From sequence record ON210137.1: a DNA stretch of 64,000 bases; one strand, 5' to 3'. This stretch comes from Escherichia phage EC150. The position numbers were made by a program, and so were the translations under genes. The notes beneath the pieces were generated by a model. That model was not told where the DNA came from. It worked only from the letters and a program-made list of their open reading frames with translations, and did no database searches. This document shows, piece by piece, positions 1 to 64,000 of the stretch (position 1 is the stretch's first letter; each line of letters opens with the position of its first letter).

Positions 1-38
1 GCACGATGCTGACCAGACTTTAATTCAATGGGTAAGGT

Positions 39-464
39 TTGATAACACTGGCGGCGGCAAGTATCGCTACTATGGCGATGAGCGATTCACCACTAAATTC
101 TATAAGGTACTCGACCATGGCTCATGTTAAAGACGAAGTGTTGTTTGGCGCAGAGATTAAGAAACGTGTCAGAGAAATGGCAGGAGAAGAAATAATGAAG
201 CCGCTGCGAAAAGGTTTTGATCACATCAATGGCGTATCCGGCACGAAGGAGATGGGCGTGTTGGTAAAAGACATCCGCATTGGCGATGTCATGGTCATCG
301 ACCGACAAGCACGAGTCGTTATCCAGGTGCAACCGAACGATGGTGAAGGTTGCGTCCTATTGAAGCTGAAGAAGCTTTCATCCAGCCCAGCAAAGGCCGT
401 CATCAAGAAGGTATGGCCCGAAGGATTACGCAAACTCATTCGTCGACCTGTGGAGAATGTGTGA
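39..464 (+). CDS. hypothetical early protein
   Basis: 141-codon ORF at the head of a tightly packed rightward gene train. Start is ambiguous (TTG 39, ATG 72 or ATG 117). Its TGA overlaps the next ATG at 464. No recognisable motif. Confidence 0.5.
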   Translation: MITLAAASIATMAMSDSPLNSIRYSTMAHVKDEVLFGAEIKKRVREMAGEEIMKPLRKGFDHINGVSGTKEMGVLVKDIRIGDVMVIDRQARVVIQVQPNDGEGCVLLKLKKLSSSPAKAVIKKVWPEGLRKLIRRPVENV

Positions 465-700
465 TGGAAGATTATATCAACGCCATGTATATGGCATTCT
501 ATGTCGTGCAACTTCCCAATGGCGCGGTATTCTATGGCGAGTATACCTTTGACGTTCAATATGACGTTTCAGAGCGTACAGTGTTAACAAGGGAGTTGAT
601 TGCGGACCTTAAGGACGACATCAAGCGCGTCGCGCGGCAGCAGTTCAATTTGGATGACACCGTCATCGTTCGAATTACCGGAATAACAGAGGTGCAGTGA
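464..700 (+). CDS. hypothetical early protein
   Basis: In-frame ATG at 464 (MEDYINAMY...) inside track ORF 350..700, overlapping the upstream stop (ATGA). 78 aa. Confidence 0.55.
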   Translation: MEDYINAMYMAFYVVQLPNGAVFYGEYTFDVQYDVSERTVLTRELIADLKDDIKRVARQQFNLDDTVIVRITGITEVQ

Positions 701-1029
701 TGACCCGTGATCAGATACTCGCCGCGCATGAGCGTGAAAAGGTTAAAGAGATTTGGAAAAGGCACAACTACTTTGCCGAATCCTATTATTTCTTAAAGAA
801 GTGCATAAAGGAAAATGCAAAGATGGACAGTACAACATTAACATTTCGTTTATCTCCACATATAGCAAAGCTTAATGCGATATGCGCTTGTCGACTAGCA
901 AGTATGAAGTTCGATAGAGGAAATGACGGAGAGTTGACCATCTATCGATTCTCCCACCGGACCGGAGACACGAAGATAACAAGGACGCGTGAAGAGCTGG
1001 AGATTGACCTACTCCACTATGTAAAATGA
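700..1029 (+). CDS. hypothetical early protein
   Basis: ATG 700 overlaps the upstream TGA (698-700), with GAGG 8 nt upstream. GTG 697 is an alternative start. Followed by a terminator hairpin. Confidence 0.55.
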   Translation: MTRDQILAAHEREKVKEIWKRHNYFAESYYFLKKCIKENAKMDSTTLTFRLSPHIAKLNAICACRLASMKFDRGNDGELTIYRFSHRTGDTKITRTREELEIDLLHYVK

Positions 1030-1035
1030 ATATCA

Positions 1036-1068
1036 AAAAGGTGAGCTAAATGCTTGCCTTTTCTTTTA
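1036..1068 (+). terminator. rho-independent terminator (copy 1 of a duplicated terminator-promoter cassette)
   Basis: AAAAGGTGAGC-TAAAT-GCTTGCCTTTT stem (G-U pairs allowed) followed by a T-rich tract. Nearly identical to 2549-2580. Confidence 0.6.
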
Positions 1069-1082
1069 TCAATACTTATACT
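1054..1082 (+). promoter_or_regulatory. sigma70-like promoter
   Basis: TTGCCT (1054-1059), 17-nt spacer, TATACT (1077-1082). The -35 element lies in the descending arm of the terminator stem. Gene start at 1115. Confidence 0.5.
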
Positions 1083-1114
1083 CTTTTCATCAAGACTAAC
1101 AAGCGAGGTGAATT

Positions 1115-1363
1115 ATGGAACGTTATATAGATGCAGAGTGCTTGATAAGTGCAGGTTTGAATGAGGCTGTAGAAGGAAGTAAATATGCCATCTGTCAATC
1201 TGATTATCCGTACAAAGATACTTTTTGGATTGAATTTGGATCAAAAGGGAGTAAGCACCACGCCACTTATGACGTTTGGAAAGCACCAAGCGGACTTTTT
1301 TACATTTTAAAACGTCATTGCCAGCCAGAGTCAGGCGTATTGGCTGTCTTCAAGGAGGTGTGA
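1115..1363 (+). CDS. hypothetical protein
   Basis: 82-aa ORF with GAGGTG about 6 nt upstream of the ATG. Confidence 0.6.
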   Translation: MERYIDAECLISAGLNEAVEGSKYAICQSDYPYKDTFWIEFGSKGSKHHATYDVWKAPSGLFYILKRHCQPESGVLAVFKEV

Positions 1364-1683
1364 TTGTGATTTACTTAGGCATCGACCAGGAACAAGACGA
1401 GCGGTTAGGAAGCGTGTTAAACGTAGACTTGAACACAGCTGTACACATCAAGCCTTGGCCAGAGGACCACGGCGACGTAGTTGTACCCGTTGCGCCTTGG
1501 ACGCGTTACGTTGCCATTGACAATAACGGCCTTGTTCATTGTTACTCAGAAAGGCCAACGTATTTCGAGATGTACCGCGAATGGCTGATGACTAGTTGGG
1601 CAAAGGTGCGCTGTTGCGGCGAAGTCGGCCTGGAGGGGTGGAGCTTCGAGGCTAGTGAATCGTGTGTCGAGGTGAAATTATGA
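1360..1683 (+). CDS. hypothetical protein (shares an RYVAxDxNG...Y..xP motif with 4516..5007)
   Basis: Track ORF 1276..1683. Likely start is GTG 1360 (overlaps the upstream TGA) or GTG 1366, after GGAGG. The upstream part overlaps the previous gene. Confidence 0.5.
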   Translation: MIVIYLGIDQEQDERLGSVLNVDLNTAVHIKPWPEDHGDVVVPVAPWTRYVAIDNNGLVHCYSERPTYFEMYREWLMTSWAKVRCCGEVGLEGWSFEASESCVEVKL

Positions 1684-1898
1684 ATGCCGTGCTGGGTAAG
1701 CTGTCTTTCAACAAGCGCAATGAGTTGCGCATGGTGTCTCGTTTTCAATTTTTATTAAATGCTATGTCAAGCGTTGCCATAGCAATGCTTCGCGCTGATT
1801 GCCCTGCTGAAAAGCGTGAGACTTTATTCAAGCGTCACCAACAATTACGAAATGCTGCTTATAAACTGCAGCAATATGCTATGGAGTATGCAAAATGA
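1680..1898 (+). CDS. hypothetical protein
   Basis: In-frame ATG 1680 (MNAVLGKL...) overlapping the upstream stop (ATGA). Confidence 0.5.
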   Translation: MNAVLGKLSFNKRNELRMVSRFQFLLNAMSSVAIAMLRADCPAEKRETLFKRHQQLRNAAYKLQQYAMEYAK

Positions 1899-2287
1899 GA
1901 ATGAAGCGTTGCCCTTACTGCCACGATGTAATGCATCTTCCACATGAAGAGTTTGTGCAGCACATGACTAATTGTGATAAGAATCCTAAGAGCGAAAGCC
2001 AGCTTGAAGAAAGAATGTTTCTGGTGTCGTTTAAAGCTTCTGCCTATGGCGTGAAACTGGCTTATGGCGCGAGCGGCGCACCAAGTGCTATCAACTGCCC
2101 AACGACATTGAGAAGTGAAATCGACTCGATGCAGCTTGCGGCTTGGATTAACGTCAAGGAAGGCCTCACGCCGCACTTCATCGCGCGCATCCAGTCCCAG
2201 ATTCTTCAAATCAAGCGCGAATACAACCGCGACGTTACTGAAGTGAAGGTCTTGTCCATCACGCCGATGAATAAGGAGCTGGCTTGA
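1895..2287 (+). CDS. hypothetical protein with N-terminal Cys/His cluster
   Basis: ATGA overlap with the upstream gene. N-terminal CPYCHDVMHLPHEEFVQHMTNC looks like a small zinc-binding motif. Confidence 0.55.
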   Translation: MRMKRCPYCHDVMHLPHEEFVQHMTNCDKNPKSESQLEERMFLVSFKASAYGVKLAYGASGAPSAINCPTTLRSEIDSMQLAAWINVKEGLTPHFIARIQSQILQIKREYNRDVTEVKVLSITPMNKELA

Positions 2288-2544
2288 ATAAGGGACCGAT
2301 GGCGCCACTGGCCCTTGCCGCGCGGAAGCTTCGACAGGCCGTTAATGGGTCGCGGCCCGTGGTGTTAACACTAGACGATGCAAAGGCACTGGTAGAGCTA
2401 CTCGACGAGAACAACCGACGCAAGAATAGAGAGAACACATTAAAGTACCGCGTCACGCCAGCCGGACGCGAGTGTGAAAAGAAAGCTTACTTGCGGCGTA
2501 AGTTAAGGTCAGTCGGTCTACACGAAGAAGCCGACCAGATTTAA
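2284..2544 (+). CDS. hypothetical protein
   Basis: 86-codon ORF. Start is TTG 2284 or ATG 2299. Followed by terminator copy 2. Confidence 0.5.
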   Translation: MNKGPMAPLALAARKLRQAVNGSRPVVLTLDDAKALVELLDENNRRKNRENTLKYRVTPAGRECEKKAYLRRKLRSVGLHEEADQI

Positions 2545-2548
2545 TTCG

Positions 2549-2580
2549 AAAAGGTGAGCTAAATGCTTGCCTTTTTATTT
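2549..2580 (+). terminator. rho-independent terminator (copy 2 of the cassette)
   Basis: Same AAAAGGTGAGCTAAATGCTTGCCTTTTT hairpin as at 1036, followed by a T-tract. Confidence 0.6.
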
Positions 2581-2594
2581 GTCTGTATTATACT
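2567..2594 (+). promoter_or_regulatory. sigma70-like promoter
   Basis: TTGCCT (2567-2572), 16-nt spacer, TATACT (2589-2594). Gene start at 2623. Confidence 0.5.
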
Positions 2595-2622
2595 TACTTC
2601 ATCAAGCAAAGGAGAGGTTATT

Positions 2623-2928
2623 ATGAGTACCGAAGCTATGAAGAGCAAGTTGTTTGAGGTGATGCAGCCCGCTGTCGAGTGCGGAGCTATTCAGGAGTTC
2701 AAAGAGACGCAAGAAGGCGGTGAGCCAGTATTCTTCTTCAAGAACAAGAAAGGTGCGGCGGCTGCGGTGATGCTCTTGAAGAACAGCGACACGACCTTTA
2801 TCCTTTGCGCAGGCGGTTATGACCTTGTTGCCGATGATGCCTACATCACCTGTGCGACGGGTCTTAATCCTATGTTAACGTTTGAGCGTCGCGGCATTCG
2901 TGTTGCGACGTTTGGAGGCGGTTTATGA
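2623..2928 (+). CDS. hypothetical protein
   Basis: In-frame ATG 2623 (MSTEAMKSK...) preceded by AAAGGAGAGG. The upstream part of track ORF 2563 covers the promoter. Confidence 0.6.
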   Translation: MSTEAMKSKLFEVMQPAVECGAIQEFKETQEGGEPVFFFKNKKGAAAAVMLLKNSDTTFILCAGGYDLVADDAYITCATGLNPMLTFERRGIRVATFGGGL

Positions 2929-3110
2929 GCACCGAAGTCCATAACGCATCAGCACTGGTAAGCTTTTACCGAAACAAAGGCGTGTCGCTAGTTAAAACGC
3001 CGCAAGGCATGCTGTTCTTTGGCACGCGATTCCTTAAGGCTTCGGAGCGTGAAACGCTGTCTAAATTCGACCAGAAGACATTACACGCAGTTTGGAGAAG
3101 ACAGCAATGA
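2925..3110 (+). CDS. hypothetical protein
   Basis: 61-aa ORF with ATGA overlap to the upstream gene. Confidence 0.5.
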   Translation: MSTEVHNASALVSFYRNKGVSLVKTPQGMLFFGTRFLKASERETLSKFDQKTLHAVWRRQQ

Positions 3111-3307
3111 CATCAAATCTTAAGGCCCGTTTATTATTCATCAAGCCGCATGTGCCGTATAAGATTAGTAAGCGCACCTGGATTAACATTTACAACCGCA
3201 GCGGCGACCGTTGTTTGTACAAGGCAAAGCGGCGCAAGAAGGTATATTTAAAGGCTGTGATGTCGCAACCCGTCGATGCATTCAACATCGGCGAAAATGA
3301 ACTGTAA
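3107..3307 (+). CDS. hypothetical basic protein
   Basis: In-frame ATG 3107 (MTSNLKARL...) overlapping the upstream TGA. K/R-rich. Confidence 0.45.
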   Translation: MTSNLKARLLFIKPHVPYKISKRTWINIYNRSGDRCLYKAKRRKKVYLKAVMSQPVDAFNIGENEL

Positions 3308-3339
3308 ATCGGCTATCAAATTGAACTCGGAGTAAAGAA

Positions 3340-3849
3340 ATGAAAATCGAACAACTCGAAGCAGTATTGGAAATGGCTGTAAAGGCAGGCGCAATCAGAA
3401 GCTATAGCCGCGAGAAGTCGGATGACGCTGCGCACTTTTGTCGCAACTTCTATATCGTCGGCAACCTTAATGACCACTACACCATCGAGTGGTATACTAA
3501 TATGATGGCTCTTAAGTCGCGCACCATGGAGCTTTGGTGTGATGATGTCTGCTTATCCAACACCCATCCATCCTACGACGTTGCGTTAGCATTCTATTAC
3601 GGAAGCCGTCAACCTGTCGCCCACATCGGTGAGAAGTATGAGCACCTTAAGGCGCGACCAGAGGAATCAATGGACGGTTGGATTTATTGGGCTGGCGTCA
3701 ACAATCCTGTTCCTGGTAAGAAGGTCATGTTTAAATTGCGCTTCGGCTATGAATCTAAATCACCTGCTCTTTCAGATGATTTGAGATGGGAGATTGTTGA
3801 CGATGCTTATGCAACTGACATCATTGCTTATCGAGTCATGGAGGAATAA
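3340..3849 (+). CDS. hypothetical protein with a C-terminal W..G.NPVPGK...AYRV domain
   Basis: 169-aa ORF with GGAG 7 nt upstream. The C-terminal ~58 aa are colinear with the C-terminus of 5004..5429. Confidence 0.6.
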   Translation: MKIEQLEAVLEMAVKAGAIRSYSREKSDDAAHFCRNFYIVGNLNDHYTIEWYTNMMALKSRTMELWCDDVCLSNTHPSYDVALAFYYGSRQPVAHIGEKYEHLKARPEESMDGWIYWAGVNNPVPGKKVMFKLRFGYESKSPALSDDLRWEIVDDAYATDIIAYRVMEE

Positions 3850-4190
3850 TGGAAGAGCAAGAAGGCCGTGAGCTAACGTTCGACGAGCAAATGCAAGAGC
3901 TTCAGCGCACATCGTCGCTGCGCGGTAAGGTTGTTGACATCGAGGCGAGCGAATCCAACCTCACCCAGTGGCGGCTCAAGTGCACCAGCACAAGCAAGGA
4001 TATGTTAAGCTTCAAAGTCGGTCAGACTTATTTGCTTTATGAGGCAAAAGGACTTATTATTGATGGAAGGCAAATTGTCTTCACGGTAGTCAGCGGAATG
4101 CATTGGTTCGTGAAGCGTGATGTCGAGGGCCGTGACATGTTTGTCGCAGGATTTCCAGAAACAAGATTCCAATTGGAGAAGGTTAAATGA
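3849..4190 (+). CDS. hypothetical protein
   Basis: 113-aa ORF with TAATG overlap to the upstream gene. Confidence 0.55.
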   Translation: MEEQEGRELTFDEQMQELQRTSSLRGKVVDIEASESNLTQWRLKCTSTSKDMLSFKVGQTYLLYEAKGLIIDGRQIVFTVVSGMHWFVKRDVEGRDMFVAGFPETRFQLEKVK

Positions 4191-4519
4191 AATTGAAATG
4201 GTACGTGGACCCTGAGACGACAGGCTCATACAGGTCATTCCAACGTCGCGGCTGGCCGATTTGTTACAGCGGCAATCCCGATAAAGAAGACTGCGAGATG
4301 CTCGCCGCGATAGTAAGTCTTAATCATGACGGCTATGAAGGCCACTACGCGAGAGCAACCAACCTTCGGCTCAAGGTGCGCATCCATTTCAAGGTCGCAG
4401 GCGAGGACCGCACCGGACTCTCCAAAGAAGAGTTCAGCAGCATTGCCGAAGCAAAGGCATGGCTAAAGGCGTTCTACAAGGCCAATCCTAAATTTTATCC
4501 AACTAAGGGTGCATCATGA
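4187..4519 (+). CDS. hypothetical protein
   Basis: 110-aa ORF with ATGA overlap. Confidence 0.55.
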   Translation: MKLKWYVDPETTGSYRSFQRRGWPICYSGNPDKEDCEMLAAIVSLNHDGYEGHYARATNLRLKVRIHFKVAGEDRTGLSKEEFSSIAEAKAWLKAFYKANPKFYPTKGAS

Positions 4520-5007
4520 CTAACAAAACGCAACGCATCAATTTTGAAGGTAAAGAATACGAAATAGACGCTCGTGCAAGATTCGTTGCGCGCGATTCTA
4601 ACGGAACCATCTGGGCGTATGAGGGAAAGCCTGCATGGAACGATTGGTGCGGCCAGTGGGGATATGCAATTGGCGATTCACTTTGGTGTAAGCAAATTGG
4701 TGATGGAAAGATGTTCAAAGAGAATAAACCATCATCACGTGATTCATTGAAGGAAGTCGAATCAATCAAAATCCAAGACCAAGCGCCATCGACAGATAAC
4801 CAATACGCAGTCGGGCAACGTGACATCGAGCAACTCGACGAGGGCGGCTATTATACGCGCCACATCTATGCCATGACGCATGAAGGACTTTGCAGCAAGT
4901 CGGACATCGCCGCTGAACTGGCCCATCGTGACTTACAAATCGACCTTCTCAAGATAGAAGTGCAGAACTTACGAAACACCCTGTTAAATACTTGGAGCTT
5001 AAAATGA
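4516..5007 (+). CDS. hypothetical protein
   Basis: 163-aa ORF with ATGA overlap. Motif RFVARDSNGTIWAYEGKP resembles RYVAIDNNGLVHCYSERP in 1360..1683. Confidence 0.55.
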   Translation: MTNKTQRINFEGKEYEIDARARFVARDSNGTIWAYEGKPAWNDWCGQWGYAIGDSLWCKQIGDGKMFKENKPSSRDSLKEVESIKIQDQAPSTDNQYAVGQRDIEQLDEGGYYTRHIYAMTHEGLCSKSDIAAELAHRDLQIDLLKIEVQNLRNTLLNTWSLK

Positions 5008-5429
5008 TACAACGTTACGACCTGACATATGATGTGGTATCAGAAGATTGCTCCATCACTCCCGTTCCAGAGAGTCATGAAGGACGTTTTGTTGCATATG
5101 AGGACTATGCCGCGCTGGAAGCGAAATACAGTGAAGCGCAACGCGAGTTGGTTGCATTACGCTCACAGGTCCGTGATGCATCGGTGCTTGTTAAGCAGTT
5201 GCACGACGTTGTTGCTACTATAGGCGTGGATGATGATGCGCCGAAGGAGGAAGCGTGGACCGTGTGGCTTGGTGGCGCGAATCCGGTGCCTGGGAAGATG
5301 GTTGAGTTTGAATTACTCAACGGTTATAAATCAAAAGAGGCCGTCCCTTCGGATAATTTGAACTGGGGTGCAGTGGCAAGCCCGACTGGCGCAAAGATTG
5401 TTGCTTATCGGGTCGTTAAGGAGGGGTGA
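5004..5429 (+). CDS. hypothetical protein, C-terminal paralog of 3340..3849
   Basis: In-frame ATG 5004 (MIQRYDL...) overlapping the upstream TGA. C-terminus is WTVWLGGANPVPGKMVEFELLNGYKSK...KIVAYRV. Confidence 0.6.
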   Translation: MIQRYDLTYDVVSEDCSITPVPESHEGRFVAYEDYAALEAKYSEAQRELVALRSQVRDASVLVKQLHDVVATIGVDDDAPKEEAWTVWLGGANPVPGKMVEFELLNGYKSKEAVPSDNLNWGAVASPTGAKIVAYRVVKEG

Positions 5430-5962
5430 TGGGCGGCTTTTGGCGTAAAGCTAAATACTCTAAAGACTTGCATTACTTCTTGGATAATGAAGGCATAAGT
5501 ATATGTGGTAGGTACAGAAGGGATAATGAATCAGCGTCGCAAAGTAATAAGGCTGAATGGTTACTCAAGGAAGAATGCAAAGTTTGCCGCAAACGTTTTT
5601 GTGACAAAACTAGCATAACTGATTACATAAAGGAGCTTAGAAAAAGATGTAAAAGCCCGCAAGAGTTTGCCATAGCTCTTTGGGATGATCACCCTGAGTT
5701 GAGAAGCGAATGGTTAAAGACTGATGCAATCAATTATATCTTCAAATCGAAATACAGGACGACAGCAAGATATAAAATGGATGAAGCAGTAATTCAGAAG
5801 GTATTTTCTTATTGGAGGGATACAGTCGATATTGTGAAAATAAAGAAATACCAAAACGAAGTGCTGCTGGAATTGGAGAGGATTGGCTATAAAGTCACCA
5901 ATAAAATGATAAAAGAAGAAATAAAAAGGAGAACGGAAAAGGGACTGATGCCTAAGATATAG
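5426..5962 (+). CDS. hypothetical protein (AT-rich gene, Cys cluster CKVCRKRFC)
   Basis: 178-codon ORF. Start is GTG 5426 or ATG 5429, after GGAGG. Visibly more AT-rich than its neighbours. Confidence 0.5.
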   Translation: MMGGFWRKAKYSKDLHYFLDNEGISICGRYRRDNESASQSNKAEWLLKEECKVCRKRFCDKTSITDYIKELRKRCKSPQEFAIALWDDHPELRSEWLKTDAINYIFKSKYRTTARYKMDEAVIQKVFSYWRDTVDIVKIKKYQNEVLLELERIGYKVTNKMIKEEIKRRTEKGLMPKI

Positions 5963-6204
5963 TGAATAAACGAACACTGTTTACGTGTTTTGAAGAATGG
6001 AATGTGTGCAATGGGTCGCTTTATGCGGCCTTTTGTCGTTTGGGTCGTGTTTTGCGATGGAATAATTATGATGAGGTGTTTTATTTATTGATTGTGCGGA
6101 AATATTTAGAAATATATTTCATAGGTCGTGTCTATTGGTCCGTGGTGTTTGTTAGATTATATCTATGGATTGAAATTTTAGTGTCGTGAAACGTGGTGTT
6201 TGAA

Positions 6205-6660
6205 CACATTTGATACGCCTAAAATACGGCTAAAAATTAAGCGTATCATGGCTGCAGGCCGCGTCGTTCCTGGATTCTTCTTTTTAAAATTGGTACACCC
6301 TTACGTCATGATACGTCATGGTTTTTTATCCGTATCAGTGTACAGCCCTTGCCGCGCCTGGCTTGTACATTAATCTTACGGATGATACGGATAAAACTGG
6401 GCATCGTTATATATAAAACTCCAAAAATAAATAAACTCCATTTTAAAAACATTTATATTAATTTTTTTCATATCCTCATACTTATGTTAATTTATATATT
6501 TAACGTATCATCCGTAAGATATAAGTAAAAACAAAGACTTGCGGCAATACGGATGATACGTCATGATACGCTTCAACCAGCCAGCAGCGGCTAAGTCATT
6601 GATTTGCATAACAAGCGGCGAAAGGGATGGATTTCTTTTATACGTATCAAACAGTACACC
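6205..6660. repeat. iteron-like GGATGATACG arrays in opposed orientation around a 114-bp AT-rich core (module A)
   Basis: GATACG at 6212, 6310, 6384, 6555, 6565. CGTATC at 6242, 6331, 6504, 6653. Perfect 15-bp inverted repeat at 6375-6389 / 6504-6518. Homologous module at 22190-22460. Confidence 0.7.
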
Positions 6661-6717
6661 ACGCACCACGGTCCGCTATTCATTCAGTACTATGATTTGT
6701 GTACGTTTACAGCCAAT

Positions 6718-6746
6718 TTGAACATCAATCTGCACTTGAATATAAT
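6718..6746 (+). promoter_or_regulatory. sigma70-like promoter upstream of 6799..7272
   Basis: TTGAAC (6718-6723), 17-nt spacer, TATAAT (6741-6746). The two ATTTGCACTAT motifs lie in the predicted leader. Confidence 0.5.
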
Positions 6747-6798
6747 GTTCATTCATTGTATAATTCACACTATTAATTTGCACTATGGGATTTGCACT

Positions 6799-7272
6799 AT
6801 GAGTCAAGATTATGTAGCAATGCCTGAAGACTTTGAAGACCCGCGATTTGCAGAGCATAATCAGGCATTATTCGATGAGTTCATTGACCTTGTTATTCAG
6901 GGCCATGACATGCGCGCAGCTTTTGCACTAGTATTTGGCATGGAGGTTGCGACCGATAACTACACTGGCCAGCGAGTCCTCTGCACGCAACGCAATCCGT
7001 ACTACAAGATGCGCTACAAAAAGCGTATGGAAGAGATGCCATTGAAGGAATTGTGGAGCGTAAAGAGTTCCATCCACAATTTAGTGAAGCTTGTGCGTGA
7101 TCCAGAAGTCGCGGCGTCAGCCAAGCTTAATGCCATTCGTGAACTGAATATCATCTACGGCATCACGATGATTGATGAGAATGGCAATAGTAAAATGGGC
7201 CGTTCCATGGACGATTTCTACAAGGATTTTGGAGAGGCAGCCAAAGAGGGTGAGCAATTCTCCCGCCACTAG
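6799..7272 (+). CDS. putative DNA-binding protein, possibly a terminase small subunit
   Basis: In-frame ATG 6799 (MSQDYVAMPED...). The N-terminal extension from 6604 in the track covers the promoter. The layout (helix-rich N-terminus, then ...AKLNAIRELNIIYG) resembles TerS proteins, but this is a weak by-eye call. Confidence 0.45.
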   Translation: MSQDYVAMPEDFEDPRFAEHNQALFDEFIDLVIQGHDMRAAFALVFGMEVATDNYTGQRVLCTQRNPYYKMRYKKRMEEMPLKELWSVKSSIHNLVKLVRDPEVAASAKLNAIRELNIIYGITMIDENGNSKMGRSMDDFYKDFGEAAKEGEQFSRH

Positions 7273-7284
7273 CCAATTTGCACT

Positions 7285-7325
7285 ATAAAACGGCCCTAGA
7301 ACACATTTTCTCCACTTCTAGGGCC
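7285..7325 (-). terminator. rho-independent terminator for the leftward 8692->7387 operon
   Basis: 10-bp stem GGCCCTAGAA / TTCTAGGGCC (7292-7301 / 7316-7325), followed on the minus strand by GTTTTAT. Confidence 0.55.
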
Positions 7326-7386
7326 ATCGGTAATACGACGGGGAAGGTTACAACCATAAACGCGTTAGAAAGTGTATTATTATAAG

Positions 7387-7650
7387 TCATCTTTTAGTCA
7401 CTTTACGTAACAATTTACGACCTTCCGCCGTCCAGTCGAACGACTCCACCAGCAGATTTGCACTATAACCTAAGACGATGCGCCCTTTCTCGTTATCGAC
7501 CCGCCAACAAGTCTCGAATAGCATTCGATTTGCACTATTAACTATCGCCGCAACGCGCGCTGGGTAAGCGCAATTTGCACTATGGTCGTAAAGGGATAAG
7601 GTGCGACCACTTCCGATGGACAACGTAGCGATGAGAATAAGCGTATTCAT
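7387..7650 (-). CDS. hypothetical protein with signal-peptide-like N-terminus
   Basis: 87-aa ORF with GGTGG 3 nt before the ATG and a minus-strand terminator downstream. It carries three in-frame ATTTGCACTAT copies (read as Ser-Ala-Asn), so coding status is uncertain. Confidence 0.4.
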   Translation of the reverse strand: MNTLILIATLSIGSGRTLSLYDHSANCAYPARVAAIVNSANRMLFETCWRVDNEKGRIVLGYSANLLVESFDWTAEGRKLLRKVTKR

Positions 7651-7700
7651 AAGCCACCAATTTGCACTATGAAAAGCGACCCCGAAGGGCCGCCATTCGA

Positions 7701-8327
7701 TTAGATGATCTGGAATGTGTATGACTTGTTGCCGAACTCGAAGTTCAAGCGCCCAGCTTCCTTAAGCTTCATGCGGAAGCGAATGTGCTTGCTATCCGGT
7801 AATCCCAGCGCGATGAAAGCTACGCGGACCGATTTGAACTCGCCTACACCCTCGACCATAACGCCGTTACGGGTGAGACGCTTTTGCGCCACTTCCTTAT
7901 TATCCCAACTTTTTGCAATGCCTTCGCTATTCGAACGGCGATGGGAAGAAGTTCCATTTTGCACTACGCAATTTGCACTATCGTTTAGGCCGCTCTTAAC
8001 GAAGGCTTCATACTCTTCGTCGGTCATCGCGTCGAGTTCTTCCTGAGTCGGCTCAGACTTTTTAACGACCGCACGCGCCTTATGCGTTTTTACATCGCTG
8101 GGCACTTCCTCGCGCGGCTTCGCGTCGGGAATGGGCGATTCGTTGGACGGCTCATCGAGCGCGTTCAAGGACTCGATTAACGCGATTACGCGAGTCTCGG
8201 CGGTCCGGCGGTCCGCGAACTTTTTAATCGGCTTCGAACCGGAATTTGCGTTGTAAAATGCAACGAGGTCGGCGGTCTTAGTTGCGATAACGTCGCCGCT
8301 AGTCGAGAAGCGATTTAAGCTAACCAT
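7701..8327 (-). CDS. hypothetical protein
   Basis: 208-aa ORF with AGGAG 7 nt upstream. Acidic central linker. Contains motif copies at 7956 and 7971 (..DSANCVVQNG..). Confidence 0.6.
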   Translation of the reverse strand: MVSLNRFSTSGDVIATKTADLVAFYNANSGSKPIKKFADRRTAETRVIALIESLNALDEPSNESPIPDAKPREEVPSDVKTHKARAVVKKSEPTQEELDAMTDEEYEAFVKSGLNDSANCVVQNGTSSHRRSNSEGIAKSWDNKEVAQKRLTRNGVMVEGVGEFKSVRVAFIALGLPDSKHIRFRMKLKEAGRLNFEFGNKSYTFQII

Positions 8328-8407
8328 AATAAACTCCTATTTGTTAGGGCGCTAAGCGCGAAAGAATTTTATTAAAGCGCCGCGCACGACGCTCTTAAAA
8401 TCCTCTC

Positions 8408-8692
8408 TTACGCTTCGACGAGGGAGAAGGTTTCAAATTCTTCTTCGCCCATAACGAGTAAAATATTCCCGATTTCGACCGCTTCGAAGAAGTATCCGTT
8501 AACGTTTACTTCGAAGGCTTCGCGGTCCGATTCCGGTAACGCCGCGTAAAGTTTAAAAGCCTCGGCGACCGTTACCCCACCCGCTTCGATAGTTTGGTCT
8601 ACGTTCGCGGCGTAGACTTCGGATAAATTTTGTTTTACGCCGTAGTTCTCGACGATAGCGTTACGGATAGAAGAAACGTTAAGAATAGCCAT
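8408..8692 (-). CDS. small acidic protein, paralog of 9326..9616
   Basis: 94 aa. Shares S.IR.A.VE ... L..VY..NVD.TIE ... V.(V/I)NG..(F/Y)....EIG with 9326..9616. Has its own promoter and a conserved leader. Confidence 0.65.
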   Translation of the reverse strand: MAILNVSSIRNAIVENYGVKQNLSEVYAANVDQTIEAGGVTVAEAFKLYAALPESDREAFEVNVNGYFFEAVEIGNILLVMGEEEFETFSLVEA

Positions 8693-8760
8693 TTTAAACT
8701 CCTAGTTGGGAGAGGCGTTAACGACCTATTCGTTAACTCATCCCGTCCCGATATGAGTAC

Positions 8761-8788
8761 ATTATAATATAGTGTAGAAAAAAGTAAA
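8761..8788 (-). promoter_or_regulatory. sigma70-like promoter (copy 1 of 3)
   Basis: Minus strand reads GTGCTTTACTTTTTTCTACACTATAT-TATAAT. TTTACT (8788-8783), 16-nt spacer, TATAAT (8766-8761). Confidence 0.5.
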
Positions 8789-8832
8789 GCACTTTTTCGA
8801 TAAAAATGCGATAAATTATTTTATCTTTTTCC

Positions 8833-8860
8833 TTTACTTCTTCGTACACTCGCGTATACT
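8833..8860 (+). promoter_or_regulatory. sigma70-like promoter (copy 2 of 3)
   Basis: TTTACT (8833-8838), spacer TCTTCGTACACTCGCG (16 nt), TATACT (8855-8860). Same TTTACTTCTTCGTACACT core as at 9230. Confidence 0.5.
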
Positions 8861-8915
8861 TGTTTATATCGAGACGGGCGATGGCCTTCCTTCTACTAGC
8901 ATCGGGAGTTTTATT

Positions 8916-9218
8916 ATGACTACTTTAATCTCTTCTATCCTTACTTACGACGAAGACCGTTTAACCGTTCGTTCTCTTATCGCCGCCGTTAACGCGGAAC
9001 TAGAATCCACCATCATTAAGGTCCGCGCGGTCGCTTTCGTCGGCCTTTCCTTCGACGATATTAAGTATGCCGAACGTAGCGCCATCCGCTTCGCGAAGAC
9101 CGACGACGAAGCCGTTACCCTTATCGAGACGGTTACGCCGCGCGGCGAAGCGTTAATTATCGTCGAGTATATCGACGTAGAGGGCGATAAGGCTTATAAA
9201 TATTTTATCGCAAAATAA
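8916..9218 (+). CDS. hypothetical small acidic protein
   Basis: 100-aa ORF with GGGAG 8 nt upstream. CpG-rich codon usage like its neighbours. Confidence 0.6.
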   Translation: MTTLISSILTYDEDRLTVRSLIAAVNAELESTIIKVRAVAFVGLSFDDIKYAERSAIRFAKTDDEAVTLIETVTPRGEALIIVEYIDVEGDKAYKYFIAK

Positions 9219-9229
9219 CGAAAAAGTGC

Positions 9230-9258
9230 TTTACTTCTTCGTACACTAAGACTATAAT
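9230..9258 (+). promoter_or_regulatory. sigma70-like promoter (copy 3 of 3)
   Basis: TTTACT (9230-9235), 17-nt spacer, TATAAT (9253-9258). Preceded by CGAAAAAGTGC, as in the minus-strand copy. Confidence 0.55.
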
Positions 9259-9325
9259 GTTTTATATCGAGAGGGGAGAGGAAGCGAATAGGTCGCCTTC
9301 CCGCCCTCCCAACTAGGAGAATATT

Positions 9326-9616
9326 ATGATTACTTTATCCGCTATCCGTTCCGCTCGCGTCGAGACTTCCGAAAACTCTAACGTATTTGGCGAAACCTTA
9401 GAGAGCGTTTATCTCTCTAACGTCGACGCGACTATCGAATCTATTTATGAGCCGATCAACTTCCTCGACCTTTACAAGTATCGCGACGAGGACATCGTAT
9501 CATCCCGCGTAACTATCAACGGCTTCGTCTATACGATTACCGAAATCGGCGGCGAATATATCGCGGTCCCGCAACTCGGCGGCGAAGTAACTTATTTTAA
9601 AATCGTCTCCTTATAA
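9326..9616 (+). CDS. small acidic protein, paralog of 8408..8692
   Basis: 96 aa. Leader carries the CCCAACTAGGAG RBS context and the AATAGGT-loop hairpin (9280-9301), both shared with the 8408..8692 leader. Confidence 0.65.
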   Translation: MITLSAIRSARVETSENSNVFGETLESVYLSNVDATIESIYEPINFLDLYKYRDEDIVSSRVTINGFVYTITEIGGEYIAVPQLGGEVTYFKIVSL

Positions 9617-9635
9617 TACCCTTCCGTTACTAATA

Positions 9636-9662
9636 GGCCGCGCTTAGTCGCGGCTTTTCTTC
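9636..9662 (+). terminator. rho-independent terminator
   Basis: GCCGCG-CTTAGT-CGCGGC (9637-9654) followed by TTTTCTT. Confidence 0.65.
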
Positions 9663-9780
9663 GTCCCTATCCCGATGCGCGTCTACGCGAAAACTCCTTT
9701 ATCCTTCCCTTCGTCGTCGCATAATCTTCTTCGAGATGCTCCTTAGTTCGCATAACAGGTATTACGTTAAATGGAGAACA

Positions 9781-9854
9781 TCGCGTAAGTCCTTGTTTTA
9801 TATAGACACCTATATCGGACCGTTAGGGCGGGTCGCGTAAGTCGTTGTTTTATA
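9781..9854. repeat. 22-bp direct repeat TCGCGTAAGTC(C/G)TTGTTTTATA
   Basis: Copies at 9781-9802 and 9833-9854 (21/22 identical, 52-bp period) in non-coding DNA. Confidence 0.6.
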
Positions 9855-9979
9855 AAGGCGCAAAACTTTCCCTTCGTTCCGAACTAAAACGAGAAATGTG
9901 CCGACCCTTCGCCCGAAAATAGTACGTATGCGAAATTACATGCATCTCGAATAATCCCTCCCGATATTATCCTACACGC

Positions 9980-10042
9980 AATCATTCGCTTTCGAATCAT
10001 TATGCTTCATATTGTTATGCGTCGAATCATTCGCTTTCGAAT
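9980..10042. repeat. 18-bp direct repeat AATCATTCGCTTTCGAAT
   Basis: Exact copies at 9980-9997 and 10025-10042. Each contains the small inverted repeat ATTCG-N4-CGAAT. Confidence 0.6.
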
Positions 10043-10131
10043 TGTAACGCTGGAAACTGTAACGGCGATTGATTATTGCGTTCGTGTGGTTTTTATGGCA
10101 TGGGTCTTTTGGTGCGTTTTGGTACTTGATG

Positions 10132-10245
10132 AAATTTGCAGTACACTAATCAAAATACGACACATTTGGTCCACTAACTTTTCAAAGAAAAAGTCCTAGA
10201 CAGTACCGTACTATTTTGTACCCACAGGAAATTTGCAGTACACTC
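10132..10245. repeat. direct repeat GAAATTTGCAGTACACT
   Basis: Copies near 10131-10147 and 10229-10245. ATTTGCA is shared with the ATTTGCACTAT motif. Confidence 0.5.
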
Positions 10246-10255
10246 CTGCGCGGCA

Positions 10256-10286
10256 GGCAAAACAAAGGGCCGCACTAAGCGACCCA
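10256..10286 (-). terminator. rho-independent terminator for the leftward module
   Basis: Minus strand reads GGGTCGC-TTAGT-GCGGCCC followed by TTTGTTTTG, just downstream of the 10315 stop. Confidence 0.5.
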
Positions 10287-10314
10287 CGATTCACGGTTAA
10301 ATCAGCAACACCCA

Positions 10315-10695
10315 CTATTCGCTCTTATGGGCATCACCAAAGCCATCCGCAATCTGGCTGATCAATGATTCAATGGACACAGTTTTACCAATTGATCGAG
10401 CGGTAATAGCAAGCATATTATCAATCAAACCATGATTGGATGCGTATGGTTCAGGTTTTGAATCATCTTCAGGACAACCAAAAAGCTGGTCGCGCAAACT
10501 TTCGAGAGAACGCTCAACATTTTCCAACTTCTCTTCTAAATCGGATTGGCGACGTAAAACCCATGTCAAGTCACGGTTGCCAACTTCCAATCCATCAGAA
10601 TAGCAAGGTGGAGCGTCAATTTTGTTGCTGGAACCAAAAGCAGTGCCGCTGCCTTTAGTATAAGTATGGCTCATAGAATCATTTTTATTTGACAT
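10315..10695 (-). CDS. hypothetical protein
   Basis: 126-aa ORF. Last gene of the leftward 15388->10315 module. Confidence 0.55.
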   Translation of the reverse strand: MSNKNDSMSHTYTKGSGTAFGSSNKIDAPPCYSDGLEVGNRDLTWVLRRQSDLEEKLENVERSLESLRDQLFGCPEDDSKPEPYASNHGLIDNMLAITARSIGKTVSIESLISQIADGFGDAHKSE

Positions 10696-10769
10696 ATCAT
10701 TACCTTTAATATTTGGTGATTAACAATAACTATAATAAAGCCGCATAGCGCGGCATTCAAATCGATTTA

Positions 10770-11018
10770 TTAATTGTGACGATTGGATTCATCAATCGAT
10801 ACCAATTGTGCAGGGTTGCCGGATACCGTTGCGCCGATGATTCCCATTTGAGAGAAAAATTCTGAATAAACCTCTTTCCAGTACTTGCGCGCTGCTTTCT
10901 GGGCTTGACCTTTGCGCTTATAACTTTTGCCTTGAAAGATGAAGCGGTCTTTTGGAGCGTAATACTCCACCACACCTTCCAGCCATTGTAAGAATGCTAC
11001 TGATTCATTTTTATTCAT
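10770..11018 (-). CDS. hypothetical protein
   Basis: 82-aa ORF. Preferred over the overlapping 72-aa frame at 10757..10975. Confidence 0.55.
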   Translation of the reverse strand: MNKNESVAFLQWLEGVVEYYAPKDRFIFQGKSYKRKGQAQKAARKYWKEVYSEFFSQMGIIGATVSGNPAQLVSIDESNRHN

Positions 11019-11025
11019 GTTAACC

Positions 11026-11421
11026 TCAATATTTTAATAAGAAAGCGCCCAACCAACTTTCCTCAATCTCGCGGCCAGTAGCCACACGGTCGGTCTTTGA
11101 TATGGGTCTGGATTCGCCACAGGGCAACCCGTCCTGTAGTTGTGTACTATTGCCAATCCTCACCAGAACCTTTCCATCAGGGTCGATATAAGCGCGACAA
11201 CCCATGATTTCGAGTCGTTGTAGACACTGGCGAATCGTTTTCAGCTTCTCACCGGACCTGATAGAGCGCGGTCGCGACCGCTGACCGTTCTTATTCACTT
11301 TGCGCTTTGCAACCGGAATATCATTGATGCGCTGCGACTTGGGTCGATAATAGGCTTCTTCGCCAGGAGTTGCACCTGGCGTCAGTTCGCGTTTGAGATC
11401 CTTTTCAATATCGATGATCAT
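11026..11421 (-). CDS. hypothetical basic protein
   Basis: In-frame ATG 11421 (MIIDIEKDL...). The upstream Cys-rich part of the track ORF overlaps a better small ORF in another frame. Confidence 0.5.
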   Translation of the reverse strand: MIIDIEKDLKRELTPGATPGEEAYYRPKSQRINDIPVAKRKVNKNGQRSRPRSIRSGEKLKTIRQCLQRLEIMGCRAYIDPDGKVLVRIGNSTQLQDGLPCGESRPISKTDRVATGREIEESWLGAFLLKY

Positions 11422-11423
11422 GA

Positions 11424-11522
11424 TTATGCCGCTGCAGCGTAAACAATTGCATAAGCAATTCCAAACAGCGCAGCAATACATACCGTGCCCCAAAATGCAA
11501 AGCGTCGTGACTCTTTATCCAT
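11424..11522 (-). CDS. possible 32-aa single-pass membrane peptide
   Basis: MDKESRRFAFWGTVCIAALFGIAYAIVYAAAA. Its ATG directly follows the stop of 11523..11756 (TAAATG). Too short for the ORF track. Confidence 0.35.
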   Translation of the reverse strand: MDKESRRFAFWGTVCIAALFGIAYAIVYAAAA

Positions 11523-11756
11523 TTATTTATCCCCCAACGTCCATGAATTAAACACTAATTTTGCCATTTCATCTTGTGAAACCACATTATAGTGCTTAGG
11601 CAAATCGCTTTCTGATAATACCTTCTGGGCTTCTTCTTTTGTCTCAAAGAGAGGGATGAAAAAGACCAAGCGGTTATCTTCAGGATCAATGCCGCAGATG
11701 ACGTATTTTGGCAATGCTTTTGCTTTTTGAGTCTTATCAATATCTTCAAATTTCAT
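11523..11756 (-). CDS. hypothetical protein
   Basis: In-frame ATG 11756 (MKFEDIDK...) with GAGGTG 4-5 nt upstream. Confidence 0.55.
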   Translation of the reverse strand: MKFEDIDKTQKAKALPKYVICGIDPEDNRLVFFIPLFETKEEAQKVLSESDLPKHYNVVSQDEMAKLVFNSWTLGDK

Positions 11757-11802
11757 AATACACCTCACTTGTTAACGTATAATGAGTATAACTTAATCGA
11801 GC

Positions 11803-11830
11803 ATAAAGTAAAGGCGCTTTTCAGCGCCTT
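11803..11830 (-). terminator. stem-loop / weak terminator after the tail-fibre gene
   Basis: 8-bp stem AAGGCGCT / AGCGCCTT (11811-11830), then TACTTTAT on the minus strand. Confidence 0.45.
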
Positions 11831-11837
11831 GAGTGAA

Positions 11838-14153
11838 TTATTTTGCTGATTTCAGCACGGCTATCTCTGCCTTGAGTTCATCAATCTGATCCATCAATGC
11901 GAGAATAGCCTCGTGGTGCAATGCCGCTGCAACGCCGTAAGTGTCAACTGACTTGATATCTTCGACAACAGTCCCATCCTTGAGTTCCGTGTTTGAATAT
12001 TTCAAAGTTTTTACTGCGTCAGGAAATACACCTTCTACATCTTGAGCTATAAATCCGATGCCATTCGGTTTCTCTGACTTATCAAGGCGCTCCCAAGTCA
12101 CACCCTTGATCAATCTCATCTTTCCTAACGGGTCGGAAATCCTTTGAATATTTGTTTTGACCCTCTCATCAGACGTGCTGACCCAGTTCCCTGCAGTAGC
12201 AGTACCATCAGGCATAAATTTGAAATCTGCTGCAGCGCCTTGCCCATTGTTTATGGATATTTGCGCGTGCATCAAATCAGTTCCAGTACCTCGAACGCCT
12301 CCGAATGTATAGCTGCCAGCATACCAATCCCCTGAAAAATATGATACATACCCAGGCGTTGACTGGTTGAAGTTTATCATCCTCATACCGTTGCTTTCAT
12401 ACGCTGAAACGCCTACTGAATTCAACGGTTGCACAACAAGGTCTTTTGGTCTGAGATATGCATTAACATTCAGCGCCCCGTCTGTCCTTTCCGTACTAAT
12501 TTGATTTATGGAGTTAGGGAAATAAAATGTGCCATCTTGCGCAAACTTCCATTCTTGCACCCCATTAGATATCACAGCACCTTGTTCAGACGTTAATCCA
12601 TCAATCTTACCGTATGCTTGCAAGAATGCTTGATACGCAATGTTGGTGCCAATTTTATATTCAGATTTTACACTGCCGCCACTGACAAGCGTTCCGGTTG
12701 CAGGTTTTACTGCGTCACCATTAATAACGCTCCAAGTCGTATTCGCAGCAGCAAATCCACCCGATGCACGAATCACCCAAACGCCTACAAAGTTACGACC
12801 CATTATTTCACTGTTTGAACGGCCATAAACCGGACTTACTCGCGAAGCATCAAAACTCACCCTAATAACACCATTACCAGTTACCGGTTCTGGTGACAAT
12901 GGTGTTTCTACCTGACCCGGTACAATAGCACCCGTCTGCCCGTAGGCGACGACGCCACCAATATCCCCGTAAATGTTTGGTGCAGCTGAATCAAACACAA
13001 CACCATCAGCGTTGGAGTTTGCGGTGCCATTTCCTGCGCCGTCACCTCGTCCATAAAGAGCGGCTAATGAACCGACTTGAACGCCGTTTTTGTCGGGCAC
13101 ACGGAAAGTCGTTGAGCCATTACCAAGAGAATACTTTCCGCGCTTTGTTGGGTCCGCAAGCCAATCCGCATCAGCAATAGGAGTCAGCATTTGAGCATAT
13201 GCCCAAAGCTCAGGCCAGTCTGCGCGGTTAAGCAATTGCCCGTCTGCAACAACTTCATATGGCTGGATGTAAGCACGGCTATCACGAAGATGAAAATCAC
13301 CAACACCATAGTTCATTACACCGTTCATGTTCGGTCCAACGGTGCCAGTGTTGATAAGGTTTTCAACCCAACGTTTAGTCGCAGCATCATAATCATTCAC
13401 AGGGTCACCAGCAAGCGGAGTTGGGCCTGTCGGTCGAATATTCAACCAAGCCTGCGCATTATCCCCTGATCCTGTGCCGCCCATGGAAGTGGGCACGATA
13501 TTTTGATCAGCGACTTGTCCGAATCCAAAAGCAGACTTCATGCCCTGAATAGTACTCTGCCCTGTGCCACCGTTTGCCACTGGTACTACATCAAGTTCGC
13601 TATAAACCTTTTTCCAAGGTGACCAAAAGTCGCCATTAAATACCCTGTTGTATTCAGGGCCAACCGTTGCTGTGTATTTTTGTGAACAAGCATTTGCTGA
13701 AATTTGGATTACTTCCAATACTCCAGACGATAAGGTTGGGTAGTTCAAAGCAGGTGATGCTGATAGACTGTTCGGCTGGTAATATTGGCCAAACCATGAA
13801 CCAGTCAAAGCATTGAGATTTATTCCGTTAGGAATCTCTCCAAAGTTTCGGACAGTACCCGTCAAAGTCGCAGCAGTAGTTCGAATGGAAAGCATGTCGC
13901 CAGCCGCCCATGCACGCGCTGCAGTTCCTTCCTGTGCACGCTGCACGGTCAGGACGTTTCCAACAACGGCTGTTACTGTGACGATTTCGAATTGGAGGCC
14001 TGTCGCAGCGTCTACGATTGTCGCCACTACACGCTCGTTTGCAGCCAAGGTCGGAAATCCCGACCCTGAGCGAATTGTGATTGTGGTGTCTGAAGTCGTC
14101 GTTGGCTGAGCGAGCGCGACCTCAAAGTTGTTTTTGAATATTAGCCTTGGCAT
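11838..14153 (-). CDS. tail fibre/spike protein with C-terminal intramolecular chaperone (peptidase S74-like) domain
   Basis: 771 aa, Gly/Ser/Thr/Asn-rich body. The C-terminus ...SDERVKTNI..L.KGVTWERLD...GIGFIAQDVEGVFPDAV...coiled coil is the signature of endosialidase-type auto-cleaving chaperone domains. Confidence 0.85.
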   Translation of the reverse strand: MPRLIFKNNFEVALAQPTTTSDTTITIRSGSGFPTLAANERVVATIVDAATGLQFEIVTVTAVVGNVLTVQRAQEGTAARAWAAGDMLSIRTTAATLTGTVRNFGEIPNGINLNALTGSWFGQYYQPNSLSASPALNYPTLSSGVLEVIQISANACSQKYTATVGPEYNRVFNGDFWSPWKKVYSELDVVPVANGGTGQSTIQGMKSAFGFGQVADQNIVPTSMGGTGSGDNAQAWLNIRPTGPTPLAGDPVNDYDAATKRWVENLINTGTVGPNMNGVMNYGVGDFHLRDSRAYIQPYEVVADGQLLNRADWPELWAYAQMLTPIADADWLADPTKRGKYSLGNGSTTFRVPDKNGVQVGSLAALYGRGDGAGNGTANSNADGVVFDSAAPNIYGDIGGVVAYGQTGAIVPGQVETPLSPEPVTGNGVIRVSFDASRVSPVYGRSNSEIMGRNFVGVWVIRASGGFAAANTTWSVINGDAVKPATGTLVSGGSVKSEYKIGTNIAYQAFLQAYGKIDGLTSEQGAVISNGVQEWKFAQDGTFYFPNSINQISTERTDGALNVNAYLRPKDLVVQPLNSVGVSAYESNGMRMINFNQSTPGYVSYFSGDWYAGSYTFGGVRGTGTDLMHAQISINNGQGAAADFKFMPDGTATAGNWVSTSDERVKTNIQRISDPLGKMRLIKGVTWERLDKSEKPNGIGFIAQDVEGVFPDAVKTLKYSNTELKDGTVVEDIKSVDTYGVAAALHHEAILALMDQIDELKAEIAVLKSAK

Positions 14154-14191
14154 TTTACGGTCCTCGTTTTGTCGACAACCGTATTATAACC

Positions 14192-14533
14192 TTAATTTCT
14201 TTTGAGAGGAATATGGCGGTTGCTGTCATTATTTGGTTTAATAATGAGCATAAAAACGATTAGAAAGATGATGGCTGATATACTTAATTCAATCAGCGCG
14301 GCTTGAGATATAGATTGATCTTCATGATACTGCTTTTGCATTTCTGCTTTCTTCTGAGCGCAAACTTCAGGTGATATGTAATCGCCTTTTGAGTTGCCAT
14401 AATAAATCTCGCCATTCTCAGAAATAAGCCTGCCGCAAATATCCGTGTCAGCCTTTGCGCTTGACATCATAATAACGGTGCCGATGATAGCGGCAATTGT
14501 CCAGATTAGCAGTTGTGATAAGGTATTATTCAT
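14192..14533 (-). CDS. membrane protein (N- and C-terminal TM segments)
   Basis: 113 aa. Hydrophobic LLIWTIAAIIGTVIMM at the N-terminus and AIIFLIVFMLII near the C-terminus. AAGAGG RBS. Confidence 0.55.
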   Translation of the reverse strand: MNNTLSQLLIWTIAAIIGTVIMMSSAKADTDICGRLISENGEIYYGNSKGDYISPEVCAQKKAEMQKQYHEDQSISQAALIELSISAIIFLIVFMLIIKPNNDSNRHIPLKRN

Positions 14534-14576
14534 GATAACCTCTTTAATTCCCTTCCCATATCGGGAAGGGTGAATA

Positions 14577-14732
14577 TTATTTTACGCGAAAGAATAGGCG
14601 CGTGCCACACAGCGAGTCCCAACGGCCCTCACCATCCCATATCGACCCAACACCAGCGGTGATTGGGCCAGCAGAATTGGCGGCATTGGCCCAGGCTAGA
14701 CGTTTCAACTTCCAACTGCACCAACGATTCAC
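14577..14732 (-). CDS. possible 51-aa Trp/Cys-rich peptide (GTG start)
   Basis: GTG 14732 overlaps the upstream stop (ATGTGA). Reads (M)NRWCSWKLKRLAWANAANSAGPITAGVGSIWDGEGRWDSLCGTRLFFRVK. It fills an otherwise empty 195-bp gap. Speculative. Confidence 0.2.
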   Translation of the reverse strand: MNRWCSWKLKRLAWANAANSAGPITAGVGSIWDGEGRWDSLCGTRLFFRVK

Positions 14733-14962
14733 ATTTCATCTCCAGATTGCAAAACAAGTCCCGCATAGATGATTGCTAAAGCTAAAGGCGCACCACTTCC
14801 CGCCTCTCTGTTCTCTTTAATCTGAAGAGCATCCTTAAGGAATTGCAACTGAACGTTGAATTCATTTTCAATTCCAAGCACTCCAGACAATCCTTTTACA
14901 GAATCTGCATATGCCTTGTCTAGCACTTCTTTTGGTACTGTTAAAGTCAATTCATTTGCCAT
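14729..14962 (-). CDS. hypothetical protein
   Basis: In-frame ATG 14962 (MANELTLTV...) overlapping the end of the upstream gene by 11 nt. Confidence 0.5.
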   Translation of the reverse strand: MANELTLTVPKEVLDKAYADSVKGLSGVLGIENEFNVQLQFLKDALQIKENREAGSGAPLALAIIYAGLVLQSGDEM

Positions 14963-15173
14963 TTTCTTTCCACTCCACGAATGTACTGCCACTTGTTTCT
15001 CTATTTAGCAGGTATCTGCCGCGCATTCCATGAAGGCTGAACTCAACCGTCGATGGATTAGATTTTGAAAGCCACATCACTTGACCGTCGAATGGTCCGC
15101 CGATGCATGTGTATTTGGCCTTTGGCTCACTCCTTTTGGGTCGCTTTGCCCGCTCTTTGATTGATAGTCTCAT
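14952..15173 (-). CDS. hypothetical basic protein
   Basis: 73-aa ORF whose start overlaps the upstream stop. Confidence 0.5.
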   Translation of the reverse strand: MRLSIKERAKRPKRSEPKAKYTCIGGPFDGQVMWLSKSNPSTVEFSLHGMRGRYLLNRETSGSTFVEWKENGK

Positions 15174-15388
15174 CAGTCTTCACCTTGAGATTCAAGACAA
15201 GTAAGGACAAGCCACGTCATCGGAAGAATCAAAACCAGAGAAATAAGTGACCAAATGGACCAACACAAGATGACAGACTTGAATGTGTGAACGTCGCCAA
15301 ACGTAGCAGTGAAACAAAATCCCATTACGAAAGCAATCGCTGTGGAGTGATTATCAATGGCTTTGATGGCGCGGTCGATGAGTTTCAT
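15173..15388 (-). CDS. small membrane protein (2 TM segments; holin-like topology)
   Basis: 71 aa. TM segments are AIAFVMGFCFTATF and ILCWSIWSLISLVLILPMTWLVL. GGAGG RBS. First gene after promoter 15415-15442. Confidence 0.55.
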   Translation of the reverse strand: MKLIDRAIKAIDNHSTAIAFVMGFCFTATFGDVHTFKSVILCWSIWSLISLVLILPMTWLVLTCLESQGED

Positions 15389-15414
15389 ATTACCTCCGGT
15401 TTTGAGTTAATATG

Positions 15415-15442
15415 ATTATAATGCAGAATTTCAGAAAGGCAA
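15415..15442 (-). promoter_or_regulatory. sigma70-like promoter for the leftward module
   Basis: Minus strand: TTGCCT (15442-15437), 16-nt spacer, TATAAT (15420-15415). Confidence 0.5.
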
Positions 15443-15462
15443 ACTTTTTGTGAATTTAAATT

Positions 15463-15525
15463 AAAAAAATGGCCAGAAATAATCTGGCCAAAAAGATCAC
15501 CCTTTATCCACTACTAAGCTGGAAT
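15463..15525 (-). ncRNA. candidate ~60-nt small RNA or terminated leader
   Basis: On the minus strand, promoter 15558-15530 is followed about 35 nt later by an 8-bp hairpin TGGCCAGA/TCTGGCCA (15490-15470) and a run of 7 T (15469-15463). There is no ATG-initiated ORF. A second promoter follows. Confidence 0.3.
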
Positions 15526-15529
15526 CATA

Positions 15530-15558
15530 ATTTTACTTGATATAGCTGTCTCAAGCAA
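15530..15558 (-). promoter_or_regulatory. sigma70-like promoter (leftward)
   Basis: Minus strand: TTGCTT (15558-15553), 17-nt spacer, TAAAAT (15535-15530). It overlaps the rightward promoter back-to-back. Confidence 0.45.
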
Positions 15559-15566
15559 ACTATAAT
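15537..15566 (+). promoter_or_regulatory. sigma70-like promoter for terL
   Basis: TTGATA (15537-15542), 18-nt spacer, TATAAT (15561-15566). The -10 abuts ATG 15567, which argues that the real terL start is ATG 15600. Confidence 0.45.
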
Positions 15567-17027
15567 ATGAATAAAATATTAACACATAATTGGAAAGTCA
15601 TGTACCAGTTGAATCCTGCTTTAAGAGAAGTCTGGAAGACGAAAGCGCGATACAAAGTCATATACGGCGGTCGTGCATCTTCCAAATCGCACGATGCCGC
15701 TGGTTTTGCTATTTATTTGGCGGCAAACTTCAAATTAAAATTCCTTTGCGTTCGACAATTCCAGAACAAGATTTCTGAATCAGTATATACGCTATTAAAA
15801 GACAAAATAGAAATTTCTGATTTCAAAGACGAGTTCAACTTATTAAAGAACTCTATTGAACACAAAAGAACAAAATCTGAATTCTTATTTTACGGTATCG
15901 CACGCAACGTTGATGAAATCAAATCAACAGAAGGCGTTGATGTTCTTTGGCTTGAAGAAGCGCATGCGCTGACTGAAGAGCAGTGGGACATCATTGAGCC
16001 GACAATTCGTAAGGAAGGGTCCGAAATATGGATCATATTTAACCCTGATGAAGAGGCTGATTTTGTCTACCAGAACTTTGTCATGCGACCGCCGAAGAAT
16101 GCCATCGTTAAGAAGATTAACTGGCAAGACAACCCATTCTTGTCGCAAACAATGCTGGATGTTATCGCTGGCATGTATGAGCGCGACCCGAAAAAGGCAG
16201 AACACGTTTATGGCGGAGTACCGAAGACTGGCGGCGACAAGTCGGTAATCAACCGTGCATTCGTCAAGGCCGCGCTAAACCTCCACAAACACCCTACGCT
16301 GGGATGGAGCTTGTCAGGGTCTAACCGTATAGGCTTTGACGTGGCGGACGACGGCGACGACTTAAACGCCACAGCATTTGTCACTGGCAACGTATTGCGC
16401 GGCATCAAGACATGGGAAGGTCTGGAGGATGAATTGCTTAAGTCCGCAAGCGGAGTCTGGAAAGACGCATTGACATTCGGCGCATCAATCACCTATGACG
16501 CCATCGGTGTTGGTGCATTTGCTGGTTCAAAATTTGATGAGCTTAATGAGTGTGCAATCCATGAAAATCCAACATTCCCAAGAATCGAATTTAATGCGTT
16601 CAACGCGCAAGGTGCTGTTGATGATCCTGATGACGTTTTCCTTGAGTTACCACACGTTGAAATACTCAATAAAGACCATTTCGCAAACATAAAAGCGCAA
16701 AAATGGACTGAGATTGCCGAACGATTCAGAAAGACATATGAGTATGCGACAGGGCAAGCCGTATATCCGACCGATGAGTTGATTTCCATCGACACAGACG
16801 GCATCCCAGAACTTGGTATTCCCGCTTGGTCTGCGGAAGAGATTGAGACGTTTCTTTTTGAGATGTCAGCGCCGCGCAAAGATACGTCTGTTCTTGGTAA
16901 GTTCAAAGTTGAATCGAAAAAAGATATGGCAAAGCGTGGAGTCAAATCGCCTAACAAAGCGGACGCAGCAATCATGGCATTGATGAAACCAATTGTTGCA
17001 GCATCCGGCTTCTTCTCTAACCTTTAA
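15567..17027 (+). CDS. terL: terminase large subunit
   Basis: 486-codon ORF. Walker A-like GGRASSKS, then LWLEEA (Walker B-like), then a C-terminal nuclease-type region with acidic motifs. Resembles PBSX/headful-type TerL. The true start is probably ATG 15600 (GGAAAG RBS). Confidence 0.9.
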   Translation: MNKILTHNWKVMYQLNPALREVWKTKARYKVIYGGRASSKSHDAAGFAIYLAANFKLKFLCVRQFQNKISESVYTLLKDKIEISDFKDEFNLLKNSIEHKRTKSEFLFYGIARNVDEIKSTEGVDVLWLEEAHALTEEQWDIIEPTIRKEGSEIWIIFNPDEEADFVYQNFVMRPPKNAIVKKINWQDNPFLSQTMLDVIAGMYERDPKKAEHVYGGVPKTGGDKSVINRAFVKAALNLHKHPTLGWSLSGSNRIGFDVADDGDDLNATAFVTGNVLRGIKTWEGLEDELLKSASGVWKDALTFGASITYDAIGVGAFAGSKFDELNECAIHENPTFPRIEFNAFNAQGAVDDPDDVFLELPHVEILNKDHFANIKAQKWTEIAERFRKTYEYATGQAVYPTDELISIDTDGIPELGIPAWSAEEIETFLFEMSAPRKDTSVLGKFKVESKKDMAKRGVKSPNKADAAIMALMKPIVAASGFFSNL

Positions 17028-17030
17028 CAA

Positions 17031-17270
17031 TTAAATCATTCCGTGCTGAAGGTCGAGCTTTCTTGCGGCAAACGACCTGGCACGGAATCGCTTACCCGCC
17101 CTTACTGCCTGTCGAATTTTCTTTTGCAAACACTTACGGTCAAAATCGTTGCGGTCGACGGCTTCGAGTAAATCGCGACGCAGTGCACCCAGTGTCGACT
17201 TTTCGGAGACTTCAACGCCCAGCGCGGCTGCAACATCTTTCAAAACATCGAGTTCGGTTAAAGTTCTCAT
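17031..17270 (-). CDS. hypothetical protein (N-terminal SAP/HeH-like helix pair, basic C-terminus)
   Basis: 79-aa ORF on the opposite strand between terL and portal. LTELDVLKDVAAALGV resembles SAP/Rho-N motifs. Confidence 0.5.
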   Translation of the reverse strand: MRTLTELDVLKDVAAALGVEVSEKSTLGALRRDLLEAVDRNDFDRKCLQKKIRQAVRAGKRFRARSFAARKLDLQHGMI

Positions 17271-17683
17271 TTGATAATCCCCTTGATGTCTGATTCTGCC
17301 ATAAAGATTGGAGTGCCGCCGCCAGGAACAATAGAGCGCGTGACCTTGTCAAACATATCGTTTTCTTCAACTTGAATACGATAAAATTTATTTTTGGATG
17401 AAGATGGGCACAATCCCATAAATTTTCCGATGCCGCGAACGCATTCATCTTCAAAGTATACTGTTTCACCTTGAATGGAGTCGATGTCGTCTACTGGATA
17501 GACCTTGCGACCCAATAGCCACTCATCCAAAGTCGCCTGCAAGACGTTGCGCGCATCTAAAATCCACGGGTCAATAGTAGCACCTTCATATCGCGCAGCA
17601 GTGGCCTTTGCCAGTTCTTCATATTCGCATACGTTAACGACTTCGCCGTTGTGCAAGACGACAAATACAATTGTTGTGCTCAT
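17267..17683 (-). CDS. hypothetical protein
   Basis: 138-aa ORF with AGGAG RBS. Overlaps the downstream gene by 4 nt. Confidence 0.55.
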   Translation of the reverse strand: MSTTIVFVVLHNGEVVNVCEYEELAKATAARYEGATIDPWILDARNVLQATLDEWLLGRKVYPVDDIDSIQGETVYFEDECVRGIGKFMGLCPSSSKNKFYRIQVEENDMFDKVTRSIVPGGGTPIFMAESDIKGIIK

Positions 17684-17778
17684 TTCAATCTCCTTTCGTT
17701 TGGTTAACTAAAATATAACTCAAAATGATACAAAAGCAAAATATTTTATGAACTATTTATGATCACCATACATATCAT

Positions 17779-17807
17779 TTGCTTACAAACACATGAATAT
17801 TTATAAT
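17779..17807 (+). promoter_or_regulatory. sigma70-like promoter for the portal operon
   Basis: TTGCTT (17779-17784), 17-nt spacer, TATAAT (17802-17807). Confidence 0.5.
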
Positions 17808-17845
17808 ATAGATTGATTCCCTTTCACTGTCAGGTGGCGTTAACA

Positions 17846-20221
17846 ATGAAAATTCTTGGCATAAAACTCTGGGAGAAGACGCAACCAGAAGCCGAACCAG
17901 CGGAGATGCCGCCAGGCGACCCATTGGCACCGTTTGAACGCCTTGAAAGGCGCGGCAGCGGTCAACGCTGGGAAAAGACTGAAAGCAATCGACCGACCTT
18001 TAAAACGGTTGATGACTTCCCTTTATATGAGCCTGATATTAATGGCGATGGTGTTGCAATCATAAAAGGTCGTTCAGTCGATTCCGCAACAGTATCCAAA
18101 AAGGTTATGGATAATGCCTTAAAGAACATCAGTTCAGAAGGGCAAGTCAACCCATACACAGTACCTATTCAACTTCAAAACTGGTATTTGTCACAGTCAT
18201 TCATCGGCTATCAAGCTTGTGCCATCATCGCACAGCATTGGCTGGTGAACAAGGCATGTTCCATGGTAGGCCGCGATGCGGTCCGTAAAGGTTGGGAAGT
18301 CAAATCCAGTTCTGAGTCAGAATTGTCAGTACAGGCAAGCGAACGCCTAAAGCAAATTGATAAAGAATTTAATATCAAAGAGCACTTAGTTGAAGCCGAA
18401 CGATTCAAAAATATTTTTGGTATCCGCGTCATCATATTTGATGTGCGTAGTGATGACCCAGAATATTACAGCAAGCCTTTTAACATTGATGGTGTGACAA
18501 AGGGGTCTTATAAGGGAATCATTCAGGTTGACCCTTATTGGATGATGCCGTTTCTGACGTCTGAAAACACAGCAGACCCTGCATCACAGCACTTCTATGA
18601 CCCAGAATATTGGGTAATCAGCGGACAACGTTATCATCGCAGCCACCTCATAATCTTGCGCAACGATGAGCCAGCTGATATTCTCAAGCCGACTTATATT
18701 TACGGCGGCATTCCTCTGACTCAGCAGATTTATGAACGCATCTATGCCGCTGAACGTACCGCCAACGAAGCGCCATTGCTGGCGATGTCCAAGCGTACAA
18801 CGACGCTGCGGACCGACGTTGACAAGGCTATTGCCAATGAGCGGTCTTTTGCAGAACGTCTGATGATGTGGATCAAGTACCGCGACAACTATGCAGTCAA
18901 AGTGCTTGGCCAAAAAGAAGAGATGGACCAGTTTGACATCAACTTGTCAGACTTCGACAGCATCATCATGAACCAGTACCAGCTTGTGGCCGCAATCGCA
19001 AAAGTTCCGTCGACCAAACTGCTTGGGACTTCGCCAAAAGGCTTTAACGCCACTGGTGAATTCGAGATGGTCAGCTATCACGAAGAGTTGGAAACGTGCC
19101 AGCAGCATGACCTGACAAAAATTCTCGACCGCCATTACAAAATCCTTCTCAAATCAGAAGGGGTGGATGTCGATGTTAAGGTTGCATGGGAACCAGTTGG
19201 CTCACTTACTGCTACTCAACTTGCAGAAATCAATGATAAGCGAGCCAACACTGGCAAAACTCTTATTGATGCTGGCGTCATTTCTCCTGATGAAGAGCGC
19301 GACCGCATCAAAGACGACAAAAACAGCGGCTACAACCGTCTGCCGGAAGACGCAGCAGAAGAAACCCCAGGGATGTCTCCAGAGAATATGGCATTGCTTG
19401 GCAAGTCTGCTGGTGAAGTCCTGCAAGGTAAGGCCGATATTGAACAGGCGAAAGCTGATGTCGTTAAGATGGGCGGCCAGTTCTATAGCGAAACAGGTAT
19501 TATGCCAGAGGGTGCCGCGCGCGGTGAGTTGGCGGAAAACCCTGACAAAGCGCCTGTCGAAATCAACATGGACGATACCGATGATGAATCGAGCCATCAC
19601 ATTGATGTCCTAACGCAGTTGAAAGAAGGGCTGGAGGGTATTGCGGATTACTACCTGAAAGAAGGTCAGGATGTGGATTTTGACCCTCAAAAAGATTCAC
19701 GGTCGGTGCAACCGTCTACCCTTCCAAGCGTTAAAGGACACGTAGTCAACTTACGCCACAACGTGGGTAAAATGGACGCAGCATCATTACCTAAGATGAA
19801 GTTGCACGGAATGATTCTTGGCATTGAGAATCCGCGAAACAGCATTCGTAGAGGAAACAGCATTGACGGTGAATGGGCCGTGAAGATGCCGCACCACTAC
19901 GGATTCATCAAGGGCACCAAGGGCGCAGACGGTGATGAAGTCGACTGCTTTGTGGGTCCAAATCTGAAGTCGCCGAAAGTCTTTATTGTGAACCAAAACG
20001 ATAACTACTCTGGCGAGTTTGATGAACACAAGTGTATGCTTGGATTCGATTCAGCAGAAGAAGCGAAAGAAGCTTATCAAGCATCATTTGGTAACGGTTG
20101 GAACGGCTTCGACTCAATCCACGAATTAGATGTGAACTCATTCAAGGAGTGGTTGAAGGGTGATTGCTCTCAAGCATACGGAGCACTCAATAATCCTACT
20201 AATTCACCGAAGCAAGGTTGA
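17846..20221 (+). CDS. portal protein with a C-terminal extra domain
   Basis: In-frame ATG 17846 after AGGTGG. Size and position (after terL) fit a portal, and the body resembles DUF1073-type portals by recall. The C-terminal ~150 aa (..YGFIKGTKGADGDEVDCFVG..FDEHKCMLGF..) is an add-on domain. Confidence 0.85.
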   Translation: MKILGIKLWEKTQPEAEPAEMPPGDPLAPFERLERRGSGQRWEKTESNRPTFKTVDDFPLYEPDINGDGVAIIKGRSVDSATVSKKVMDNALKNISSEGQVNPYTVPIQLQNWYLSQSFIGYQACAIIAQHWLVNKACSMVGRDAVRKGWEVKSSSESELSVQASERLKQIDKEFNIKEHLVEAERFKNIFGIRVIIFDVRSDDPEYYSKPFNIDGVTKGSYKGIIQVDPYWMMPFLTSENTADPASQHFYDPEYWVISGQRYHRSHLIILRNDEPADILKPTYIYGGIPLTQQIYERIYAAERTANEAPLLAMSKRTTTLRTDVDKAIANERSFAERLMMWIKYRDNYAVKVLGQKEEMDQFDINLSDFDSIIMNQYQLVAAIAKVPSTKLLGTSPKGFNATGEFEMVSYHEELETCQQHDLTKILDRHYKILLKSEGVDVDVKVAWEPVGSLTATQLAEINDKRANTGKTLIDAGVISPDEERDRIKDDKNSGYNRLPEDAAEETPGMSPENMALLGKSAGEVLQGKADIEQAKADVVKMGGQFYSETGIMPEGAARGELAENPDKAPVEINMDDTDDESSHHIDVLTQLKEGLEGIADYYLKEGQDVDFDPQKDSRSVQPSTLPSVKGHVVNLRHNVGKMDAASLPKMKLHGMILGIENPRNSIRRGNSIDGEWAVKMPHHYGFIKGTKGADGDEVDCFVGPNLKSPKVFIVNQNDNYSGEFDEHKCMLGFDSAEEAKEAYQASFGNGWNGFDSIHELDVNSFKEWLKGDCSQAYGALNNPTNSPKQG

Positions 20222-20222
20222 T

Positions 20223-21074
20223 ATGGCTTTTAAAGCTTCGAAAAAACGTGAACGCCGCTCACCCGATAGAGTCGGGCGCGGCAGTCCGATAATCCCATCC
20301 AACGCTATTGCGATGGCCTATCGTCGTGAGATGAAAGGTCTTTGCTATGCGATGATTGACGACTATCAAGCAGGAATTGCTGAGTGGCTTGAAAAGAAGC
20401 AGGTTAAAAAGTTCTTTGCGCAAGACTCTGCTGATTCAACTTTTCAGACCTTGATGAAGCGACTGCAACTGAAATGGGCAAAAGCTTTCGCCCGTGTCGG
20501 GTCAAAGATTGCCGCAGATTTCATCAAGTCAGTTGAAAAGGGCGCCACTTCTGCTACATTTGCAAGTCTTAAATCTGCAGGAATAGAAGCGCCAAAAGCC
20601 ACATATAATAAATTCGTTGAGAACACTCTTAAAACAAGCGAGACGTTCAACACGACTTTAGTGACTAAGGTTGGCGAAGATATTCACAACAGGGTGTACG
20701 AAGCGGTGATGCTTTCGCTGACTTCGCCAGACCCAGCACAACAAGGCACGTCAGGCATTCAGGCGGCATTGCGAAACGTAAAACACTTCTCTGCAAAGAG
20801 AGTCGACTTGATCGCTAAAGACCAGACAAGCAAGTTGTATTGCGTTCTAAGCGATGAAAGGATGCGCCAGAATGGAGTCGAAGAATTTGAGTGGGCGCAC
20901 TCAGGAGCAGGAAAGGAGCCGCGAATCTCTCATGAACACGTCGACGGAATGAGATTCAAACTTGATGACAAGCGCCTATGGGAAGTTGGCGGCGAATTGA
21001 AGTTCAAAAAGGGTGACATCGGTCCTCCTGGATGGGCAATACACTGCAAGTGCAGAAAAATACCAATCATTTGA
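20223..21074 (+). CDS. minor head / head-morphogenesis protein (Mu F / SPP1 gp7-like)
   Basis: In-frame ATG 20223, 1 nt after the portal stop. C-terminal ...HSGAGKEPRISHEHVDGMRF...GPPGWAIHCKCR is typical of the family. Confidence 0.75.
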   Translation: MAFKASKKRERRSPDRVGRGSPIIPSNAIAMAYRREMKGLCYAMIDDYQAGIAEWLEKKQVKKFFAQDSADSTFQTLMKRLQLKWAKAFARVGSKIAADFIKSVEKGATSATFASLKSAGIEAPKATYNKFVENTLKTSETFNTTLVTKVGEDIHNRVYEAVMLSLTSPDPAQQGTSGIQAALRNVKHFSAKRVDLIAKDQTSKLYCVLSDERMRQNGVEEFEWAHSGAGKEPRISHEHVDGMRFKLDDKRLWEVGGELKFKKGDIGPPGWAIHCKCRKIPII

Positions 21075-21081
21075 GGTCATT

Positions 21082-22002
21082 ATGACGATACCAATCAGCA
21101 CGTTTCCTCTATCTGGACAAACGCCAGTATTGCCTGCTGTATATGCTAACGGTTTGGCGATTGTTTCAGAATTTACATCCGATAAAAACCTGATTGTTCC
21201 ATTGAGTCCGCCATTGGCATCTGGATACAATTCAGTTGGTCAATTCTTTATGATCGGTAATGATGGCGATTCTACCAGCAAGCCGAATCTGACACTTTCA
21301 GTTCCCAAAATGAACATAACAGACGTGCAGACTGGTTTAACTGCATCTACAATCACCATCGCTTTTGGAGAAGCAGTGATTATAGGCATGGAGTCTGGAG
21401 GGTCCAAGAATGCTGTCGCCGTTAAGGTAGTCAAATCCAGCGGCAACCAATACACGTTACCAGCGGCAACGGCTTCTGTTCTCGGCGGCGTCAAGATAGG
21501 AAGTGGCATAAGTGTTGCAGGTGACGGTACAATTAGTGTTACTCAATACTCGTTACCGATTGCATCAGCATCAACCTTGGGTGGCGTAAAAGTAGGAACG
21601 ACACTATCAATTGATGGTTCTGGAGTTCTTAATGCTGCTGCAAGCAATGTGCAAAACACAAGCAATAGTGTAAGCAATCCTCCGACAACTCTGGTGAATC
21701 TGGCAACATTAAACCTGCCTGCAGGGAAATGGCTTGTGACAGCAAGTCAGTTGACTGTCGCAACAGAAGGAGTTCAAGCGAATACCGGAATTACAGTAAA
21801 ATTGTCAACAAGTAATTCAGATATTACGGATGATGCATTCACGATGTCTGCTGGCATTCGGGCTGCAGGTCGTTTCGGCGGCAATATTCCAACAAAGATA
21901 ATTACTCTTGCCGCGCCTGGCAACGTGTATCTAAACTATCAATGCACAGACGCATTGACATCTACCGTTTACGGACAGATCACCGCAATTAAGTTGAACT
22001 AA
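21082..22002 (+). CDS. fibre-like virion protein (possible head fibre)
   Basis: In-frame ATG 21082. Tandem ~32-aa repeats Y(T/S)LP.A.AS.LGGVK(I/V)G......G.G.. (nt ~21448-21633), then a Ser/Thr/Asn/Ala-rich C-terminus. Lies inside the head-gene block. Confidence 0.6.
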   Translation: MTIPISTFPLSGQTPVLPAVYANGLAIVSEFTSDKNLIVPLSPPLASGYNSVGQFFMIGNDGDSTSKPNLTLSVPKMNITDVQTGLTASTITIAFGEAVIIGMESGGSKNAVAVKVVKSSGNQYTLPAATASVLGGVKIGSGISVAGDGTISVTQYSLPIASASTLGGVKVGTTLSIDGSGVLNAAASNVQNTSNSVSNPPTTLVNLATLNLPAGKWLVTASQLTVATEGVQANTGITVKLSTSNSDITDDAFTMSAGIRAAGRFGGNIPTKIITLAAPGNVYLNYQCTDALTSTVYGQITAIKLN

Positions 22003-22012
22003 AGAGGAAGTT

Positions 22013-22150
22013 ATGCAAAAGATTATGCAGTCACGTTACGTTAAAGTGCGAAATATTAATTGCAACTCTTTGCTTTCTTGGAAATGGGCTGTTTACGACT
22101 CGATGCTGATTGGCGTTTTAGTTGCTGGAGTGCTTTTTAATATTCACTGA
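22013..22150 (+). CDS. possible 45-aa membrane peptide
   Basis: MQKIMQSRYVKVRNINCNSLLSWKWAVYDSMLIGVLVAGVLFNIH. AGAGGAAG RBS 5 nt upstream. Below the ORF-track size cut-off. Confidence 0.35.
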   Translation: MQKIMQSRYVKVRNINCNSLLSWKWAVYDSMLIGVLVAGVLFNIH

Positions 22151-22189
22151 ATCGCCTGGCAATGGATTGCCGCAGGATTTCACGCGTAT

Positions 22190-22460
22190 AATGACGTATC
22201 ATCCGTATCAAGTAAGTAGTTGTTTTCAAAAGAATCTTACGGATGATACGGATGATACGCGTTGCCGCGATACTTTATAGGAATTCAAATAAATTAATTT
22301 AAAATTATATATCTAATTTAATTTTATTTTTTTATAAACTCTTATATATGAAAAGTATCCGTATCATCCGTATCATCCGTAGCACACCAGTGATAGCGCG
22401 GCTTATACACCGATACGGATAAAAATACGCCTCATTTTATCCGTATCATCCGTATCACAC
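22190..22460. repeat. iteron-like GGATGATACG arrays in opposed orientation around an AT-rich core (module B)
   Basis: CGTATC at 22195, 22204, 22360, 22369, 22442, 22451. GATACG at 22245, 22254, 22412. Inverted repeat CTTACGGATGATACGGATGATACG (22236-22259) / CGTATCATCCGTATCATCCGTAG (22360-22382). AATCTTACGGATGATACGG is identical to 6373-6390. Confidence 0.7.
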
Positions 22461-22516
22461 TAATTAAGGCGCGCGGCTATATCGGTTGTTATACATATTC
22501 AAACCATAATTATTGT

Positions 22517-22545
22517 TTGCCTAAGTTTTTTTCATTAGATATAAT
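22517..22545 (+). promoter_or_regulatory. sigma70-like promoter for the head operon
   Basis: TTGCCT (22517-22522), 17-nt spacer, TATAAT (22540-22545). Confidence 0.55.
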
Positions 22546-22574
22546 ACACAATACTTATTTGAGGGTGGATGCGA

Positions 22575-23987
22575 ATGCAAACGGCACGCGAAATTGACAA
22601 AAATGGATTCTTGACGATTGTGGGTTGTCCCATTTCGTCATTTGGCATTTTTGATTATTCTGCAGGTCAGGTTGGACTTGATGGTGATCCGAATCGCATC
22701 GTAAAAGTTTATCGCCCAGAGTCAGCGGTGAAAGACCCCGAAGCGATAGATTCATTCAAAAATATCCCTTTCATCGACAATCACGAAATGCTTTCTGGAT
22801 TCGAAGGTGATGAGGATAACACAGCACCCGAAGAGTATGGCGTTGATGGCGTTCTAACTGGCAATGTTTATTATGACAAGCCATGGATGCGCGGCGACCT
22901 TAAAGTTTTTAGCCGTCGTCTGAAGAAAGCCATCGATTCTGGAAAGGTTGACTTGTCTTTGGGCTATGACTGTGAATTCATCATACAGTCTGGAGAGTTT
23001 GACGGGCAGCCGTATGAAGTGGTACAGACAACTCTTCGCGGCAACCACATTGCTCTCGTGGACGTTGGTCGAGTACCAGGTGCACGGGTGCTGGATGGTC
23101 GTTGCTTTGACCATCTTTGTTTGACGACTGTAACACCATCCAACGAGGATTTAGACATGCCAAAACCGTTAAAAGGTAAAGCGCGTGATAATGCTGTTGA
23201 ACAGCTGAAGTCGCTGATCCCTGCGCTCGAACAATTTCTGAATGAAGAGAGCACCGAAGCTGCTCATCAGGACGAAGTTGAAGTGAAAGCAGAAGAGAAG
23301 GATTCAACCGAAGAACGTGAAGAAGTGATGGTTGATCCAGAAGTCAAAGCAGAAGCTGAAGAGACTCCAGAAGGTGAAGAGAAGTTTGAAGTTGAAACTG
23401 AATCTCACGCTGGCGGCGAGCTTCCGCAACTGATCAGCCAAATCGAAGCACTTATTGCAAAACTGAAAGGTGGCGCGGTAGGTGATGAAGAAGAAGTTGA
23501 AGCCGAAGTCAAAGACGAAGAAGTTGAAGTCAAGGCTGAAGATGTATCACCTTGCGACAAAGCTGAAGATGTGGTTAGCGGCCTGCAAAACAGCAACGTA
23601 AAGGGGGCTTCGGTCGAAAAAGATGACAAACCGACAAAAGCGGCGAAAGCGTCGCCAGGTCCAGCAAAAGGGGAACACTCAATGGCATCTGATTCAGCAG
23701 TTGCTGCTTTCTACGCTGATTCTGCTCGTAAGAATAGCCTCTACCAGCGCCTGTCTAAAGTTGTTGGTGCCTTTGATCATGCAACTATGGACTCCAAGTC
23801 CGTAGCGAAATATGGCGCTAAAAAGTTAGGCTTGAAGTGCGTTGATGGTGCTGAGTTTGACGTGGTGGATAATTATCTGCGCGGCGTTGAACACGGTCAA
23901 AAACAGCGTGTAGTCGCAAAACAAAAGGCTGCTGCGGATTCTGCAGCAACTGACGAAGCGTTTGAAGCTTGGTTGAAAGGGGAATAA
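22575..23987 (+). CDS. putative prohead protease/scaffold protein (DUF2213-like N-terminus, acidic E/K/V-rich centre)
   Basis: ATG 22575 is preferred over 22569 on RBS spacing (GAGG at 22561). The N-terminal ~190 aa recall the DUF2213 phage family. Central EEVEVKAE repeats are scaffold-like. Lies upstream of the capsid gene. Confidence 0.6.
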   Translation: MQTAREIDKNGFLTIVGCPISSFGIFDYSAGQVGLDGDPNRIVKVYRPESAVKDPEAIDSFKNIPFIDNHEMLSGFEGDEDNTAPEEYGVDGVLTGNVYYDKPWMRGDLKVFSRRLKKAIDSGKVDLSLGYDCEFIIQSGEFDGQPYEVVQTTLRGNHIALVDVGRVPGARVLDGRCFDHLCLTTVTPSNEDLDMPKPLKGKARDNAVEQLKSLIPALEQFLNEESTEAAHQDEVEVKAEEKDSTEEREEVMVDPEVKAEAEETPEGEEKFEVETESHAGGELPQLISQIEALIAKLKGGAVGDEEEVEAEVKDEEVEVKAEDVSPCDKAEDVVSGLQNSNVKGASVEKDDKPTKAAKASPGPAKGEHSMASDSAVAAFYADSARKNSLYQRLSKVVGAFDHATMDSKSVAKYGAKKLGLKCVDGAEFDVVDNYLRGVEHGQKQRVVAKQKAAADSAATDEAFEAWLKGE

Positions 23988-23989
23988 AC

Positions 23990-24607
23990 ATGACTTTCCA
24001 AACTAGTGTAGGCCGTCAATATACAACTGGCTTTCCTGGCGACATCGTTCGCGACGGCCCACAGCGTGGGAAGCCAGGCCGAATTGCCAACGCTAACGAA
24101 GGCGCAAACGTAAACGCCATCAGCCGTGTGTTCGGTTTTAAGACTGACGTATCCTTAATGGGTACTGGTCAAACCAAAACTTTGGGCGCGCAGGACTTTG
24201 AAGTTGAGCTGGGCGGCACTAACTACTACGGCATCCTCGGCAATAGCAAGCGTTACGCGCTGTATGGCAACTCTACTGGCCCTTTGGGTGCCAGCATGGT
24301 TCTGCCTCAATATAGCGAAGGCGAGTTCTATGATATGTGCACGGGCCTCGTAGTTGAAGTATTCAACCCAAGCACCAGTCCGCAGACGCTTAACTATGGC
24401 GACCTGCTTGCTTATGTACCTAAAGGCATTTCCAGCGGTAACAACCCGAACAACTTGCCTATTGGTGCAATTATCGCCTATACTGGCTCATTGCCAACTG
24501 GCATGGTTGCCATCCCAGGCGGTATTGTGATTGACCCGACGACTATTGCCCTTTCCGGCCCAAGCGTCCAGTCTTCCACTTATACCATTGTACAATTGAC
24601 TCGTTAA
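23990..24607 (+). CDS. head structural protein (decoration/cement candidate)
   Basis: In-frame ATG 23990 after GAAAGGGG. 205 aa, Gly/Pro/Asn-rich. Sits between the scaffold and major capsid genes. Confidence 0.55.
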   Translation: MTFQTSVGRQYTTGFPGDIVRDGPQRGKPGRIANANEGANVNAISRVFGFKTDVSLMGTGQTKTLGAQDFEVELGGTNYYGILGNSKRYALYGNSTGPLGASMVLPQYSEGEFYDMCTGLVVEVFNPSTSPQTLNYGDLLAYVPKGISSGNNPNNLPIGAIIAYTGSLPTGMVAIPGGIVIDPTTIALSGPSVQSSTYTIVQLTR

Positions 24608-24621
24608 TAGGCAGGTGAATA

Positions 24622-25761
24622 ATGACTCGCATTAGCCAAACACACTCTCGCCTCCCAGCGAGCAAGGTGCGCCCTTTTGATATGCAATCCGTGACCGACG
24701 CGGCTGTTTCCCAGCTTGCGCGTATCGGTATTGTGTTTGATTCCGCGATTGTGCGTGATCAGATTGAGCACTTAAACCGTGCAGGCGCTTTCCGCGTAGG
24801 TGACGCCGCATTTACTGCGCCGCAGACCACGCCATCAATCCCGACCCCGCTGCAGTTCCTGCAACAGTGGCTGCCTGGCTTCGTCAAAATCATGACCGCT
24901 GCCCGTAAAATTGACGAGCTGGTTGGTATTGATACTGTTGGTCAGTGGGAAGATGCAGAAATCGTTCAGGGCATCGTTGAACCAGCTGGCACCGCAGTTG
25001 AATATGGTGATTTCACCTCTATTCCTCTGGCAAGCTGGAACGTGAACTTTGAACGCCGTTCCATCGTTCGCGGTGAAATGGGCATGGCAGTCGGCATGCT
25101 GGAAGAAGGCCGCGCGTCTGCGATGCGTCTGAACTCTGCAGAGACCAAGCGCCAGCAGGCTGCTGTATCTCTGGAAATCATGCGTAACGCAATCGGCTTC
25201 TATGGTTGGTATAACGGGAACAACCGCACGTTCGGCTTCCTGAATGATCCAAACCTGCCAGCGGCAATGACTTCAAACACCACTTCCGGCTGGGCTACTG
25301 CGACCTTCCAACAGGTGACTGCAGACATCCGTTTGATGGTTCGTCAAATCCGTGTCAACTCTCAGGACCAGATTGATCCAGAGAAGGTTGATATGACTCT
25401 GGCGCTGCCGACCAACTCTATTGATTGGCTGTCAAACACCACCGACTTCGGTATTTCTGTACGTGACTGGATCACCCAGACTTATCCGAAGATGAAGATC
25501 AAATCTGCACCGGAACTCAACGGCGCACTTGGCAGTGACCCGACTTTCCTGAACGTGGCATATCTGTACGCTGATCACATCGATTCCTCAATTGATGGCT
25601 CAAGCGATGATGGTTCCGTATTCAGTCAACTGGTCCAGACTAAGTTTATGACTCTGGGCGTTGAGAAACGCGCTAAGAGCTACGTTGAAGACTACGCAAA
25701 CGCAACAGCAGGCGTTCTGCTCAAGCGTCCTTTCGCAGTCGTCCGTATGACTGGTATCTAA
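24622..25761 (+). CDS. major capsid protein (DUF2184-like)
   Basis: 379 aa. Strongly biased, highly expressed-looking codon usage. Position after the scaffold gene, followed by stem-loop 25787-25816. Family assignment is by recall. Confidence 0.8.
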
Positions 25762-25876
25762 TTGCTGTGATTACACAGTAAAACACATGGGGCGTGGTCG
25801 AAAGGCTTCGCCCCATATCAATAGACCTCAAGGGCTGTAGGGGCTTATCTGAGGCTTATATAAATAGGACTACAAA

Positions 25877-26341
25877 ATGCCAAAATACATCGTTTCAACT
25901 ATGTCTATGTCAGTCAACTACACTTTCTATACGGAAGTGAAAGAAAACCCGAATGCAAAAGCTGGTTCAGGCGCTCTTCCAAATATTCGCAAACAGATTC
26001 TGATCAAGGGCGGTGCTGGTCTTACTTCGGCAACTTCCGGCTTTGGTGAAATGGCAAAAGGCGCTGATGGTGCACCTTTGTGGACTCCTGAAGGAATCGT
26101 CACCGTTGTAAGCGATGCTGATTTTGAACATTTAAAAGATCATCACGTATTCAAGCAGCACCTTGAAAAAGGTCTGGTTAAAGTGGTTAACCACGACATC
26201 GTTGGCAATCATAAAGCTGTCGCTAAAGAAGCGCGCGGCATGTCAGATGACCCGTTCGCACCTATGACGCGTGAGACGGCTGACAAGCGCATCAAGGTTA
26301 AATTGAGCGGCGAACAAGAAGATGATTTGTTCCGCGTTTAA
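25877..26341 (+). CDS. hypothetical head-associated protein
   Basis: 154-aa ORF directly after the capsid gene. Confidence 0.55.
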   Translation: MPKYIVSTMSMSVNYTFYTEVKENPNAKAGSGALPNIRKQILIKGGAGLTSATSGFGEMAKGADGAPLWTPEGIVTVVSDADFEHLKDHHVFKQHLEKGLVKVVNHDIVGNHKAVAKEARGMSDDPFAPMTRETADKRIKVKLSGEQEDDLFRV

Positions 26342-26355
26342 ATAAGGTGAATGCC

Positions 26356-26811
26356 ATGTCATTAGATTACGAAAAGTTCAGAATAAAATTTCCACAGTTT
26401 GCTGATCAGGTAAAATTCCCTGACACAACGCTTCAAGTATTCTATGACATGGCATGTGAATTTATTGAATCACAAGACAGTCCTTGTCGTGTTTTAAATG
26501 GCAGTAAATTGGAGCTGGCATTGGAATATATGACGGCTCATCTTTTATGCATAGCCACAGACCAACAGGTGTCTGTGTCTTCTGGTGACGGAGTTGAACA
26601 AGGCGGCTTCGTGACTGGTGCAACAATCGGTGACATCACCGTGAATAAGGTAGCGCCGCCTGCAAGTGATGGTTGGGAATACTGGCTTTCAAGCACTCCT
26701 TATGGCATGGCGCTTTGGGCGCTTCTGCAAGCACTGGCTGTCGGCGGCTTGTCGTTTGGCGGTCTTCCAGAGCGCGAAGGATTTCGTAAAATTGGTGGGG
26801 TATTCTGGTGA
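26356..26811 (+). CDS. head-tail adaptor candidate (DUF4054-like)
   Basis: ATG 26356 with AAGGTGA 5 nt upstream. The N-terminal ..F...FPQF.. pattern and the position suggest a head completion protein. Confidence 0.5.
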   Translation: MSLDYEKFRIKFPQFADQVKFPDTTLQVFYDMACEFIESQDSPCRVLNGSKLELALEYMTAHLLCIATDQQVSVSSGDGVEQGGFVTGATIGDITVNKVAPPASDGWEYWLSSTPYGMALWALLQALAVGGLSFGGLPEREGFRKIGGVFW

Positions 26812-27194
26812 GGATTCCTGGCGTAAACTTATATCGAGTTGCGACAAAGGTCATCGGTCGCCAACCGATTCAATATTACATGTACAAGGGGCGCACTCTT
26901 GATAAAATGCGCAACTACGTTACCACTTATGAAGAACCAATCACGCTACTTGCTTCGGTGCAGGCTGTTCTTCGAAATCAATACGTCGAGCTTGGATTGG
27001 AGCTTCAAAAGAACTATGTCAAAATCTGGGTAGACAAAGACATTGTTGACCTTGACCGCGACGCTTCCGGCGACTATTTTGTGTTTGGTGGGAAAACGTA
27101 TAAAATGGAAGATGAAACGACATGGTTTGACCAAGATGGTTGGACGACTTGCCTTGCCGTGGAAATAAAACAAAGCTTTCCAGTGTCTACTTGA
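26808..27194 (+). CDS. hypothetical neck/head-completion protein
   Basis: GTG 26808 overlaps the upstream TGA. 128 aa. Confidence 0.5.
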   Translation: MRIPGVNLYRVATKVIGRQPIQYYMYKGRTLDKMRNYVTTYEEPITLLASVQAVLRNQYVELGLELQKNYVKIWVDKDIVDLDRDASGDYFVFGGKTYKMEDETTWFDQDGWTTCLAVEIKQSFPVST

Positions 27195-27201
27195 GGTGTA
27201 T

Positions 27202-27777
27202 ATGACAGATGTCGACCTGATTGACATGCTGGCAACGCGAATTGAAGAAGGTCTGGCGGCGTATAGTCGTGCAGACCTTTCTGCTGTTCCGGTCCAGAAA
27301 AAGTATCAACCGACTCAACAGGGTATTCCGACTGGTGACCAAATTTGGTTTAACCTTTTATTCTCAGTTCCGTTTGGATGGTCCATGAGGAAAAGTGAAT
27401 TTGTCAATGATGAGTCTCAATTTGTAAACGGAAAATTCAAAGATATTGAAGATCAAATATACGCTACACGTTTTCAAATCAGCGGCTTATTTCCAGAAGT
27501 TCCTGGCAATCCAGAAAAGCCTACTGCTAATGACGTATTGACTTATTTGGCAAGATTCATAACTCATAAAGCGAATTTGAGGGATTGGTTCAAAAAGCAT
27601 CAGGCATCAGTATATCGAATCGACATGAATAATAATGAAAAGTTTTATGATGACATGTCGCAATTTGAATCATTCCCTTCTTTTGATTTGGTAATACTTC
27701 ACAGAAACGCAATTTCAATTGATACTCCTGCTGTTGCAAGAGCTGTTAATAATGATTTGGGTGATATTCCGGTGTAA
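27202..27777 (+). CDS. hypothetical neck protein
   Basis: ATG 27202 with TGAGG 5 nt upstream. 191 aa. Confidence 0.5.
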   Translation: MTDVDLIDMLATRIEEGLAAYSRADLSAVPVQKKYQPTQQGIPTGDQIWFNLLFSVPFGWSMRKSEFVNDESQFVNGKFKDIEDQIYATRFQISGLFPEVPGNPEKPTANDVLTYLARFITHKANLRDWFKKHQASVYRIDMNNNEKFYDDMSQFESFPSFDLVILHRNAISIDTPAVARAVNNDLGDIPV

Positions 27778-27778
27778 T

Positions 27779-28264
27779 ATGACAAAATCAAAAATGATAG
27801 AAAAACAGATTAAGGCGCTTCAGTCTATGAAGGGTCTTACTGTTGAGGCAGGATGGTTTGATTCTACCAGATACCCTTCAGAAACTGGTGGAGAAGGAAT
27901 ACTGGTGTCAGAAGTCGCGCGACTTAACGAGTTTGGTCACATAGCTGTTTTGAACTTTGGACAAGGCCCAGTCAGGGTAGAAGTGCCACCCAGACCATTC
28001 ATGAGATATGCCTATGAATTATTCGTTAGTGAGCGCAGTGAAATAGAGAATAAAATTGCTAAAAAGATTTTTTCCGGTAAAATAGACGCTAGACAGGCAT
28101 TGGGTCAAATTGGGCTTGCGATGGAAGCAAAGATTGTCGAATCAATTAAAAACGGACCGTGGCAACCAAATGCCAGATATACTGTACGTGTGAAGGGATT
28201 CGACAAGCCTTTGATTCACACTAGCCTCATGTGGCAATCTGTCAGCAGCCAAGTCATTAAATAA
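27779..28264 (+). CDS. HK97 gp10-like head-tail joining/tail completion protein
   Basis: In-frame ATG 27779. VARLNEFGH...VPPRPFMRYA...KGFDKPLIHTSLMWQSV matches the HK97 gp10 family pattern (..EfG....PpRPF.. / ..pL.dTG.l..s). Confidence 0.6.
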   Translation: MTKSKMIEKQIKALQSMKGLTVEAGWFDSTRYPSETGGEGILVSEVARLNEFGHIAVLNFGQGPVRVEVPPRPFMRYAYELFVSERSEIENKIAKKIFSGKIDARQALGQIGLAMEAKIVESIKNGPWQPNARYTVRVKGFDKPLIHTSLMWQSVSSQVIK

Positions 28265-28276
28265 GAGGACACCGAC

Positions 28277-29815
28277 GTGATCAGTCAATCTCGTTATATT
28301 AAAATTGTATCAGGGGTCGGAGCAGGCGCGGCTGTTGCAGTTCGCAAACTGTCGCTTCGCGTCATGACTTCTAATACAGTTCTGCCGCCGGGCATTGTAG
28401 CAGAATTTTCAACGGCTGATGCTGTTGGATCATATTTCGGTTATTCTTCCGAAGAATATAAGCGCGCAGCATTATATTTTGGATTCATCAGCAAGCAAAT
28501 TAACTCGCCTGATTCAATCAGCTTCTCGCGTATTGTTTCAACTGCGATTCCAGCAATGGTCATCGGTGATACTGAGCCTAAAGTGCTTGCTACGTTTCAA
28601 GCATTCACTGGCGCTATTTTAAGCATCACTTATGATGGCACAGACTACCTGACTGACGCAATTAACCTTTCAGCGGCAACAAGTCTGGCGAATGTGGCTG
28701 AACTTCTGGAAACGGCAATCAATACTAAATTTGCAGCAGAAGGTGGCACGTCGGTGCCTGCACTTGCTGATGCAGAAGTGTATTGGAACGCTAATACTCA
28801 GCAGTTCACGCTGGAAGCAGCGCCGTCGACCGCTGGCGCAGGCAACCTGTCTATCAACGTCACAGGCCAACCGACCGACCCGTCTCAAGCATTGGGTTGG
28901 ACCACCACTGGCACCGTAACCGTTGCAGGCCAGGGCGTTTCAAGTCCGGTAGAAGCAATCGCAGCATCTGTGGAAATCTCCAACAACTTCGGCTCATTCC
29001 TTTTTGCTGGGGCTGACCGAACTCTGGAAGAAATTACCGCTGTGGCAGCGTGGAATCATTCGCAGAATAATATGTACATGTATTTATTCTCGACTTCGTT
29101 TGCTAATATCGGGTCATACTACACCGCTCTGAAAGGGTACTCAGGCGTTGGCATGATGATTCGCGCAACTAACCTTGCCAACGATTACATCGACCAAGCA
29201 CCTGCTGAAATCCTCGCGGCAACAAACTATAATACTGTGAATGCGACTCAAAACTACATGTATTATCAGTTTGATACTCGCAACGTGACTGTTTCAACTG
29301 ACTCTCGCGCAGATACTGCTGATCAAAACCGTGCGAACTACATCGGCGCTACTCAGCAGGCCGGACAAACCTTGGCATTCTTCCAGCGCGGCGTATTGAT
29401 GGGCGGGTCAACAGCAGCAGTTGATATGAACACTTATGCCAACGAAATGTGGCTCAAGTCTGCTATTACATCTCAGCTGTTCAGCATGTTCTTGAATCTT
29501 GGTCGCGTCCCTGCTAACGAAGAAGGGAAAGCGACTGTGCAAGCCATGATTCAGGTTGCTGTGGATAACGCAAAAGTGAACGGCACCATCTCTGTTGGCA
29601 AGGCGCTGACTGAGATTCAGAAACAATACATCACGCAAACTTCCGGTGACAACACTGCTTGGCGGCAGGTTGAAACTATCGGTTACTGGCTGACTGTAGA
29701 TTTTGATACTGAAACCACTTCCGATGGGCGCACCGAATACTATGCAACATACACGCTAATCTACTCTAAAGATGATGCTGTGCGTCGCGTTGAAGGTCGT
29801 GACGTTCTTATCTAA
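28277..29815 (+). CDS. tail sheath protein (DUF3383-like)
   Basis: GTG start with AAGAGGA 7 nt upstream. 512 aa. Directly precedes the tube gene. Stem-loop at 29822-29839 after the stop. Confidence 0.8.
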   Translation: MISQSRYIKIVSGVGAGAAVAVRKLSLRVMTSNTVLPPGIVAEFSTADAVGSYFGYSSEEYKRAALYFGFISKQINSPDSISFSRIVSTAIPAMVIGDTEPKVLATFQAFTGAILSITYDGTDYLTDAINLSAATSLANVAELLETAINTKFAAEGGTSVPALADAEVYWNANTQQFTLEAAPSTAGAGNLSINVTGQPTDPSQALGWTTTGTVTVAGQGVSSPVEAIAASVEISNNFGSFLFAGADRTLEEITAVAAWNHSQNNMYMYLFSTSFANIGSYYTALKGYSGVGMMIRATNLANDYIDQAPAEILAATNYNTVNATQNYMYYQFDTRNVTVSTDSRADTADQNRANYIGATQQAGQTLAFFQRGVLMGGSTAAVDMNTYANEMWLKSAITSQLFSMFLNLGRVPANEEGKATVQAMIQVAVDNAKVNGTISVGKALTEIQKQYITQTSGDNTAWRQVETIGYWLTVDFDTETTSDGRTEYYATYTLIYSKDDAVRRVEGRDVLI

Positions 29816-29862
29816 ATAATTGCCGCCGTAACTGGCGGCCATCTCTCTGAGAGGAATCTGTA

Positions 29863-30330
29863 ATGATTAACGTTTCCGGTTTTGGCGCTTCGATTCGTTT
29901 AGTGGCATCAAACACTTTTCCAAATGGTGTAACCCTTTCTGATTTCGCAGATGATGCTGATCCGATTGACGCGCCTGATCTTCAAATCTCTGAAGCCGCA
30001 ATGGGGCTTAACGGTGACCTGGTAGTCTGGAACCGTGCCAACCCTCTTGAAGTAGGCGTCAACATCATCCCTACTTCTGAAAGCGATGTAAACTTAGATG
30101 TTCTGGCAGCGGCTAACCGTGTAGGCAAGCGCAAGAACTCTGCGAAAGACGTGATCACCCTTATTCTGACCTACCCTTCTGGCATGGTCATTACACTGAA
30201 CAAGGGCACTTTGACGACTGGTTCAGTAATTCCTGGCATCCAGTCTCAGGGTCGTGTAAAAACACGTCAATATCGCTTTAAGTTTGAGAACGTAGTCAAA
30301 ACTGGCGTGAGCAACCAAGAGATTTTATAA
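29863..30330 (+). CDS. tail tube protein
   Basis: 155 aa, immediately after the sheath gene. Has a paralog at 31281..31778. Confidence 0.7.
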   Translation: MINVSGFGASIRLVASNTFPNGVTLSDFADDADPIDAPDLQISEAAMGLNGDLVVWNRANPLEVGVNIIPTSESDVNLDVLAAANRVGKRKNSAKDVITLILTYPSGMVITLNKGTLTTGSVIPGIQSQGRVKTRQYRFKFENVVKTGVSNQEIL

Positions 30331-30659
30331 TGTATCAAATACCACTTGACAGCGTACCTAACCAGAATATCAGCTTTAACGTTGACGGGGCTTATTGGCA
30401 GCTGCACATATTCGCCGCAATTGAGCACATGTGCGCAGATGTTTACCGCAATGGCGAATTGTTGATTCAAGGGGTGCGCTGTTTTGGTGGTATACCAATG
30501 GTGCCTTATAAATATCTCATGATTGGGTACGGCAATTTTATTTTTGACAGCACGCCCGATTATGAGAACTTTAATTCTGGCGGCTGTAATTTATATTACA
30601 TGTCAGAATCTGAGTTGGCTGAATTCCAGAAAACTGCTGAAGCGGAGTTTGCAATTTGA
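30330..30659 (+). CDS. hypothetical tail protein
   Basis: 109-aa ORF with TAATG overlap. Confidence 0.5.
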   Translation: MYQIPLDSVPNQNISFNVDGAYWQLHIFAAIEHMCADVYRNGELLIQGVRCFGGIPMVPYKYLMIGYGNFIFDSTPDYENFNSGGCNLYYMSESELAEFQKTAEAEFAI

Positions 30660-31012
30660 CAACTCTAACGATTGAAGTTAATGATAACAACGACCTGTTT
30701 CTGCCTGATGGAAGAAATTTGAATATTCTGTCAGGAGAAAAGGCCATGGTACAAGTTATCAAGGCAGCGCATCAAATGCGACTTGGTGAAGACTTGTACG
30801 ATGTTGAAAACGGAGTCGATTATTTAGGCACTGTTTTCAAATCGCCCGTTGATGAAGACGGTGCGAGAAAGTCGATTGCAGATGCTATTCTGAAGAAAGC
30901 AGACGTTGCCGGAATCGACTCATTGACTGTCACCATCCAAAACGGTATTCTTGGATTCACCGCTGAAGTGGTGACTATTTATGGCGAACGTATAAAGGTG
31001 AGTAATCAATAA
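30656..31012 (+). CDS. hypothetical tail protein
   Basis: TTG start overlapping the upstream stop. 118 aa. Confidence 0.5.
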   Translation: MTTLTIEVNDNNDLFLPDGRNLNILSGEKAMVQVIKAAHQMRLGEDLYDVENGVDYLGTVFKSPVDEDGARKSIADAILKKADVAGIDSLTVTIQNGILGFTAEVVTIYGERIKVSNQ

Positions 31013-31278
31013 TGGCACAAGTAATTCATTTTGCTAATGGCGTCATGAAATTTGGCGAAAAATTTGAAGACGCATCTGAATTATTTAACAAGACTTCAAA
31101 GCCTGTTGTGGAGAAGAAAGAACAGGTTGAAGAGAAGGCAGTAGAATCGAAAGTTGATTTTGATTCGATGAGCGTCTCTGAATTGAAGGCTTATGCAAAG
31201 GAACATGAGATTGACATCAAAGGTCTTTCTTATAAGGATGAAATTCTTGCAGCAGTTAAATCTGCATCTGCGGAGTAA
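31012..31278 (+). CDS. hypothetical protein with C-terminal SAP/Rho-N-like motif
   Basis: 88 aa. MSVSELKAYAKEHEIDIKGLSYKDEILAAV resembles the SAP/HeH helix-extended-helix motif. Confidence 0.5.
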   Translation: MAQVIHFANGVMKFGEKFEDASELFNKTSKPVVEKKEQVEEKAVESKVDFDSMSVSELKAYAKEHEIDIKGLSYKDEILAAVKSASAE

Positions 31279-31280
31279 AC

Positions 31281-31778
31281 ATGGTCAATATTAGTGGATT
31301 TGGCACAAGCATTAGAATTGTCGCTCTCCAATCTTTTCCTGTTGGGCTGAATATCAGTTCTTTGTCTGATGACCAGGATTCGCTAATTATTGAGGAAGTT
31401 GAATCAGTAGGCTATCAACTTACTTATGACGGCGGCATTTGTATTTATGACAAGGCCGCCGTCGTTCGCGTATCCATTGCGGTGATCCCAAACACTGAAG
31501 ATGACATAAACCTAAAGCTTTTGCTTTCCGCTCGTAAAGGCGGATTCAAGTGGCTTCCTATACAGGATGTCACGTCAATGCTTATTACATATCCTGATGG
31601 CGGCAGAGTAGCATTTTCGAACGGGACCATAATCAGCGGTCCGCTTGGCGACTCCATTGAGCAATCCGGTCGTCGCAAGACAAACAGATATACATTCGTG
31701 TTTGCCAGCTACGGCGGCGCACAGAGCACATCGCAAATTGCAAAAGGCGTGGTGCAGAGCATATTGGGGTCAATTTAA
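31281..31778 (+). CDS. tail tube paralog (tube initiator/terminator candidate)
   Basis: Colinear with 29863..30330: M(I/V)N(V/I)SGFG(A/T)SIR(L/I)VA...(N/S)I(I/A)(P/V)(T/I)(S/P)(E/N)(S/T)(D/E)(V/D)(N/D)(L/I)..L...(I/L)(T/I)TYP(S/D)G...R(Q/N)RY(R/T)F. Confidence 0.6.
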   Translation: MVNISGFGTSIRIVALQSFPVGLNISSLSDDQDSLIIEEVESVGYQLTYDGGICIYDKAAVVRVSIAVIPNTEDDINLKLLLSARKGGFKWLPIQDVTSMLITYPDGGRVAFSNGTIISGPLGDSIEQSGRRKTNRYTFVFASYGGAQSTSQIAKGVVQSILGSI

Positions 31779-32311
31779 TGGCTATCGATTTATTGTCATA
31801 TAGTCTTTCAAACAGAAGCTTCAAAATAAGAAGCTTCAACCTTGGGGAAGTGTCAACGCTTGGTTGGGCTATTGTTAACGTAAAAATAAGACTCCAAGCA
31901 AAGATATTCAAAAACCAAAGGGAAGACGGAAGCTATATCGTCGATGGCAGAGTCAAAATGCCTAGAATATTGACTGTGACTGTAATAGCACAGACAAAAA
32001 GCGCGTCCGACGCAATCGCAAAGATGTTGCAGAACAGGTCCACGATATACACAATAAATTCTCGTGGGCTAATCTTTGAACGTATGGTACTGCAAAATAA
32101 CAATTTCAGCCAAGATGCTGACAATATAACCTCACAACCCATACAACTAGTCTTCCATGAGATATTAACACAGCAGGATGTGTCTATTCAAACAGCGCAA
32201 GCAGCCGACTCAACTGTCATTGAGCGCGGCATCGCTTACATAAAAGAGACTACTGCCAGCGTCACTGGCGTTGCAACAAAGGTGATGAATGGCATCAAGG
32301 GGATGTTCTGA
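31778..32311 (+). CDS. hypothetical tail protein
   Basis: 177-aa ORF with start overlapping the upstream stop. Confidence 0.5.
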   Translation: MAIDLLSYSLSNRSFKIRSFNLGEVSTLGWAIVNVKIRLQAKIFKNQREDGSYIVDGRVKMPRILTVTVIAQTKSASDAIAKMLQNRSTIYTINSRGLIFERMVLQNNNFSQDADNITSQPIQLVFHEILTQQDVSIQTAQAADSTVIERGIAYIKETTASVTGVATKVMNGIKGMF

Positions 32312-32871
32312 TGGACTTTGTTTCGATTCTGCTTTCTGGTCAATCTCTGACCATAACGAATGAGTCGACAGGGCTTCCTGTCTGGACAAGGCTTTCTCCA
32401 GTGTCTGCAGAAATAACATCACCAGCAGAAACTACTCAATTTCCACTTGCTGGAACGGCGATGCAGGTGGTGGAAGTATCAAGCACATCCTCAGTAAGCA
32501 ATTTACAGGCGGCAAAAGTAATAATGCCAGCGCACATGGCGCTAAACGTAATTTGCAACGACCAATCGACTATTGAAAACATAATTAATACATTCGACAA
32601 TGATGAAGTCACATTTTCAATAGCTTCTCGAAGCATAATTGCAAGTAAAATGTCGATGTCTGATGTCGAAATAACTCAGTCAGAAGAAAACCTGAATGGA
32701 GTCTCAATTGTAATAACATTTGAACAGACGTCATTTAGTATTCAAGGAAGCTTTGACCCTAAACAGTCCGCAGATGAATCGTCAAATGGCGTGGCTATTA
32801 AAGAGCCAGTCAGTTTGACTACAACTGTGAGTTCGTTATATAATAAAATAAAATCAACAGTAGGAATATAA
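32311..32871 (+). CDS. hypothetical tail protein
   Basis: 186-aa ORF with TGATG overlap. Weak pattern similarity to 31778..32311. Confidence 0.5.
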   Translation: MDFVSILLSGQSLTITNESTGLPVWTRLSPVSAEITSPAETTQFPLAGTAMQVVEVSSTSSVSNLQAAKVIMPAHMALNVICNDQSTIENIINTFDNDEVTFSIASRSIIASKMSMSDVEITQSEENLNGVSIVITFEQTSFSIQGSFDPKQSADESSNGVAIKEPVSLTTTVSSLYNKIKSTVGI

Positions 32872-32872
32872 A

Positions 32873-33289
32873 ATGAAGATCACCAATAAACAAACTGGTC
32901 GTAAAGTAGAAATTAAAATCAGCAAAATGACTGCGATGGAAGGTTGGAACATACAGCGCCGATTTATCGAATTTGCAATGTCAAAAGACCCTGCATTCCG
33001 TTCAGAATACACAATGGAAGTATTAAGCTTTGCAAAGGTTGAACTTGATGTCGGGCAAGAAATTCCGCTGAGCACTGGCGCACTTATTGACAACCATCTT
33101 GGCGACTGGGAAAACTTGAAATTGGTTTTCGAAGCGGTGTTGATGGAAAACGGAATCAACCCAGAGACTCACGCTGAACGTGAAGGATACTGGGAACAAG
33201 CTGGCGGCGAAATGGCTGCAGCATTTATTGGCGAATCGATGCGATTAATCGCGCCATTCCTCAGCGGCGAGACTCCAAACAAGGGGTAA
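32873..33289 (+). CDS. tail assembly chaperone candidate
   Basis: 138-aa acidic protein immediately upstream of the tape-measure gene. Call is based on position only. Confidence 0.45.
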   Translation: MKITNKQTGRKVEIKISKMTAMEGWNIQRRFIEFAMSKDPAFRSEYTMEVLSFAKVELDVGQEIPLSTGALIDNHLGDWENLKLVFEAVLMENGINPETHAEREGYWEQAGGEMAAAFIGESMRLIAPFLSGETPNKG

Positions 33290-33292
33290 ACT

Positions 33293-35473
33293 GTGTCTGA
33301 CTCATTAGAAAAATTTGTTCTTCAATATACGGTGGACTTGAAAGAGTCCATCAATCGTCTTGAGCAATTGCAAGATAAGGTTGATCGGTTGATCAGACAA
33401 ATAAAGGCCGCTGGTAAGGACTTCACCGGAGCATTCAAAGATGTGTTTGGTGAGCTGAAGCCTCTCACAGCTGAACTGGGGTCCATTGACGGAATCCTTG
33501 CGCGGCTTACTTATCGCTTTGCCGCGCTCGTTCCTGTTGTCGCAGGATTGGCTGTCGTAGTCAAATCCATTGTTGATGTTCGAAAAGAATACGAAGCGCA
33601 AAGGAAGCTGGGTTTTGAAGCAGGACTTTCACCAATTGGCGTGGAGCAACTACAGCGACAATTGAATGAGAGTTCAGGCGGAGTTCTTGGTGCGCAAGGG
33701 TCAAGGGATTTGATCAGCAAGGCTTCTAATCTCGCATTCAACGCATACACCAACCCAGATGTTATGAACAAGGACAACTTGTTACTTAACAAGATGGGAA
33801 CCAGTCCTTTCAACAGTAACGGCGGCATCAAAGACACAAACCGGCTGCTTGATGAAATTGGCACAAAGCTGAGAAGTGTGAATGAGCAAACCGCTCGTGC
33901 TATTGGTGCTCTGGCAGGTTTTACCGCTGATGAAGTCCGTGCGCTTCGTGAGCGAAATCAATCAGTCAAAGAAAGCACCCGTATAAGCGACGAAGAAACC
34001 GCGAAGCTGCAAAGACAGCAGGTCGCACTTGAAACGATACGAAACAGCATGGGCCAAATTCAAGAAGACTGGCGACGCATTGAACTGGTAATCGGCGAGA
34101 ACGTGATGCCGGCATTCTCGACGCTTGTCAGCAAGACTGCCGATACAGTCGAAGGATTCCAGATGATGTTTCAAAGAATGTCTGATGGATGGTCTGAATT
34201 TGTCGACAATTTCATCGCTGACTTGAAACACCCGTTTGATAAACAGGCGGCTGTCAACGAGCGCCACGAGCGTGCCGTTGATAGATGGATCACTCAGATG
34301 GCTGACGGCGATGTGAAACGCCAGAGGAGTCAGGAGCAAAACGCGGCTGAACAACGTTCTGCGCAAGCACTTTTCACTCGCGATATAAACCTGTTTTCAA
34401 GCGCCGTTTCAACCTTTGCTGGTGTTATTGATGAGCGACAAGCGTGGGCTGCATGGGCTGGTGAGATAGGACGAAGCGCAGGCCAATCCGCAATGCCTGG
34501 CACGCCAGCACTAAGCACTGGTGCGACCGTAGGCAACAACTTGGGGTCAGGAAATCCGACTGCATATGACTCAATCTATGAGGAAGCCTCCAAGCGTTAT
34601 GGAATCCCTGTTGCGATGATGAAGGCCGTCACAGAAGTCGAATCTGGATTCAACCCTAATGCCGTAAGCGGAGCAGGCGCGACCGGACTGATGCAAATAA
34701 TGCCTTCCAACTTCAAGGGACTTGGTATCACAGACGGTAATGACCCAAGACAAAACATTATGGGCGGCGCTCAACTTCTCAAGGAATATTTAACTGCTGC
34801 CAATGGCGATTGGAATCTTGCACTGACTATGTATCACGGCGGATATGACCGCAGCGGATGGGGAAAGAACACCCGTGCATACCCTGGCAAGGTGATGGCC
34901 GCTCTCGAACGACAGGCGAATGGAGAATACGCCACGGGAGCGCCGCAAGGTGCACCAGTTACTCCAGTGCTTAGCGGTAGCGGAGTAGAAGCGTCAAAAG
35001 GCAGCTACGCTCCAGTACAGGGCCAATCCCGCCAAACGGTGCAATACAGACAGTTGCAAGAAGCCATTGCAGGATACCTAAACGTGCCAGTTGAGCAGCT
35101 GATGCAAGGACAAGTCAACAAAGGTGATATTGACTTTGCTCAAACTTACCTTAAACTTGGAACGCAAAGGGATTATATTAAAAACATGCAGCTGGCTTCA
35201 ACTCCAGGTGTAAGGCCGAACATTCAGGCCGAAGCCATGAAGAATGCTCGTCTCGCGGCATTCCAGCTTGAAGCATTCCAGAAATACGGCGGCGACCTTT
35301 CCGCGAATAGTCGACCTGGTGGGCGTGATATTACTATGGGTCAGAAAAACGTTGTCATCAACGTCAACGGCGCTCAAGACCCAAGAAGCACGGCGATTGA
35401 GACTAAGCGTGTGCTTGAACAAGATGATATAAACGACATAAACAACCTTACTGCTACACCTTTGAAGTGGTGA
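33293..35473 (+). CDS. tape measure protein with lytic transglycosylase (SLT) domain
   Basis: 726 aa with GTG start after AAGGGG. Helical/coiled N-terminal half. SLT signature ..EVESGFNPNAVSGAGATGLMQIMPSNF.. (nt ~34630-34710). Confidence 0.85.
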   Translation: MSDSLEKFVLQYTVDLKESINRLEQLQDKVDRLIRQIKAAGKDFTGAFKDVFGELKPLTAELGSIDGILARLTYRFAALVPVVAGLAVVVKSIVDVRKEYEAQRKLGFEAGLSPIGVEQLQRQLNESSGGVLGAQGSRDLISKASNLAFNAYTNPDVMNKDNLLLNKMGTSPFNSNGGIKDTNRLLDEIGTKLRSVNEQTARAIGALAGFTADEVRALRERNQSVKESTRISDEETAKLQRQQVALETIRNSMGQIQEDWRRIELVIGENVMPAFSTLVSKTADTVEGFQMMFQRMSDGWSEFVDNFIADLKHPFDKQAAVNERHERAVDRWITQMADGDVKRQRSQEQNAAEQRSAQALFTRDINLFSSAVSTFAGVIDERQAWAAWAGEIGRSAGQSAMPGTPALSTGATVGNNLGSGNPTAYDSIYEEASKRYGIPVAMMKAVTEVESGFNPNAVSGAGATGLMQIMPSNFKGLGITDGNDPRQNIMGGAQLLKEYLTAANGDWNLALTMYHGGYDRSGWGKNTRAYPGKVMAALERQANGEYATGAPQGAPVTPVLSGSGVEASKGSYAPVQGQSRQTVQYRQLQEAIAGYLNVPVEQLMQGQVNKGDIDFAQTYLKLGTQRDYIKNMQLASTPGVRPNIQAEAMKNARLAAFQLEAFQKYGGDLSANSRPGGRDITMGQKNVVINVNGAQDPRSTAIETKRVLEQDDINDINNLTATPLKW

Positions 35474-35477
35474 TAAT

Positions 35478-36350
35478 TTGAAAAAGAGAATCCTTAAGGT
35501 CACCTTATCTATGCCGGATGGCACAAGCCAAGTTCTTGATGAAGGATTGATGCTCAGATGCCGAATCAAAAAGGCAGCACTTTCCGTTCAGAATAAGGCC
35601 ACGATTGAAGTCGCAGGATTAACAGGGTACTTGAGAGAGTACCTGCTTTCCAACTTCACGGCATTCAACAAACGTCTGCGTGATCAAGGTCAGTTGGCGG
35701 CGAACTACGTTAATGTGACTATTGAAGCTGGATACAGAGAAGGGAGCGTAATCAGCAGCAACTTGGTATACAAGGGACAGGTGACTACGGTGGAGATAAC
35801 AGCGCCGCCGCCGAATATCGTCATCAGAATCACGTGTTATACAAACCAAATAAACAGAACGAAGTTCATAACTCAAGCCGCGCCATCCAACCCGACTTTC
35901 AAAGAGTTTGTGGAATGGTCTGCAAAGCAAATGGACATTGATACTGTTATTTGCGACACGTCGATTAACAATCAGCGCCTTGTAAACCCAGGAAGAACGA
36001 CATATGTTGCTGCTGCGCTGCTGCTTGAGATCCAGAACTATCAACGCAACTCCATCGCGGCATACATTGATGACGATACGTTAATTGTTAAGGATAAAGA
36101 CAAAATTCTAAATCCAGACCAGATTACGGTCATTGAGGAATTTGTCGGAATACCGATGTGGAACGAGTGGGGTGCAGACTTCACTTGTATGTATAACGCA
36201 GATTTGAAGCTTGCACAAGGTGTTAAATTCAAATCAGTCTTAAACCCAAGCTTGAACGACACCACATTTGTCATCATGCAACTTGAATATGATTTAGCGA
36301 GTCGTGATGACATATTTACGGTGACGGGCGGCGTTGCACCATCGGCATAA
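35478..36350 (+). CDS. baseplate hub/distal tail protein candidate
   Basis: 290 aa with TTG start, directly after the tape-measure gene. Call is based on position only. Confidence 0.5.
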   Translation: MKKRILKVTLSMPDGTSQVLDEGLMLRCRIKKAALSVQNKATIEVAGLTGYLREYLLSNFTAFNKRLRDQGQLAANYVNVTIEAGYREGSVISSNLVYKGQVTTVEITAPPPNIVIRITCYTNQINRTKFITQAAPSNPTFKEFVEWSAKQMDIDTVICDTSINNQRLVNPGRTTYVAAALLLEIQNYQRNSIAAYIDDDTLIVKDKDKILNPDQITVIEEFVGIPMWNEWGADFTCMYNADLKLAQGVKFKSVLNPSLNDTTFVIMQLEYDLASRDDIFTVTGGVAPSA

Positions 36351-36352
36351 AT

Positions 36353-36874
36353 ATGAGAAAGAATAAAATAATCGACTTGTTTGGCGTAACTTATGAAATT
36401 CATCAATTCAGCGCAATAGATGCATTTGAAATGGTCGATGACATAAGTATATTAACCCCACTTGAATTATTGAGTGAATGTTATGTAATAAAATACGACG
36501 GGTCCAAAGTAAGGCTTAATTCTGAAAAAGTAATTAGTGAAGAAGTGAAAAGTATTCCTAATCACTTGCCGCCTAATCTTGTGTTGAAAGTGTTAATGGA
36601 AGCCGTTAAAAAGCACAACTTTGGATTCCTTAGCGATTGGAAAAGCACCAAAATTCCAAATAGATTCTTGGCGGATGCACCGACAGTAGAGCCTAATTAT
36701 CTTGAGCCAATGGTTGCAAGTCTAATAAATAACGGCCTTGCATCTTTAAAGGAGTTGGAAGAATACTATTCACTGCGTGATGCATTTGCTATGTTTGATG
36801 GTTTAATAGCAAAATCACTTAATGAAGCCTACTCAAACGAAGCTGCCATTAAAGAATCAAAGTCAAATCGCTAA
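36353..36874 (+). CDS. hypothetical baseplate-module protein
   Basis: 173-aa ORF, more AT-rich than its neighbours. Confidence 0.5.
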   Translation: MRKNKIIDLFGVTYEIHQFSAIDAFEMVDDISILTPLELLSECYVIKYDGSKVRLNSEKVISEEVKSIPNHLPPNLVLKVLMEAVKKHNFGFLSDWKSTKIPNRFLADAPTVEPNYLEPMVASLINNGLASLKELEEYYSLRDAFAMFDGLIAKSLNEAYSNEAAIKESKSNR

Positions 36875-36931
36875 AATATTGCTTATAGACTCCTTATAGA
36901 TTATAATTTGTTGATCAGATATAAGGAGTCT

Positions 36932-37660
36932 ATGATGGCAGAAAAGTTAACCCAACTTACAAGCCCCAACCAAACTGACAAATCAAGTATGTTTGCCGCG
37001 CTTCAGGGAATGCTGGACCGTGGCAAGTATACCACTGATGGCATGATTCCTGCGCAAGTAATATCTTATGACCGCAAGAAAAATTTAGCAGTCATAAAAC
37101 CTGTTATTCATTTCGTAAGTCTTGATGATAAGCCAGTGGAGCGTCAACCTTTGGTGTCAATTCCGGTACTGGCAATCGGCGGCGGCGGATTCGTGATCAA
37201 CTTCCCTTTGAAGGAAGGCGACTTGGGCTGGATATTCGCTGGCGACCGCGAGTTGTCGACATTCCTTGAAGAATTGAAGCCGGCCGCGCCTACCAATGGC
37301 CGTGTAAAAACTTTCGCTGATGGACTGTTCATACCGGATGTATTCCGAAAATACACCATAAGCGGAGAGGATGCAGGGTCAATGGTAATTCAATCCCTCA
37401 GCGGCGCTGTGAGAATTGCACTAAGCGATGACTCAATAAACATAATTGCGTCTGCTGGAGTAAACGTCAAGACCCCGATAACCACTATCGATCAACAATT
37501 GATAGTAAATGGAAAGGCAACATTCAATGGTGGGATAGAAGGCAAAGAAGGAACGACGGCAACGCTTCCGACTGGCACAACGGTCGGTGGCATTGATGTA
37601 TCCACTCACGGGCATATCGGTAACGGGCCTGGAAACAGAACTGGGAATATGATAGAATGA
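36932..37660 (+). CDS. baseplate central spike protein (gp138 N-terminal-domain-like)
   Basis: ATG 36932 after AAGGAG. ..IPAQVISYD...AVIKPVI....D.....PLVSIPVL.IGGGGFVINFPLKEGDLGWIFAGDRELS.. matches the OB-fold spike pattern. Confidence 0.6.
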   Translation: MMAEKLTQLTSPNQTDKSSMFAALQGMLDRGKYTTDGMIPAQVISYDRKKNLAVIKPVIHFVSLDDKPVERQPLVSIPVLAIGGGGFVINFPLKEGDLGWIFAGDRELSTFLEELKPAAPTNGRVKTFADGLFIPDVFRKYTISGEDAGSMVIQSLSGAVRIALSDDSINIIASAGVNVKTPITTIDQQLIVNGKATFNGGIEGKEGTTATLPTGTTVGGIDVSTHGHIGNGPGNRTGNMIE

Positions 37661-38928
37661 GTGCACAATATTCTTACATAGTAAGCACTGGTGTGATCAC
37701 CATTGACACGGCAGATTTATTGGCTGATATTCAAGGTGAATGGATTGAGTCTTTAGGGGTCGGGCTTGATGTTGATGCTTCGACGCCGCAAGGCACGCTA
37801 ATCGCAACAGAGACGTTGGCAAGAACTTCAGTGATGAAGAATAATGCCGAATTGGGAAGTCTCATCAACCCTAACTACTCATATGGAGTATACCTTGATG
37901 CAATAGCGGCGCTTCTTGGCATCGAGCGCACAAAGAATGTAAGCACAATGTTGAAAGGTGTGACTGCAGAGGGAACGCCGCTGCTGGAAATTCCTGCTGG
38001 AAGTCTTCTTACTGATTCAAATGGTACATACTGGTATGTGCTGGAAGACGTTCAAATCACTTCGACTGGCAAGACAAGCAATATGACTCTTGCTTCAAAA
38101 GAGTATGGCTCATTCACTGTTGCGCCTGATGAAGAGTTTACAGTTGTGCAAGGTTATGACGTCATCGGATGGTCAAGAACTTATTCAACATCATCAACGA
38201 CGACCGTGCCAGGCACGCAATACATGGGCGACGGAGCATTAAAGGCCGCTCGCGTTAAGCGTCTTTACCAGCAGGGAATCGCATCGCTTGGTGCCATTCG
38301 CGCTCGCGCCATGTCGGTCGACGGTGTAGAATCTGTGATGGTCGTGGAGAATGACACGGGAGTCCCTGGAACGGTGCGCGGCATTACGTTCTCAACGCCT
38401 AACGGTGTTTGGGTATGTGCAAGCGGAACATTTGACAAGCAGGTGTTTGCGGAGACGATATTCAAGGCGAAGATGGGCGGTCAACCTTGGGACTTTGGTG
38501 CTACTAATCAAGGGAATCCGGTAAACTCGCCTGATGGAATCGAAGTGGTCGATGCAGAATCACAGTTGTCTTATTTCGTCAAATTTAACACTGCAGTGAT
38601 ATATGATTTGTATGTTGACATAACCGTTTCAAGAGGAACGGCGACCGCTGATGCAGAGTCCATTATTGCCGCTGTACTAAATTACGGAAATGGCAATTTT
38701 AACGGTGAGCAGGGATATACAGTAGGCCAATCTCAATCTTCTTTTGAAATTGCTTCGGCAGTATCCTGCGAATATCCAGGACTTTATATCAAAGATTGCA
38801 AAATTGCAGCAGTTAAAAGCGGACAGGCAGCGCCAACTTATCCTTCCGATTATGGCAGCGAGTGGATTGCCAATCCTTGGGACAAGGCCAATACTATGCG
38901 CGGCTTCATCAACGTTAAATTTGTGTGA
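37657..38928 (+). CDS. baseplate wedge protein (Baseplate J-like)
   Basis: 423 aa with ATGA overlap to the spike gene. Size and position are typical of J/gp6-like wedge proteins. Confidence 0.55.
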   Translation: MSAQYSYIVSTGVITIDTADLLADIQGEWIESLGVGLDVDASTPQGTLIATETLARTSVMKNNAELGSLINPNYSYGVYLDAIAALLGIERTKNVSTMLKGVTAEGTPLLEIPAGSLLTDSNGTYWYVLEDVQITSTGKTSNMTLASKEYGSFTVAPDEEFTVVQGYDVIGWSRTYSTSSTTTVPGTQYMGDGALKAARVKRLYQQGIASLGAIRARAMSVDGVESVMVVENDTGVPGTVRGITFSTPNGVWVCASGTFDKQVFAETIFKAKMGGQPWDFGATNQGNPVNSPDGIEVVDAESQLSYFVKFNTAVIYDLYVDITVSRGTATADAESIIAAVLNYGNGNFNGEQGYTVGQSQSSFEIASAVSCEYPGLYIKDCKIAAVKSGQAAPTYPSDYGSEWIANPWDKANTMRGFINVKFV

Positions 38929-38934
38929 GGAACT

Positions 38935-41673
38935 ATGCAAAAGTTTGACACAAACCTGTTGCAAAACCTTAAGTGGATGCAGAACAACGCGCCAAACATC
39001 ACATCTTTGGTTCAGAAGAAGAGTGATTGGTATGAGCGATATCAAGATCAGTTTTGGATTGACTGGTACAAAAACATATTCAACATTGATACTTGTGATG
39101 CAATGGGCATCTATATTTGGTGCGACATCCTATGCATACCAAGAGACTTTGTTGACTTAAGTAACTATGAGCACAACTGGGCATTCGGGCCAACACGCGA
39201 CAACTTTGAAGGGCCGGACAATATCGGCGGCAACTTCTTTGGTGCTGGCGGAAAGGTTGTGAAAAACATTGAAGAAGCGCGCATCCTTCTGAAGCTTCGT
39301 TATCTGACGCTTACAAGTGATGGCCGCATCGAAAGCATCAACCGTATGCTTAAGTGGATTTTTAACCGTGGGGAAGCTTGGGATTACTCTTCATCCCGAT
39401 ACGCATATGTGACAGACAATACTCAAGGCGCGGTGTCTTCTTCTGAATCAACAAACGGTTCATTCCTTCTGTATGACTGGCAGGGGTCGACTGAGATTCA
39501 GCACGATTATAAACAAATTCTTTTGAGTCACGGCAACAACGCAGGACTTACCATAAGTGGGGTGGCAGGGACTGTTTCGCGAATGGCACACCCAGACTGG
39601 TATTCATGGGGTAATGGGTCCGGCGCTGGTATTGTCGGCGGTGATACACGCCAATATGGCGGCCCTGACTATTACGGCCAACTGTGCGGTGATTACCCAG
39701 GAGAGGCCATAGAGAATTTCGCCAACGCAGTACGGGTCATCAAGACTGCTTCCAGCGGCGAGCCTGTGTATTCTTTGGCCAGTAATCCAAGTGCCCAATC
39801 TATTGCGCTTCCTTCTCAGGCTGGTGTCAACGTTTGCTATAGCTTCTACATAAAAGTGCTTTCTGAAAACGTGGCTTCTGTTTCCGTAACAGAGAACAGT
39901 GATGCATCGAGTAATGGAAAACTTTTCGACCCAGTGACTGGGCAGTTCAACCTTGACTCTTCTTTGAGTTATTTCATCACAGGCAAGTTCGACGGTGTGA
40001 GAAGGGAATCAAACCGTGGTGGCATCAAGGCAATCGGCGGCGATTGGTACAGAATCTGGATTGTAGAACAAACTGCGAACGCGACAGCTGGGGTAAACAC
40101 AAGCTTTTCAATTGAGTTGAAAGCAACTGCCGCTGGATCAACCCAGACTCGCGAATTGCCTGAAGGGTCTGATGCACTTCTTTTTGGATACTCCATTTGC
40201 GTTTGCGACCCTGTTCAGAATCCTAATGGGCCTGAGCCTTATTTCTATGGGACTCAAAATCCGCCTGCAGATGGAACAGCAATTTTGTCTGTCACGGCAG
40301 GAACGCTCAACAGCATTTCTTGCGCAAACGGTCCGTTGACGACAAGAAATGGCGTGGTGGGCGAGTCATTTATGCAGCCTGGGTCATCACTTGCGTACTC
40401 TGGTTCAATCGGCGGCTACCCGTACCCAGGAAACGCCACTCTAATCGCAGAAACAGACGGAATCAGACGCTCATGGAACGTTAGCCGATTGGACGGAGTA
40501 CCGCCGCCGCCGACCGCTGACTATTACATGGAATACGTCATCGGGCCTTATTTCGCCAACAACTTGTCTGATAACTTTAAGACGCTAGTTGGTGACAGGA
40601 ATGAAGGATTCTTGCCAGCAAATGCCGGAATACGTTGGCAGCTTTACCAAGAAGTCGCAGACTTATCTGATATTGATTTGACTGTCAGCAACATAACAGA
40701 CACGCGAGTAGGATTCGAAACGGAAGGTGTCGCATGGATTAACACTGACGGCATCATCAGAGTTGGCGGCATTAACGAGTGGCCGTTGAACAACTTCAAA
40801 GGTGTTATACGACAGCTTGAGTCTTTGAAAGGTGTGAACCAAGTTATCGACGGCGCACTTGTCAACGACTATTCAATCTCAAAAGCATCAAGAGATGACT
40901 TTGGTCGTGAAATCCCACGTGCCGCGATCACAAACTACTGGCGATACACACAGCCCAATGACGGCACATCTTTTGGCAACATCGTCAAGGACGGAGACAA
41001 CACGGTAACGGCAACGCCAATAAGCGGTGTGCCCAACCAGTTTCCATCATTCAAGCTTTCCGCTACAATAGGGACTGTGCCAGCGTCCGGCTATGCACGC
41101 GCTGTACTTGCTACTAAATACACTGGCAGCCTGACTGGTCCTTTGTCATTTATCGCAATAGTTAAAAACAACACGGTAAACGGTCAAAAACTTTTCGTAA
41201 CCGTACCGGATGGTATGGGCGGCTATATCCCTAAATTCTACAGCATAGGCGCAGGTGATTTGCAACGTATCGAAATTGACCTTGCCGCTGAGATTGTTGC
41301 AGGAACGACTTGGGATGGTTCGACGGGTGGAGTCAGTATTGGTTTGATATCAGGGAAAGACTTGCCGACCGAAGTTGGTACGACTCTTGAACTTGATATT
41401 TTAAGCTTGATGCTTGTTTCTGGTAATACGATGAATGCGCTTGCGATTTCAACAAGCGAAGATTTTGCAAAGAAAACTGCAACTTCTATATACATCAAAA
41501 ACCCAGGGTCACTGGCGACTGGAGTGCAATTGATAGCTTCGAATGGGGATGTTGTAGCGACAGTAAACTTTCCAAGAAGTGCTGCTGGCGGTTATGTTTC
41601 AAGCATGAATATAACTGACTTAACTGGTGATTGGGCATCAACCCTTTTATCAAAAATTAAATACATCGTGTAG
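38935..41673 (+). CDS. large baseplate/tail-fibre-associated protein (DUF2612-like N-terminus)
   Basis: 912 aa with TGAGGAA RBS. The N-terminus (..LKWMQNNAPNITSLV..W.D..F.ID) recalls the DUF2612 baseplate family. The remainder is Gly/Ser/Thr/Asn-rich. Confidence 0.6.
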   Translation: MQKFDTNLLQNLKWMQNNAPNITSLVQKKSDWYERYQDQFWIDWYKNIFNIDTCDAMGIYIWCDILCIPRDFVDLSNYEHNWAFGPTRDNFEGPDNIGGNFFGAGGKVVKNIEEARILLKLRYLTLTSDGRIESINRMLKWIFNRGEAWDYSSSRYAYVTDNTQGAVSSSESTNGSFLLYDWQGSTEIQHDYKQILLSHGNNAGLTISGVAGTVSRMAHPDWYSWGNGSGAGIVGGDTRQYGGPDYYGQLCGDYPGEAIENFANAVRVIKTASSGEPVYSLASNPSAQSIALPSQAGVNVCYSFYIKVLSENVASVSVTENSDASSNGKLFDPVTGQFNLDSSLSYFITGKFDGVRRESNRGGIKAIGGDWYRIWIVEQTANATAGVNTSFSIELKATAAGSTQTRELPEGSDALLFGYSICVCDPVQNPNGPEPYFYGTQNPPADGTAILSVTAGTLNSISCANGPLTTRNGVVGESFMQPGSSLAYSGSIGGYPYPGNATLIAETDGIRRSWNVSRLDGVPPPPTADYYMEYVIGPYFANNLSDNFKTLVGDRNEGFLPANAGIRWQLYQEVADLSDIDLTVSNITDTRVGFETEGVAWINTDGIIRVGGINEWPLNNFKGVIRQLESLKGVNQVIDGALVNDYSISKASRDDFGREIPRAAITNYWRYTQPNDGTSFGNIVKDGDNTVTATPISGVPNQFPSFKLSATIGTVPASGYARAVLATKYTGSLTGPLSFIAIVKNNTVNGQKLFVTVPDGMGGYIPKFYSIGAGDLQRIEIDLAAEIVAGTTWDGSTGGVSIGLISGKDLPTEVGTTLELDILSLMLVSGNTMNALAISTSEDFAKKTATSIYIKNPGSLATGVQLIASNGDVVATVNFPRSAAGGYVSSMNITDLTGDWASTLLSKIKYIV

Positions 41674-41683
41674 AGGAACGGCA

Positions 41684-43471
41684 ATGCCAACACTTATTAA
41701 CAGACCTTTCGCGCAAAGCGGTGATGTATCCGTGGTGCCGGATGCAAGCCCAAGCGGTTATGTGAACTTCCAGCGCGGCTACACCCCTGACTATGCACTT
41801 GCCCTGGAGGCTGGAAACGTCGCCGCGAAAGCTGTTGAGCGCGAATCAATGAACTGGTTGCTGAATTTGATTACAGACAACCTTATGTTTATTCAAGATC
41901 ATGGCGCTCAACAATATTTCTCTTCTGACTTGAAGCCGGATGGATACCCGAAAAACGCCATCGTAGTAAGCAACTCTGGAACGCCTTCAGCGCCTGAGTG
42001 GCGCATCTTTCAAAGCGTGGTCGACGGCAACACAAGCGCCGTACCAGCTAACGGAGAAACGGAATCTTGGCAGGAATTAACGTTGCCCAGCGAAGCGCGA
42101 AAATACATTCCGATGCCTGCTGGCGGCGATGCGCAAAACCCGTACTTTGTTCGCGGATTGATTTCAAGTTTTGTGGACTTCGATAATATTACGACTTCCA
42201 CCACTATTGTAATTCAATCCGATTCCGTCGCTGCTCTGTGCTCTAACATCCCGAATGCGGTTGGCGCAACGAAGGTTGCAGGTCGGCTGCAGGTCTGCGC
42301 TTGGCAGGTCGATGCACAAACATTTGCCTTGCAGCAATATACATCAATGAATGGCTATTTGTTTACTCGCTCTTACACTTCTGGTGCTTGGAGTGCTTGG
42401 ATTCAAAATGCCACTGTTCAAGACGTGCAAATCGGAACTCCAAACCTTGCATCTGGTAAAGGCGCGCAAGATATAATCCTCACCGTTCCAGCAGGGTATT
42501 CATGGCCACCTTCTGCGGGTAGTCGTTTGACCATCGTCAATGACGTGACTACTACCGGACCTGTCACCGTGACCATTGGTGTAAACAAAGTTGCCGTTCT
42601 TGGATTCGACGGCGGCGAGTTACCAGCTGGCGCTATCGTAGGCTTGTTGCCATTCACCATCATTTATGACGGCGCTGTTTGGCGTCTCCTTCAGGCATTT
42701 GGCGCGGCGCAAATCGGCGTTGATGCTACTGAGCCGCAACAGTTTGTTACAAAGCGCCAACTCGATGCTTTGGCTGCGAAGTTGATCACTATGGGTGATG
42801 TATTCGAAGTAGGTGAGACTCGATTCCTCACCAACGGGACCAACCCAAACACTAAACTGGGCGCTTACGGTCAGGTATGGACACGACTTCCTGATAACAT
42901 GGTCATCAGAACATCTGGCACGGCGCGAAACGGTCTTGCCACTGGCGGCGCGGACTCTGTTACTCTTACCGCCGCCATGCTTCCTCTCCACAATCACAGC
43001 GTCAACATAACAACGCGCCAGAGCGGACCATGGTCCAATACAACTGGAGACGCAGGTAACCATAACCACACAGGCGATACAAGCCAAAACGGCGCTCACG
43101 TCCACGGTATGGATGCAGCAGGGAATCACCATCACGACAGCGGTTGGGGAGAGTCAAACGTTCAAGATGCAAGGTACGGCGTTTATGATGGAACGCAAAA
43201 CAACTTCGGAAGTCGAAAGGGCGGCGACTGGGATAACTACAAATACAATACTTCAACTAATGGCAACCATGTCCATAATATTCAATCTTCTGGATCACAC
43301 ACCCATGGTTTGAATATAAATTACGCTGGTAATCATAGCCATGGCTATACACTTCCCGCTCACACTCACGATGTGGTCGGGAATACTGGCGATGCAGGAC
43401 AGTTGGTGCCAACGGCTGTTGCGACTTTGCCGCGATACGTTGTTTTGAATGGCTGGTACAGAAGCGCATAA
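41684..43471 (+). CDS. tail fibre protein with C-terminal His-x-His repeat region
   Basis: In-frame ATG 41684 after GAGGAA. The N-terminus (..FAQSGD...P......GY.NFQRGYTPDY) is like short tail fibre/collar proteins. Eight HxH motifs lie between nt ~42980 and 43380. Confidence 0.7.
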   Translation: MPTLINRPFAQSGDVSVVPDASPSGYVNFQRGYTPDYALALEAGNVAAKAVERESMNWLLNLITDNLMFIQDHGAQQYFSSDLKPDGYPKNAIVVSNSGTPSAPEWRIFQSVVDGNTSAVPANGETESWQELTLPSEARKYIPMPAGGDAQNPYFVRGLISSFVDFDNITTSTTIVIQSDSVAALCSNIPNAVGATKVAGRLQVCAWQVDAQTFALQQYTSMNGYLFTRSYTSGAWSAWIQNATVQDVQIGTPNLASGKGAQDIILTVPAGYSWPPSAGSRLTIVNDVTTTGPVTVTIGVNKVAVLGFDGGELPAGAIVGLLPFTIIYDGAVWRLLQAFGAAQIGVDATEPQQFVTKRQLDALAAKLITMGDVFEVGETRFLTNGTNPNTKLGAYGQVWTRLPDNMVIRTSGTARNGLATGGADSVTLTAAMLPLHNHSVNITTRQSGPWSNTTGDAGNHNHTGDTSQNGAHVHGMDAAGNHHHDSGWGESNVQDARYGVYDGTQNNFGSRKGGDWDNYKYNTSTNGNHVHNIQSSGSHTHGLNINYAGNHSHGYTLPAHTHDVVGNTGDAGQLVPTAVATLPRYVVLNGWYRSA

Positions 43472-43479
43472 GGTGATTT

Positions 43480-44124
43480 ATGATTAATGCAAACGTAATA
43501 TCTAAAGGGACCGGATGCAGCATGGATGTTGCAGAGAAATGGGTGGACCCTTTCAAGCAGGCTTGTGAGCACTACGGAATCAAAAGCAAGAATGCCATCG
43601 CGGCATTCCTTGCAAACGTAGGAGTAGAGACGGGCAGCTTGAAGACCTTTGTGGAAAATCTCAACTACTCTGCTCAAGGTCTTGCCAATACATGGCCTAG
43701 TCGTTACAGCGTCAGCGGTCGCTCTGGAAGTGCCCCGAACTCATTGGCCCTGTCGATTGCCCGTAAACCTGTGGAAATCGCCAATAATACATATGCAAAC
43801 CGCATGGGCAACGGTTCAGTAGCATCTGGCGACGGTTGGAAGTACCGTGGCCGTGGTGCCATTCAGCTGACTGGAAAGGCCAACTATGCGGAATATACGC
43901 GTCAATCAGGCTATGATGCATTGAACAATCCTGATATTCTGACTGAACCAAAATACATTGCTGACAGCGCGGCATGGTTCTTTAAGAATAGCGGCTGTAT
44001 TCCTCTTGCGGATGCAGGAAATTTTGATTCAACCGTTAAGCGGATTAACGGGGCCGCGCCGAACGCAGCAAACCACGGTGAGTTGCGAAGAAAGCGTTAC
44101 AAAGATGCACTAGCAGTTATGTAA
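43480..44124 (+). CDS. endolysin, glycoside hydrolase family 19 (class I chitinase-like)
   Basis: 214 aa. ..AAFLANVGVETG..NLNYSA..L..TWPSRY...YANRMGNG...GDGWKYRGRGAIQLTGKANY.. is the GH19 phage lysozyme signature. Confidence 0.85.
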   Translation: MINANVISKGTGCSMDVAEKWVDPFKQACEHYGIKSKNAIAAFLANVGVETGSLKTFVENLNYSAQGLANTWPSRYSVSGRSGSAPNSLALSIARKPVEIANNTYANRMGNGSVASGDGWKYRGRGAIQLTGKANYAEYTRQSGYDALNNPDILTEPKYIADSAAWFFKNSGCIPLADAGNFDSTVKRINGAAPNAANHGELRRKRYKDALAVM

Positions 44125-44125
44125 G

Positions 44126-44152
44126 AAAAAGGCCCATATGGGCCTTTGTTTA
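44126..44152. terminator. bidirectional rho-independent terminator
   Basis: Palindrome AAAGGCCCATATGGGCCTTT, flanked by an A-run on the left and a T-rich tract on the right. Lies between convergent genes. Confidence 0.65.
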
Positions 44153-44362
44153 TTTTACGGCTTCAACTTGGACGGGCGGAGCGGAACTTGTATCAATGTC
44201 TGGTAAGTCGAAATAATACCCCGCCATACCAATTGCACCCACAATCGCGGCCCGTGCCACCTTGCTGCTAATTGACTCCCCAATAAGCTTTACCAACAGG
44301 GATAAGATTTGAGACATCAAAGCCTTTTTCAGCCTTTTGTTTTCTTCCAAATCTTTCTGCAT
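44150..44362 (-). CDS. small membrane protein (1 TM)
   Basis: ATG 44362 (MQKDLEEN...) with GGTGG 5 nt upstream. TM segment is AAIVGAIGMAGYYF. Confidence 0.45.
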   Translation of the reverse strand: MQKDLEENKRLKKALMSQILSLLVKLIGESISSKVARAAIVGAIGMAGYYFDLPDIDTSSAPPVQVEAVK

Positions 44363-44376
44363 AACTACCACCCATG

Positions 44377-44919
44377 TCAACGCACTTCCTGTGTCTTAAC
44401 ATTACCTGAAGCATCTCTCAAGGGCAGTGGATAGTAGGCCATTTGGTAGTCTGATACGCCTTCAATGTGATAAAACACGATTACGTCTTTGCTGTTGATG
44501 AGCATGTTAACGATATCTGATTTATCTTCTGGAGTGAGTATTAGTGCGCCGCCTGTCCTGCTGTCTACTGCAACAGGGTATGTCTTGTCGACAAGGCCGC
44601 TGTCCAATGTATTATACCTGACAACGATTTCAGGGGCATCAACTTTTTCCATTGACATTCCGAACACAAACGACACGACCTGCCGACCGCGATCATTCAT
44701 TACGCACATCTTTTCTTTGTCAAATCTTTCTTTTATTGCGTCGTATTTATTCCAGCAAAACTCAAATGACTGCCCATTGTTGAAATATCTTGTCAAAACT
44801 TTTGCACTTCCATTCGGCGGCGTAAACATATTTTCAGCCGATGCAGTCTTGGTGAAGAATATAACTGTCAGCACAGCCATGATGATGATCAAAACAATCT
44901 TTAACTTGTTCGCTTTCAT
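44377..44919 (-). CDS. secreted/periplasmic protein
   Basis: 180 aa. N-terminal signal/anchor KLKIVLIIIMAVLTVIFFTKTASA. Confidence 0.55.
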   Translation of the reverse strand: MKANKLKIVLIIIMAVLTVIFFTKTASAENMFTPPNGSAKVLTRYFNNGQSFEFCWNKYDAIKERFDKEKMCVMNDRGRQVVSFVFGMSMEKVDAPEIVVRYNTLDSGLVDKTYPVAVDSRTGGALILTPEDKSDIVNMLINSKDVIVFYHIEGVSDYQMAYYPLPLRDASGNVKTQEVR

Positions 44920-44994
44920 TATAATTCACCTTTTGATTATGAATATTAATAGTATAGGCTCAAGGTTTTGAAAGTAAATACGCCGAAAGTAAAT

Positions 44995-45025
44995 AAAAGA
45001 AAAGCCGGAAATTTCCGGCTTTATG
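44995..45025 (-). terminator. rho-independent terminator after the ligase operon
   Basis: Perfect palindrome AAGCCGGAAATTTCCGGCTT (45002-45021), followed on the minus strand by TTCTTTTATTT. Confidence 0.6.
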
Positions 45026-45094
45026 TATACACTGTATATTAAATTCTAGAAAACGGCGCGATAGATTATACGCACCAATTATTTATCCAGTGTG

Positions 45095-46072
45095 TTAAAA
45101 ATACTCCATATCGGTAATATCACGGAAGCATTTATACAAGGCAGAGCGCGGCACGTCAACGATGCCAAAGTTGAAGAATTTATATGTCAGATACTTGTTG
45201 CGATAATTCTCGCGATTCTCCCAAAGCATTTTTCTCTCTGCCATAGGCATTGAACCAGCGGATACGCGGAAAGGAATCATTTCACCTTTCTCATCAACAT
45301 ATTTTGGATTGACAACCACAAATGATCCAAGGTATCCTTTTGCAACTAAGCCTTCAGCCTCTTTCGAACGCTTAGTGCGACCCAACTCATCAATGAATGC
45401 TTCGTTGTTATTCTCCATCATCTCAACGAAGTCTATGATCAGACCTTCTTCATCGGTCCACGGCTTGTCCTTCCACACATCACGTGACTTTGGCGTCGCG
45501 CGGCCATGCTTGTATTTGCCCGTCCAAGACTTGCCATACAAGCCTTCATAGCCAAGCTGGTCTGCTTCGATTTGCATCGCCGCGTACTGTTCCATATTTT
45601 CGATGTTTCGATATTCGAGAGCGCGAAGGAATGGGCGTCGACCATGGTTGAGGAGGTGCTGATTGACTTCAGCAACTCTAGCGCGATAGTTTGCATAACG
45701 CTTTTCAAAAGGCAAATCAGGGTCGCTGAAGTCATCAAACACCCACCATGTAAAGTTAGTGATTGCATCAGTGTTCATGCATGCAGTATAGGCCTGTTGC
45801 ATGACGTTCTTGTCGTTCGGATTACCGTCAATTAGCTCTCCATCAAGTCCGTGAATCAATTCACCCAAGAATAGGAACTCTTTTTTGATTTGAATATTGC
45901 GCAGCGCCATGCCGGACGTGCCCATTGGCAAGTTGTCATACGCCATCGCGCGTATGCCATCGACCTTGAAGGATAATCCGCAAGGCAGCGGCACATCTTC
46001 GCCGCGCTCGATGATTTGTTTACGCTGACAGCCTTTCATTGGTTTTAATGCTTTGATTTCTCCTGCCATCAC
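45095..46072 (-). CDS. ATP-dependent DNA ligase
   Basis: 325 aa. Adenylation motif I at ..LSFKVDGIRA.. (KxDG). Size matches minimal phage ligases. Confidence 0.8.
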   Translation of the reverse strand: MMAGEIKALKPMKGCQRKQIIERGEDVPLPCGLSFKVDGIRAMAYDNLPMGTSGMALRNIQIKKEFLFLGELIHGLDGELIDGNPNDKNVMQQAYTACMNTDAITNFTWWVFDDFSDPDLPFEKRYANYRARVAEVNQHLLNHGRRPFLRALEYRNIENMEQYAAMQIEADQLGYEGLYGKSWTGKYKHGRATPKSRDVWKDKPWTDEEGLIIDFVEMMENNNEAFIDELGRTKRSKEAEGLVAKGYLGSFVVVNPKYVDEKGEMIPFRVSAGSMPMAERKMLWENRENYRNKYLTYKFFNFGIVDVPRSALYKCFRDITDMEYF

Positions 46073-46662
46073 TCAAACTCCTTATTCATCACTTGTTCCA
46101 GCGCATAGGCATAAGCCTGATCAGTCGATTTGATAAACGTTCCGTTGTACATCACACCTTTACGGTCCTTGATGTCTTCATAGGCGGCTTGAGCGCAATC
46201 AGACAGTCGAAGTCCATAATCATGTGCTACGCCGGAAAGATAATCGACTGCGCCCATGATGGTGACATCAATATCCATACTTTGATTTTTAGCAATGGCG
46301 TCACCAAGCCGTCCAAGAGTCTTTGCCAAGCGAAGGATAAACGAGTGAGGGTGAGCGCCTTTGTCAGCGCAACCGCCGCCGTTGATGTCTTCGATTTTTG
46401 CACCGTTTTGCGCGGCAAGAATAGTTAACACAACAAGGCAATCGCCGATGTCATCCTTGATTGCGGATTGTAAATCACAGATGGCCTGCTCTGTATATCC
46501 GATTTCAGGGTCAAAGAACACAAGGTCATGTAATTGATCAACGTGGTCGGTCAACTCCCCAAACTCGCTAATAAGCTTCGGGTATTGGTCCTTAAGGTCG
46601 CAGCCTTGGATGATGTTACGTTCAGAAGCCCACTGGCGAATGTTTGCATAAATCTGGTTCAT
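46069..46662 (-). CDS. MazG-like nucleotide pyrophosphohydrolase
   Basis: 197 aa. ..LISEFGELTD.. and ..IKDDIGDCLVVLTILA.. match the MazG ExxE / DxxD helices. The C-terminal ..YEDIKDRKG.. also fits. Confidence 0.65.
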   Translation of the reverse strand: MNQIYANIRQWASERNIIQGCDLKDQYPKLISEFGELTDHVDQLHDLVFFDPEIGYTEQAICDLQSAIKDDIGDCLVVLTILAAQNGAKIEDINGGGCADKGAHPHSFILRLAKTLGRLGDAIAKNQSMDIDVTIMGAVDYLSGVAHDYGLRLSDCAQAAYEDIKDRKGVMYNGTFIKSTDQAYAYALEQVMNKEFE

Positions 46663-47177
46663 TTATTTTCCTTTGATGCGTTGAATTGATCGATTTTAAT
46701 TTTAGCCTGATTATAAGTATCAATCAAGCTATTAACCTTCTCTTTTAATCGGTTTGTTTCTGCGGCGAACTGAACAAGAAATCTGACATCGTCTTCTGAT
46801 AGTCCACAGTTTCCTTCTGGGATAGAGAGGCGTCCAGTGGTCGCAGAGTCGGGCACACTCCTGAGTAACTCACGGGAGCAGCTGAGTTGCTCGCGCAGCT
46901 TGATATTCCCAGACTTGTAACGAGCAATAGTGTCATCAGCAACCAGTTGCGCTTCCTGGCGACCCTTCTCATATGCCGATGCCGATTCAACCTGTAAAGA
47001 TGCAATTTGCTCTTCGAGTGCATTTATCTTGTCCTTACGCTCATTAAGCGATGTCAGATATTGATTATCCTTTGCCAGTGATGCGTTGGTTTGCTGCAGG
47101 TCTTCAACGTATGATCCAGCGGCAAACGCGCCAACAAGGGCAAGAATCTTCAGGAGCGGTACAATTCTTTCTATCAT
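46659..47177 (-). CDS. i-spanin (Rz-like)
   Basis: 172 aa. N-terminal TM segment (LLKILALVGAFAAG), then a long coiled-coil periplasmic region. Contains an embedded +1-frame lipoprotein ORF. Confidence 0.6.
   Translation of the reverse strand: MIERIVPLLKILALVGAFAAGSYVEDLQQTNASLAKDNQYLTSLNERKDKINALEEQIASLQVESASAYEKGRQEAQLVADDTIARYKSGNIKLREQLSCSRELLRSVPDSATTGRLSIPEGNCGLSEDDVRFLVQFAAETNRLKEKVNSLIDTYNQAKIKIDQFNASKENK
46745..46936 (-). CDS. o-spanin (Rz1-like lipoprotein) embedded in the Rz-like gene
   Basis: MTLLLVTSLGISSC... has the lipobox ISS|C. 63 aa, entirely inside 46659..47177 in the +1 frame. Confidence 0.5.
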   Translation of the reverse strand: MTLLLVTSLGISSCASNSAAPVSYSGVCPTLRPLDASLSQKETVDYQKTMSDFLFSSPQKQTD

Positions 47178-47234
47178 GATGCACCAGATAAATAAAAGGC
47201 CGCCAATCGGCAGCCTTGTTGATTTGATTGTCGA

Positions 47235-48095
47235 TTAAAACTCTTCTGCGTCGGTCGGAGTTTCATTGACAGGACCAGCGGCACCGCTTGCTTCTTCCTG
47301 CTTGCTGCGGTCAATGTTAACGTTGCCGCCAACTACGTCGTTGTGGAATGCTTTGGCGACTTCGTACAAACCTTTGTCCTGCACCAGACCTTCCAGCTCA
47401 AACTTCAGAACTGACCATGTGTTGCCGTCTTTGGACTGGGATGCAGTACCCATGCGAACGATGTTCATAAAGGTCGGCGGCGTTTTCAGACCCTGCGGAG
47501 TCTGAACTTTCTTCTGCTGCAGAGCGGTCATCAGCATGCGAGACGGCTTGATCATGGAAGAAGTCAGAGACAGCATTGCGCTACCAAATTCACCAGTTTC
47601 TTCGTTCAACAGAATCACAAAGTGGTTGCGTGTATCTGCGTAGTAAGGCGATTTCTTCTCGTGCACCTTGCCGTTTTCGTCCGGCACGAATACCTTACCG
47701 TTGATCTCAACAGCGCGGCCTGCCGCGACTTCTGCATCAACGTGCTCTTTGGTGAATTCACCTTTAAAGCCTTTATCGTCGGACTCGCGACCGCCCCAAA
47801 GGATGAAGGTGCGTTTGAATGCGCAAGGGATGATCTGCACGCCTTTCTTACCGTCATACAACTCACCAGTAACGGTGTTGTAAAGCATTCCGGCTTTTGC
47901 GCCAGGAACGTGTTTTGGATCATCTTCGTCGACCATAGGAGACATCTTCTGCAGGACGACGATAAAAGGAATGGCATACGCATCGGCATCGGCACCTTCA
48001 AAACCAGCGCCAAAATCGGTCATGTCGACAAAATCAGCCATAGCGGACATCTGGGTGTTTTTCACTGCAACTTCGGTAGTTTCTTTCTTAGACAT
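47235..48095 (-). CDS. putative ssDNA-binding protein
   Basis: 286 aa. Strong codon bias. The acidic C-terminal tail ends ...TPTDAEEF, as in T7 gp2.5-type SSBs. Lies in the replication module. Assignment is tentative. Confidence 0.45.
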   Translation of the reverse strand: MSKKETTEVAVKNTQMSAMADFVDMTDFGAGFEGADADAYAIPFIVVLQKMSPMVDEDDPKHVPGAKAGMLYNTVTGELYDGKKGVQIIPCAFKRTFILWGGRESDDKGFKGEFTKEHVDAEVAAGRAVEINGKVFVPDENGKVHEKKSPYYADTRNHFVILLNEETGEFGSAMLSLTSSMIKPSRMLMTALQQKKVQTPQGLKTPPTFMNIVRMGTASQSKDGNTWSVLKFELEGLVQDKGLYEVAKAFHNDVVGGNVNIDRSKQEEASGAAGPVNETPTDAEEF

Positions 48096-48154
48096 TTGAT
48101 ATTTTCCTATAGTATCAAGTTTCGTGGCAACCTGATTTCAAGATAAAGGTTAAA

Positions 48155-48712
48155 TTACTTTTTGCTTTTAGGCAAGGTTATTTTAGCTTCTTTGTATTCA
48201 AAAACGCTAATATCTTCACTAACTGGATTGCCTGCTTCCAGCTGTTCTTTTACAAATGACTTCAGTGTAGCAGAATGAACGCCTTGTTTCAAGGTGGCTT
48301 CAACACCATCTTCACGCAGCGCGGCAACAATCTCTTGCGCCTGTTCGATTTCTTCGCGACCAAACTCAGCCGTGACGCTGGACTTGATCAGGCCGCCGTA
48401 ACCGTTGTTTACAAGCCAATCGAAAACTTTTAATTCGTTTTCTTTCTTGATTGAAGCGTTCACCTTGGACTCGACCTTGATTTTGGTCTTGTCCTCAAGC
48501 TTGATTTCGGACACGCCAAGCTCATCCATAACGCCAGGAAGCAAAACAGTTTTGATTTCACTGATACGCTGCTTTTGCATATCAGCTTCATCTTCAAGCT
48601 CTGTCAAAGCTTCTTGGCGTTCTGCCAGTTCAGATACTAAGCGCGCAAGGCGCTCTTGAATGCTCTCAGGAGCAACCTGCGGCAAATCATCTTCCCAATT
48701 AATATTGCTCAT
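48155..48712 (-). CDS. hypothetical coiled-coil protein (replication module)
   Basis: 185-aa acidic ORF whose start overlaps the upstream stop. Confidence 0.5.
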   Translation of the reverse strand: MSNINWEDDLPQVAPESIQERLARLVSELAERQEALTELEDEADMQKQRISEIKTVLLPGVMDELGVSEIKLEDKTKIKVESKVNASIKKENELKVFDWLVNNGYGGLIKSSVTAEFGREEIEQAQEIVAALREDGVEATLKQGVHSATLKSFVKEQLEAGNPVSEDISVFEYKEAKITLPKSKK

Positions 48713-48972
48713 ATTTTACCTTCTTGCATTAGCCCTTCAACACGGGTCATTTGATAACGTTCAGGTTTCCAAGCCGCCAAAGCCTTCTCAGCGCCTTTTA
48801 AGGTTTTATACGCCTTGATGCCAGGCGTGATAACAGTATTCACCCCAGCACCGTTGCCATAATCAAACTCTTTAACAACGCGAAACATTCCGTCAATTTC
48901 TTTGACCAAAAGACGTTTGAAAGCGATTGCGCCAGTAGCTTCATTTTTGTAACGTTCAAGGATGCGTACCAT
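48709..48972 (-). CDS. hypothetical protein
   Basis: 87-aa ORF. Preferred over the overlapping 62-aa frame. Confidence 0.5.
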   Translation of the reverse strand: MVRILERYKNEATGAIAFKRLLVKEIDGMFRVVKEFDYGNGAGVNTVITPGIKAYKTLKGAEKALAAWKPERYQMTRVEGLMQEGKI

Positions 48973-49046
48973 TTTGTATTCCTCTGTTTCGTTTCGATGA
49001 AGTAATTATGACTCATCTTCCATGACAAGTCAAATTATTTTTGATA

Positions 49047-50570
49047 TTAATTCATCTTTTTGCCGTCGAGGATGTGATCAGCAAGCATAGATTTCATGCT
49101 CAGTGAACGCTGAATTTCTTCGTCGATGGTATCAACGCCAATAAAATCAACATACAACACGCTTGATTTGGTGCCGATGCGGTGATTTCGGTCTTCGGAT
49201 TGTTTGCGCAGCTCGTTGTCGTAGTTGCAAGAATAATAAATTGCCAAGTCAGCGGCGGTAAGCGTGATTCCGATGCCTGCCGCTGCAGCGTGACAAACCA
49301 AGACTTGCGTTCCACCGTTCTCGACTGTGTTTTTCTGGAAGTCATCAATCAAGAACTCGCGCTGCTCTTTTGACGTCTCACCGTTATATACACCAGTGAC
49401 CACGCCTTCAGACTCAAGCCAATCCTTAATCTGGTTCATCTCTTCCTTAAAGATGGCCCAAACGATGAATTTGCGCTCTGGGTCGTCTTCCAGCACCCCT
49501 TCCACATAATCCTTAAAGGCCGTGAATCGTGGGTTGTCTTCCATGTAAACCATCTCATCATACACCTTAACAAAGCCTGATGTCACCTGCTTCATCTTAG
49601 TGCGCGACGCGATCATCTCAAACTTGACGTTTTCTTCTTCGCCCTTGTATTCCATCAAATAGTTGTACTCATTCTTGAGTTCATCGTAAACATCACGTTG
49701 TTTAGGCGACAACTCGAAGTCAATAAACTTGTACACCTTCTCTGGAAGGTCAGGCAAGTATTCTGCTTTTGTTGCACGAAAATAGTGCGGTTCCATCAGC
49801 CGGATAAGCTTGTCAAGGTTTTTGTACATCGGTCGGCCAAACTGGTCTTTGCGCGGCACTTGCGGAATCCCATAGCCATTGCCGCCGATTTTCTTGAGGA
49901 TGGCTTGCATCTCTGGGTCGTGCGCTTCAAGCAGCACTGTAAATTCAGAGTTAAAGGCACGGAATGATTTAGTGCCGAGCAATCCTGCTTCAAGGAAGTG
50001 GTATTGCATGTAAATATCCGCAGGCGAGCGCGGCAACGGCGTGCCAGAAAGGATTCGACGGGCCTTTGCCAGCCGTCCCAATTCCACAACCTTGATGGAG
50101 CGTTTGGCTGTGTTATTCTTGATGCGCGTTGATTCGTCGATGATCATCAGGCAGCGGTACTTCTTCAAGACCGACTCGATGTGTTGATAACCGACTGGTG
50201 TGTTGACAGTGTCGATGTTGAATGAGAAGATGCGCGCAGGCACTTCGCCTTCGGGGTAGTGATCAGCAAACATCTTCTCCCAAAGCGCCTTGCCCTTTTT
50301 AGTTTTCATCTTATCGTTGCCGCGCCAGTAGTGTCCAATCCACTTGATGGAAAGGTGCTCTGGTGCTTCACGACGAATCCAGTTTGAGTGGACACCGTTT
50401 GGAGCGATGACGACCATGGCATCGAACGCGCCAGCGGCGAAGTGCTTTTCAAACTCTGCCAAAGCGGTCCAAGTTTTACCAAGACCCTGTTCCATGAAAT
50501 AGGCAAAGTATTTTCTGCGGCCTGCTTTATCAAGCGCCAGAAGCTGGTGGCGCATCCCTTGTGTTTTCAT
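49047..50570 (-). CDS. SNF2-family DNA helicase/translocase
   Basis: 507 aa. Motif I QGLGKT, motif II IIDESTRIKN, C-terminal ..QSEDRNHRIGT.. (motif VI). Confidence 0.85.
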   Translation of the reverse strand: MKTQGMRHQLLALDKAGRRKYFAYFMEQGLGKTWTALAEFEKHFAAGAFDAMVVIAPNGVHSNWIRREAPEHLSIKWIGHYWRGNDKMKTKKGKALWEKMFADHYPEGEVPARIFSFNIDTVNTPVGYQHIESVLKKYRCLMIIDESTRIKNNTAKRSIKVVELGRLAKARRILSGTPLPRSPADIYMQYHFLEAGLLGTKSFRAFNSEFTVLLEAHDPEMQAILKKIGGNGYGIPQVPRKDQFGRPMYKNLDKLIRLMEPHYFRATKAEYLPDLPEKVYKFIDFELSPKQRDVYDELKNEYNYLMEYKGEEENVKFEMIASRTKMKQVTSGFVKVYDEMVYMEDNPRFTAFKDYVEGVLEDDPERKFIVWAIFKEEMNQIKDWLESEGVVTGVYNGETSKEQREFLIDDFQKNTVENGGTQVLVCHAAAAGIGITLTAADLAIYYSCNYDNELRKQSEDRNHRIGTKSSVLYVDFIGVDTIDEEIQRSLSMKSMLADHILDGKKMN

Positions 50571-50989
50571 GACAATTCCTCTAAATACTTGATGATGTGG
50601 TGAATAGTTCCCTTCACGATTATCTCACGTTGAACGTCTGCAATATTATAACGCTTTAATTCAATCGAAGGGTGGACTAAATAAAACATCTTCTCAGAAT
50701 CGACTTTAAGCAAAACAAATGATGGGTATTTCCAATCATTCCACGAAGAAAGAAAGCTGCACTGACCTTTCTCAAATGCATTTCTGAAAGGTGCAGTGGT
50801 GGCCCTTGCAGGCCACGATTCAAAGAACTTCATTTCAAGCCAAAAGCCGCGCCCTTTCCGGTTGGTGCCGATTACATCCGGCACACCATCACCCGTCATG
50901 GATTCGATTCTTTGAAGCTTCAATGCTGATTCTGAATGCTTCTTCAGGGGCACAAAAATGTATTTTTGTTCACGGTTGTTTGTTGCCAT
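50567..50989 (-). CDS. VRR-NUC-like nuclease
   Basis: In-frame ATG 50989 (MATNNREQ...) overlapping the polymerase stop by 20 nt. ..GVPDVIG....GRGFWLEMKF.. fits the D..(E)xK core of the VRR-NUC/PD-(D/E)xK fold. Confidence 0.55.
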   Translation of the reverse strand: MATNNREQKYIFVPLKKHSESALKLQRIESMTGDGVPDVIGTNRKGRGFWLEMKFFESWPARATTAPFRNAFEKGQCSFLSSWNDWKYPSFVLLKVDSEKMFYLVHPSIELKRYNIADVQREIIVKGTIHHIIKYLEELS

Positions 50990-53873
50990 CTGGATACACC
51001 TGTTTGATAACGTCGACGATGAACATATCAATGCCTTCAAGCTTGCGGCCTTTCATCAGGAAGAATGCACCGTTCCCGACGTACTCTGCAATGTACTTCC
51101 CGTATTTCTGGAACTTCTCTGGGCGAATCCTGAAGCGCATTGGCGAGTCGGTCGAATCGTCCTTGCACATAAGGTCGATGAATTGAGTTTCAAGCTTGTT
51201 TCCATACTGGTCAAATTCTGCGTAGCGGCCATCGGCCTGAAGACCCTTTTTAAGCTTGCCGTGCTTTGTATAAATGCCGCGCTCAAGACGTTTACGGATG
51301 CGTGTTGCTTCGTTCTCGTCTGCCAGCACTTTCTTGGTCAGCTTGCCGATTACTATTGCACGCTCATCATCGCCTACTTCCTTCATCTGGCGTATTGAAG
51401 CGCCGGAAGTGACGCCAATCAGATATGGGTCATTATATGCCCAGCCGAACTTGGTGTGCATCTCTGTAAGGTCGCCGTATTTAACTTCAGCATTGGCCAA
51501 TGCATCCTTCTGCTTTTGCGTTAAGGTTCCGGCTTCACGTGCTTCGATGTACTTCATCGCCTTCACCATTCCGTACCCTTTAGCGTTCATGATGCCGCCG
51601 ATTAGCTTTCCGTTAGCGATGGTCCAGTTCATTGAAGAGTGATCAGGGTCGATTGGCACATAATCCACGCCTTCCTTCGCAAGTTCACGTAATATCGCAA
51701 TCGTCTGGTCTTCGTCCTTAGCAGCGCGTAAGCAAGCAGCGGCAAATTCCAACGGGTAGTGTCGTTTAAGCCACAAGGTCCAGTAGGTTACGACCGCGTA
51801 TGACACGGAGTGTGACTTGTTAAAGCCCCATGACCCGAACGTCGCCATCGCCTGCCAAAGCTTTCTTGCATCCGCTTCCGGTACGCCGTTATTTATTGCG
51901 CCTGCAACGAAGTCTTCGCCAAGCTTGTTAAAGTATTCCTCGCCCTTACGACCTGACATCGCCTTACGCACGGCTGATGTTTTCGCCCAGTCGAATGAAC
52001 CAATCTCTTTAACCACGGCCATGATTTGCTCTTGGTAAAGAAACACGCCGTAAGTCTCTTTTAAGTACGGCTCAAGCTGCGGCACGTCGTACTCAATCGG
52101 CGCACGCCCTGCCGCGCGTTCAATGTATTTCTGGGCCATACCGGATGACAACGGGCCAGGTCGACCAAGTGCTGTCAGGTTATCGATTTTGTTGAAGTTG
52201 TCAACGTGCACAAAGTTGGTTACTGAGCGCACAGCGTCACCTTCAAACTGAAAGATTCCTGACATCTTGTTTTCGTTAAGGATATCAAGGACGCTTTGGT
52301 CATCAAGCTTGATTCCGTATAGCGTTTCAGCATCTATCACGCCAGTATCAGAAATGATTCCGAGGGTGCGAAGACCCAACGCATCAAGCTTCAAAAGGTT
52401 AAGGTATTCGCTGTCAGGCTTATCAATTTGCGCAATCCCTTCCGCCGTTACCGTACAGTAATCAGAGATTGGGTCATTACACACGATGATTCCCGCTGCG
52501 TGAACGCCAGTGTGGGAAGGGTGAATCTCAAGGTCACCCATGCATCGCGCGGCGTCAGGATATTTCGCCACGAACTCTTGGCCCGTGGTCGTTGTTGCAA
52601 AAGTATCCTCCAGGCCGTGACCATAACGGGCGTCACCGGATGAGTATTCAAGCAATGCGTTTTTAATGTTGGCCGTTTCGTGATATCCAATGTTGAACTT
52701 CTTACCAACCTGAGCCATTACTGAGTTGGCCTTAAGCGTGTTGATGTTGCCAAGCTTTGCAACGTTCATTTCGCCATATTTTTCTTTAAGGTAATCAAAC
52801 ACCATATAACGTTTGGTGTCCTCAAAGTCAATATCAATATCAGGGAGGTCGGCGCGGCTTACGTCGATGAATCGGGCAAATAGCAGCTTATACGGGATTG
52901 GGTCAACTTCCGTGATGCCGAGGCAATAACAAACCAGTGAACCAGCCGATGAGCCGCGTGCAGGACCGACAAGCATTTTTGTTTTTGCGAATCGTACAAG
53001 GTCCGCTACTACCAGAAAGTATGAGTCGAAATCTTTCAACTGAATCTGGTGAATTTCTTCGTTGAAGCGGTCCTCATATTCCTGAGTCCATTCTTTGATG
53101 TGACCTGCTTTGAGACGGTACTCCATCCCCTCACGCGCAAGCTTTACCATATCACCAGCAAGGTGAATAATCGGTGCCTTGCGTAATTTCAGGTCAAGTC
53201 CGACTATGCCGTTTGCTATGTCAACAGCATTGGCCGTTGCCTGATTCAGCTCATCTTCCGTCAAGATGCCTTTAAGCTGTTTGCGCAAGTCTTCCGCGTC
53301 AACGATGCAGTGCGGCTTGACCGTGTCGCGCACTTCCCAAGCATAAGCAAAGTCAACGTGCTCAGGTGAAGGCATGTGGTTGTATCCGGTTAAAACCAGC
53401 GGCCTTCCGTTGCTGCGGTGAGCCAACACCTGGCGCTTAGCCAAAAGGAACGATGATGGGTTGACGTCTATATAATCGTAGTCCTCTGGCCGCAGCAGCT
53501 CAACGGCACCGCCACAGAATTTAACGACGCCATCAAGCGCACCGAACTCTTCACGGGTAAGCCCACCGCGCTGCGTTGAAAGTGTTGTAGCGTTGTAAAA
53601 AGATTTTAAGTCAAGGGACAGTATCCAAGCCTTCGGTTTGAATCCCTTTTTCGGGTCCGCATCAGGGTCGATGATTGGAATCTCCATCCCAAACATAGGC
53701 TTAATATCATTTTTCTGGCATTCCTTTTCCCAGCGGACGTGACCCCATGTGTTGTTATCAACTAATGCCGCGACTTCGCAGCCCAACTCTTTGAGCCGTG
53801 CTATAATTTCAGGATGCCGTCCATAAACTTCTTTGAACGTGTAACCGCTGCGAACTCTCAATTGTGGAAACAT
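50970..53873 (-). CDS. dnaE: DNA polymerase III alpha-type (DnaE-like) replicative polymerase
   Basis: 967 aa. ..GPARGSSAGSLVCYCLGITEVDP.., ..DIDIDF.., and finger/thumb regions colinear with bacterial DnaE. The N-terminal PHP motif is degenerate (QLRVRSGYT instead of HLRVHSDYS). Confidence 0.9.
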   Translation of the reverse strand: MFPQLRVRSGYTFKEVYGRHPEIIARLKELGCEVAALVDNNTWGHVRWEKECQKNDIKPMFGMEIPIIDPDADPKKGFKPKAWILSLDLKSFYNATTLSTQRGGLTREEFGALDGVVKFCGGAVELLRPEDYDYIDVNPSSFLLAKRQVLAHRSNGRPLVLTGYNHMPSPEHVDFAYAWEVRDTVKPHCIVDAEDLRKQLKGILTEDELNQATANAVDIANGIVGLDLKLRKAPIIHLAGDMVKLAREGMEYRLKAGHIKEWTQEYEDRFNEEIHQIQLKDFDSYFLVVADLVRFAKTKMLVGPARGSSAGSLVCYCLGITEVDPIPYKLLFARFIDVSRADLPDIDIDFEDTKRYMVFDYLKEKYGEMNVAKLGNINTLKANSVMAQVGKKFNIGYHETANIKNALLEYSSGDARYGHGLEDTFATTTTGQEFVAKYPDAARCMGDLEIHPSHTGVHAAGIIVCNDPISDYCTVTAEGIAQIDKPDSEYLNLLKLDALGLRTLGIISDTGVIDAETLYGIKLDDQSVLDILNENKMSGIFQFEGDAVRSVTNFVHVDNFNKIDNLTALGRPGPLSSGMAQKYIERAAGRAPIEYDVPQLEPYLKETYGVFLYQEQIMAVVKEIGSFDWAKTSAVRKAMSGRKGEEYFNKLGEDFVAGAINNGVPEADARKLWQAMATFGSWGFNKSHSVSYAVVTYWTLWLKRHYPLEFAAACLRAAKDEDQTIAILRELAKEGVDYVPIDPDHSSMNWTIANGKLIGGIMNAKGYGMVKAMKYIEAREAGTLTQKQKDALANAEVKYGDLTEMHTKFGWAYNDPYLIGVTSGASIRQMKEVGDDERAIVIGKLTKKVLADENEATRIRKRLERGIYTKHGKLKKGLQADGRYAEFDQYGNKLETQFIDLMCKDDSTDSPMRFRIRPEKFQKYGKYIAEYVGNGAFFLMKGRKLEGIDMFIVDVIKQVYPDGNKQP

Positions 53874-54415
53874 TATTTACTCCAGATGTCATATACGCCA
53901 ATTTGTTGGCAGACTTTGTGCAGTAATATTACGTCGTCTAATGCACGGTGCTTCTGTTCATATTTTCCGAAATATAATTCATACAGCTCTTGAAGCTTAA
54001 CTCTTCGGCCAAAAATAGGCAAGGTTTGCTCAACTGTACATATGTTTATTTCTGGAAAATTAACATCATCAAGCGTAAGTCCTTCGCGCTGTAGTGCATA
54101 ATCAAGAATGTTTTTATCGAACGCATGGTTGTGCGCGATAGTTGCATCAGTCTTCTTGAAGATTTCTTTTAGCTGCGGGACGAAATTGATGAACGGTGGA
54201 TTGCACTCAAGGTCTTCATTAGTTAATCCGGTAATCTTTGTGATGATTTCTTCAATCACAATTTCAGGATTAATTATGAATTCAAACGTTTCAAGAATCT
54301 CTTTGCCGTCTGTCAACAGACCTGCAAATTCAATAGGACGCGGCTGCATCCCAAGCGGCGCTTTCGGGTGCACGGTCAATCCGGTTGTTTCGAAGTCATA
54401 AGGGAGAAATAACAC
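53873..54415 (-). CDS. DnaQ/epsilon-like 3'-5' exonuclease
   Basis: 180 aa. ExoI YDFETTGL, ExoII IAHNHAFDKNIL, ExoIII HRALDDV. Its stop overlaps the polymerase ATG (TAATG). Confidence 0.8.
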   Translation of the reverse strand: MLFLPYDFETTGLTVHPKAPLGMQPRPIEFAGLLTDGKEILETFEFIINPEIVIEEIITKITGLTNEDLECNPPFINFVPQLKEIFKKTDATIAHNHAFDKNILDYALQREGLTLDDVNFPEINICTVEQTLPIFGRRVKLQELYELYFGKYEQKHRALDDVILLHKVCQQIGVYDIWSK

Positions 54416-54469
54416 ATTAGCCTCCTACAAAAAGGCCGCCCATTAGGACGGCCACAGATTCACGATTCG

Positions 54470-55021
54470 TTATACGGTGTACGGAGTACCGTCTTGATTC
54501 AAGCGCACGATAAACTTAAGGTCGACGCCAATAATATCACGCGTGTCAAAGATCACATAGTTGTAGCGACGTTGACCAGCAATGTTAGGATTGGTGTGGG
54601 AGTCGGTGATGACTTCCTGCGCAACCTGAATATGTTCGTTCTTAAAGAACTCACGCCATTCGGCAAGTTCTGCGGCAGTCACGTGCATGCCAAGGTGGCT
54701 AACCTGATTATCGTGCGCATCGATGTATTCAATGTTTTCGTTAATCCAGTTGCAGCCCTTTGTGTAGTCAAGGATTTCAAGCTCAAGAGGCTTACCAGCG
54801 CTGCCATCAGTTCCGTTTCCAGCTTGATAGTTGAAGCGTAAATCAGCTTCGTTGGTGCAATCGCCGCGCTGGCCTTTAAAGTCATCAGATTCAAATACGC
54901 GACCAGTAGCAACAACGTGATCATGGAACCATTCTGTCAGGCCGATTTTAGCCAGGAAATTCTGTGCGCGCTGAGCACCTGGGATTGACAGGGCGATTTG
55001 TTCAATTTTAAAATGTGGCAT
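54470..55021 (-). CDS. VOC/glyoxalase-fold protein candidate
   Basis: 183 aa. ..KIEQIALSIP.. and ..VSHLGMHV.. resemble paired beta-alpha-beta-beta-beta VOC modules. Weak by-eye call. Confidence 0.4.
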   Translation of the reverse strand: MPHFKIEQIALSIPGAQRAQNFLAKIGLTEWFHDHVVATGRVFESDDFKGQRGDCTNEADLRFNYQAGNGTDGSAGKPLELEILDYTKGCNWINENIEYIDAHDNQVSHLGMHVTAAELAEWREFFKNEHIQVAQEVITDSHTNPNIAGQRRYNYVIFDTRDIIGVDLKFIVRLNQDGTPYTV

Positions 55022-55117
55022 TTTGTTTCCTTAATTAAATATTATTGATTAATTACTGTGTTATCTTCGTCCTGTTTCTTTTCAGGAGCGGGTGTGACAA
55101 CTTCAAATGTTCGTGAT

Positions 55118-55801
55118 TTATTTCCCAAATGGAATATCAGTACCAGACATAAAGCGCCATGCGCCCGTAATTAAGATATGGCGAATGAAGTCAGCAATTA
55201 CTTGCGGCTCAGTCTCCAATCCATTCATCAGTGCCTTTTTCTGGTATTCAGCAGCATACTCAGGAGTCCAGCCGCGAGTCGCGCAAACAGCATCTTCAAT
55301 CTGTTTGGACATGCCAGTACCACGTAGCTTGTTAGGACTAATAGAGAATACCGTGATGCCGTATTTAGGCGTAAGCTCGTGAGCCATCTGCTTGCTAATC
55401 ATAAGCGCAGCAGCCTTGGATGCATTATAACACAAGCTGGACGTCATAGGAATGTGCGCAGCGTTAGAAACGATATTGATCACAAAACCTTTGTTGTCGA
55501 TAAGACTTTTCAGCGCGGCTTGAGTCGTGTTAACGAAAGAGAATGCGTTGGTGTGCATAACGCGATTGAACTCTTCGTAGTTAACATCTTCGAACCAGTT
55601 GTTGGAGTTGACGCCAGCGCAGTTGATCAAGCCTTCTACATCATATGGGCTTAAAATTTCTTTCATCTGTTTAGCGTCGCGGACGTCATATCCGTATGCT
55701 GAATCGATGCCAAGCACGTTATGACCGTAAGCGCCAAGGGTGTCAAAAATAGATTTACCAAGACCGGAATTGGAACCTGTTACAACAATTACTTTTTTCA
55801 T
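55118..55801 (-). CDS. classical short-chain dehydrogenase/reductase (SDR)
   Basis: 227 aa. Cofactor motif VVTGSNSGLGKS (TGxxxGxG), NCAG, catalytic YNASK (YxxxK). Confidence 0.85.
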   Translation of the reverse strand: MKKVIVVTGSNSGLGKSIFDTLGAYGHNVLGIDSAYGYDVRDAKQMKEILSPYDVEGLINCAGVNSNNWFEDVNYEEFNRVMHTNAFSFVNTTQAALKSLIDNKGFVINIVSNAAHIPMTSSLCYNASKAAALMISKQMAHELTPKYGITVFSISPNKLRGTGMSKQIEDAVCATRGWTPEYAAEYQKKALMNGLETEPQVIADFIRHILITGAWRFMSGTDIPFGK

Positions 55802-55866
55802 TTATTTATCCTTTTTGGACTTCGTTTCGATGAGATAAATATAACTCATCGAAACGCACAAGTAAA

Positions 55867-56739
55867 CTATTTATTGAAATTAATATTATGGGTGTTGACA
55901 AGACGTTCACACATGGCGCTGTAAACACCATCGTCGTGTATTGAGTCTTCGTGCTTCAGGCCGCTGATTGCGAAGCGTGTAAGCTTGACAATCTTAAGCT
56001 CGAACAGATGCCACATGTGGTAGTCTTCCGGCGTTTTCAACGTTACGCCATTAGGGAAAAGCACCTGCATAACCTGGCCTACCATCACAGCGTTATCGCC
56101 ATAGACAGCGTTGCGCTCACGAAAGGTTGCTGCCATTGCATCAAGAATATCGGCGGCAGTTGCCGGAGATTGTTCAACTTCCACAGCCTTAGTCTCTTCT
56201 TGCCCTGTTGCGCTTGGATCAATTGCTAATTGTTGCACCACTTCACCTGCCTTGCAAAGATTAAATGTAAAAGCGATTTTATTTTGAGCAACGGAATTAT
56301 AATACAATGCTTCATCTTGCATCCGCGCGAGTACGTCTTGTCGGTCGTCGAATACGTTGATGATTCGATAATCGCCGTGGCGCAATGCGTGCGATAGCCA
56401 TGCAGATTTCATAATAGTTGATGGACGTTTGTCGCCATAGTCTCTCATCTTGATTGTAAATTCATCAAAAGGAAAAACATTGTCCAGACGTTCAAAAGTC
56501 ACTTGTCTGTATTTTTCTGGCCTTGCAGTCCAATATTCAACCGCCTCACCGCGAAGAGATGCCGACTCTACTGCTGATGCAATGTGAGGATAGAACTGAT
56601 CATAACCAATACCGCTATGATAGTCATCATAGTCTGACAACGGACCTGCCACCTTGATGCGGTCTAAGCGCCAACGGTCATCAAACAGCGTTCCGTCAAG
56701 GTCGAATACGTTTAAGATTTCGCTGTTTTTAATGCTCAT
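55867..56739 (-). CDS. HAD-type phosphatase fused to a C-terminal helical domain (DUF6378-like)
   Basis: 290 aa. N-terminal FDLDGTLFD (HAD motif I) and ..NVFDDRQD.. (motif IV-like). The C-terminal ..RERNAVYGDN....LFELKIVKLTRF.....HEDSIHDDGVYSAM.. recalls a common phage domain. Confidence 0.55.
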   Translation of the reverse strand: MSIKNSEILNVFDLDGTLFDDRWRLDRIKVAGPLSDYDDYHSGIGYDQFYPHIASAVESASLRGEAVEYWTARPEKYRQVTFERLDNVFPFDEFTIKMRDYGDKRPSTIMKSAWLSHALRHGDYRIINVFDDRQDVLARMQDEALYYNSVAQNKIAFTFNLCKAGEVVQQLAIDPSATGQEETKAVEVEQSPATAADILDAMAATFRERNAVYGDNAVMVGQVMQVLFPNGVTLKTPEDYHMWHLFELKIVKLTRFAISGLKHEDSIHDDGVYSAMCERLVNTHNINFNK

Positions 56740-57539
56740 CCTTTTGATACTCCATCTTTAGCAACTGGATTGTTGGTGATTGGCATCGCACTCCAAAACT
56801 GGATGCGCAACTCTTCTTGCTGTGACGTGGTATCCATCCAATCACGATACCAAGGGCAATGGGCTTTGCCATGACGAGGAAACGCGCATTTACCCATACC
56901 GATGCATTGCGGCTGTAATAATGGATTTGCCCACGGGTGCACCTTGAGGACTTCCGCAACCATTGCGCGGAATACTTCTTGATACTCGCCTTGAGTGCGC
57001 GTGCACAAGCGGTTTGACGCCATCTGCTGCAGCGTGCGCAAGTTGAACTTTGCCATGATATGCGTTTGCATATTAGAAGGCAACACGGCACGTGCATCTT
57101 GAATCTCTGCGCCAGCCGCGCGAAGCTCTTGATACAAAGCATCGATAGTCGCCATCGCATCATCCCACTTCTCTGCCAGTTCAGCGGCCTTCTCGTCATG
57201 ACGAGTCCATCCCTTTGGATCATCCTCTGGGTAAGTGAATTTAGCAGGACGAATCGCATCAAATGCAGACGACTCCTGAGCGCGGCTGGTGCGTTCTTGA
57301 TATGCGCCTGTGCGTGTGCGTACCATCTGATGGGTCATGTTCTTTGATACATCTGTGATATCAAAGATATAGTCCACAAAGTCAAAAGGCGACTTGATTG
57401 TATCAAGCATGTAGCGCCAATGCTCTTGCTTCTCTGATTCCGTCATCTCAGAGACAGGCTTACCAGTCATGCGCGTGTTCTTTGTTTCCAGCAAAAGGTC
57501 AAGTGCATCTTGGGTGTATCGAATTAATTCAACTTTCAT
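56736..57539 (-). CDS. thyX: flavin-dependent thymidylate synthase (ThyX family)
   Basis: 267 aa. ..HQMVRTRTGAYQERTSRAQ.. aligns with the ThyX RHR(x7-8)S motif (RHR replaced by RTR). ..ARAVLPSNMQT....NLRTL......R.C.RTQGEYQEVF.. matches the second conserved block. Confidence 0.8.
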   Translation of the reverse strand: MKVELIRYTQDALDLLLETKNTRMTGKPVSEMTESEKQEHWRYMLDTIKSPFDFVDYIFDITDVSKNMTHQMVRTRTGAYQERTSRAQESSAFDAIRPAKFTYPEDDPKGWTRHDEKAAELAEKWDDAMATIDALYQELRAAGAEIQDARAVLPSNMQTHIMAKFNLRTLQQMASNRLCTRTQGEYQEVFRAMVAEVLKVHPWANPLLQPQCIGMGKCAFPRHGKAHCPWYRDWMDTTSQQEELRIQFWSAMPITNNPVAKDGVSKG

Positions 57540-57552
57540 TTTAATTATCCTA

Positions 57553-57999
57553 TTAACGGTAATTCACTAGTTGCTGATCACCAGAGAAGGTGCAATGATA
57601 AACGAATTGTGCGTTATAAAGCAACTGAAAACTTTTCTTTGGTTCATTATTAGAACTCATCGATGTAAAGATTTCTGCACCAGAACGGTTTTCACCAATC
57701 AGATTAATAAAGCCGCCAGTTGAACGAGGCTGGACGAAAGTGAAACGTTGCATCCACGGAGTACGGTTGGCACCTTTCCCTGTGAATCCCTGAATCTGAA
57801 TATTCAGACCTTCTTGCTCGTTCACACCGATGTAAGTGGTAATCTTCGCACCAGTCGTTGCTGCGGTCTTACCGTCCATCGCTTCGCAATCGTAAACAGC
57901 GATTGAATCGGAAGTACGGATGGCAGCTTCAGTCGCTTCCATATACATGGTGCCGAGAATAGCAGTTGCGGCAAGCGCGATTCCAGTGATTCGTTTCAT
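57553..57999 (-). CDS. secreted protein of unknown function
   Basis: 148 aa. Signal peptide MKRITGIALAATAILGTMYMEATEA. Confidence 0.55.
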   Translation of the reverse strand: MKRITGIALAATAILGTMYMEATEAAIRTSDSIAVYDCEAMDGKTAATTGAKITTYIGVNEQEGLNIQIQGFTGKGANRTPWMQRFTFVQPRSTGGFINLIGENRSGAEIFTSMSSNNEPKKSFQLLYNAQFVYHCTFSGDQQLVNYR

Positions 58000-58064
58000 T
58001 TCCGTTTCCTCTATGAGTTCTGCTTCAATGATTAAAGTATACGCCCATTGAAGCAGAAAGCAAA

Positions 58065-59060
58065 TTATTTATTAGCAATATAAGCAAATTTTTGATAGTT
58101 ATTTGCTTTGATGAGTTTTTCAACTTCAACAAGGTCATGAGCGACGTCATCAAGCAAAATGTTGCGCCAGGTAGCAAATCGACCGACACTAAACACGTTC
58201 AAATCCATGGTCAGCTGCAGGAGTAGGGCGTGTCGCAAGTCTTTCGGAATGTCGACAATCTTGCCATATTTCTGGTCGACCTTTTCAACTTCTTCAAGAG
58301 CAATGTCACTCCATGAGAGGCCAAAAGCTGTCAACACTTCGTCGACTTCTGCGCGCAGCTTGATGTCACGGTAACGAGTGATGCCGCCAGCGGCTTCAAC
58401 TGCAGCTTCACTCACGCTGACCAAAGGAATTGTTTCAATGATCAGTGTGTCGCCAGTGATTGATGCGCGGTAAGTTCTGACGGAGTAGTCAGGGAAGTAA
58501 ATTGTTTGATACAAATCACACTTACGTTTAATCTTAAAGCGGTAAACGCGAATGTTTGCTTTATCAAATGAGAAATCAAGCTTTTGATCAATCCCAGCCA
58601 GCTTCATCATGACTGGCAGCGGCGACGTGTTGATGATTGGCGTCTCGCTATAGCCGCAAAGAGTATCAACCGGAGTATTAAAGAATATGCGGTCACCCAG
58701 TTTGTCGACAAGCTGATCATAAAAGTCATCAGGCGCAATATAACGTGTTGCAGTCTTAAGCTTCATGATTGAACGGCTGCCAAACTGATTGGTGACCTTC
58801 ATGGAATACATATTGGCAAGGTTGATTGGGCAATGGTCGTGGTAGTAGTTGCCGCGAAAATACACAGCCTTGTCAACTGTCACGGCCTTGAAAGGGATTC
58901 CGGTAATACGGCTTACTTCTTCGCCGCGAAAGCGTAGAAGCGCCTTGTGCTGTTGCGCTCGTTCCCCTGCTTCGTACACAATAGAGTTCGGGAAGTGACA
59001 CGCTGTGATAAGTCCTGCCAGTCCGCCGCCGATAATCATTACAGGTTGTTTCATGTTCAT
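58065..59060 (-). CDS. FAD/NAD(P)-binding oxidoreductase-fold protein (UDP-galactopyranose-mutase/amine-oxidase-like)
   Basis: 331 aa. N-terminal dinucleotide-binding VMIIGGGLAGL (GxGxxG). C-terminal ..SVGRFATWRN..LDD.. resembles the Glf/PPOX-type closing motif. Confidence 0.65.
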   Translation of the reverse strand: MNMKQPVMIIGGGLAGLITACHFPNSIVYEAGERAQQHKALLRFRGEEVSRITGIPFKAVTVDKAVYFRGNYYHDHCPINLANMYSMKVTNQFGSRSIMKLKTATRYIAPDDFYDQLVDKLGDRIFFNTPVDTLCGYSETPIINTSPLPVMMKLAGIDQKLDFSFDKANIRVYRFKIKRKCDLYQTIYFPDYSVRTYRASITGDTLIIETIPLVSVSEAAVEAAGGITRYRDIKLRAEVDEVLTAFGLSWSDIALEEVEKVDQKYGKIVDIPKDLRHALLLQLTMDLNVFSVGRFATWRNILLDDVAHDLVEVEKLIKANNYQKFAYIANK

Positions 59061-59084
59061 TTGTCCTTTGTGGGTGATATGAGA

Positions 59085-59113
59085 AGTATAATAGCTAAAT
59101 TATTTTACAGCAA
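59085..59113 (-). promoter_or_regulatory. sigma70-like promoter
   Basis: Minus strand: TTGCTG (59113-59108), 17-nt spacer, TATACT (59090-59085). Lies upstream of 58065..59060. Confidence 0.45.
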
Positions 59114-59137
59114 CAAGTCATTTTATTTAGTACAGAT

Positions 59138-59166
59138 GAAAAAAGACCCACAACAAGTGTGGGTCA
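59138..59166 (-). terminator. rho-independent terminator
   Basis: Stem GACCCACA/TGTGGGTC (59145-59165), followed on the minus strand by TTTTTTCAT. Confidence 0.6.
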
Positions 59167-59192
59167 ATTACCGCTGCATAACCGTCCTAAGG

Positions 59193-60038
59193 TTATTCCG
59201 CTTGATCACCGTCTTCGGCATCTTCGTTGGATTCAACATCGACAAACTCGATGTGACCCATCTCTTCCAGCTTGCTCAGGTAGGAGCGAACTGAAGCGCC
59301 AAACAGTTGATCTTTAACTTTTTCGCCCAGCTCATCGATAGACTGTGCCACGCCAACTTCGCCTTCTTTGATCGCCGCCAGAACGCGTCCACGGGTGGAA
59401 TGCTCTTGCGGCTGACTCAGGCCATTGCCAGTGTAGATGAAGTGAGTAGCTTTTGCACGACGCTGACCATTGGCCTTTTTGGCAGCCTTACGTTCTGCGA
59501 TGGCTTTGCGACGTTCTTCAGCTTCTTGCTTACGCTGTTCTTTCTGCTGTTCTGCAGCTTCTTTCGCCGCAATCTTAGCAGCTTCACGCTCTGCCTTGCG
59601 TTTCGCTTTGGCTTCTTCTTTGGCCTTCTCTTTTTCGGCCTTCGCTGCAGCACGGGCTTGATCACGCTCTGCTTTCTTAGCAGCAGCTTGTTCAGCTTTC
59701 AGGCGCTTGGCTTCTTCTTTAGCCTTTGCCTTTTCGATTTCTTTCGCTGCTTTAGCGGCTTCACGCTCTGCTTTCTTAGCAGCAGCCTTTTCTGCACGCT
59801 CTTTGGCCTTCTTGGCTGCTTCTTCAGCACGCTTCTGAGCCTTCTCATCAGCAGCCTGCTTGCGTTTCAGGGCAGCTTCTTCACGCTTGGCTTGTTTTTC
59901 CTGCTCACGCTTCTGGCGTTTTTCTTCGGCTTCTTTCTTTTTAGCCAGACGTTTTTCTTCAGCCACGCGACGACGTTCTGCTGCAGCTGCTTGTTTTTCT
60001 TCTTTAGATAATACTTTGATTGCTTCGGCCATGTTCAC
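59193..60038 (-). CDS. K/A/E-rich low-complexity protein with C-terminal winged-helix-like domain
   Basis: 281 aa. About 190 aa are almost pure Lys/Ala/Glu/Arg/Gln (AEEKRLAKKKEAEEKRQKRE...). The C-terminal ~85 aa are globular (..RGRVLAAIKEGEVGVAQSIDELGEKV...VRSYLSKLEEMGHIEF) with an acidic tail. Confidence 0.7.
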   Translation of the reverse strand: MNMAEAIKVLSKEEKQAAAAERRRVAEEKRLAKKKEAEEKRQKREQEKQAKREEAALKRKQAADEKAQKRAEEAAKKAKERAEKAAAKKAEREAAKAAKEIEKAKAKEEAKRLKAEQAAAKKAERDQARAAAKAEKEKAKEEAKAKRKAEREAAKIAAKEAAEQQKEQRKQEAEERRKAIAERKAAKKANGQRRAKATHFIYTGNGLSQPQEHSTRGRVLAAIKEGEVGVAQSIDELGEKVKDQLFGASVRSYLSKLEEMGHIEFVDVESNEDAEDGDQAE

Positions 60039-60191
60039 AGTCCTTAAATAAATTAGTTTATTTTATATTCCCCGTTTGGGATAACTTAATTATGCCTTCA
60101 GTCGCCGCCAGTAGCAACTAAAAACTCTGGCAGCAATGCCACTTTAATTAAACTGATTTTCAGTTTTATTTTTCGTAAATTTACGTCAACA

Positions 60192-61376
60192 TTAACGCGC
60201 TTTCAAATCACGGTACACGGTCAGATTCTTTTTAGCGCGGGTAATAGCGGTGTACATCATCTTTGCATACGGAACGCCGCGCAGGATTTCTTCCAACACG
60301 CACACATTGTCCCACTCGCTGCCTTGCGATTTGTGCACCGTTATGACATAGCCATAGTCCATGCCTCCAACGGCTCGTTGGGCCTCTTTGCGCACTTCCT
60401 GATCAGTAGAGAAGGAAAGAGGATTTATCTTCACCTTTATATCTTTGCCATCGGTAAGCGAGCGCAAGTTGACATACATGATTTCATTAGACTCGTCTTC
60501 ATCCCTTTCAAAGTCCGGCACTGGCTCATAACTAATAACAATCCCTTGCTCGCCATTACAGAATCCTGGACCGTGTTGGTTGAATGTGCAAATAACTTTC
60601 TCTCCGATTCCTGGCATCGGCGTTATACGTCCGCTCACTTGCCGCAATAATGAATTCCATTTATCTTTGGTGCTATTATATGAGCAAATAATTTGATCAT
60701 CTTCGCCCATGAATTTCTTCAACGCAGTAACGCGCGGCGATTCAGCCAACACCTTGACATCATCGTATTCACGCGGAGGAAGTCGGTTGCCCTGTCGCAC
60801 GAAGAAGGAAGCGCGGATGATGTTGGACTCTTTCCCTTGCCGCATGATTTCGGTTAACAGTACGTCAACGGCATCTTCAGTAAAGTAGGCGGCGGCTTTT
60901 ACCGGAGGGACTTGTCCAATGTCGCCTAATGCCAGAACAGGGATGCGGTGATCAAGAAGGCGCTCTGCGTCCCACTCGCCAACCATTGAAGCTTCATCAA
61001 GGACGACAAGATGCGGCCTTTCATCAAGCGTTGACTTCCTTGCAAAGATTGGTTCATTGTCATCGTTAACGCCGCGCACGTTATAGATGAACTGGTGAAG
61101 GGTCTTAGCGCCACGACACCCTTTCTGCTTCAATCGGCTGGCGGCCTTTCCGGTCGGCGCAATATAAATGGCACCGTACTCACCGACACAACGGCGCACA
61201 ATCTCACGCGCAATAGAGGTTTTACCTGTTCCTGCATAGCCAGCGATGAAAAACACGCGCTTCGTTGTTTTGCCGTCCTGCAATCGCTTGTACCATGCAA
61301 CGGCCTTTTCGATGGCGTCAATCTGTTGCGCGTTAAACTGAATCACTGGCTCATCATTAAATTCTGGAATGTTCAT
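60192..61376 (-). CDS. RecD/Dda-like SF1 DNA helicase
   Basis: 394 aa. Walker A GYAGTGKTS, Walker B VVLDEASMV, C-terminal ..ITVHKSQGSEWDNVCVL.. and ..YTAITRAK... Confidence 0.85.
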   Translation of the reverse strand: MNIPEFNDEPVIQFNAQQIDAIEKAVAWYKRLQDGKTTKRVFFIAGYAGTGKTSIAREIVRRCVGEYGAIYIAPTGKAASRLKQKGCRGAKTLHQFIYNVRGVNDDNEPIFARKSTLDERPHLVVLDEASMVGEWDAERLLDHRIPVLALGDIGQVPPVKAAAYFTEDAVDVLLTEIMRQGKESNIIRASFFVRQGNRLPPREYDDVKVLAESPRVTALKKFMGEDDQIICSYNSTKDKWNSLLRQVSGRITPMPGIGEKVICTFNQHGPGFCNGEQGIVISYEPVPDFERDEDESNEIMYVNLRSLTDGKDIKVKINPLSFSTDQEVRKEAQRAVGGMDYGYVITVHKSQGSEWDNVCVLEEILRGVPYAKMMYTAITRAKKNLTVYRDLKAR

Positions 61377-61702
61377 TATAACTCCACTACGCTTTCAAGG
61401 TCCAGATATACTGGAATAAAATGGCAATCTTCTTTTCGTTCAAACATCTCACCGTCAACATGACTGAAGAAAACAGTTGTGTTTGGTATCTTCCACCCTT
61501 GCTCGCCGCGCACTAGGTATGCCATGGATTCAACAGGGATGTAAAGCGATACCGGATTTGCGGCAAAGATGAATTTGATTCTGTCTGGTTGACCAAGGAA
61601 TCGCATAATTGTAAGACTTGAATTCAGTCTTGTATTAAGGAAGGACTCAACGATGCCGACGTGTGTTGCACGTTCGCGTTGCTTCGTATCTTTTTCGTTC
61701 AT
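61376..61702 (-). CDS. hypothetical protein
   Basis: 108-aa ORF whose stop overlaps the helicase start. Confidence 0.5.
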   Translation of the reverse strand: MNEKDTKQRERATHVGIVESFLNTRLNSSLTIMRFLGQPDRIKFIFAANPVSLYIPVESMAYLVRGEQGWKIPNTTVFFSHVDGEMFERKEDCHFIPVYLDLESVVEL

Positions 61703-61740
61703 TTCAGGCGACCTTTGTTAGTGCGGAAATATTTTCTGAT

Positions 61741-61769
61741 AGTATAATTGCAGATATAGTATAAAGCAA
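61741..61769 (-). promoter_or_regulatory. sigma70-like promoter (leftward replication operon)
   Basis: Minus strand: TTGCTT (61769-61764), 17-nt spacer, TATACT (61746-61741). Confidence 0.45.
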
Positions 61770-61805
61770 AGTAAATCGAAATTGTGAACTAAATGGTAAA
61801 TATTG

Positions 61806-61833
61806 TTGACTTTGTATCACTCAATATTATACT
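61806..61833 (+). promoter_or_regulatory. sigma70-like promoter (rightward)
   Basis: TTGACT (61806-61811), 16-nt spacer, TATACT (61828-61833). Confidence 0.5.
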
Positions 61834-61862
61834 GCAGGTATTGATCACCGAAGGAAAGAAAG

Positions 61863-62945
61863 ATGGCTAGTTTAAGAGAAGAAGCAAAAATAATCGAAGA
61901 GTTTTTGACAGAACTCCAAAGAGGCATTCCAGAAGATGAACGCGTCATGACCGTGTTTGCGCCTGAAGCAACGGTGCAGACCGACGAGCGCGGCAAAAAG
62001 ATTAACAGCAGCTTCTGGCCTAAGCCTTGGAAGCTTGGCAAGCCGCTGATGCAACATCAGAACGGTTACGCCTGCATAAGTTCAATGCGTAAGTCTCCCA
62101 ACCCAAAGACAGGCGAGATGCGATACTGGCGCACGGAATCGGCTTTCGGTCATGGCATGGCGATGATGGTCGACGACATCGGTCACGGTAAAGGGTCCAA
62201 AGGCGATTTAGATTTAGAGTTCTTTTTCGAGCGTCTGAAGCCAACCGTCATTGTTGAGACTTCACCGAACAACCACCAGCTGTGGTATTTCTTTAAAGAC
62301 CCGATTGACCATCTTATCCAGTTCAAAGCATTCCTTGGGTCTTTCGTAAACATGGTACTCAAGAAGGGCGGCGACAACACGATTAAAGACGTGACGCGCG
62401 TGGGCCGTGTTCCTGGTTGCATCAACAACAAGCGTGTGACTCACGACGGCCCTTACAAATATGTCGATGAGAACGGCGACCCGTTCCGCTGCCGACTTGT
62501 CCATGCAGACTATTCTTTGCGATACACAATCGAAGAGATTTGCCAAGCCTTCGGTTTCCACGTCGTTATGCCGCAAAAGCGTGAAATTCAAATTGACGTT
62601 GACGAATACAAATATGATGCTGTTTGGTATAAAATAGCCCAGCAAATCCTTTCGCGCAATAAGATGGGTGAAGGGTCCGATGGCGATGTTGTTGAAAACA
62701 TGTCAGGTAAATGCCGCATCATCTGCCCTTGGGGTGAAGAGCACACCAACGGCGACCCATATGGCGCTTACTTTCGCGGCCCAATCCCTGGCGCTGAACA
62801 TGAATTCGTTTTCGGTTGCGCTCACGACTGTCACCGGAAAGGTGAAGGTAAGAAAGGCTGGACAGCTTTTGTTGAAGCAGTAGTCATGCCTTATATTGAG
62901 AATCAACTTGATATGATAAATCGTCGCGCAGGTGGCATAAAATAG
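61863..62945 (+). CDS. primase-polymerase (AEP/RepB'-like) with C-terminal Cys/His cluster
   Basis: 360 aa. ..MAMMVDDIG.. (DxD), ..ETSPNNHQLWYFF.. (SxH), ..RVGRVPGCINNK... C-terminal CRIICPWGEEHTNGD....GCAHDCH looks like a zinc motif. Confidence 0.75.
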   Translation: MASLREEAKIIEEFLTELQRGIPEDERVMTVFAPEATVQTDERGKKINSSFWPKPWKLGKPLMQHQNGYACISSMRKSPNPKTGEMRYWRTESAFGHGMAMMVDDIGHGKGSKGDLDLEFFFERLKPTVIVETSPNNHQLWYFFKDPIDHLIQFKAFLGSFVNMVLKKGGDNTIKDVTRVGRVPGCINNKRVTHDGPYKYVDENGDPFRCRLVHADYSLRYTIEEICQAFGFHVVMPQKREIQIDVDEYKYDAVWYKIAQQILSRNKMGEGSDGDVVENMSGKCRIICPWGEEHTNGDPYGAYFRGPIPGAEHEFVFGCAHDCHRKGEGKKGWTAFVEAVVMPYIENQLDMINRRAGGIK

Positions 62946-62946
62946 T

Positions 62947-62974
62947 TTGCTTTTATTTTTCTAGCAACTATAAT
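62947..62974 (+). promoter_or_regulatory. sigma70-like promoter
   Basis: TTGCTT (62947-62952), 16-nt spacer, TATAAT (62969-62974). Confidence 0.45.
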
Positions 62975-63003
62975 CATTTTATGAACTGAAGCAGAGGTGA
63001 TTT

Positions 63004-63150
63004 ATGAAAAGCGAAGAATTGAATATCGAGCTTGAAGGTCTGTTAAAGTCGTTAGAACCTAAGCCCGTAGAGCTTCCCACCCTTGAAGGTGTCATGGCTC
63101 ACCACCAATCGGCTGCGGCCAAACACTACTATGAATTTATTAAGGAATAA
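63004..63150 (+). CDS. possible 48-aa protein
   Basis: MKSEELNIELEGLLKSLEPKPVELPTLEGVMAHHQSAAAKHYYEFIKE. AGAGGTGA RBS. Below the ORF-track cut-off. Confidence 0.4.
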   Translation: MKSEELNIELEGLLKSLEPKPVELPTLEGVMAHHQSAAAKHYYEFIKE

Positions 63151-63152
63151 AA

Positions 63153-63443
63153 ATGAACGAACCAAAAATGATGACTGTTGAAGAAGCGCAAAAGCTTCGT
63201 GTTGAAAACGAGCTTAAGCTTGTCAACCAGATTCTTCCCTTGTTTGCAGGCTACGCAGTTGAGGAAGTTGTTGGTGCAATCCTTAACGTATCCACGCACG
63301 TAGCGATGAATCTTCAGGCCGAGCGATTCAACACGCTGCTGACTATTAAAAATCTTACGGTCAGTGCAACGTTCACCGTTGAGCCAGTCAATTTTGACGA
63401 AGCTTCAGCCGCGATTCAACAGCAAAGAGATCAAGAGGTGTAG
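63153..63443 (+). CDS. hypothetical protein
   Basis: 96-aa ORF starting 2 nt after the upstream stop. Confidence 0.55.
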   Translation: MNEPKMMTVEEAQKLRVENELKLVNQILPLFAGYAVEEVVGAILNVSTHVAMNLQAERFNTLLTIKNLTVSATFTVEPVNFDEASAAIQQQRDQEV

Positions 63444-63444
63444 C

Positions 63445-63708
63445 ATGGGCGCTTTCCGTAACGAGTTCATCTGGAACGTTACTAGCAATCTCTCGACTTG
63501 TCCTAACTGTGCGAGCGATGTGATCAAGGTGCGGCAGCATCGCAACGCAGAGGAAGGTGCCTGGGAGGACGGCGACCTTGTAGAGTGCCAGTGCTGCTCT
63601 CACGAAGGCGTGGTGGAGCTTTACGCAGGAGAAGGTTGTCCACCAGCAGAACGTTCAGCACGCGTTGAATGGGATGCGACAGACTCCATCGGTGATCCTC
63701 AACAGTAA
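63445..63708 (+). CDS. hypothetical zinc-ribbon-like protein
   Basis: In-frame ATG 63445 (MGAFRNEF...). Paired CPNC ... CQCC motifs. Confidence 0.5.
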   Translation: MGAFRNEFIWNVTSNLSTCPNCASDVIKVRQHRNAEEGAWEDGDLVECQCCSHEGVVELYAGEGCPPAERSARVEWDATDSIGDPQQ

Positions 63709-63726
63709 ATTTAGGTATAGATACAT

Positions 63727-63831
63727 ATGAAAGCCGTAAAGAAATACACATTAATCATTTCCCTTGTTATCATCCTGGGGCTATTATATGTATTGGATAT
63801 GGCATATTATTTGGCAGGGGTGAGTAAGTGA
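63727..63831 (+). CDS. possible 34-aa membrane peptide
   Basis: MKAVKKYTLIISLVIILGLLYVLDMAYYLAGVSK. Below the ORF-track cut-off. Confidence 0.35.
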   Translation: MKAVKKYTLIISLVIILGLLYVLDMAYYLAGVSK

Positions 63832-64000
63832 ATATTGTAATTCTTTATGGTGAGAATATCAGCGATGACGACATCGAAGTTGCCGTTGATGTTTACGGTA
63901 TCGATGAGGTGAAACGTGTTGAAGAAATTAATGGCGCAAATCTTAACGAGATTGTCAAAGAAGCTGGTTGCCCTTCGGAAGAGATTCTGGTGGTTACTAA
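63828..64000 (+). CDS. hypothetical protein (partial; runs off the window)
   Basis: GTG 63828 overlaps the upstream TGA. Reads (M)NIVILYGENISDDDIEVAVDVYGIDEV... with no stop before the window end. Confidence 0.4.
   Translation, partial: MNIVILYGENISDDDIEVAVDVYGIDEVKRVEEINGANLNEIVKEAGCPSEEILVVT

What the first reader, a model, noticed from the sequence alone, without database searches (positions are those of the whole stretch)
54470..59060. Six-gene enzyme island (VOC-like, SDR, HAD-fusion, ThyX, secreted protein, flavoprotein) between the replicase and helicase genes
Directly downstream of the DnaQ-like exonuclease lie, co-oriented: a VOC/glyoxalase-like protein (54470..55021), a classical SDR (55118..55801), a HAD phosphatase fused to a helical phage domain (55867..56739), ThyX (56736..57539), a signal-peptide protein (57553..57999), and a GxGxxG flavoprotein with a Glf/amine-oxidase-like C-terminus (58065..59060). 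A MazG-like pyrophosphohydrolase lies 8 kb away in the same orientation. ThyX alone would mean simple dTMP supply. Classical ~230-aa SDRs of the FolM/pteridine-reductase type are known to accompany thyX as alternative folate reductases. However, the added flavoprotein, VOC-fold enzyme and nucleotide phosphatase or pyrophosphatase activities resemble the enzyme sets phages use to deplete canonical dNTPs and build modified pyrimidines. I cannot name the pathway, so it may be an undescribed nucleotide or base-modification or cofactor-salvage route.
Basis: inference. Interest (0 to 1): 0.65.

Follow-up and report, generated by a model that had tools for sequence, protein, structure and literature searches.

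The report
Candidate phage thymine-hypermodification gene cluster
Next to the DNA replicase of this E. coli phage sits a widely conserved, phage-only set of enzyme genes (an atypical ThyX, a sugar-mutase-like flavoprotein, a phosphatase fusion, and a dehydrogenase/VOC pair); it is the best available candidate for making the sugar-bearing modified thymine recently found in related phages, whose biosynthetic genes are unknown.

Summary
The six ORFs exist exactly as described, all on the minus strand. The window is a Wifcevirus (96% identical to E. coli phages AV128/WFH). Structure prediction confirms the two unannotated enzymes: a VOC fold and a flavoprotein closest to UDP-galactopyranose mutase. 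The "helical domain" fused to the HAD phosphatase is DUF6378.

The island has three layers:
- A core, flavoprotein > ThyX > HAD-DUF6378 > DnaQ > DnaE. It is present in 42-46 of 46 well-sampled viral loci and essentially absent from cellular genomes.
- An all-or-none SDR+VOC pair, in 34 of 46 loci.
- A Wifcevirus-only secreted ORFan.

The ThyX belongs to a subfamily that always lacks Tyr91 and His79.

A 2025 preprint showed that Pbunavirus relatives, which share the core, carry sugar-bearing hypermodified thymidine at TG, with no genes assigned. Wifceviruses resist restriction with no known mechanism. I find the same genomic signature in this window as in Pbunavirus 14-1: TG-containing palindromes are not avoided, while others are. 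Ten control phages lack the signature.

The island is the only non-replicative enzyme set detected in these genomes. The base-modification reading is therefore well supported circumstantially but unproven, and the FolM reading of the SDR is not supported.

The parts
58065..59060 (-). FAD6: 331-aa GxGxxG flavoprotein (phrog_4828), UDP-galactopyranose-mutase / protoporphyrinogen-oxidase-like fold. First gene of the conserved core.
57553..57999 (-). ORF5: 148-aa protein with an N-terminal signal-peptide-like segment. Wifcevirus-specific insertion, probably not part of the pathway.
   Evidence: No Pfam/PHROG/NCBIfam hit. tblastn finds only 28 Wifcevirus records. Present in 3/46 module loci. Hydropathy of residues 1-20.
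56736..57539 (-). ThyX-like flavin-dependent enzyme of a distinct subfamily (RTRxxAYxxxTxRA instead of RHRxxSxxxxSxRY), with a C-terminal C-x5-C-x9-C extension.
   Evidence: Thy1 E 1.3e-30. TIGR02170 scores 83.1 bits, below the 87.9 cutoff. Alignment to T. maritima ThyX. Subfamily conservation.
56215..56739 (-). HAD phosphatase domain (PNKP-type; DxDGT motif FDLDGT) of the 290-aa fusion protein.
   Evidence: HAD_PNKP E 5.4e-8; phrog_4889 E 8e-122. Present in 42/46 loci.
55867..56214 (-). DUF6378 domain (C-terminal about 100 aa of the fusion). It is a stand-alone gene in some relatives.
   Evidence: 12/17 homologues hit PF19905, best E 1.3e-5. Present in 45/46 loci; stand-alone copies of about 100 aa.
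55118..55801 (-). Classical short-chain dehydrogenase/reductase, 227 aa. One half of the optional SDR+VOC pair.
   Evidence: adh_short E 2.6e-31. Best PDB matches are FabG, about 1e-12. Co-occurs with VOC in 34 loci and is alone in none. Adjacent to VOC even in Microbacterium phage Sparcetus.
54470..55021 (-). VOC-superfamily protein, 183 aa, methylmalonyl-CoA-epimerase / glyoxalase-I-like fold.
59145..59165 (-). Terminator-like hairpin followed by a T-run, upstream of the island (after gene 59193-60038).
   Evidence: 8-bp stem, 5 GC, then TTTTTT.
54434..54453 (-). Terminator-like hairpin followed by a T-run, after the VOC gene and before dnaQ.
   Evidence: 8-bp stem, 7 GC, then TTTTT. A terminator is annotated in the WFH record under the match.
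50970..54415 (-). DnaQ-like exonuclease (53873-54415) and DnaE-type polymerase (50970-53873). Invariably linked downstream of the module.
   Evidence: RNase_T E 1e-21. Present in 45/46 loci.
46069..46662 (-). MazG-like pyrophosphohydrolase, same strand, 7.8 kb away. Also present in Pbunavirus 14-1 and next to DnaE in Gordonia phage Zany.
   Evidence: Weak Pfam MazG E 0.0098. Annotated in Bas98 and 14-1 and in Zany gp77.

Best explanation
The region is a replicase-linked nucleotide/DNA-modification module. I propose it makes the sugar-substituted thymidine (5-substituted deoxyuridine) that protects these phages' DNA at TG sites.

Shown:
- The genes, folds, synteny and phage-restricted distribution.
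- The atypical ThyX active-site motif.
- The TG-specific palindrome signature in this window.
- From the literature, sugar-bearing hypermodified T at TG in Pbunavirus, which shares FAD6, ThyX and HAD-DUF6378.

Inferred roles:
- The ThyX-like enzyme installs or activates the carbon on C5 of dUMP through its flavin, via an exocyclic-methylene or flavin-N5 adduct.
- The UGM-like flavoprotein handles the sugar or performs the redox coupling.
- The HAD-DUF6378 protein removes a phosphate or pyrophosphate from a sugar-phosphate or nucleotide intermediate.
- In the Wifcevirus/Serratia/Xanthomonas clade, the SDR and the epimerase-like VOC protein tailor the sugar by oxidation/reduction and epimerisation.
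- The secreted ORF5 is an unrelated genus-specific insertion.

How TG specificity arises is unexplained.
For: 1. Pbunavirus F8 and 14-1 virion DNA carries novel thymidine derivatives of 362 and 390 u. They replace about 1/4 of T, in a TG motif. The authors describe them as a tetrose sugar-alcohol derivative and a cyclic aldopentose derivative, and assign no biosynthetic genes.
2. 14-1 and F8 carry FAD6, ThyX and HAD-DUF6378 in the same order next to DnaQ/DnaE.
3. [quoted passage not shown]
4. Hexamer palindromes depleted more than 2-fold: in the window, 0/16 of the TG/CA class against 13/38 of the others (Fisher p 0.006). In 14-1, 0/14 against 11/32. In seven unmodified coliphages, 2-7 of 13-16 TG-class sites are depleted.
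5. GC-matched O/E, TG class vs non-TG: window 0.95/0.42, 14-1 0.99/0.60, 75 pooled module-bearing loci 0.90/0.63, controls 0.44/0.45.
6. Synteny in 46 loci with at least 6 kb sampled downstream: ThyX 46, DUF6378 45, HAD 42, DnaQ 45, DnaE 45, SDR and VOC together 34, one of the pair alone in 1.
7. FAD6 and this ThyX subfamily have the same distribution in GenBank phages: 358 against 356 records, same genera.
8. FAD6 is found in only 6 short MAG contigs among 185,579 species genomes, each with the same module.
9. In the ThyX subfamily, the nucleotide-binding residues Q75, R78, R80, R90, R147 and R174 are invariant. Y91 is V or A in 68/70 and never Tyr, and H79 is T, S or N in 69/70. Tyr91 is strictly conserved and critical in canonical ThyX, where Y91A is more than 100-fold slower.
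10. I detected no other non-replicative enzyme domain in the Wifcevirus or Pbunavirus ORFs I scanned or in the relatives' annotation, apart from ligase and MazG in both and an annotated methyltransferase in 14-1 with no Pfam match.
11. The folds fit sugar chemistry: UGM-like, sugar-phosphate-type HAD, SDR, epimerase-like VOC.
Against: - No experiment links any of these genes to the modification, and the modification has not been measured in any Wifcevirus.
- The conserved arginines imply that ThyX acts on a free nucleotide. A TG-restricted modification implies a DNA-level or context-selective step, for which no enzyme is identified.
- Pbunaviruses make sugar adducts without SDR/VOC, so that pair is not required.
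- The phages sharing the module also share the whole replication module, so the palindrome signature cannot be pinned on these genes rather than on other conserved unknown ORFs.
- Wifceviruses are also said to resist all tested RM systems. From my memory of the BASEL panel these include EcoRI and EcoRV, whose sites lack TG (12 and 8 sites in the window). TG protection alone would not explain that.
- F8 and 14-1, which carry different adducts, have 97% identical FAD6, while an unrelated gene (ORF70) is only 57% identical.
- The ThyX may simply be a working thymidylate synthase.
Confidence: 0.45

Rival explanations
1. Ordinary nucleotide-supply module. The ThyX is a genuine thymidylate synthase feeding the phage DnaE replicase. 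FAD6 is a redox or one-carbon helper for it, for example re-reducing its flavin or generating methylene units as amine oxidases do. HAD-DUF6378 hydrolyses dNTP/dNMP, for example to supply dUMP. The TG modification is made by other, still unrecognised genes.
For: The Thy1 domain is clearly above the Pfam threshold, and all nucleotide-binding arginines are retained. About 3/4 of T in Pbunavirus DNA is canonical and must be supplied. The module is always glued to DnaQ/DnaE. A MazG-like enzyme is also present. Amine and L-amino-acid oxidases are among the FAD6 fold matches.
Against: Canonical ThyX needs no partner flavoprotein, yet FAD6 is never found without this ThyX and is absent from cells that have ThyX. 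The subfamily has lost Tyr91, which is strictly conserved and kinetically critical. The gene scores below the TIGR02170 equivalog cutoff. This reading leaves the SDR+VOC pair unexplained. No alternative enzyme genes for the modification were detected.
Confidence: 0.3
2. The SDR is a FolM/pteridine-reductase-type alternative folate reductase that accompanies ThyX, and the VOC protein is incidental.
For: SDR homologues also occur in Gordonia and Mycobacterium phages that encode ThyX-like genes near DnaE.
Against: ThyX yields tetrahydrofolate, not dihydrofolate, so no reductase is needed (established knowledge). Best NCBIfam and PDB matches are glucose dehydrogenase, FabG and EntA types, all far below their cutoffs, with no FolM/PTR1 hit. 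The glycine motif TGSNSGLG lacks the basic residue, and an Asp follows beta-2, which suggests NAD rather than NADPH (read from the sequence; inference). The SDR is absent from all Pbunaviruses that have the same ThyX and is tied to the VOC gene instead.
Confidence: 0.07
3. The six genes are an assortment of unrelated auxiliary metabolic genes or morons that merely share a permissive insertion site between replication genes.
For: ORF5 is a genus-specific ORFan. In Bas98 two extra small ORFs sit between the VOC and SDR genes. Pbunaviruses have five small ORFs between FAD6 and ThyX. The site therefore tolerates insertions.
Against: The order FAD6 > ThyX > HAD-DUF6378 > (SDR > VOC) > DnaQ > DnaE is kept down to 29% FAD6 identity. 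Distantly related counterparts occur in the Actinobacteria phage Sparcetus: a probable FAD6 relative, HAD, SDR, VOC and DUF6378 in a row.
Confidence: 0.05

Closest known systems
Hypermodified thymidine of Pbunavirus F8 and 14-1 (Yee et al., bioRxiv 2025, doi 10.1101/2025.03.31.646159)
   Same: These are distant relatives of Wifcevirus with the same FAD6-ThyX-HAD/DUF6378-DnaQ-DnaE arrangement. The window shows the same TG-class palindrome signature as 14-1.
   Different: The modification has not been measured in Wifcevirus. Pbunaviruses lack the SDR+VOC pair and ORF5. The preprint assigns no biosynthetic genes.
Thymidine hypermodification pathways of phages M6, ViI, SP10, PhiW-14 and PaMx11 (Lee et al. 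2018; 2021, PMC8989533)
   Same: The outcome is a bulky C5 substituent on part of the thymidines that blocks restriction. The chemistry goes through an exocyclic-methylene pyrimidine intermediate, and a flavoprotein takes part in one branch.
   Different: Those pathways use a ThyA-family dUMP hydroxymethylase (or TET/JBP), the 5-hmdU DNA kinase and aGPT-Pplase amino-acid:DNA transferases. None of these is detected here (annotation). The appended groups are amino acids or polyamines, not sugars.
Canonical flavin-dependent thymidylate synthase ThyX (T. maritima TM0449, PDB 1kq4)
   Same: Thy1 domain. Q75, R78, R80, R90, R147 and R174 are conserved.
   Different: H79 becomes T/S/N, Y91 becomes V/A, H59 becomes F and H178 becomes R throughout the subfamily. 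A C-terminal extension carrying C-x5-C-x9-C is found in half of the sequences. The gene scores below the TIGR02170 cutoff and is obligatorily paired with FAD6.
UDP-galactopyranose mutase (Glf/UGM; PDB 4dsg, 3hdq)
   Different: Only 17% identity and no Pfam GLF hit. FAD6 is 331 aa against 365-473 aa. Protoporphyrinogen and amine oxidases score nearly as well. UDP-binding residues were not examined. The family is phage-restricted.
Base J (JBP1/2 hydroxylase plus JGT glucosyltransferase) of kinetoplastids
   Same: A sugar carried on the 5-methyl carbon of a subset of thymines in DNA, installed in a context-dependent way.
   Different: No Fe/2OG dioxygenase and no glycosyltransferase was detected in the ORFs scanned or in the relatives' annotation. 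If the analogy in outcome holds, the enzymes are entirely different.

Membership tests
ThyX / flavin-dependent thymidylate synthase (PF02511, TIGR02170) | Thy1 domain above the Pfam gathering score | tested here: met
   107.1 bits against a cutoff of 24.8.
ThyX / flavin-dependent thymidylate synthase (PF02511, TIGR02170) | Score above the NCBIfam equivalog cutoff, i.e. same function as characterised ThyX | tested here: not met
   83.1 bits against a cutoff of 87.9.
ThyX / flavin-dependent thymidylate synthase (PF02511, TIGR02170) | ThyX motif RHRxxSxxxxSxRY, including the strictly conserved Ser88 and Tyr91 | tested here: not met
   The window has RTRTGAYQERTSRA. R78, R80 and R90 are kept, with H79T, S88T and Y91A. 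Across 70 subfamily sequences Y91 is V/A in 68 and never Tyr. The role of Tyr91 is described in PMC8316439.
ThyX / flavin-dependent thymidylate synthase (PF02511, TIGR02170) | Catalyses dUMP + CH2-THF + NADPH to dTMP | not testable with these tools
   Needs an enzyme assay or thyA complementation.
Classical SDR | TGxxxGxG cofactor motif, NNAG-like motif, and the catalytic Ser and YxxxK | tested here: met
   VTGSNSGLG, NCAG, S112 and Y125-NAS-K129 are read from the translation. adh_short E 2.6e-31.
FolM / pteridine reductase (PTR1) type SDR | Specific similarity to FolM/PTR1 and an NADPH-type cofactor site | tested here: not met
   The 25 best NCBIfam families shown (of 210 matched) and the 15 PDB hits are glucose dehydrogenase, FabG, EntA and similar, and none is FolM/PTR1. 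An Asp follows beta-2 and the Gly motif has no basic residue (sequence; inference).
HAD phosphatase, PNKP-type | HAD_PNKP domain with the DxDGT nucleophile motif and the downstream acidic DD motif | tested here: met
   33.5 bits against a cutoff of 27.6. FDLDGT at residues 12-17 and VFDDRQD are read from the translation.
DUF6378 (PF19905) | Match to the Pfam model | tested here: inconclusive
   The window's own domain gives no hit at E <= 0.1. However, 12 of 17 aligned homologues do (best E 1.3e-5), and they share 32-62% identity with it.
VOC (glyoxalase/bleomycin-resistance/dioxygenase) superfamily | Paired beta-alpha-beta-beta-beta modules forming the VOC fold | tested here: met
VOC (glyoxalase/bleomycin-resistance/dioxygenase) superfamily | Metal-binding His/Glu ligands at the canonical positions | not tested
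   Invariant Q8, E80, E82, H109, H113 and H142 exist in the family, but they were not mapped onto the model.
UDP-galactopyranose mutase (Glf) | GLF domain and UDP-sugar-binding Arg/Tyr residues; FAD-binding Rossmann fold | tested here: inconclusive
Known thymidine-hypermodification cluster (5-HMUDK + aGPT-Pplase + dUMP hydroxymethylase or TET/JBP) | Presence of the P-loop 5-hmdU DNA kinase, aGPT-Pplase and a ThyA-type hydroxymethylase or TET/JBP | tested here: not met
   None was found by Pfam or PHROG in the island or in neighbouring unknown ORFs. None is annotated in the complete genome of the close relative Bas98.

The most novel reading that the evidence does not exclude
The Tyr91-less ThyX subfamily, working with the UGM-like flavoprotein, does not methylate dUMP. 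Instead it alkylates C5 with an aldose or aldose phosphate in place of formaldehyde/CH2-THF, through a flavin-N5 carbinolamine/iminium adduct. UGM uses this chemistry on sugars, and ThyX can use it on free formaldehyde. C1 of the sugar would then become the 'methyl' carbon of thymine.

The masses fit exactly:
- dU + pentose - H2O + 2H = 362.13 (open-chain polyol, F8).
- dU + hexose - H2O = 390.13 (ring-closed, 14-1).

The HAD domain would then remove the sugar phosphate, and SDR/VOC would re-tailor the chain in Wifcevirus. This would be a new class of C-glycityl/C-glycosyl DNA base and a new reaction for flavin-dependent 'thymidylate synthases'.
Probability: 0.12. Interest if true: 0.95.

Novelty: new variant of a known kind. 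Interest (0 to 1): 0.7.

Why it matters
Pbunaviruses are among the most used therapeutic Pseudomonas phages, and Wifceviruses are fast-replicating coliphages.

Their DNA hypermodification was recognised only in 2025, and it has no assigned genes. It determines sensitivity to restriction systems and to the newly described END nucleases.

This analysis names a small, conserved and experimentally tractable gene set as the prime candidate. It predicts that Wifcevirus, and roughly 2,000 related uncultivated phage proteins' worth of lineages, carry a TG-context thymine modification. It also points to possibly new flavin chemistry: a ThyX without its catalytic tyrosine, obligatorily paired with a sugar-mutase-like flavoprotein.

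All of this can be tested with knockouts and LC-MS in existing model phages (F8, 14-1, BASEL Bas98-101).

Tried and rejected
- The afdb50 fold library was unavailable.
- The BFVD viral library returned only uncharacterised homologues of FAD6.
- I rejected the FolM/PTR1 reading of the SDR.
- I tested whether Gordonia phage Zany gp72 and gp74 are VOC and DUF6378 homologues. They are not (hhalign probability below 1%). Zany gp67 and Sparcetus gp55 are only tentative FAD6 relatives (probability 21% and 51%).
- I tested whether the residue at ThyX position 91 (A vs V), or the Cys motif, tracks the presence of SDR+VOC. There is no clear association.
- I compared F8 with 14-1, which carry different adducts, to see whether island genes differ. 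FAD6 is 97% identical, ThyX 94% and HAD 81%, against 96-99% for the replication genes. This is suggestive at best, and the most divergent gene is an unrelated ORF70 at 57%.
- I looked for other enzyme genes (glycosyltransferase, kinase, dioxygenase, methyltransferase) in Wifcevirus and Pbunavirus. None was recognisable in Wifcevirus; in 14-1 only an annotated methyltransferase (ORF12.1) with no Pfam match.
- The sigma-70 promoter scan was no better than shuffled sequence.
- I could not derive a single motif that explains all the BASEL restriction phenotypes. EcoP1_I sensitivity fits TG-only protection, but the reported general RM resistance does not fully fit.

Full report
**Identity of the window and check of the observation**

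The window is a member of the genus Wifcevirus, a group of E. coli/Shigella myoviruses of about 68 kb. The island region is 96.5% identical to phages AV128 and WFH, and 28 records cover at least 80% of it.

All six ORFs are present at exactly the coordinates given, all on the minus strand. The ThyX and HAD genes overlap by 4 nt. In the direction of transcription the order is: 59193-60038 (K/A/E-rich protein) | FAD6 | ORF5 | ThyX | HAD fusion | SDR | VOC | DnaQ | DnaE.

Two of the strongest terminator-like hairpins in the region lie immediately before FAD6 (59145-59165) and immediately after the VOC gene (54434-54453). The six genes therefore look like one transcription unit. GC content is unremarkable.

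**What each protein is**

- **SDR, HAD and ThyX.** Pfam recognises the SDR (E 2.6e-31), a PNKP-type HAD phosphatase on residues 11-142 of the 290-aa protein (E 5e-8), and ThyX (E 1.3e-30).
- **HAD C-terminus.** The C-terminal about 100 residues of the HAD protein are a DUF6378 domain: 12 of 17 homologues hit PF19905. In some relatives the domain is a separate gene of about 100 aa.
- **ORF5.** It has a signal-peptide-like N-terminus.

**The island is layered, not one unit**

I fetched 80 viral contigs encoding FAD6 homologues and mapped the window's proteins onto them. In the 46 loci with at least 6 kb sampled downstream of FAD6:

| Gene | Loci with it |
|---|---|
| ThyX | 46 |
| DUF6378 | 45 |
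| HAD | 42 |
| DnaQ | 45 |
| DnaE | 45 |
| SDR | 34 |
| VOC | 35 |
| SDR and VOC together | 34 |
| Only one of SDR/VOC | 1 |
| ORF5 | 3 (the Wifcevirus loci) |

The order and strand are always the same. tblastn confirms that ORF5 exists only in the 28 Wifcevirus records.

In GenBank phages the full-length ThyX subfamily and FAD6 have the same distribution: 356 against 358 records, with 292 Pseudomonas, 26 Escherichia and 9 Serratia in both. In the podovirus Cronobacter Ss1 the two genes overlap.

FAD6 is essentially phage-restricted. A scan of one genome for each of 185,579 bacterial and archaeal species found six hits. All are on MAG contigs of 59 kb or less, and each has ThyX downstream. The four contigs that extend far enough also carry HAD, DnaQ and DnaE, even at 29-34% FAD6 identity.

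The SDR+VOC pair is missing from Pbunavirus. It is adjacent in Serratia, Xanthomonas and Aeromonas phages. It is also adjacent in the Actinobacteria phage Sparcetus, where these genes lie in a row upstream of DnaE:
- a GxGxxG oxidoreductase (hhalign to the FAD6 profile: probability 51%, E 1.5e-4, sharing the YxxKVxG and GR(F/Y)xxW motifs);
- a HAD phosphatase;
- the SDR;
- the VOC protein;
- a DUF6378 protein.

Gordonia phage Zany has an oxidoreductase, phosphatase, SDR, DnaE, MazG and a ThyX-like gene in one stretch.

**The ThyX is atypical**

I aligned 70 distinct module ThyX sequences to T. maritima ThyX.

| Position (T. maritima numbering) | Module subfamily |
|---|---|
| Q75, R78, R80, R90, R147, R174 (nucleotide binding and activation) | invariant |
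| His79 | T/S/N in 69/70 |
| Tyr91 | V/A in 68/70, never Tyr |
| His59 | always Phe |
| His178 | Arg in 69/70 |

The window reads RTRTGAYQERTSRA where the ThyX motif is RHRxxSxxxxSxRY. It scores just below the NCBIfam equivalog cutoff, at 83.1 against 87.9 bits.

Bou-Nader et al. (PMC8316439) describe Tyr91 and Ser88 as strictly conserved and critical. Y91A slows consumption of the flavin carbinolamine more than 100-fold, and Tyr91 is proposed as the general acid. The same paper shows that ThyX can use a free aldehyde (formaldehyde) through a flavin-N5 carbinolamine.

About half of the subfamily, including the window, and the Gordonia ThyX-like protein carry a C-terminal C-x5-C-x9-C motif.

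**Link to DNA modification**

The BASEL paper (PMC11990801) calls Wifceviruses distant relatives of Pbunavirus. [quoted passage not shown] The EcoP1_I site, AGACC, contains no TG.

Yee et al. (bioRxiv 2025, PMC12191111) found the following for Pbunavirus F8 and 14-1:
- F8 virion DNA resists the restriction enzymes tested whose sites contain TG.
- LC-MS of both phages shows new thymidine derivatives of 362 u (F8) and 390 u (14-1), replacing about a quarter of T.
- They interpret these as a tetrose sugar-alcohol derivative and a cyclic aldopentose derivative.
- They stress that such phages lack the known modification genes.

14-1 and F8 carry FAD6, ThyX and HAD-DUF6378 in the same place. The ORFs I scanned and the annotation of Wifcevirus Bas98 and of 14-1 show no other non-replicative enzyme domain apart from ligase and MazG-like, plus an annotated methyltransferase in 14-1 (ORF12.1) that gave no Pfam match.

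**An independent sequence test**

If T in TG is protected, restriction sites containing TG/CA should escape counter-selection. I compared observed and Markov-expected counts of the 64 hexamer palindromes.

Palindromes depleted more than 2-fold (among those with expected count at least 4):

| Genome | TG/CA class | Other palindromes |
|---|---|---|
| Window | 0/16 | 13/38 (Fisher p 0.006) |
| Pbunavirus 14-1 | 0/14 | 11/32 (Fisher p 0.02) |
| T7, lambda, three Chaseviridae, a Kuravirus, a Drexlerviridae | 2-7 of 13-16 | 5-15 of 29-40 |
| Three cytosine-modified T-even phages | almost none | almost none |

Observed/expected restricted to palindromes with four G/C, to remove the composition confound:

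| Set | TG class | Non-TG |
|---|---|---|
| Window | 0.95 | 0.42 |
| 14-1 | 0.99 | 0.60 |
| 75 non-redundant module-bearing viral loci pooled (1.04 Mb) | 0.90 | 0.63 |
| Unmodified controls | 0.44 | 0.45 |

Among ten dinucleotide classes, TG/CA gives the highest ratio in the pooled module loci (1.41), against 0.96 in controls.

The window therefore carries the footprint expected of TG-context protection. That footprint travels with the module across many uncultivated phages.

**Mechanism: what is shown and what is inferred**

Shown:
- the folds, the synteny and the phage restriction;
- the altered ThyX site;
- the TG footprint;
- in relatives, the modified nucleosides (from the literature).

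Inferred: that this module makes the adduct. The enzyme set suits sugar and nucleotide chemistry. It combines two flavoproteins whose characterised relatives both use reduced-flavin N5 as a covalent catalyst, a sugar- or nucleotide-phosphate phosphatase, a dehydrogenase, and an epimerase-like VOC protein.

The reported masses do not distinguish O-linked from C-linked structures:
- 362.13 equals 5-hmdU + tetritol - H2O, and also dU + pentose - H2O + 2H.
- 390.13 equals 5-hmdU + pentose - H2O, and also dU + hexose - H2O.

The C-linked reading would correspond to ThyX-type chemistry with an aldose in place of formaldehyde. Replacement of the bulky Tyr91 by Ala or Val would fit that idea. I rate this speculative version at about 0.12.

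**Weaknesses**

- No experiment ties these genes to the adduct.
- The retained arginines imply a free-nucleotide substrate, whereas TG specificity implies a DNA-level or context-selective step, for which I found no enzyme.
- Pbunaviruses do without SDR/VOC.
- All module-bearing phages also share the rest of the replication module.
- Reported resistance to RM systems whose sites lack TG is not explained. I recall EcoRI and EcoRV being in the BASEL panel, but they are not named in the text I read. The window has 12 and 8 such sites.
- F8 and 14-1, with different adducts, differ little in FAD6 (97% identity) and moderately in ThyX (94%) and HAD (81%). An unrelated ORF70 is only 57% identical.

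**Verdict**

The base-modification interpretation is partly supported and considerably sharpened. The FolM idea is not supported.

This is not a member of the known thymidine-hypermodification systems (5-HMUDK/aGPT-Pplase). It is best described as a new variant of that kind of system. I put about 0.45 on the module being the biosynthetic locus, and about 0.3 on it being an elaborate but ordinary dTMP/nucleotide-supply module.

Noticed in passing
window 56736-56940 (ThyX residues about 205-267): The ThyX has a C-terminal extension with three cysteines in a C-x5-C-x9-C pattern (C212, C218, C228). It is present in 36 of 70 distinct module ThyX sequences, and the same spacing occurs in the Gordonia phage Zany ThyX-like protein (VCYLEGSCPFNASFDRKC). 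It may be a metal or redox site. Canonical ThyX lacks it.
   Followed up: partly
window 59193-60038 (minus strand): A 281-aa protein has a long Lys/Ala/Glu-rich low-complexity N-terminus and a small C-terminal domain (phrog_4765; 'TolA-like' in one annotation). It sits directly upstream of FAD6 in all Wifcevirus- and Pbunavirus-like myovirus loci but not in the podovirus-like ones. It may be a DNA-binding or histone-like protein.
   Followed up: partly
whole window: GATC is strongly under-represented (104 observed against 278 expected; O/E 0.38). CCGG and CTAG have O/E 0.56. Several GC-rich hexamer sites are absent altogether despite 17-18 expected: CCGCGG and TCCGGA.
   Followed up: partly
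window 55022-55117 vs L001 12643-13028 (Bas98): The 96-nt gap between the VOC and SDR genes is a variable spot. In Bas98 it holds two extra small ORFs of 71 and 55 aa. Pbunaviruses similarly hold five small ORFs between FAD6 and ThyX.
   Followed up: no
L004 2931-4235 vs L094 3031-4227 (Pbunavirus 14-1 and F8, ORF70): This gene of unknown function, with CxxC-type motifs, is only 57% identical between F8 and 14-1, although its neighbours are 99% identical. It has no counterpart at the corresponding position of the window. It could relate to the different adducts or to anti-defence.
   Followed up: partly
L005 3234-3782 (Microbacterium phage Sparcetus gp54): The gene overlapping the start of the FAD6-like oxidoreductase gives a weak hit to the T4 endonuclease V-type pyrimidine-dimer DNA glycosylase family (PF03013, E 0.0016, below the cutoff). 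It could be a base-flipping DNA component of the module in actinophages.
   Followed up: no
window 47235-48712 (minus strand): Two conserved unknown proteins between the MazG/spanin genes and the SNF2-type helicase match Pam3 gp34-like (PF23977, E 4e-86) and Pam3 gp33-like DUF7307 (E 3e-37). Both are also present in Pbunavirus 14-1. Their function is unknown.
   Followed up: no
L005 7311-10808 (Sparcetus): The DnaE-like polymerase is annotated as two CDS (gp61 and gp63) separated by a small ORF, which suggests a split or interrupted polymerase gene.
   Followed up: no

What the first reader, a model, noticed from the sequence alone, without database searches (positions are those of the whole stretch)
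59193..60038. Extreme Lys/Ala/Glu-rich protein (~190 aa of KAE repeats) fused to a winged-helix-like domain, with its own promoter region and terminator
Residues ~10-200 are almost exclusively K, A, E, R and Q in irregular heptad-like runs (AAKKAEREAAKAAKEIEKAKAKEEAKRLKAEQAAAKKAERDQ...). This resembles histone H1/Hc-like or TolA-like charged single alpha-helix regions. The C-terminal 85 aa look like a winged helix (..RGRVLAAIKEGEVGVAQSIDELGEKV....VRSYLSKLEEMGHIEF) and end in an acidic tail (NEDAEDGDQAE). The gene is monocistronic, with a terminator at 59138-59166 and a long 150-bp upstream region, and sits inside the replication module. It is a candidate phage nucleoid-associated or DNA-organising protein, or a molecular ruler or spacer.
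Basis: partly seen in the sequence, partly recalled or inferred. Interest (0 to 1): 0.5.

Follow-up and report, generated by a model that had tools for sequence, protein, structure and literature searches.

The report
Phage protein: basic-striped long helix plus winged helix
This conserved gene of PB1-like phages encodes a predicted ~27-nm α-helix made of 11-residue repeats that line up lysines and arginines in one stripe, joined to a small winged-helix domain; it most likely binds DNA without sequence preference, but nobody has tested its function.

Summary
A 279-aa protein (ATG 60032, stop 59193-59195, minus strand) has a tract that is 92% A/K/E/R/Q, a C-terminal winged-helix-like domain and an acidic tail, with its own sigma-70-type promoter and terminator. 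The window is a Wifcevirus E. coli myophage. The gene is PHROG 4765 (unknown function) and occurs in 356 phage records of the PB1-like lineage.

The 'TolA protein' label is a composition artefact. The 'heptad-like/irregular' description is wrong: the tract is about 17 degenerate 11-residue repeats with K/R at positions 3, 7 and 11. That puts a straight basic stripe on one face of a predicted helix about 27 nm long. All 43 distinct relatives have the stripe, in register despite tract lengths of 88-202 aa. dN/dS in the tract is 0.017.

The most conserved polar residues of the winged helix are basic and lie on helix 3 and on an RRxK arm. The nearest precedent is the CAF-1 KER DNA-binding single helix, which works with a winged helix.

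Best reading: a non-specific DNA-binding or DNA-organising protein, functionally coupled to the conserved neighbouring flavoprotein-like gene (PHROG 4828). The protein was detected by MS in CsCl-purified phage, but packaging is unproven. No biochemical test exists.

The parts
59193..60032 (-). CDS, 279 aa plus stop (PHROG 4765).
   Evidence: ORF. AGGA (60041-60044) lies 8 nt before ATG 60032 but only 2 nt before GTG 60038. The same 840-nt CDS is annotated in Mansfield, WFH, FEC19 and WFC. PHROG 4765, E=3e-84. Peptides detected by MS in vB_Eco4M-7 and ECML-117.
59466..60005 (-). Residues 10-189: hendecad (11-residue) repeat tract of about 17 repeats, consensus ~A-E-K-K-A-E-R-E-A-A-K. Predicted as one continuous alpha-helix of ~27 nm, with a K/R stripe on one face and D/E about 180 degrees away.
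   Evidence: AF2 single-sequence model: helix 10-189, pLDDT >90. K/R period 3.70, power 3.85 against a shuffle 95th percentile of 1.81. Per-column counts: K/R [1,2,10,12,5,3,12,4,3,6,10], D/E [7,6,0,2,2,8,0,6,7,3,0]. dN/dS 0.017.
59608..59786 (-). Imperfect internal duplication of 99 nt (33 aa, three hendecads), 1.8 copies, 79% identity.
   Evidence: Tandem Repeats Finder, score 229.
59433..59465 (-). Residues 190-200: Gly hinge, then the conserved basic arm and first beta-strand (Q-RRAKATHFIY).
   Evidence: R191 basic in 81%, R192 in 90%, K194 in 69%, T196 conserved in 79% of 42 family members. The strand at fragment residues 12-15 pairs with the C-terminal strand in the AF2 model.
59238..59432 (-). 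Residues 201-265: winged-helix-like domain (loop, H1, beta, H2, H3 'VRSYLSKLEE', beta).
59196..59237 (-). Residues 266-279: disordered acidic tail (VESNEDAEDGDQAE).
   Evidence: pLDDT <50. Net -6 here. Length 0-39 aa and net 0 to -17 in relatives, and absent in P0008 and P0028. dN/dS 0.33.
60089..60117 (-). Sigma-70-type promoter candidate, TTGCTA-17 nt-CATAAT. The -10 element ends 56 nt before the ATG.
   Evidence: Scan, 9 of 12 matches. Equivalent TTGCxx/TTTACT-17-xATAAT sites end 41-60 nt before the ATG in 7 of 8 genera (best-scoring site in 6, third-ranked in Kyle; PCSE1 has none). The upstream intergenic region is the least variable segment among 7 Wifcevirus genomes (3.8% variable columns).
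60041..60045 (-). Ribosome-binding site AAGGA.
   Evidence: Sequence. An RBS is annotated at the equivalent place in Mansfield.
59139..59165 (-). Intrinsic terminator GACCCACA-CTTGT-TGTGGGTC followed by TTTTTT.
   Evidence: Annotated in Mansfield, WFH and WFC. A comparable hairpin plus T-run follows the orthologue in six genera, and one is annotated in XcP1.
58065..59060 (-). Conserved downstream partner gene (331 aa, GxGxxG Rossmann N-terminus, PHROG 4828, function unknown). A functional link is inferred from the conserved gene pairing.
   Evidence: PHROG 4828, E=7.5e-150. Homologues lie immediately downstream of family members in nearly all loci, including distant relatives with a different N-terminal module (41% and 38% identity, E=3e-76 and 2e-69).

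Best explanation
The gene encodes a non-sequence-specific nucleic-acid (most likely dsDNA) binding protein of the phage replication and nucleotide-metabolism module. It is transcribed as its own unit by host sigma-70 RNA polymerase.

The proposed mechanism has four parts.
1. Residues 10-189 form one long, probably monomeric, alpha-helix. Its 11/3 repeat places about 45-50 Lys/Arg in a straight stripe along ~27 nm, roughly the length of 80 bp. Glu flanking the stripe stabilises the helix through salt bridges. The stripe binds the phosphate backbone, as shown for the CAF-1 KER 'SAH-DBD'.
2. After a Gly hinge, an RRxK arm and a winged helix give a second, local DNA contact. The winged helix has invariant Ser/Arg at the helix-1 N-cap and Arg/Lys on helix 3.
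3. The acidic tail, where present, modulates binding or recruits a partner.
4. The protein acts together with the product of the conserved neighbouring gene (PHROG 4828, flavoprotein-like), for example by holding it on phage DNA.

What is shown: sequence architecture, periodicity, conservation, purifying selection, predicted fold, gene pairing, and protein expression. What is inferred: DNA binding, the monomeric helix, the role of the tail, and the physical link to PHROG 4828.
For: K/R stripe. A period of 3.65-3.70 is significant in 8 of 8 genera. D/E are excluded from hendecad positions 3, 7 and 11. The stripe is coherent in 43 of 43 distinct relatives. Its phase relative to the junction lies within ~145-185 degrees in 37 of 43, despite tract lengths of 88-202 aa.

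Selection. Tract dN/dS is 0.017, with no indels among 7 Wifcevirus genomes. TRF finds no 33-nt array at DNA level, only one 99-nt duplication, so the repeat pattern is kept at the protein level.

Not a coiled coil. There is no 3.5-residue periodicity of Ala or hydrophobic residues, and bulky hydrophobics make up only 3-8% of the tract in the nine phage orthologues.

Precedent. The CAF-1 KER is a K/E/R-rich single helix with a basic stripe. It binds DNA with nM affinity, cooperates with a winged-helix domain, and is sensitive to length and phase (PMC10335832).

Context. The gene lies between a Dda-like helicase and ThyX, next to a RepB primase. Distant relatives also sit near RepB_primase and ThyX.

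Transcription unit. A conserved sigma-70-type promoter and a terminator flank the gene.

Expression. The MS score ranked 6th of 33 proteins in CsCl-purified vB_Eco4M-7.
Against: There is no DNA-binding experiment for any family member.

The tract's net charge is not conserved (+24 here, +4 to +9 in several genera, -8 in P0020), and several orthologues have an acidic overall pI of 4.8-6.1. The junction plus winged helix is roughly neutral (-4 to +3).

AF2 tends to predict long single helices for charged low-complexity sequence, so the monomeric state is untested.

A Gly hinge separates the helix from the winged helix, so the conserved phase may reflect expansion in 11-residue units plus common ancestry, and not a fixed geometry.

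The numerical similarity to the KER stripe could not be tested, because the KER sequence was not retrievable.
Confidence: 0.5

Rival explanations
1. A protein-protein scaffold or spacer. The winged helix docks a protein partner, most plausibly the PHROG 4828 flavoprotein-like product or a replisome component. The long charged helix acts as a rigid single-helix spacer, or binds an acidic protein surface, and does not bind DNA.
Against: The most conserved surface-type residues are Arg, Lys, Ser and His on helix 3, the helix-1 N-cap and the RRxK arm, which is typical of nucleic-acid contacts. A passive spacer does not need D/E excluded from three hendecad positions or a phase-coherent basic stripe. 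Tract length varies from 88 to 202 aa between genera, which argues against a fixed spacer length.
Confidence: 0.2
2. A virion-associated internal protein. It is packaged with the genome, lying along packed DNA, and is possibly co-injected to protect or organise incoming DNA.
For: The protein was detected in CsCl-purified vB_Eco4M-7 with the 6th highest MS score of 33, above the portal, major capsid and sheath proteins, and weakly in ECML-117. 'Putative structural protein' labels appear in JG024, XcP1, Hera and SCUT-S1 records. Wifcevirus phages resist all tested RM systems with no known protection mechanism (PMC11990801).
Against: The same preparation contained DNA helicase, glyoxalase and (in ECML-117) a reductase, so soluble early proteins co-purified. 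The ECML-117 score is only 3.2. The protein is not listed among 31 proteins of Pbunavirus SCUT-S1 ghost particles. It is not mentioned among the Pa193 virion components in the text available here. The gene lies in the replication module behind a sigma-70-type promoter, not in the late structural cluster. The basis of the 'structural' labels could not be traced to data.
Confidence: 0.12
3. A sequence-specific winged-helix transcription factor that regulates the adjacent PHROG 4828 gene or the middle genes. The long helix would serve in oligomerisation.
For: The fold is similar to Fur/PerR, MecI/BlaI, ArsR and MarR regulators. A regulator next to its target is a common arrangement, and a promoter lies between the two genes in several genera.
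Against: No recurring operator-like motif was found. The only nearby perfect palindrome (60174-60185) is unique in the window, and no conserved inverted repeat lies in the downstream intergenic region. There is no hydrophobic heptad pattern for a dimerising coiled coil. High abundance in MS is atypical for a specific regulator.
Confidence: 0.1
4. A TolA homologue or mimic that acts at the cell envelope, as many database records name it.
For: Only the K/A/E-rich composition, which resembles TolA domain II, and the database labels.
Against: There is no TM segment: the Kyte-Doolittle 19-residue maximum is 0.61, against 2.45 in E. coli TolA. The TolA C-terminal domain PF06519 scores E=2e-38 in TolA but is absent here. 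Composition-corrected BLASTP gives E=0.078. TolA domain II has no 3.67-residue K/R periodicity (power 0.07). The protein has no signal peptide and no tol-pal context.
Confidence: 0.02

Closest known systems
CAF-1 large subunit (yeast Cac1 / human CHAF1A): KER single-alpha-helix DNA-binding domain plus C-terminal winged-helix domain
   Same: Both have a long K/E/R-rich uninterrupted helix with the basic residues biased to one face (a 'stripe'). In both, the same polypeptide combines it with a DNA-binding-type winged helix and an acidic region. CAF-1 function depends on helix length and phase. Here, length is invariant within the genus and the register is conserved family-wide (PMC10335832).
   Different: No homology was detected, so the resemblance is most likely convergent. 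The phage helix is about twice as long (180 against 90 aa), Ala-rich (30%), and built from a regular hendecad repeat. The domain order is tract, winged helix, then a short tail within 279 aa. There is no histone-chaperone context. DNA binding is untested here. The KER sequence could not be retrieved for a numerical comparison of periodicity.
PHROG 4765 / 'TolA protein' / 'putative structural protein' of PB1-like myophages (Pbunavirus PB1 gp69, 14-1 gp67/ORF66, JG024 gp67; Serratia MTx; Burkholderia BcepF1)
   Same: These are true orthologues, with the same three-part architecture and the same position after the Dda-like helicase.
   Different: None in kind. Tract length, net charge and tail length differ. 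No family member has a demonstrated function.
E. coli TolA (domain II)
   Same: K/A/E-rich, predicted long helix.
   Different: TolA has a TM anchor and the PF06519 C-terminal domain, lacks the 11/3 K/R periodicity, and is periplasmic.
Linker histone H1 / bacterial Hc1-type proteins
   Same: A winged-helix globular domain combined with a K/A-rich extension. The yeast H1 globular domain appears as a weak Foldseek hit (E=2.6, prob 0.11).
   Different: H1 tails are strongly basic, Pro-containing and disordered until bound. This tract is 20-29% acidic in the nine phage orthologues, predicted helical, periodic, and not consistently basic across orthologues.
Bacillus phage phi29 protein p6 (from my own knowledge; not tested here)
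   Same: An abundant early phage protein in the replication module that coats the viral genome non-specifically, using an N-terminal amphipathic helix, and that carries an acidic C-terminal tail.
   Different: p6 is about 100 aa, has no winged helix and no long repeat helix, and no sequence relationship was examined.
11-residue-repeat (11/3) helices: group-3 LEA proteins, apolipoproteins, alpha-synuclein (from my own knowledge)
   Same: Hendecad periodicity that gives a straight stripe along the helix. LEA-3 repeats are also K/A/E-rich.
   Different: Those proteins present an apolar stripe to membranes or dry surfaces. Here the stripe is basic, and the opposite face is Ala/Glu with almost no bulky hydrophobic residues.

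Membership tests
PHROG 4765 (unknown function) | Significant full-length match to the family profile | tested here: met
   E=3e-84, residues 1-279 against profile positions 14-271 of 294.
TolA | N-terminal transmembrane anchor (domain I) | tested here: not met
   Maximum 19-residue Kyte-Doolittle hydropathy is 0.61, against 2.45 for E. coli TolA residues 14-32.
TolA | TolA C-terminal domain (Pfam PF06519) | tested here: not met
   No Pfam hit at E<=1. Genuine TolA scores E=2e-38.
TolA | Sequence similarity beyond composition | tested here: not met
   Composition-adjusted BLASTP best E=0.078 over 29 residues. TolA-II K/R power at period 3.67 is 0.07, against 2.41 here.
Winged-helix (wHTH) fold | H1-strand-H2-H3-strand topology with a small beta-sheet wing | tested here: met
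Winged-helix (wHTH) fold | Nucleic-acid binding through helix 3 and the wing | not testable with these tools
   Only indirect evidence: R249 and K254 on helix 3, S212/R214 at the helix-1 N-cap and the RRxK arm are the most conserved polar residues in 42 sequences.
SAH DNA-binding domain (CAF-1 KER type) | Long uninterrupted K/E/R-rich alpha-helix without a hydrophobic seam | tested here: met
   AF2 helix 10-189, pLDDT >90. About 6% bulky hydrophobic residues. No 3.5-residue periodicity of Ala or hydrophobic residues. This is a prediction only.
SAH DNA-binding domain (CAF-1 KER type) | Basic residues form a stripe along one face | tested here: met
   K/R resultant 0.39 at 11/3 periodicity; D/E about 180 degrees away; D/E counts of 0 at hendecad positions 3, 7 and 11. 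The stripe is coherent in 43 of 43 relatives.
SAH DNA-binding domain (CAF-1 KER type) | Monomeric helix in solution with non-cooperative unfolding | not testable with these tools
   Needs CD thermal melts plus AUC or SEC-MALS.
SAH DNA-binding domain (CAF-1 KER type) | Binds DNA non-specifically with nM affinity | not testable with these tools
   Needs EMSA or anisotropy.
SAH DNA-binding domain (CAF-1 KER type) | Homology to Cac1/CHAF1A | not tested
   phmmer of the tract and of the whole protein against PDB sequences returned nothing. The relationship is presumed analogous, not homologous.
Canonical (heptad) coiled coil | Hydrophobic residues at the a/d positions of a 3.5-residue repeat | tested here: not met
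   Power at period 3.5 for A or AILVMF is 0.00-0.78 in 8 orthologues, below the shuffle 95th percentile of ~1.3-1.9.
Histone H1 / Hc1-like polycationic DNA condenser | Strongly and consistently basic K/A-rich tail with few acidic residues | tested here: not met
   The tract is 22% D/E here. Net charge is +24 here but +4 to +9 in PB1, Kyle, PCSE1 and Karil-Mokiny and -8 in P0020. Whole-protein pI is 4.8-10.9.
Virion structural protein | Reproducible presence in purified particles | tested here: inconclusive
   Literature only. MS score 1197.6 (6th of 33) in CsCl-purified vB_Eco4M-7 but 3.21 in ECML-117, with replication enzymes also present. Absent from the SCUT-S1 ghost-particle list. Supplementary MS tables for Pa193 and FoX6 were not available.
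Virion structural protein | Encoded in the late or structural gene cluster | tested here: not met
   The gene lies between the Dda-like helicase and ThyX, with primase and polymerase genes around it.

The most novel reading that the evidence does not exclude
The protein would be a viral counterpart of the CAF-1 'SAH-DBD', about twice as long as the longest described. It would coat phage DNA along ~80-bp stretches and tether the conserved PHROG 4828 flavoprotein-like enzyme to it. It would act either as a physical shield or as the targeting subunit of an undescribed DNA-modification or protection pathway. That could account for the unexplained insensitivity of Wifcevirus phages to all tested restriction-modification systems (PMC11990801).
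Probability: 0.1. Interest if true: 0.85.

Novelty: new variant of a known kind. Interest (0 to 1): 0.52.

Why it matters
The gene occurs in all 356 matching phage records of the PB1-like lineage, which includes the Pbunavirus phages widely used in Pseudomonas therapy, yet it is annotated as 'hypothetical', 'TolA' or 'structural'.

If the basic-striped hendecad helix binds DNA, three things follow. First, it would be the first viral or prokaryotic example of a DNA-binding single alpha-helix, a class so far described only for eukaryotic CAF-1. Second, it would be by far the longest such helix. Third, its very regular repeat would make it a good model for how a straight helix reads a DNA duplex.

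The conserved pairing with an uncharacterised flavoprotein-like gene next to ThyX points to an unexplored piece of phage DNA metabolism. That could bear on the unexplained restriction resistance of Wifcevirus phages.

Practically, the analysis shows that the 'TolA protein' label should be dropped. It also shows that gene callers can mis-call the antisense strand of such tracts.

Tried and rejected
- Pfam, NCBIfam and PADLOC scans of the whole protein and of the C-terminal domain found no family, apart from a marginal Csa3 wHTH hit (E=0.011).
- PDB sequence searches with the whole protein, the tract and a domain profile found nothing significant; the best hit was CobT at E=0.31.
- Foldseek against the PDB gave no significant hit. 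AFDB50 was not available. BFVD returned only orthologues.
- The word-indexed homologue search returned only fragments. One apparent stand-alone 80-aa 'domain-only' protein (P0003) turned out to be a truncated call across masked bases.
- The coiled-coil hypothesis was rejected because there is no heptad signal.
- TolA homology was rejected.
- The conserved polycation (H1-like) idea was rejected because net charge is not conserved.
- An operator or recurrent-motif role for the 12-bp palindrome after the helicase stop was rejected: 4 matches against 3.3 expected.
- TSS and TTS data for the 14-1 orthologue from the ONT-cappable-seq paper, and the virion MS tables for Pa193 and FoX6, are in supplements that are not held.
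- The partner protein PHROG 4828 could not be identified. A profile search against PDB sequences matched only the generic GxGxxG FAD/NAD motif (E>=0.16). The 'UDP-galactopyranose mutase' label in the Mansfield record rests on the depositors' HHpred run, which I could not reproduce.
Full report
**What is there.** The window is a Wifcevirus-type E. coli myophage. A 6-kb stretch around the finding is 98.6% identical to phage Mansfield and 94-97% identical to WFH, FEC19, ECML-117, WFC and the BASEL isolates Bas98-101. Its likely start is ATG 60032, not GTG 60038. The AGGA lies 8 nt before the ATG but only 2 nt before the GTG, and four related records annotate the 840-nt CDS. The product has 279 aa. 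Residues 11-200 are 92% A/K/E/R/Q (A 30%, K 23%, E 20%, R 12%, Q 7%), with ten bulky hydrophobic residues. The last 14 residues are acidic. A clean intrinsic terminator follows the stop codon, and 159 bp separate the gene from the upstream helicase gene. So the factual core of the finding is confirmed.

**What the databases call it.** Pfam, NCBIfam and PADLOC give nothing for the whole protein. PHROGs places it in family 4765, 'unknown function', at E=3e-84. GenBank records name it 'hypothetical protein', 'TolA protein' or 'putative structural protein'.

A tblastn search with only the C-terminal 91 residues finds the gene in 356 phage records. Of these, 293 are Pseudomonas PB1-like phages (Pbunavirus). 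The rest are Wifcevirus, Serratia (MTx, Hera), Burkholderia, Xanthomonas, Pantoea, Salmonella, Luteibacter and Vibrio phages. All belong to the PB1-like myophage lineage, which the newest record assigns to the family Lindbergviridae. The 14-1 orthologue is gp67/ORF66 and the PB1 orthologue is gp69/ORF66.

An exhaustive HMM search of 1.84 billion representative proteins found only 45 clusters, so this is a small, phage-restricted family. No paper I could find tests its function.

**The 'TolA' label is a composition artefact.** Genuine E. coli TolA has three features this protein lacks.
- TolA has a TM anchor. Its 19-residue hydropathy maximum is 2.45, against 0.61 here.
- TolA has the Pfam TolA C-terminal domain at E=2e-38, which is absent here.
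- Composition-corrected BLASTP between the two proteins is not significant (E=0.078).

**The tract is a hendecad repeat, not irregular or heptad-like.** Fourier analysis shows no 3.5-residue periodicity of Ala or hydrophobic residues in any of eight orthologues. It does show a strong K/R periodicity at 3.65-3.70 residues (11/3) in all eight, with power 2.0-5.6 against a shuffle 95th percentile of about 1.6.

Written in rows of 11 anchored at the junction, the tract is about 17 degenerate repeats with consensus near A-E-K-K-A-E-R-E-A-A-K. K/R counts per column are 1, 2, 10, 12, 5, 3, 12, 4, 3, 6, 10. D/E counts are 7, 6, 0, 2, 2, 8, 0, 6, 7, 3, 0. Basic residues therefore sit at positions 3, 7 and 11 (spacing 4-4-3), acidic residues are excluded from those positions, and the two classes lie about 180 degrees apart around the helix. 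In most orthologues Ala also leans to the face opposite K/R.

TolA domain II lacks this signal (power 0.07), so it is not a by-product of K/A/E composition. AF2 predicts one continuous helix for residues 10-189 with pLDDT above 90. At 1.5 Å per residue that is about 27 nm, the length of roughly 80 bp of B-DNA.

**The stripe is what is conserved.** I extracted 43 distinct full-length relatives from phage genomes, IMG/VR contigs and the protein library. Their tracts range from 88 to 202 aa. All 43 have a coherent K/R stripe (shuffle p<=0.017 each). In 37 of them the phase measured from the junction motif falls within about 145-185 degrees (Rayleigh p≈2e-13, not corrected for shared ancestry).

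Length changes during evolution have thus preserved the register. This fits the one internal duplication still visible at DNA level, which is 99 nt, or three hendecads. Among seven Wifcevirus genomes the protein is always 279 aa. The tract has 35 variable nucleotide columns but only two variable amino-acid positions. dN/dS is 0.017 for the tract, 0.059 for the junction plus winged helix, and 0.33 for the acidic tail.

By contrast, net charge is not conserved. The tract is +24 here, +4 to +9 in PB1, Kyle, PCSE1 and the Burkholderia phage, and -8 in one relative. Whole-protein pI runs from 4.8 to 10.9. That argues against a histone-H1-like polycation and for a function that depends on the geometry of the stripe.

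**The C-terminal domain.** With a seven-sequence alignment, AF2 gives a confident model with core pLDDT of about 90. Its order is strand, H1, strand, H2, H3, strand, followed by a disordered tail.

- Fur/PerR, MecI/BlaI, ArsR and MarR regulators;
- protein-binding winged helices such as RPA32C, ORC2, Scc1-C, ScpB and T4 MotA-NTD.

Foldseek ranks the same structures first but finds nothing significant (best E=0.41). Independently predicted BFVD models of orthologues superpose at TM 0.80-0.86. So the domain is winged-helix-like, with no close solved relative.

In a 42-sequence family alignment, the best-conserved polar positions are R191, R192, T196, G204, S206, Q209, S212 (100%), R214 (95%), R249 (95% basic), K254 (98% basic) and H260. 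These form an RRxK arm, the N-cap of helix 1 and two basic residues on helix 3, whereas acidic residues occupy variable positions. That pattern is typical of a nucleic-acid-binding winged helix. However, the domain as a whole is about neutral, and protein docking cannot be excluded.

**Transcription unit and expression.** Seven of eight genera have a sigma-70-type match with a 17-nt spacer (TTGCxx or similar, then xATAAT) ending 41-60 nt before the ATG. It is the best-scoring site in six genera and the third-ranked in Kyle, and PCSE1 has no comparable site. Here it is TTGCTA-17-CATAAT at 60117-60089.

Orthologues in six genera show a GC-rich hairpin plus T-run after the stop codon, and XcP1 has an annotated terminator there. 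Among the seven Wifcevirus genomes, the upstream intergenic region is the least variable segment. No RNA data were accessible for this gene.

The protein is made. It was identified by MS in CsCl-purified vB_Eco4M-7 (7 peptides, score 1197.6, 6th of 33, above the portal, capsid and sheath proteins) and weakly in ECML-117 (score 3.2) (PMC7048862). The same samples contained helicase, glyoxalase and a reductase. The orthologue is absent from a Pbunavirus ghost-particle list. Packaging is therefore possible but unproven.

**Genomic associations.** The order Dda-like helicase, this gene, a ~330-aa gene, then ThyX further on is kept in almost every locus that extends far enough.

The ~330-aa neighbour (window 58065-59060) has a GxGxxG Rossmann N-terminus. 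It belongs to PHROG 4828, also of unknown function, and has no Pfam, NCBIfam or PDB sequence match beyond the dinucleotide-binding motif.

Most informative is a distant subgroup of the family. These proteins have the same junction and winged helix but a different, globular-looking N-terminal module in place of the repeat tract. In all four contigs that extend past the gene, a PHROG 4828 homologue still follows immediately (41% and 38% identity, E=3e-76 and 2e-69). In one contig the genes abut, and in another ThyX follows. These relatives also lie beside RepB_primase, DUF2786/DUF7168 and DUF932 genes. The winged-helix module and PHROG 4828 therefore form a conserved pair, whatever is fused to the N-terminus.

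**Closest precedent.** The KER region of the CAF-1 large subunit was described in 2023 as a 'first-in-class' single-alpha-helix DNA-binding domain. [quoted passage not shown] A canonical myosin 7a SAH does not bind DNA (PMC10335832).

The phage protein has the same three ingredients: a basic-striped charged helix, a winged helix and an acidic segment. It differs in having a helix twice as long and a far more regular repeat. I found no sign of homology and could not retrieve the KER sequence for a numerical comparison. I therefore treat this as an analogy.

**Conclusion.** The most likely reading (about 0.5) is a non-sequence-specific DNA-binding or DNA-organising protein of the replication and nucleotide-metabolism module. 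The striped helix and the arm plus winged helix would be two DNA-contacting elements, and the protein would be functionally coupled to PHROG 4828.

The rivals are:
- a protein-protein scaffold in which the winged helix docks PHROG 4828 or a replisome component (0.2);
- a packaged internal protein (0.12, not exclusive of DNA binding);
- a sequence-specific regulator (0.1);
- TolA mimicry (0.02).

[quoted passage not shown] A DNA-coating protein, or a DNA-targeted flavoenzyme, would be an attractive explanation, but nothing here demonstrates it. All functional statements are inferences from sequence, predicted structure, conservation and context.

Noticed in passing
window 58065-59060 (-): A 331-aa protein with a GxGxxG Rossmann N-terminus (PHROG 4828, unknown function; no Pfam, NCBIfam or PDB sequence match). 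It is called 'UDP-galactopyranose mutase', 'oxidoreductase' or 'hypothetical' in different records. It forms a conserved gene pair with the winged-helix family, even in distant relatives, and is usually followed by ThyX.
   Followed up: partly
window 59307-60011 (+); L014 675-1313: The antisense strand of the K/A/E tract carries a long open frame (234 aa, F/L/S/C-rich) that is only a mirror image of the codon bias. In a public assembly (GCA_040384165 contig) a gene caller called such an antisense ORF and truncated the real gene to an 80-aa fragment across masked bases.
   Followed up: yes
window 60174-60185: A perfect 12-bp palindrome, CGTAAATTTACG, lies just after the helicase stop codon. ATTTACG occurs at the same relative place in Serratia phage Hera and Pantoea phage Kyle. 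It is not recurrent in the window (4 matches at <=2 mismatches against 3.3 expected).
   Followed up: partly
window 60128-60142 (-): A short hairpin (TGGCATTGCTGCCA) followed by GAGTTTTTAG lies between the helicase gene and the promoter candidate. It may be a weak terminator of the helicase operon.
   Followed up: no
L004 2475-3348 (Pseudomonas phage antinowhere): The orthologue is annotated as two overlapping CDS (hypothetical plus 'putative structural protein'), with 'repeat_region' features over the tract. This is probably a frameshift or sequencing error in the repeat.
   Followed up: no
L022, L026, L028, L029 (metagenomic contigs): A distant subgroup carries the same junction and winged helix behind a different N-terminal domain (motif ...TYNALTGKSIKKFE.R..AE.RV...; no Pfam match). 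It lies beside DUF2786/DUF7168, DUF932 and RepB_primase genes. The host and element type are unknown.
   Followed up: partly
L012 3101-3607 (P0008): A 168-aa family member has a tract of only 88 aa and no acidic tail. It sits at a divergent promoter region with no helicase or PHROG 4828 neighbour, which shows that the tail and the gene pairing are not universal.
   Followed up: partly
whole phage (literature): Wifcevirus isolates are reported to be insensitive to all tested RM systems except EcoP1_I, with no known genome-protection mechanism. An earlier study reported unusually fast replication of 3-5 min (PMC11990801).
   Followed up: no
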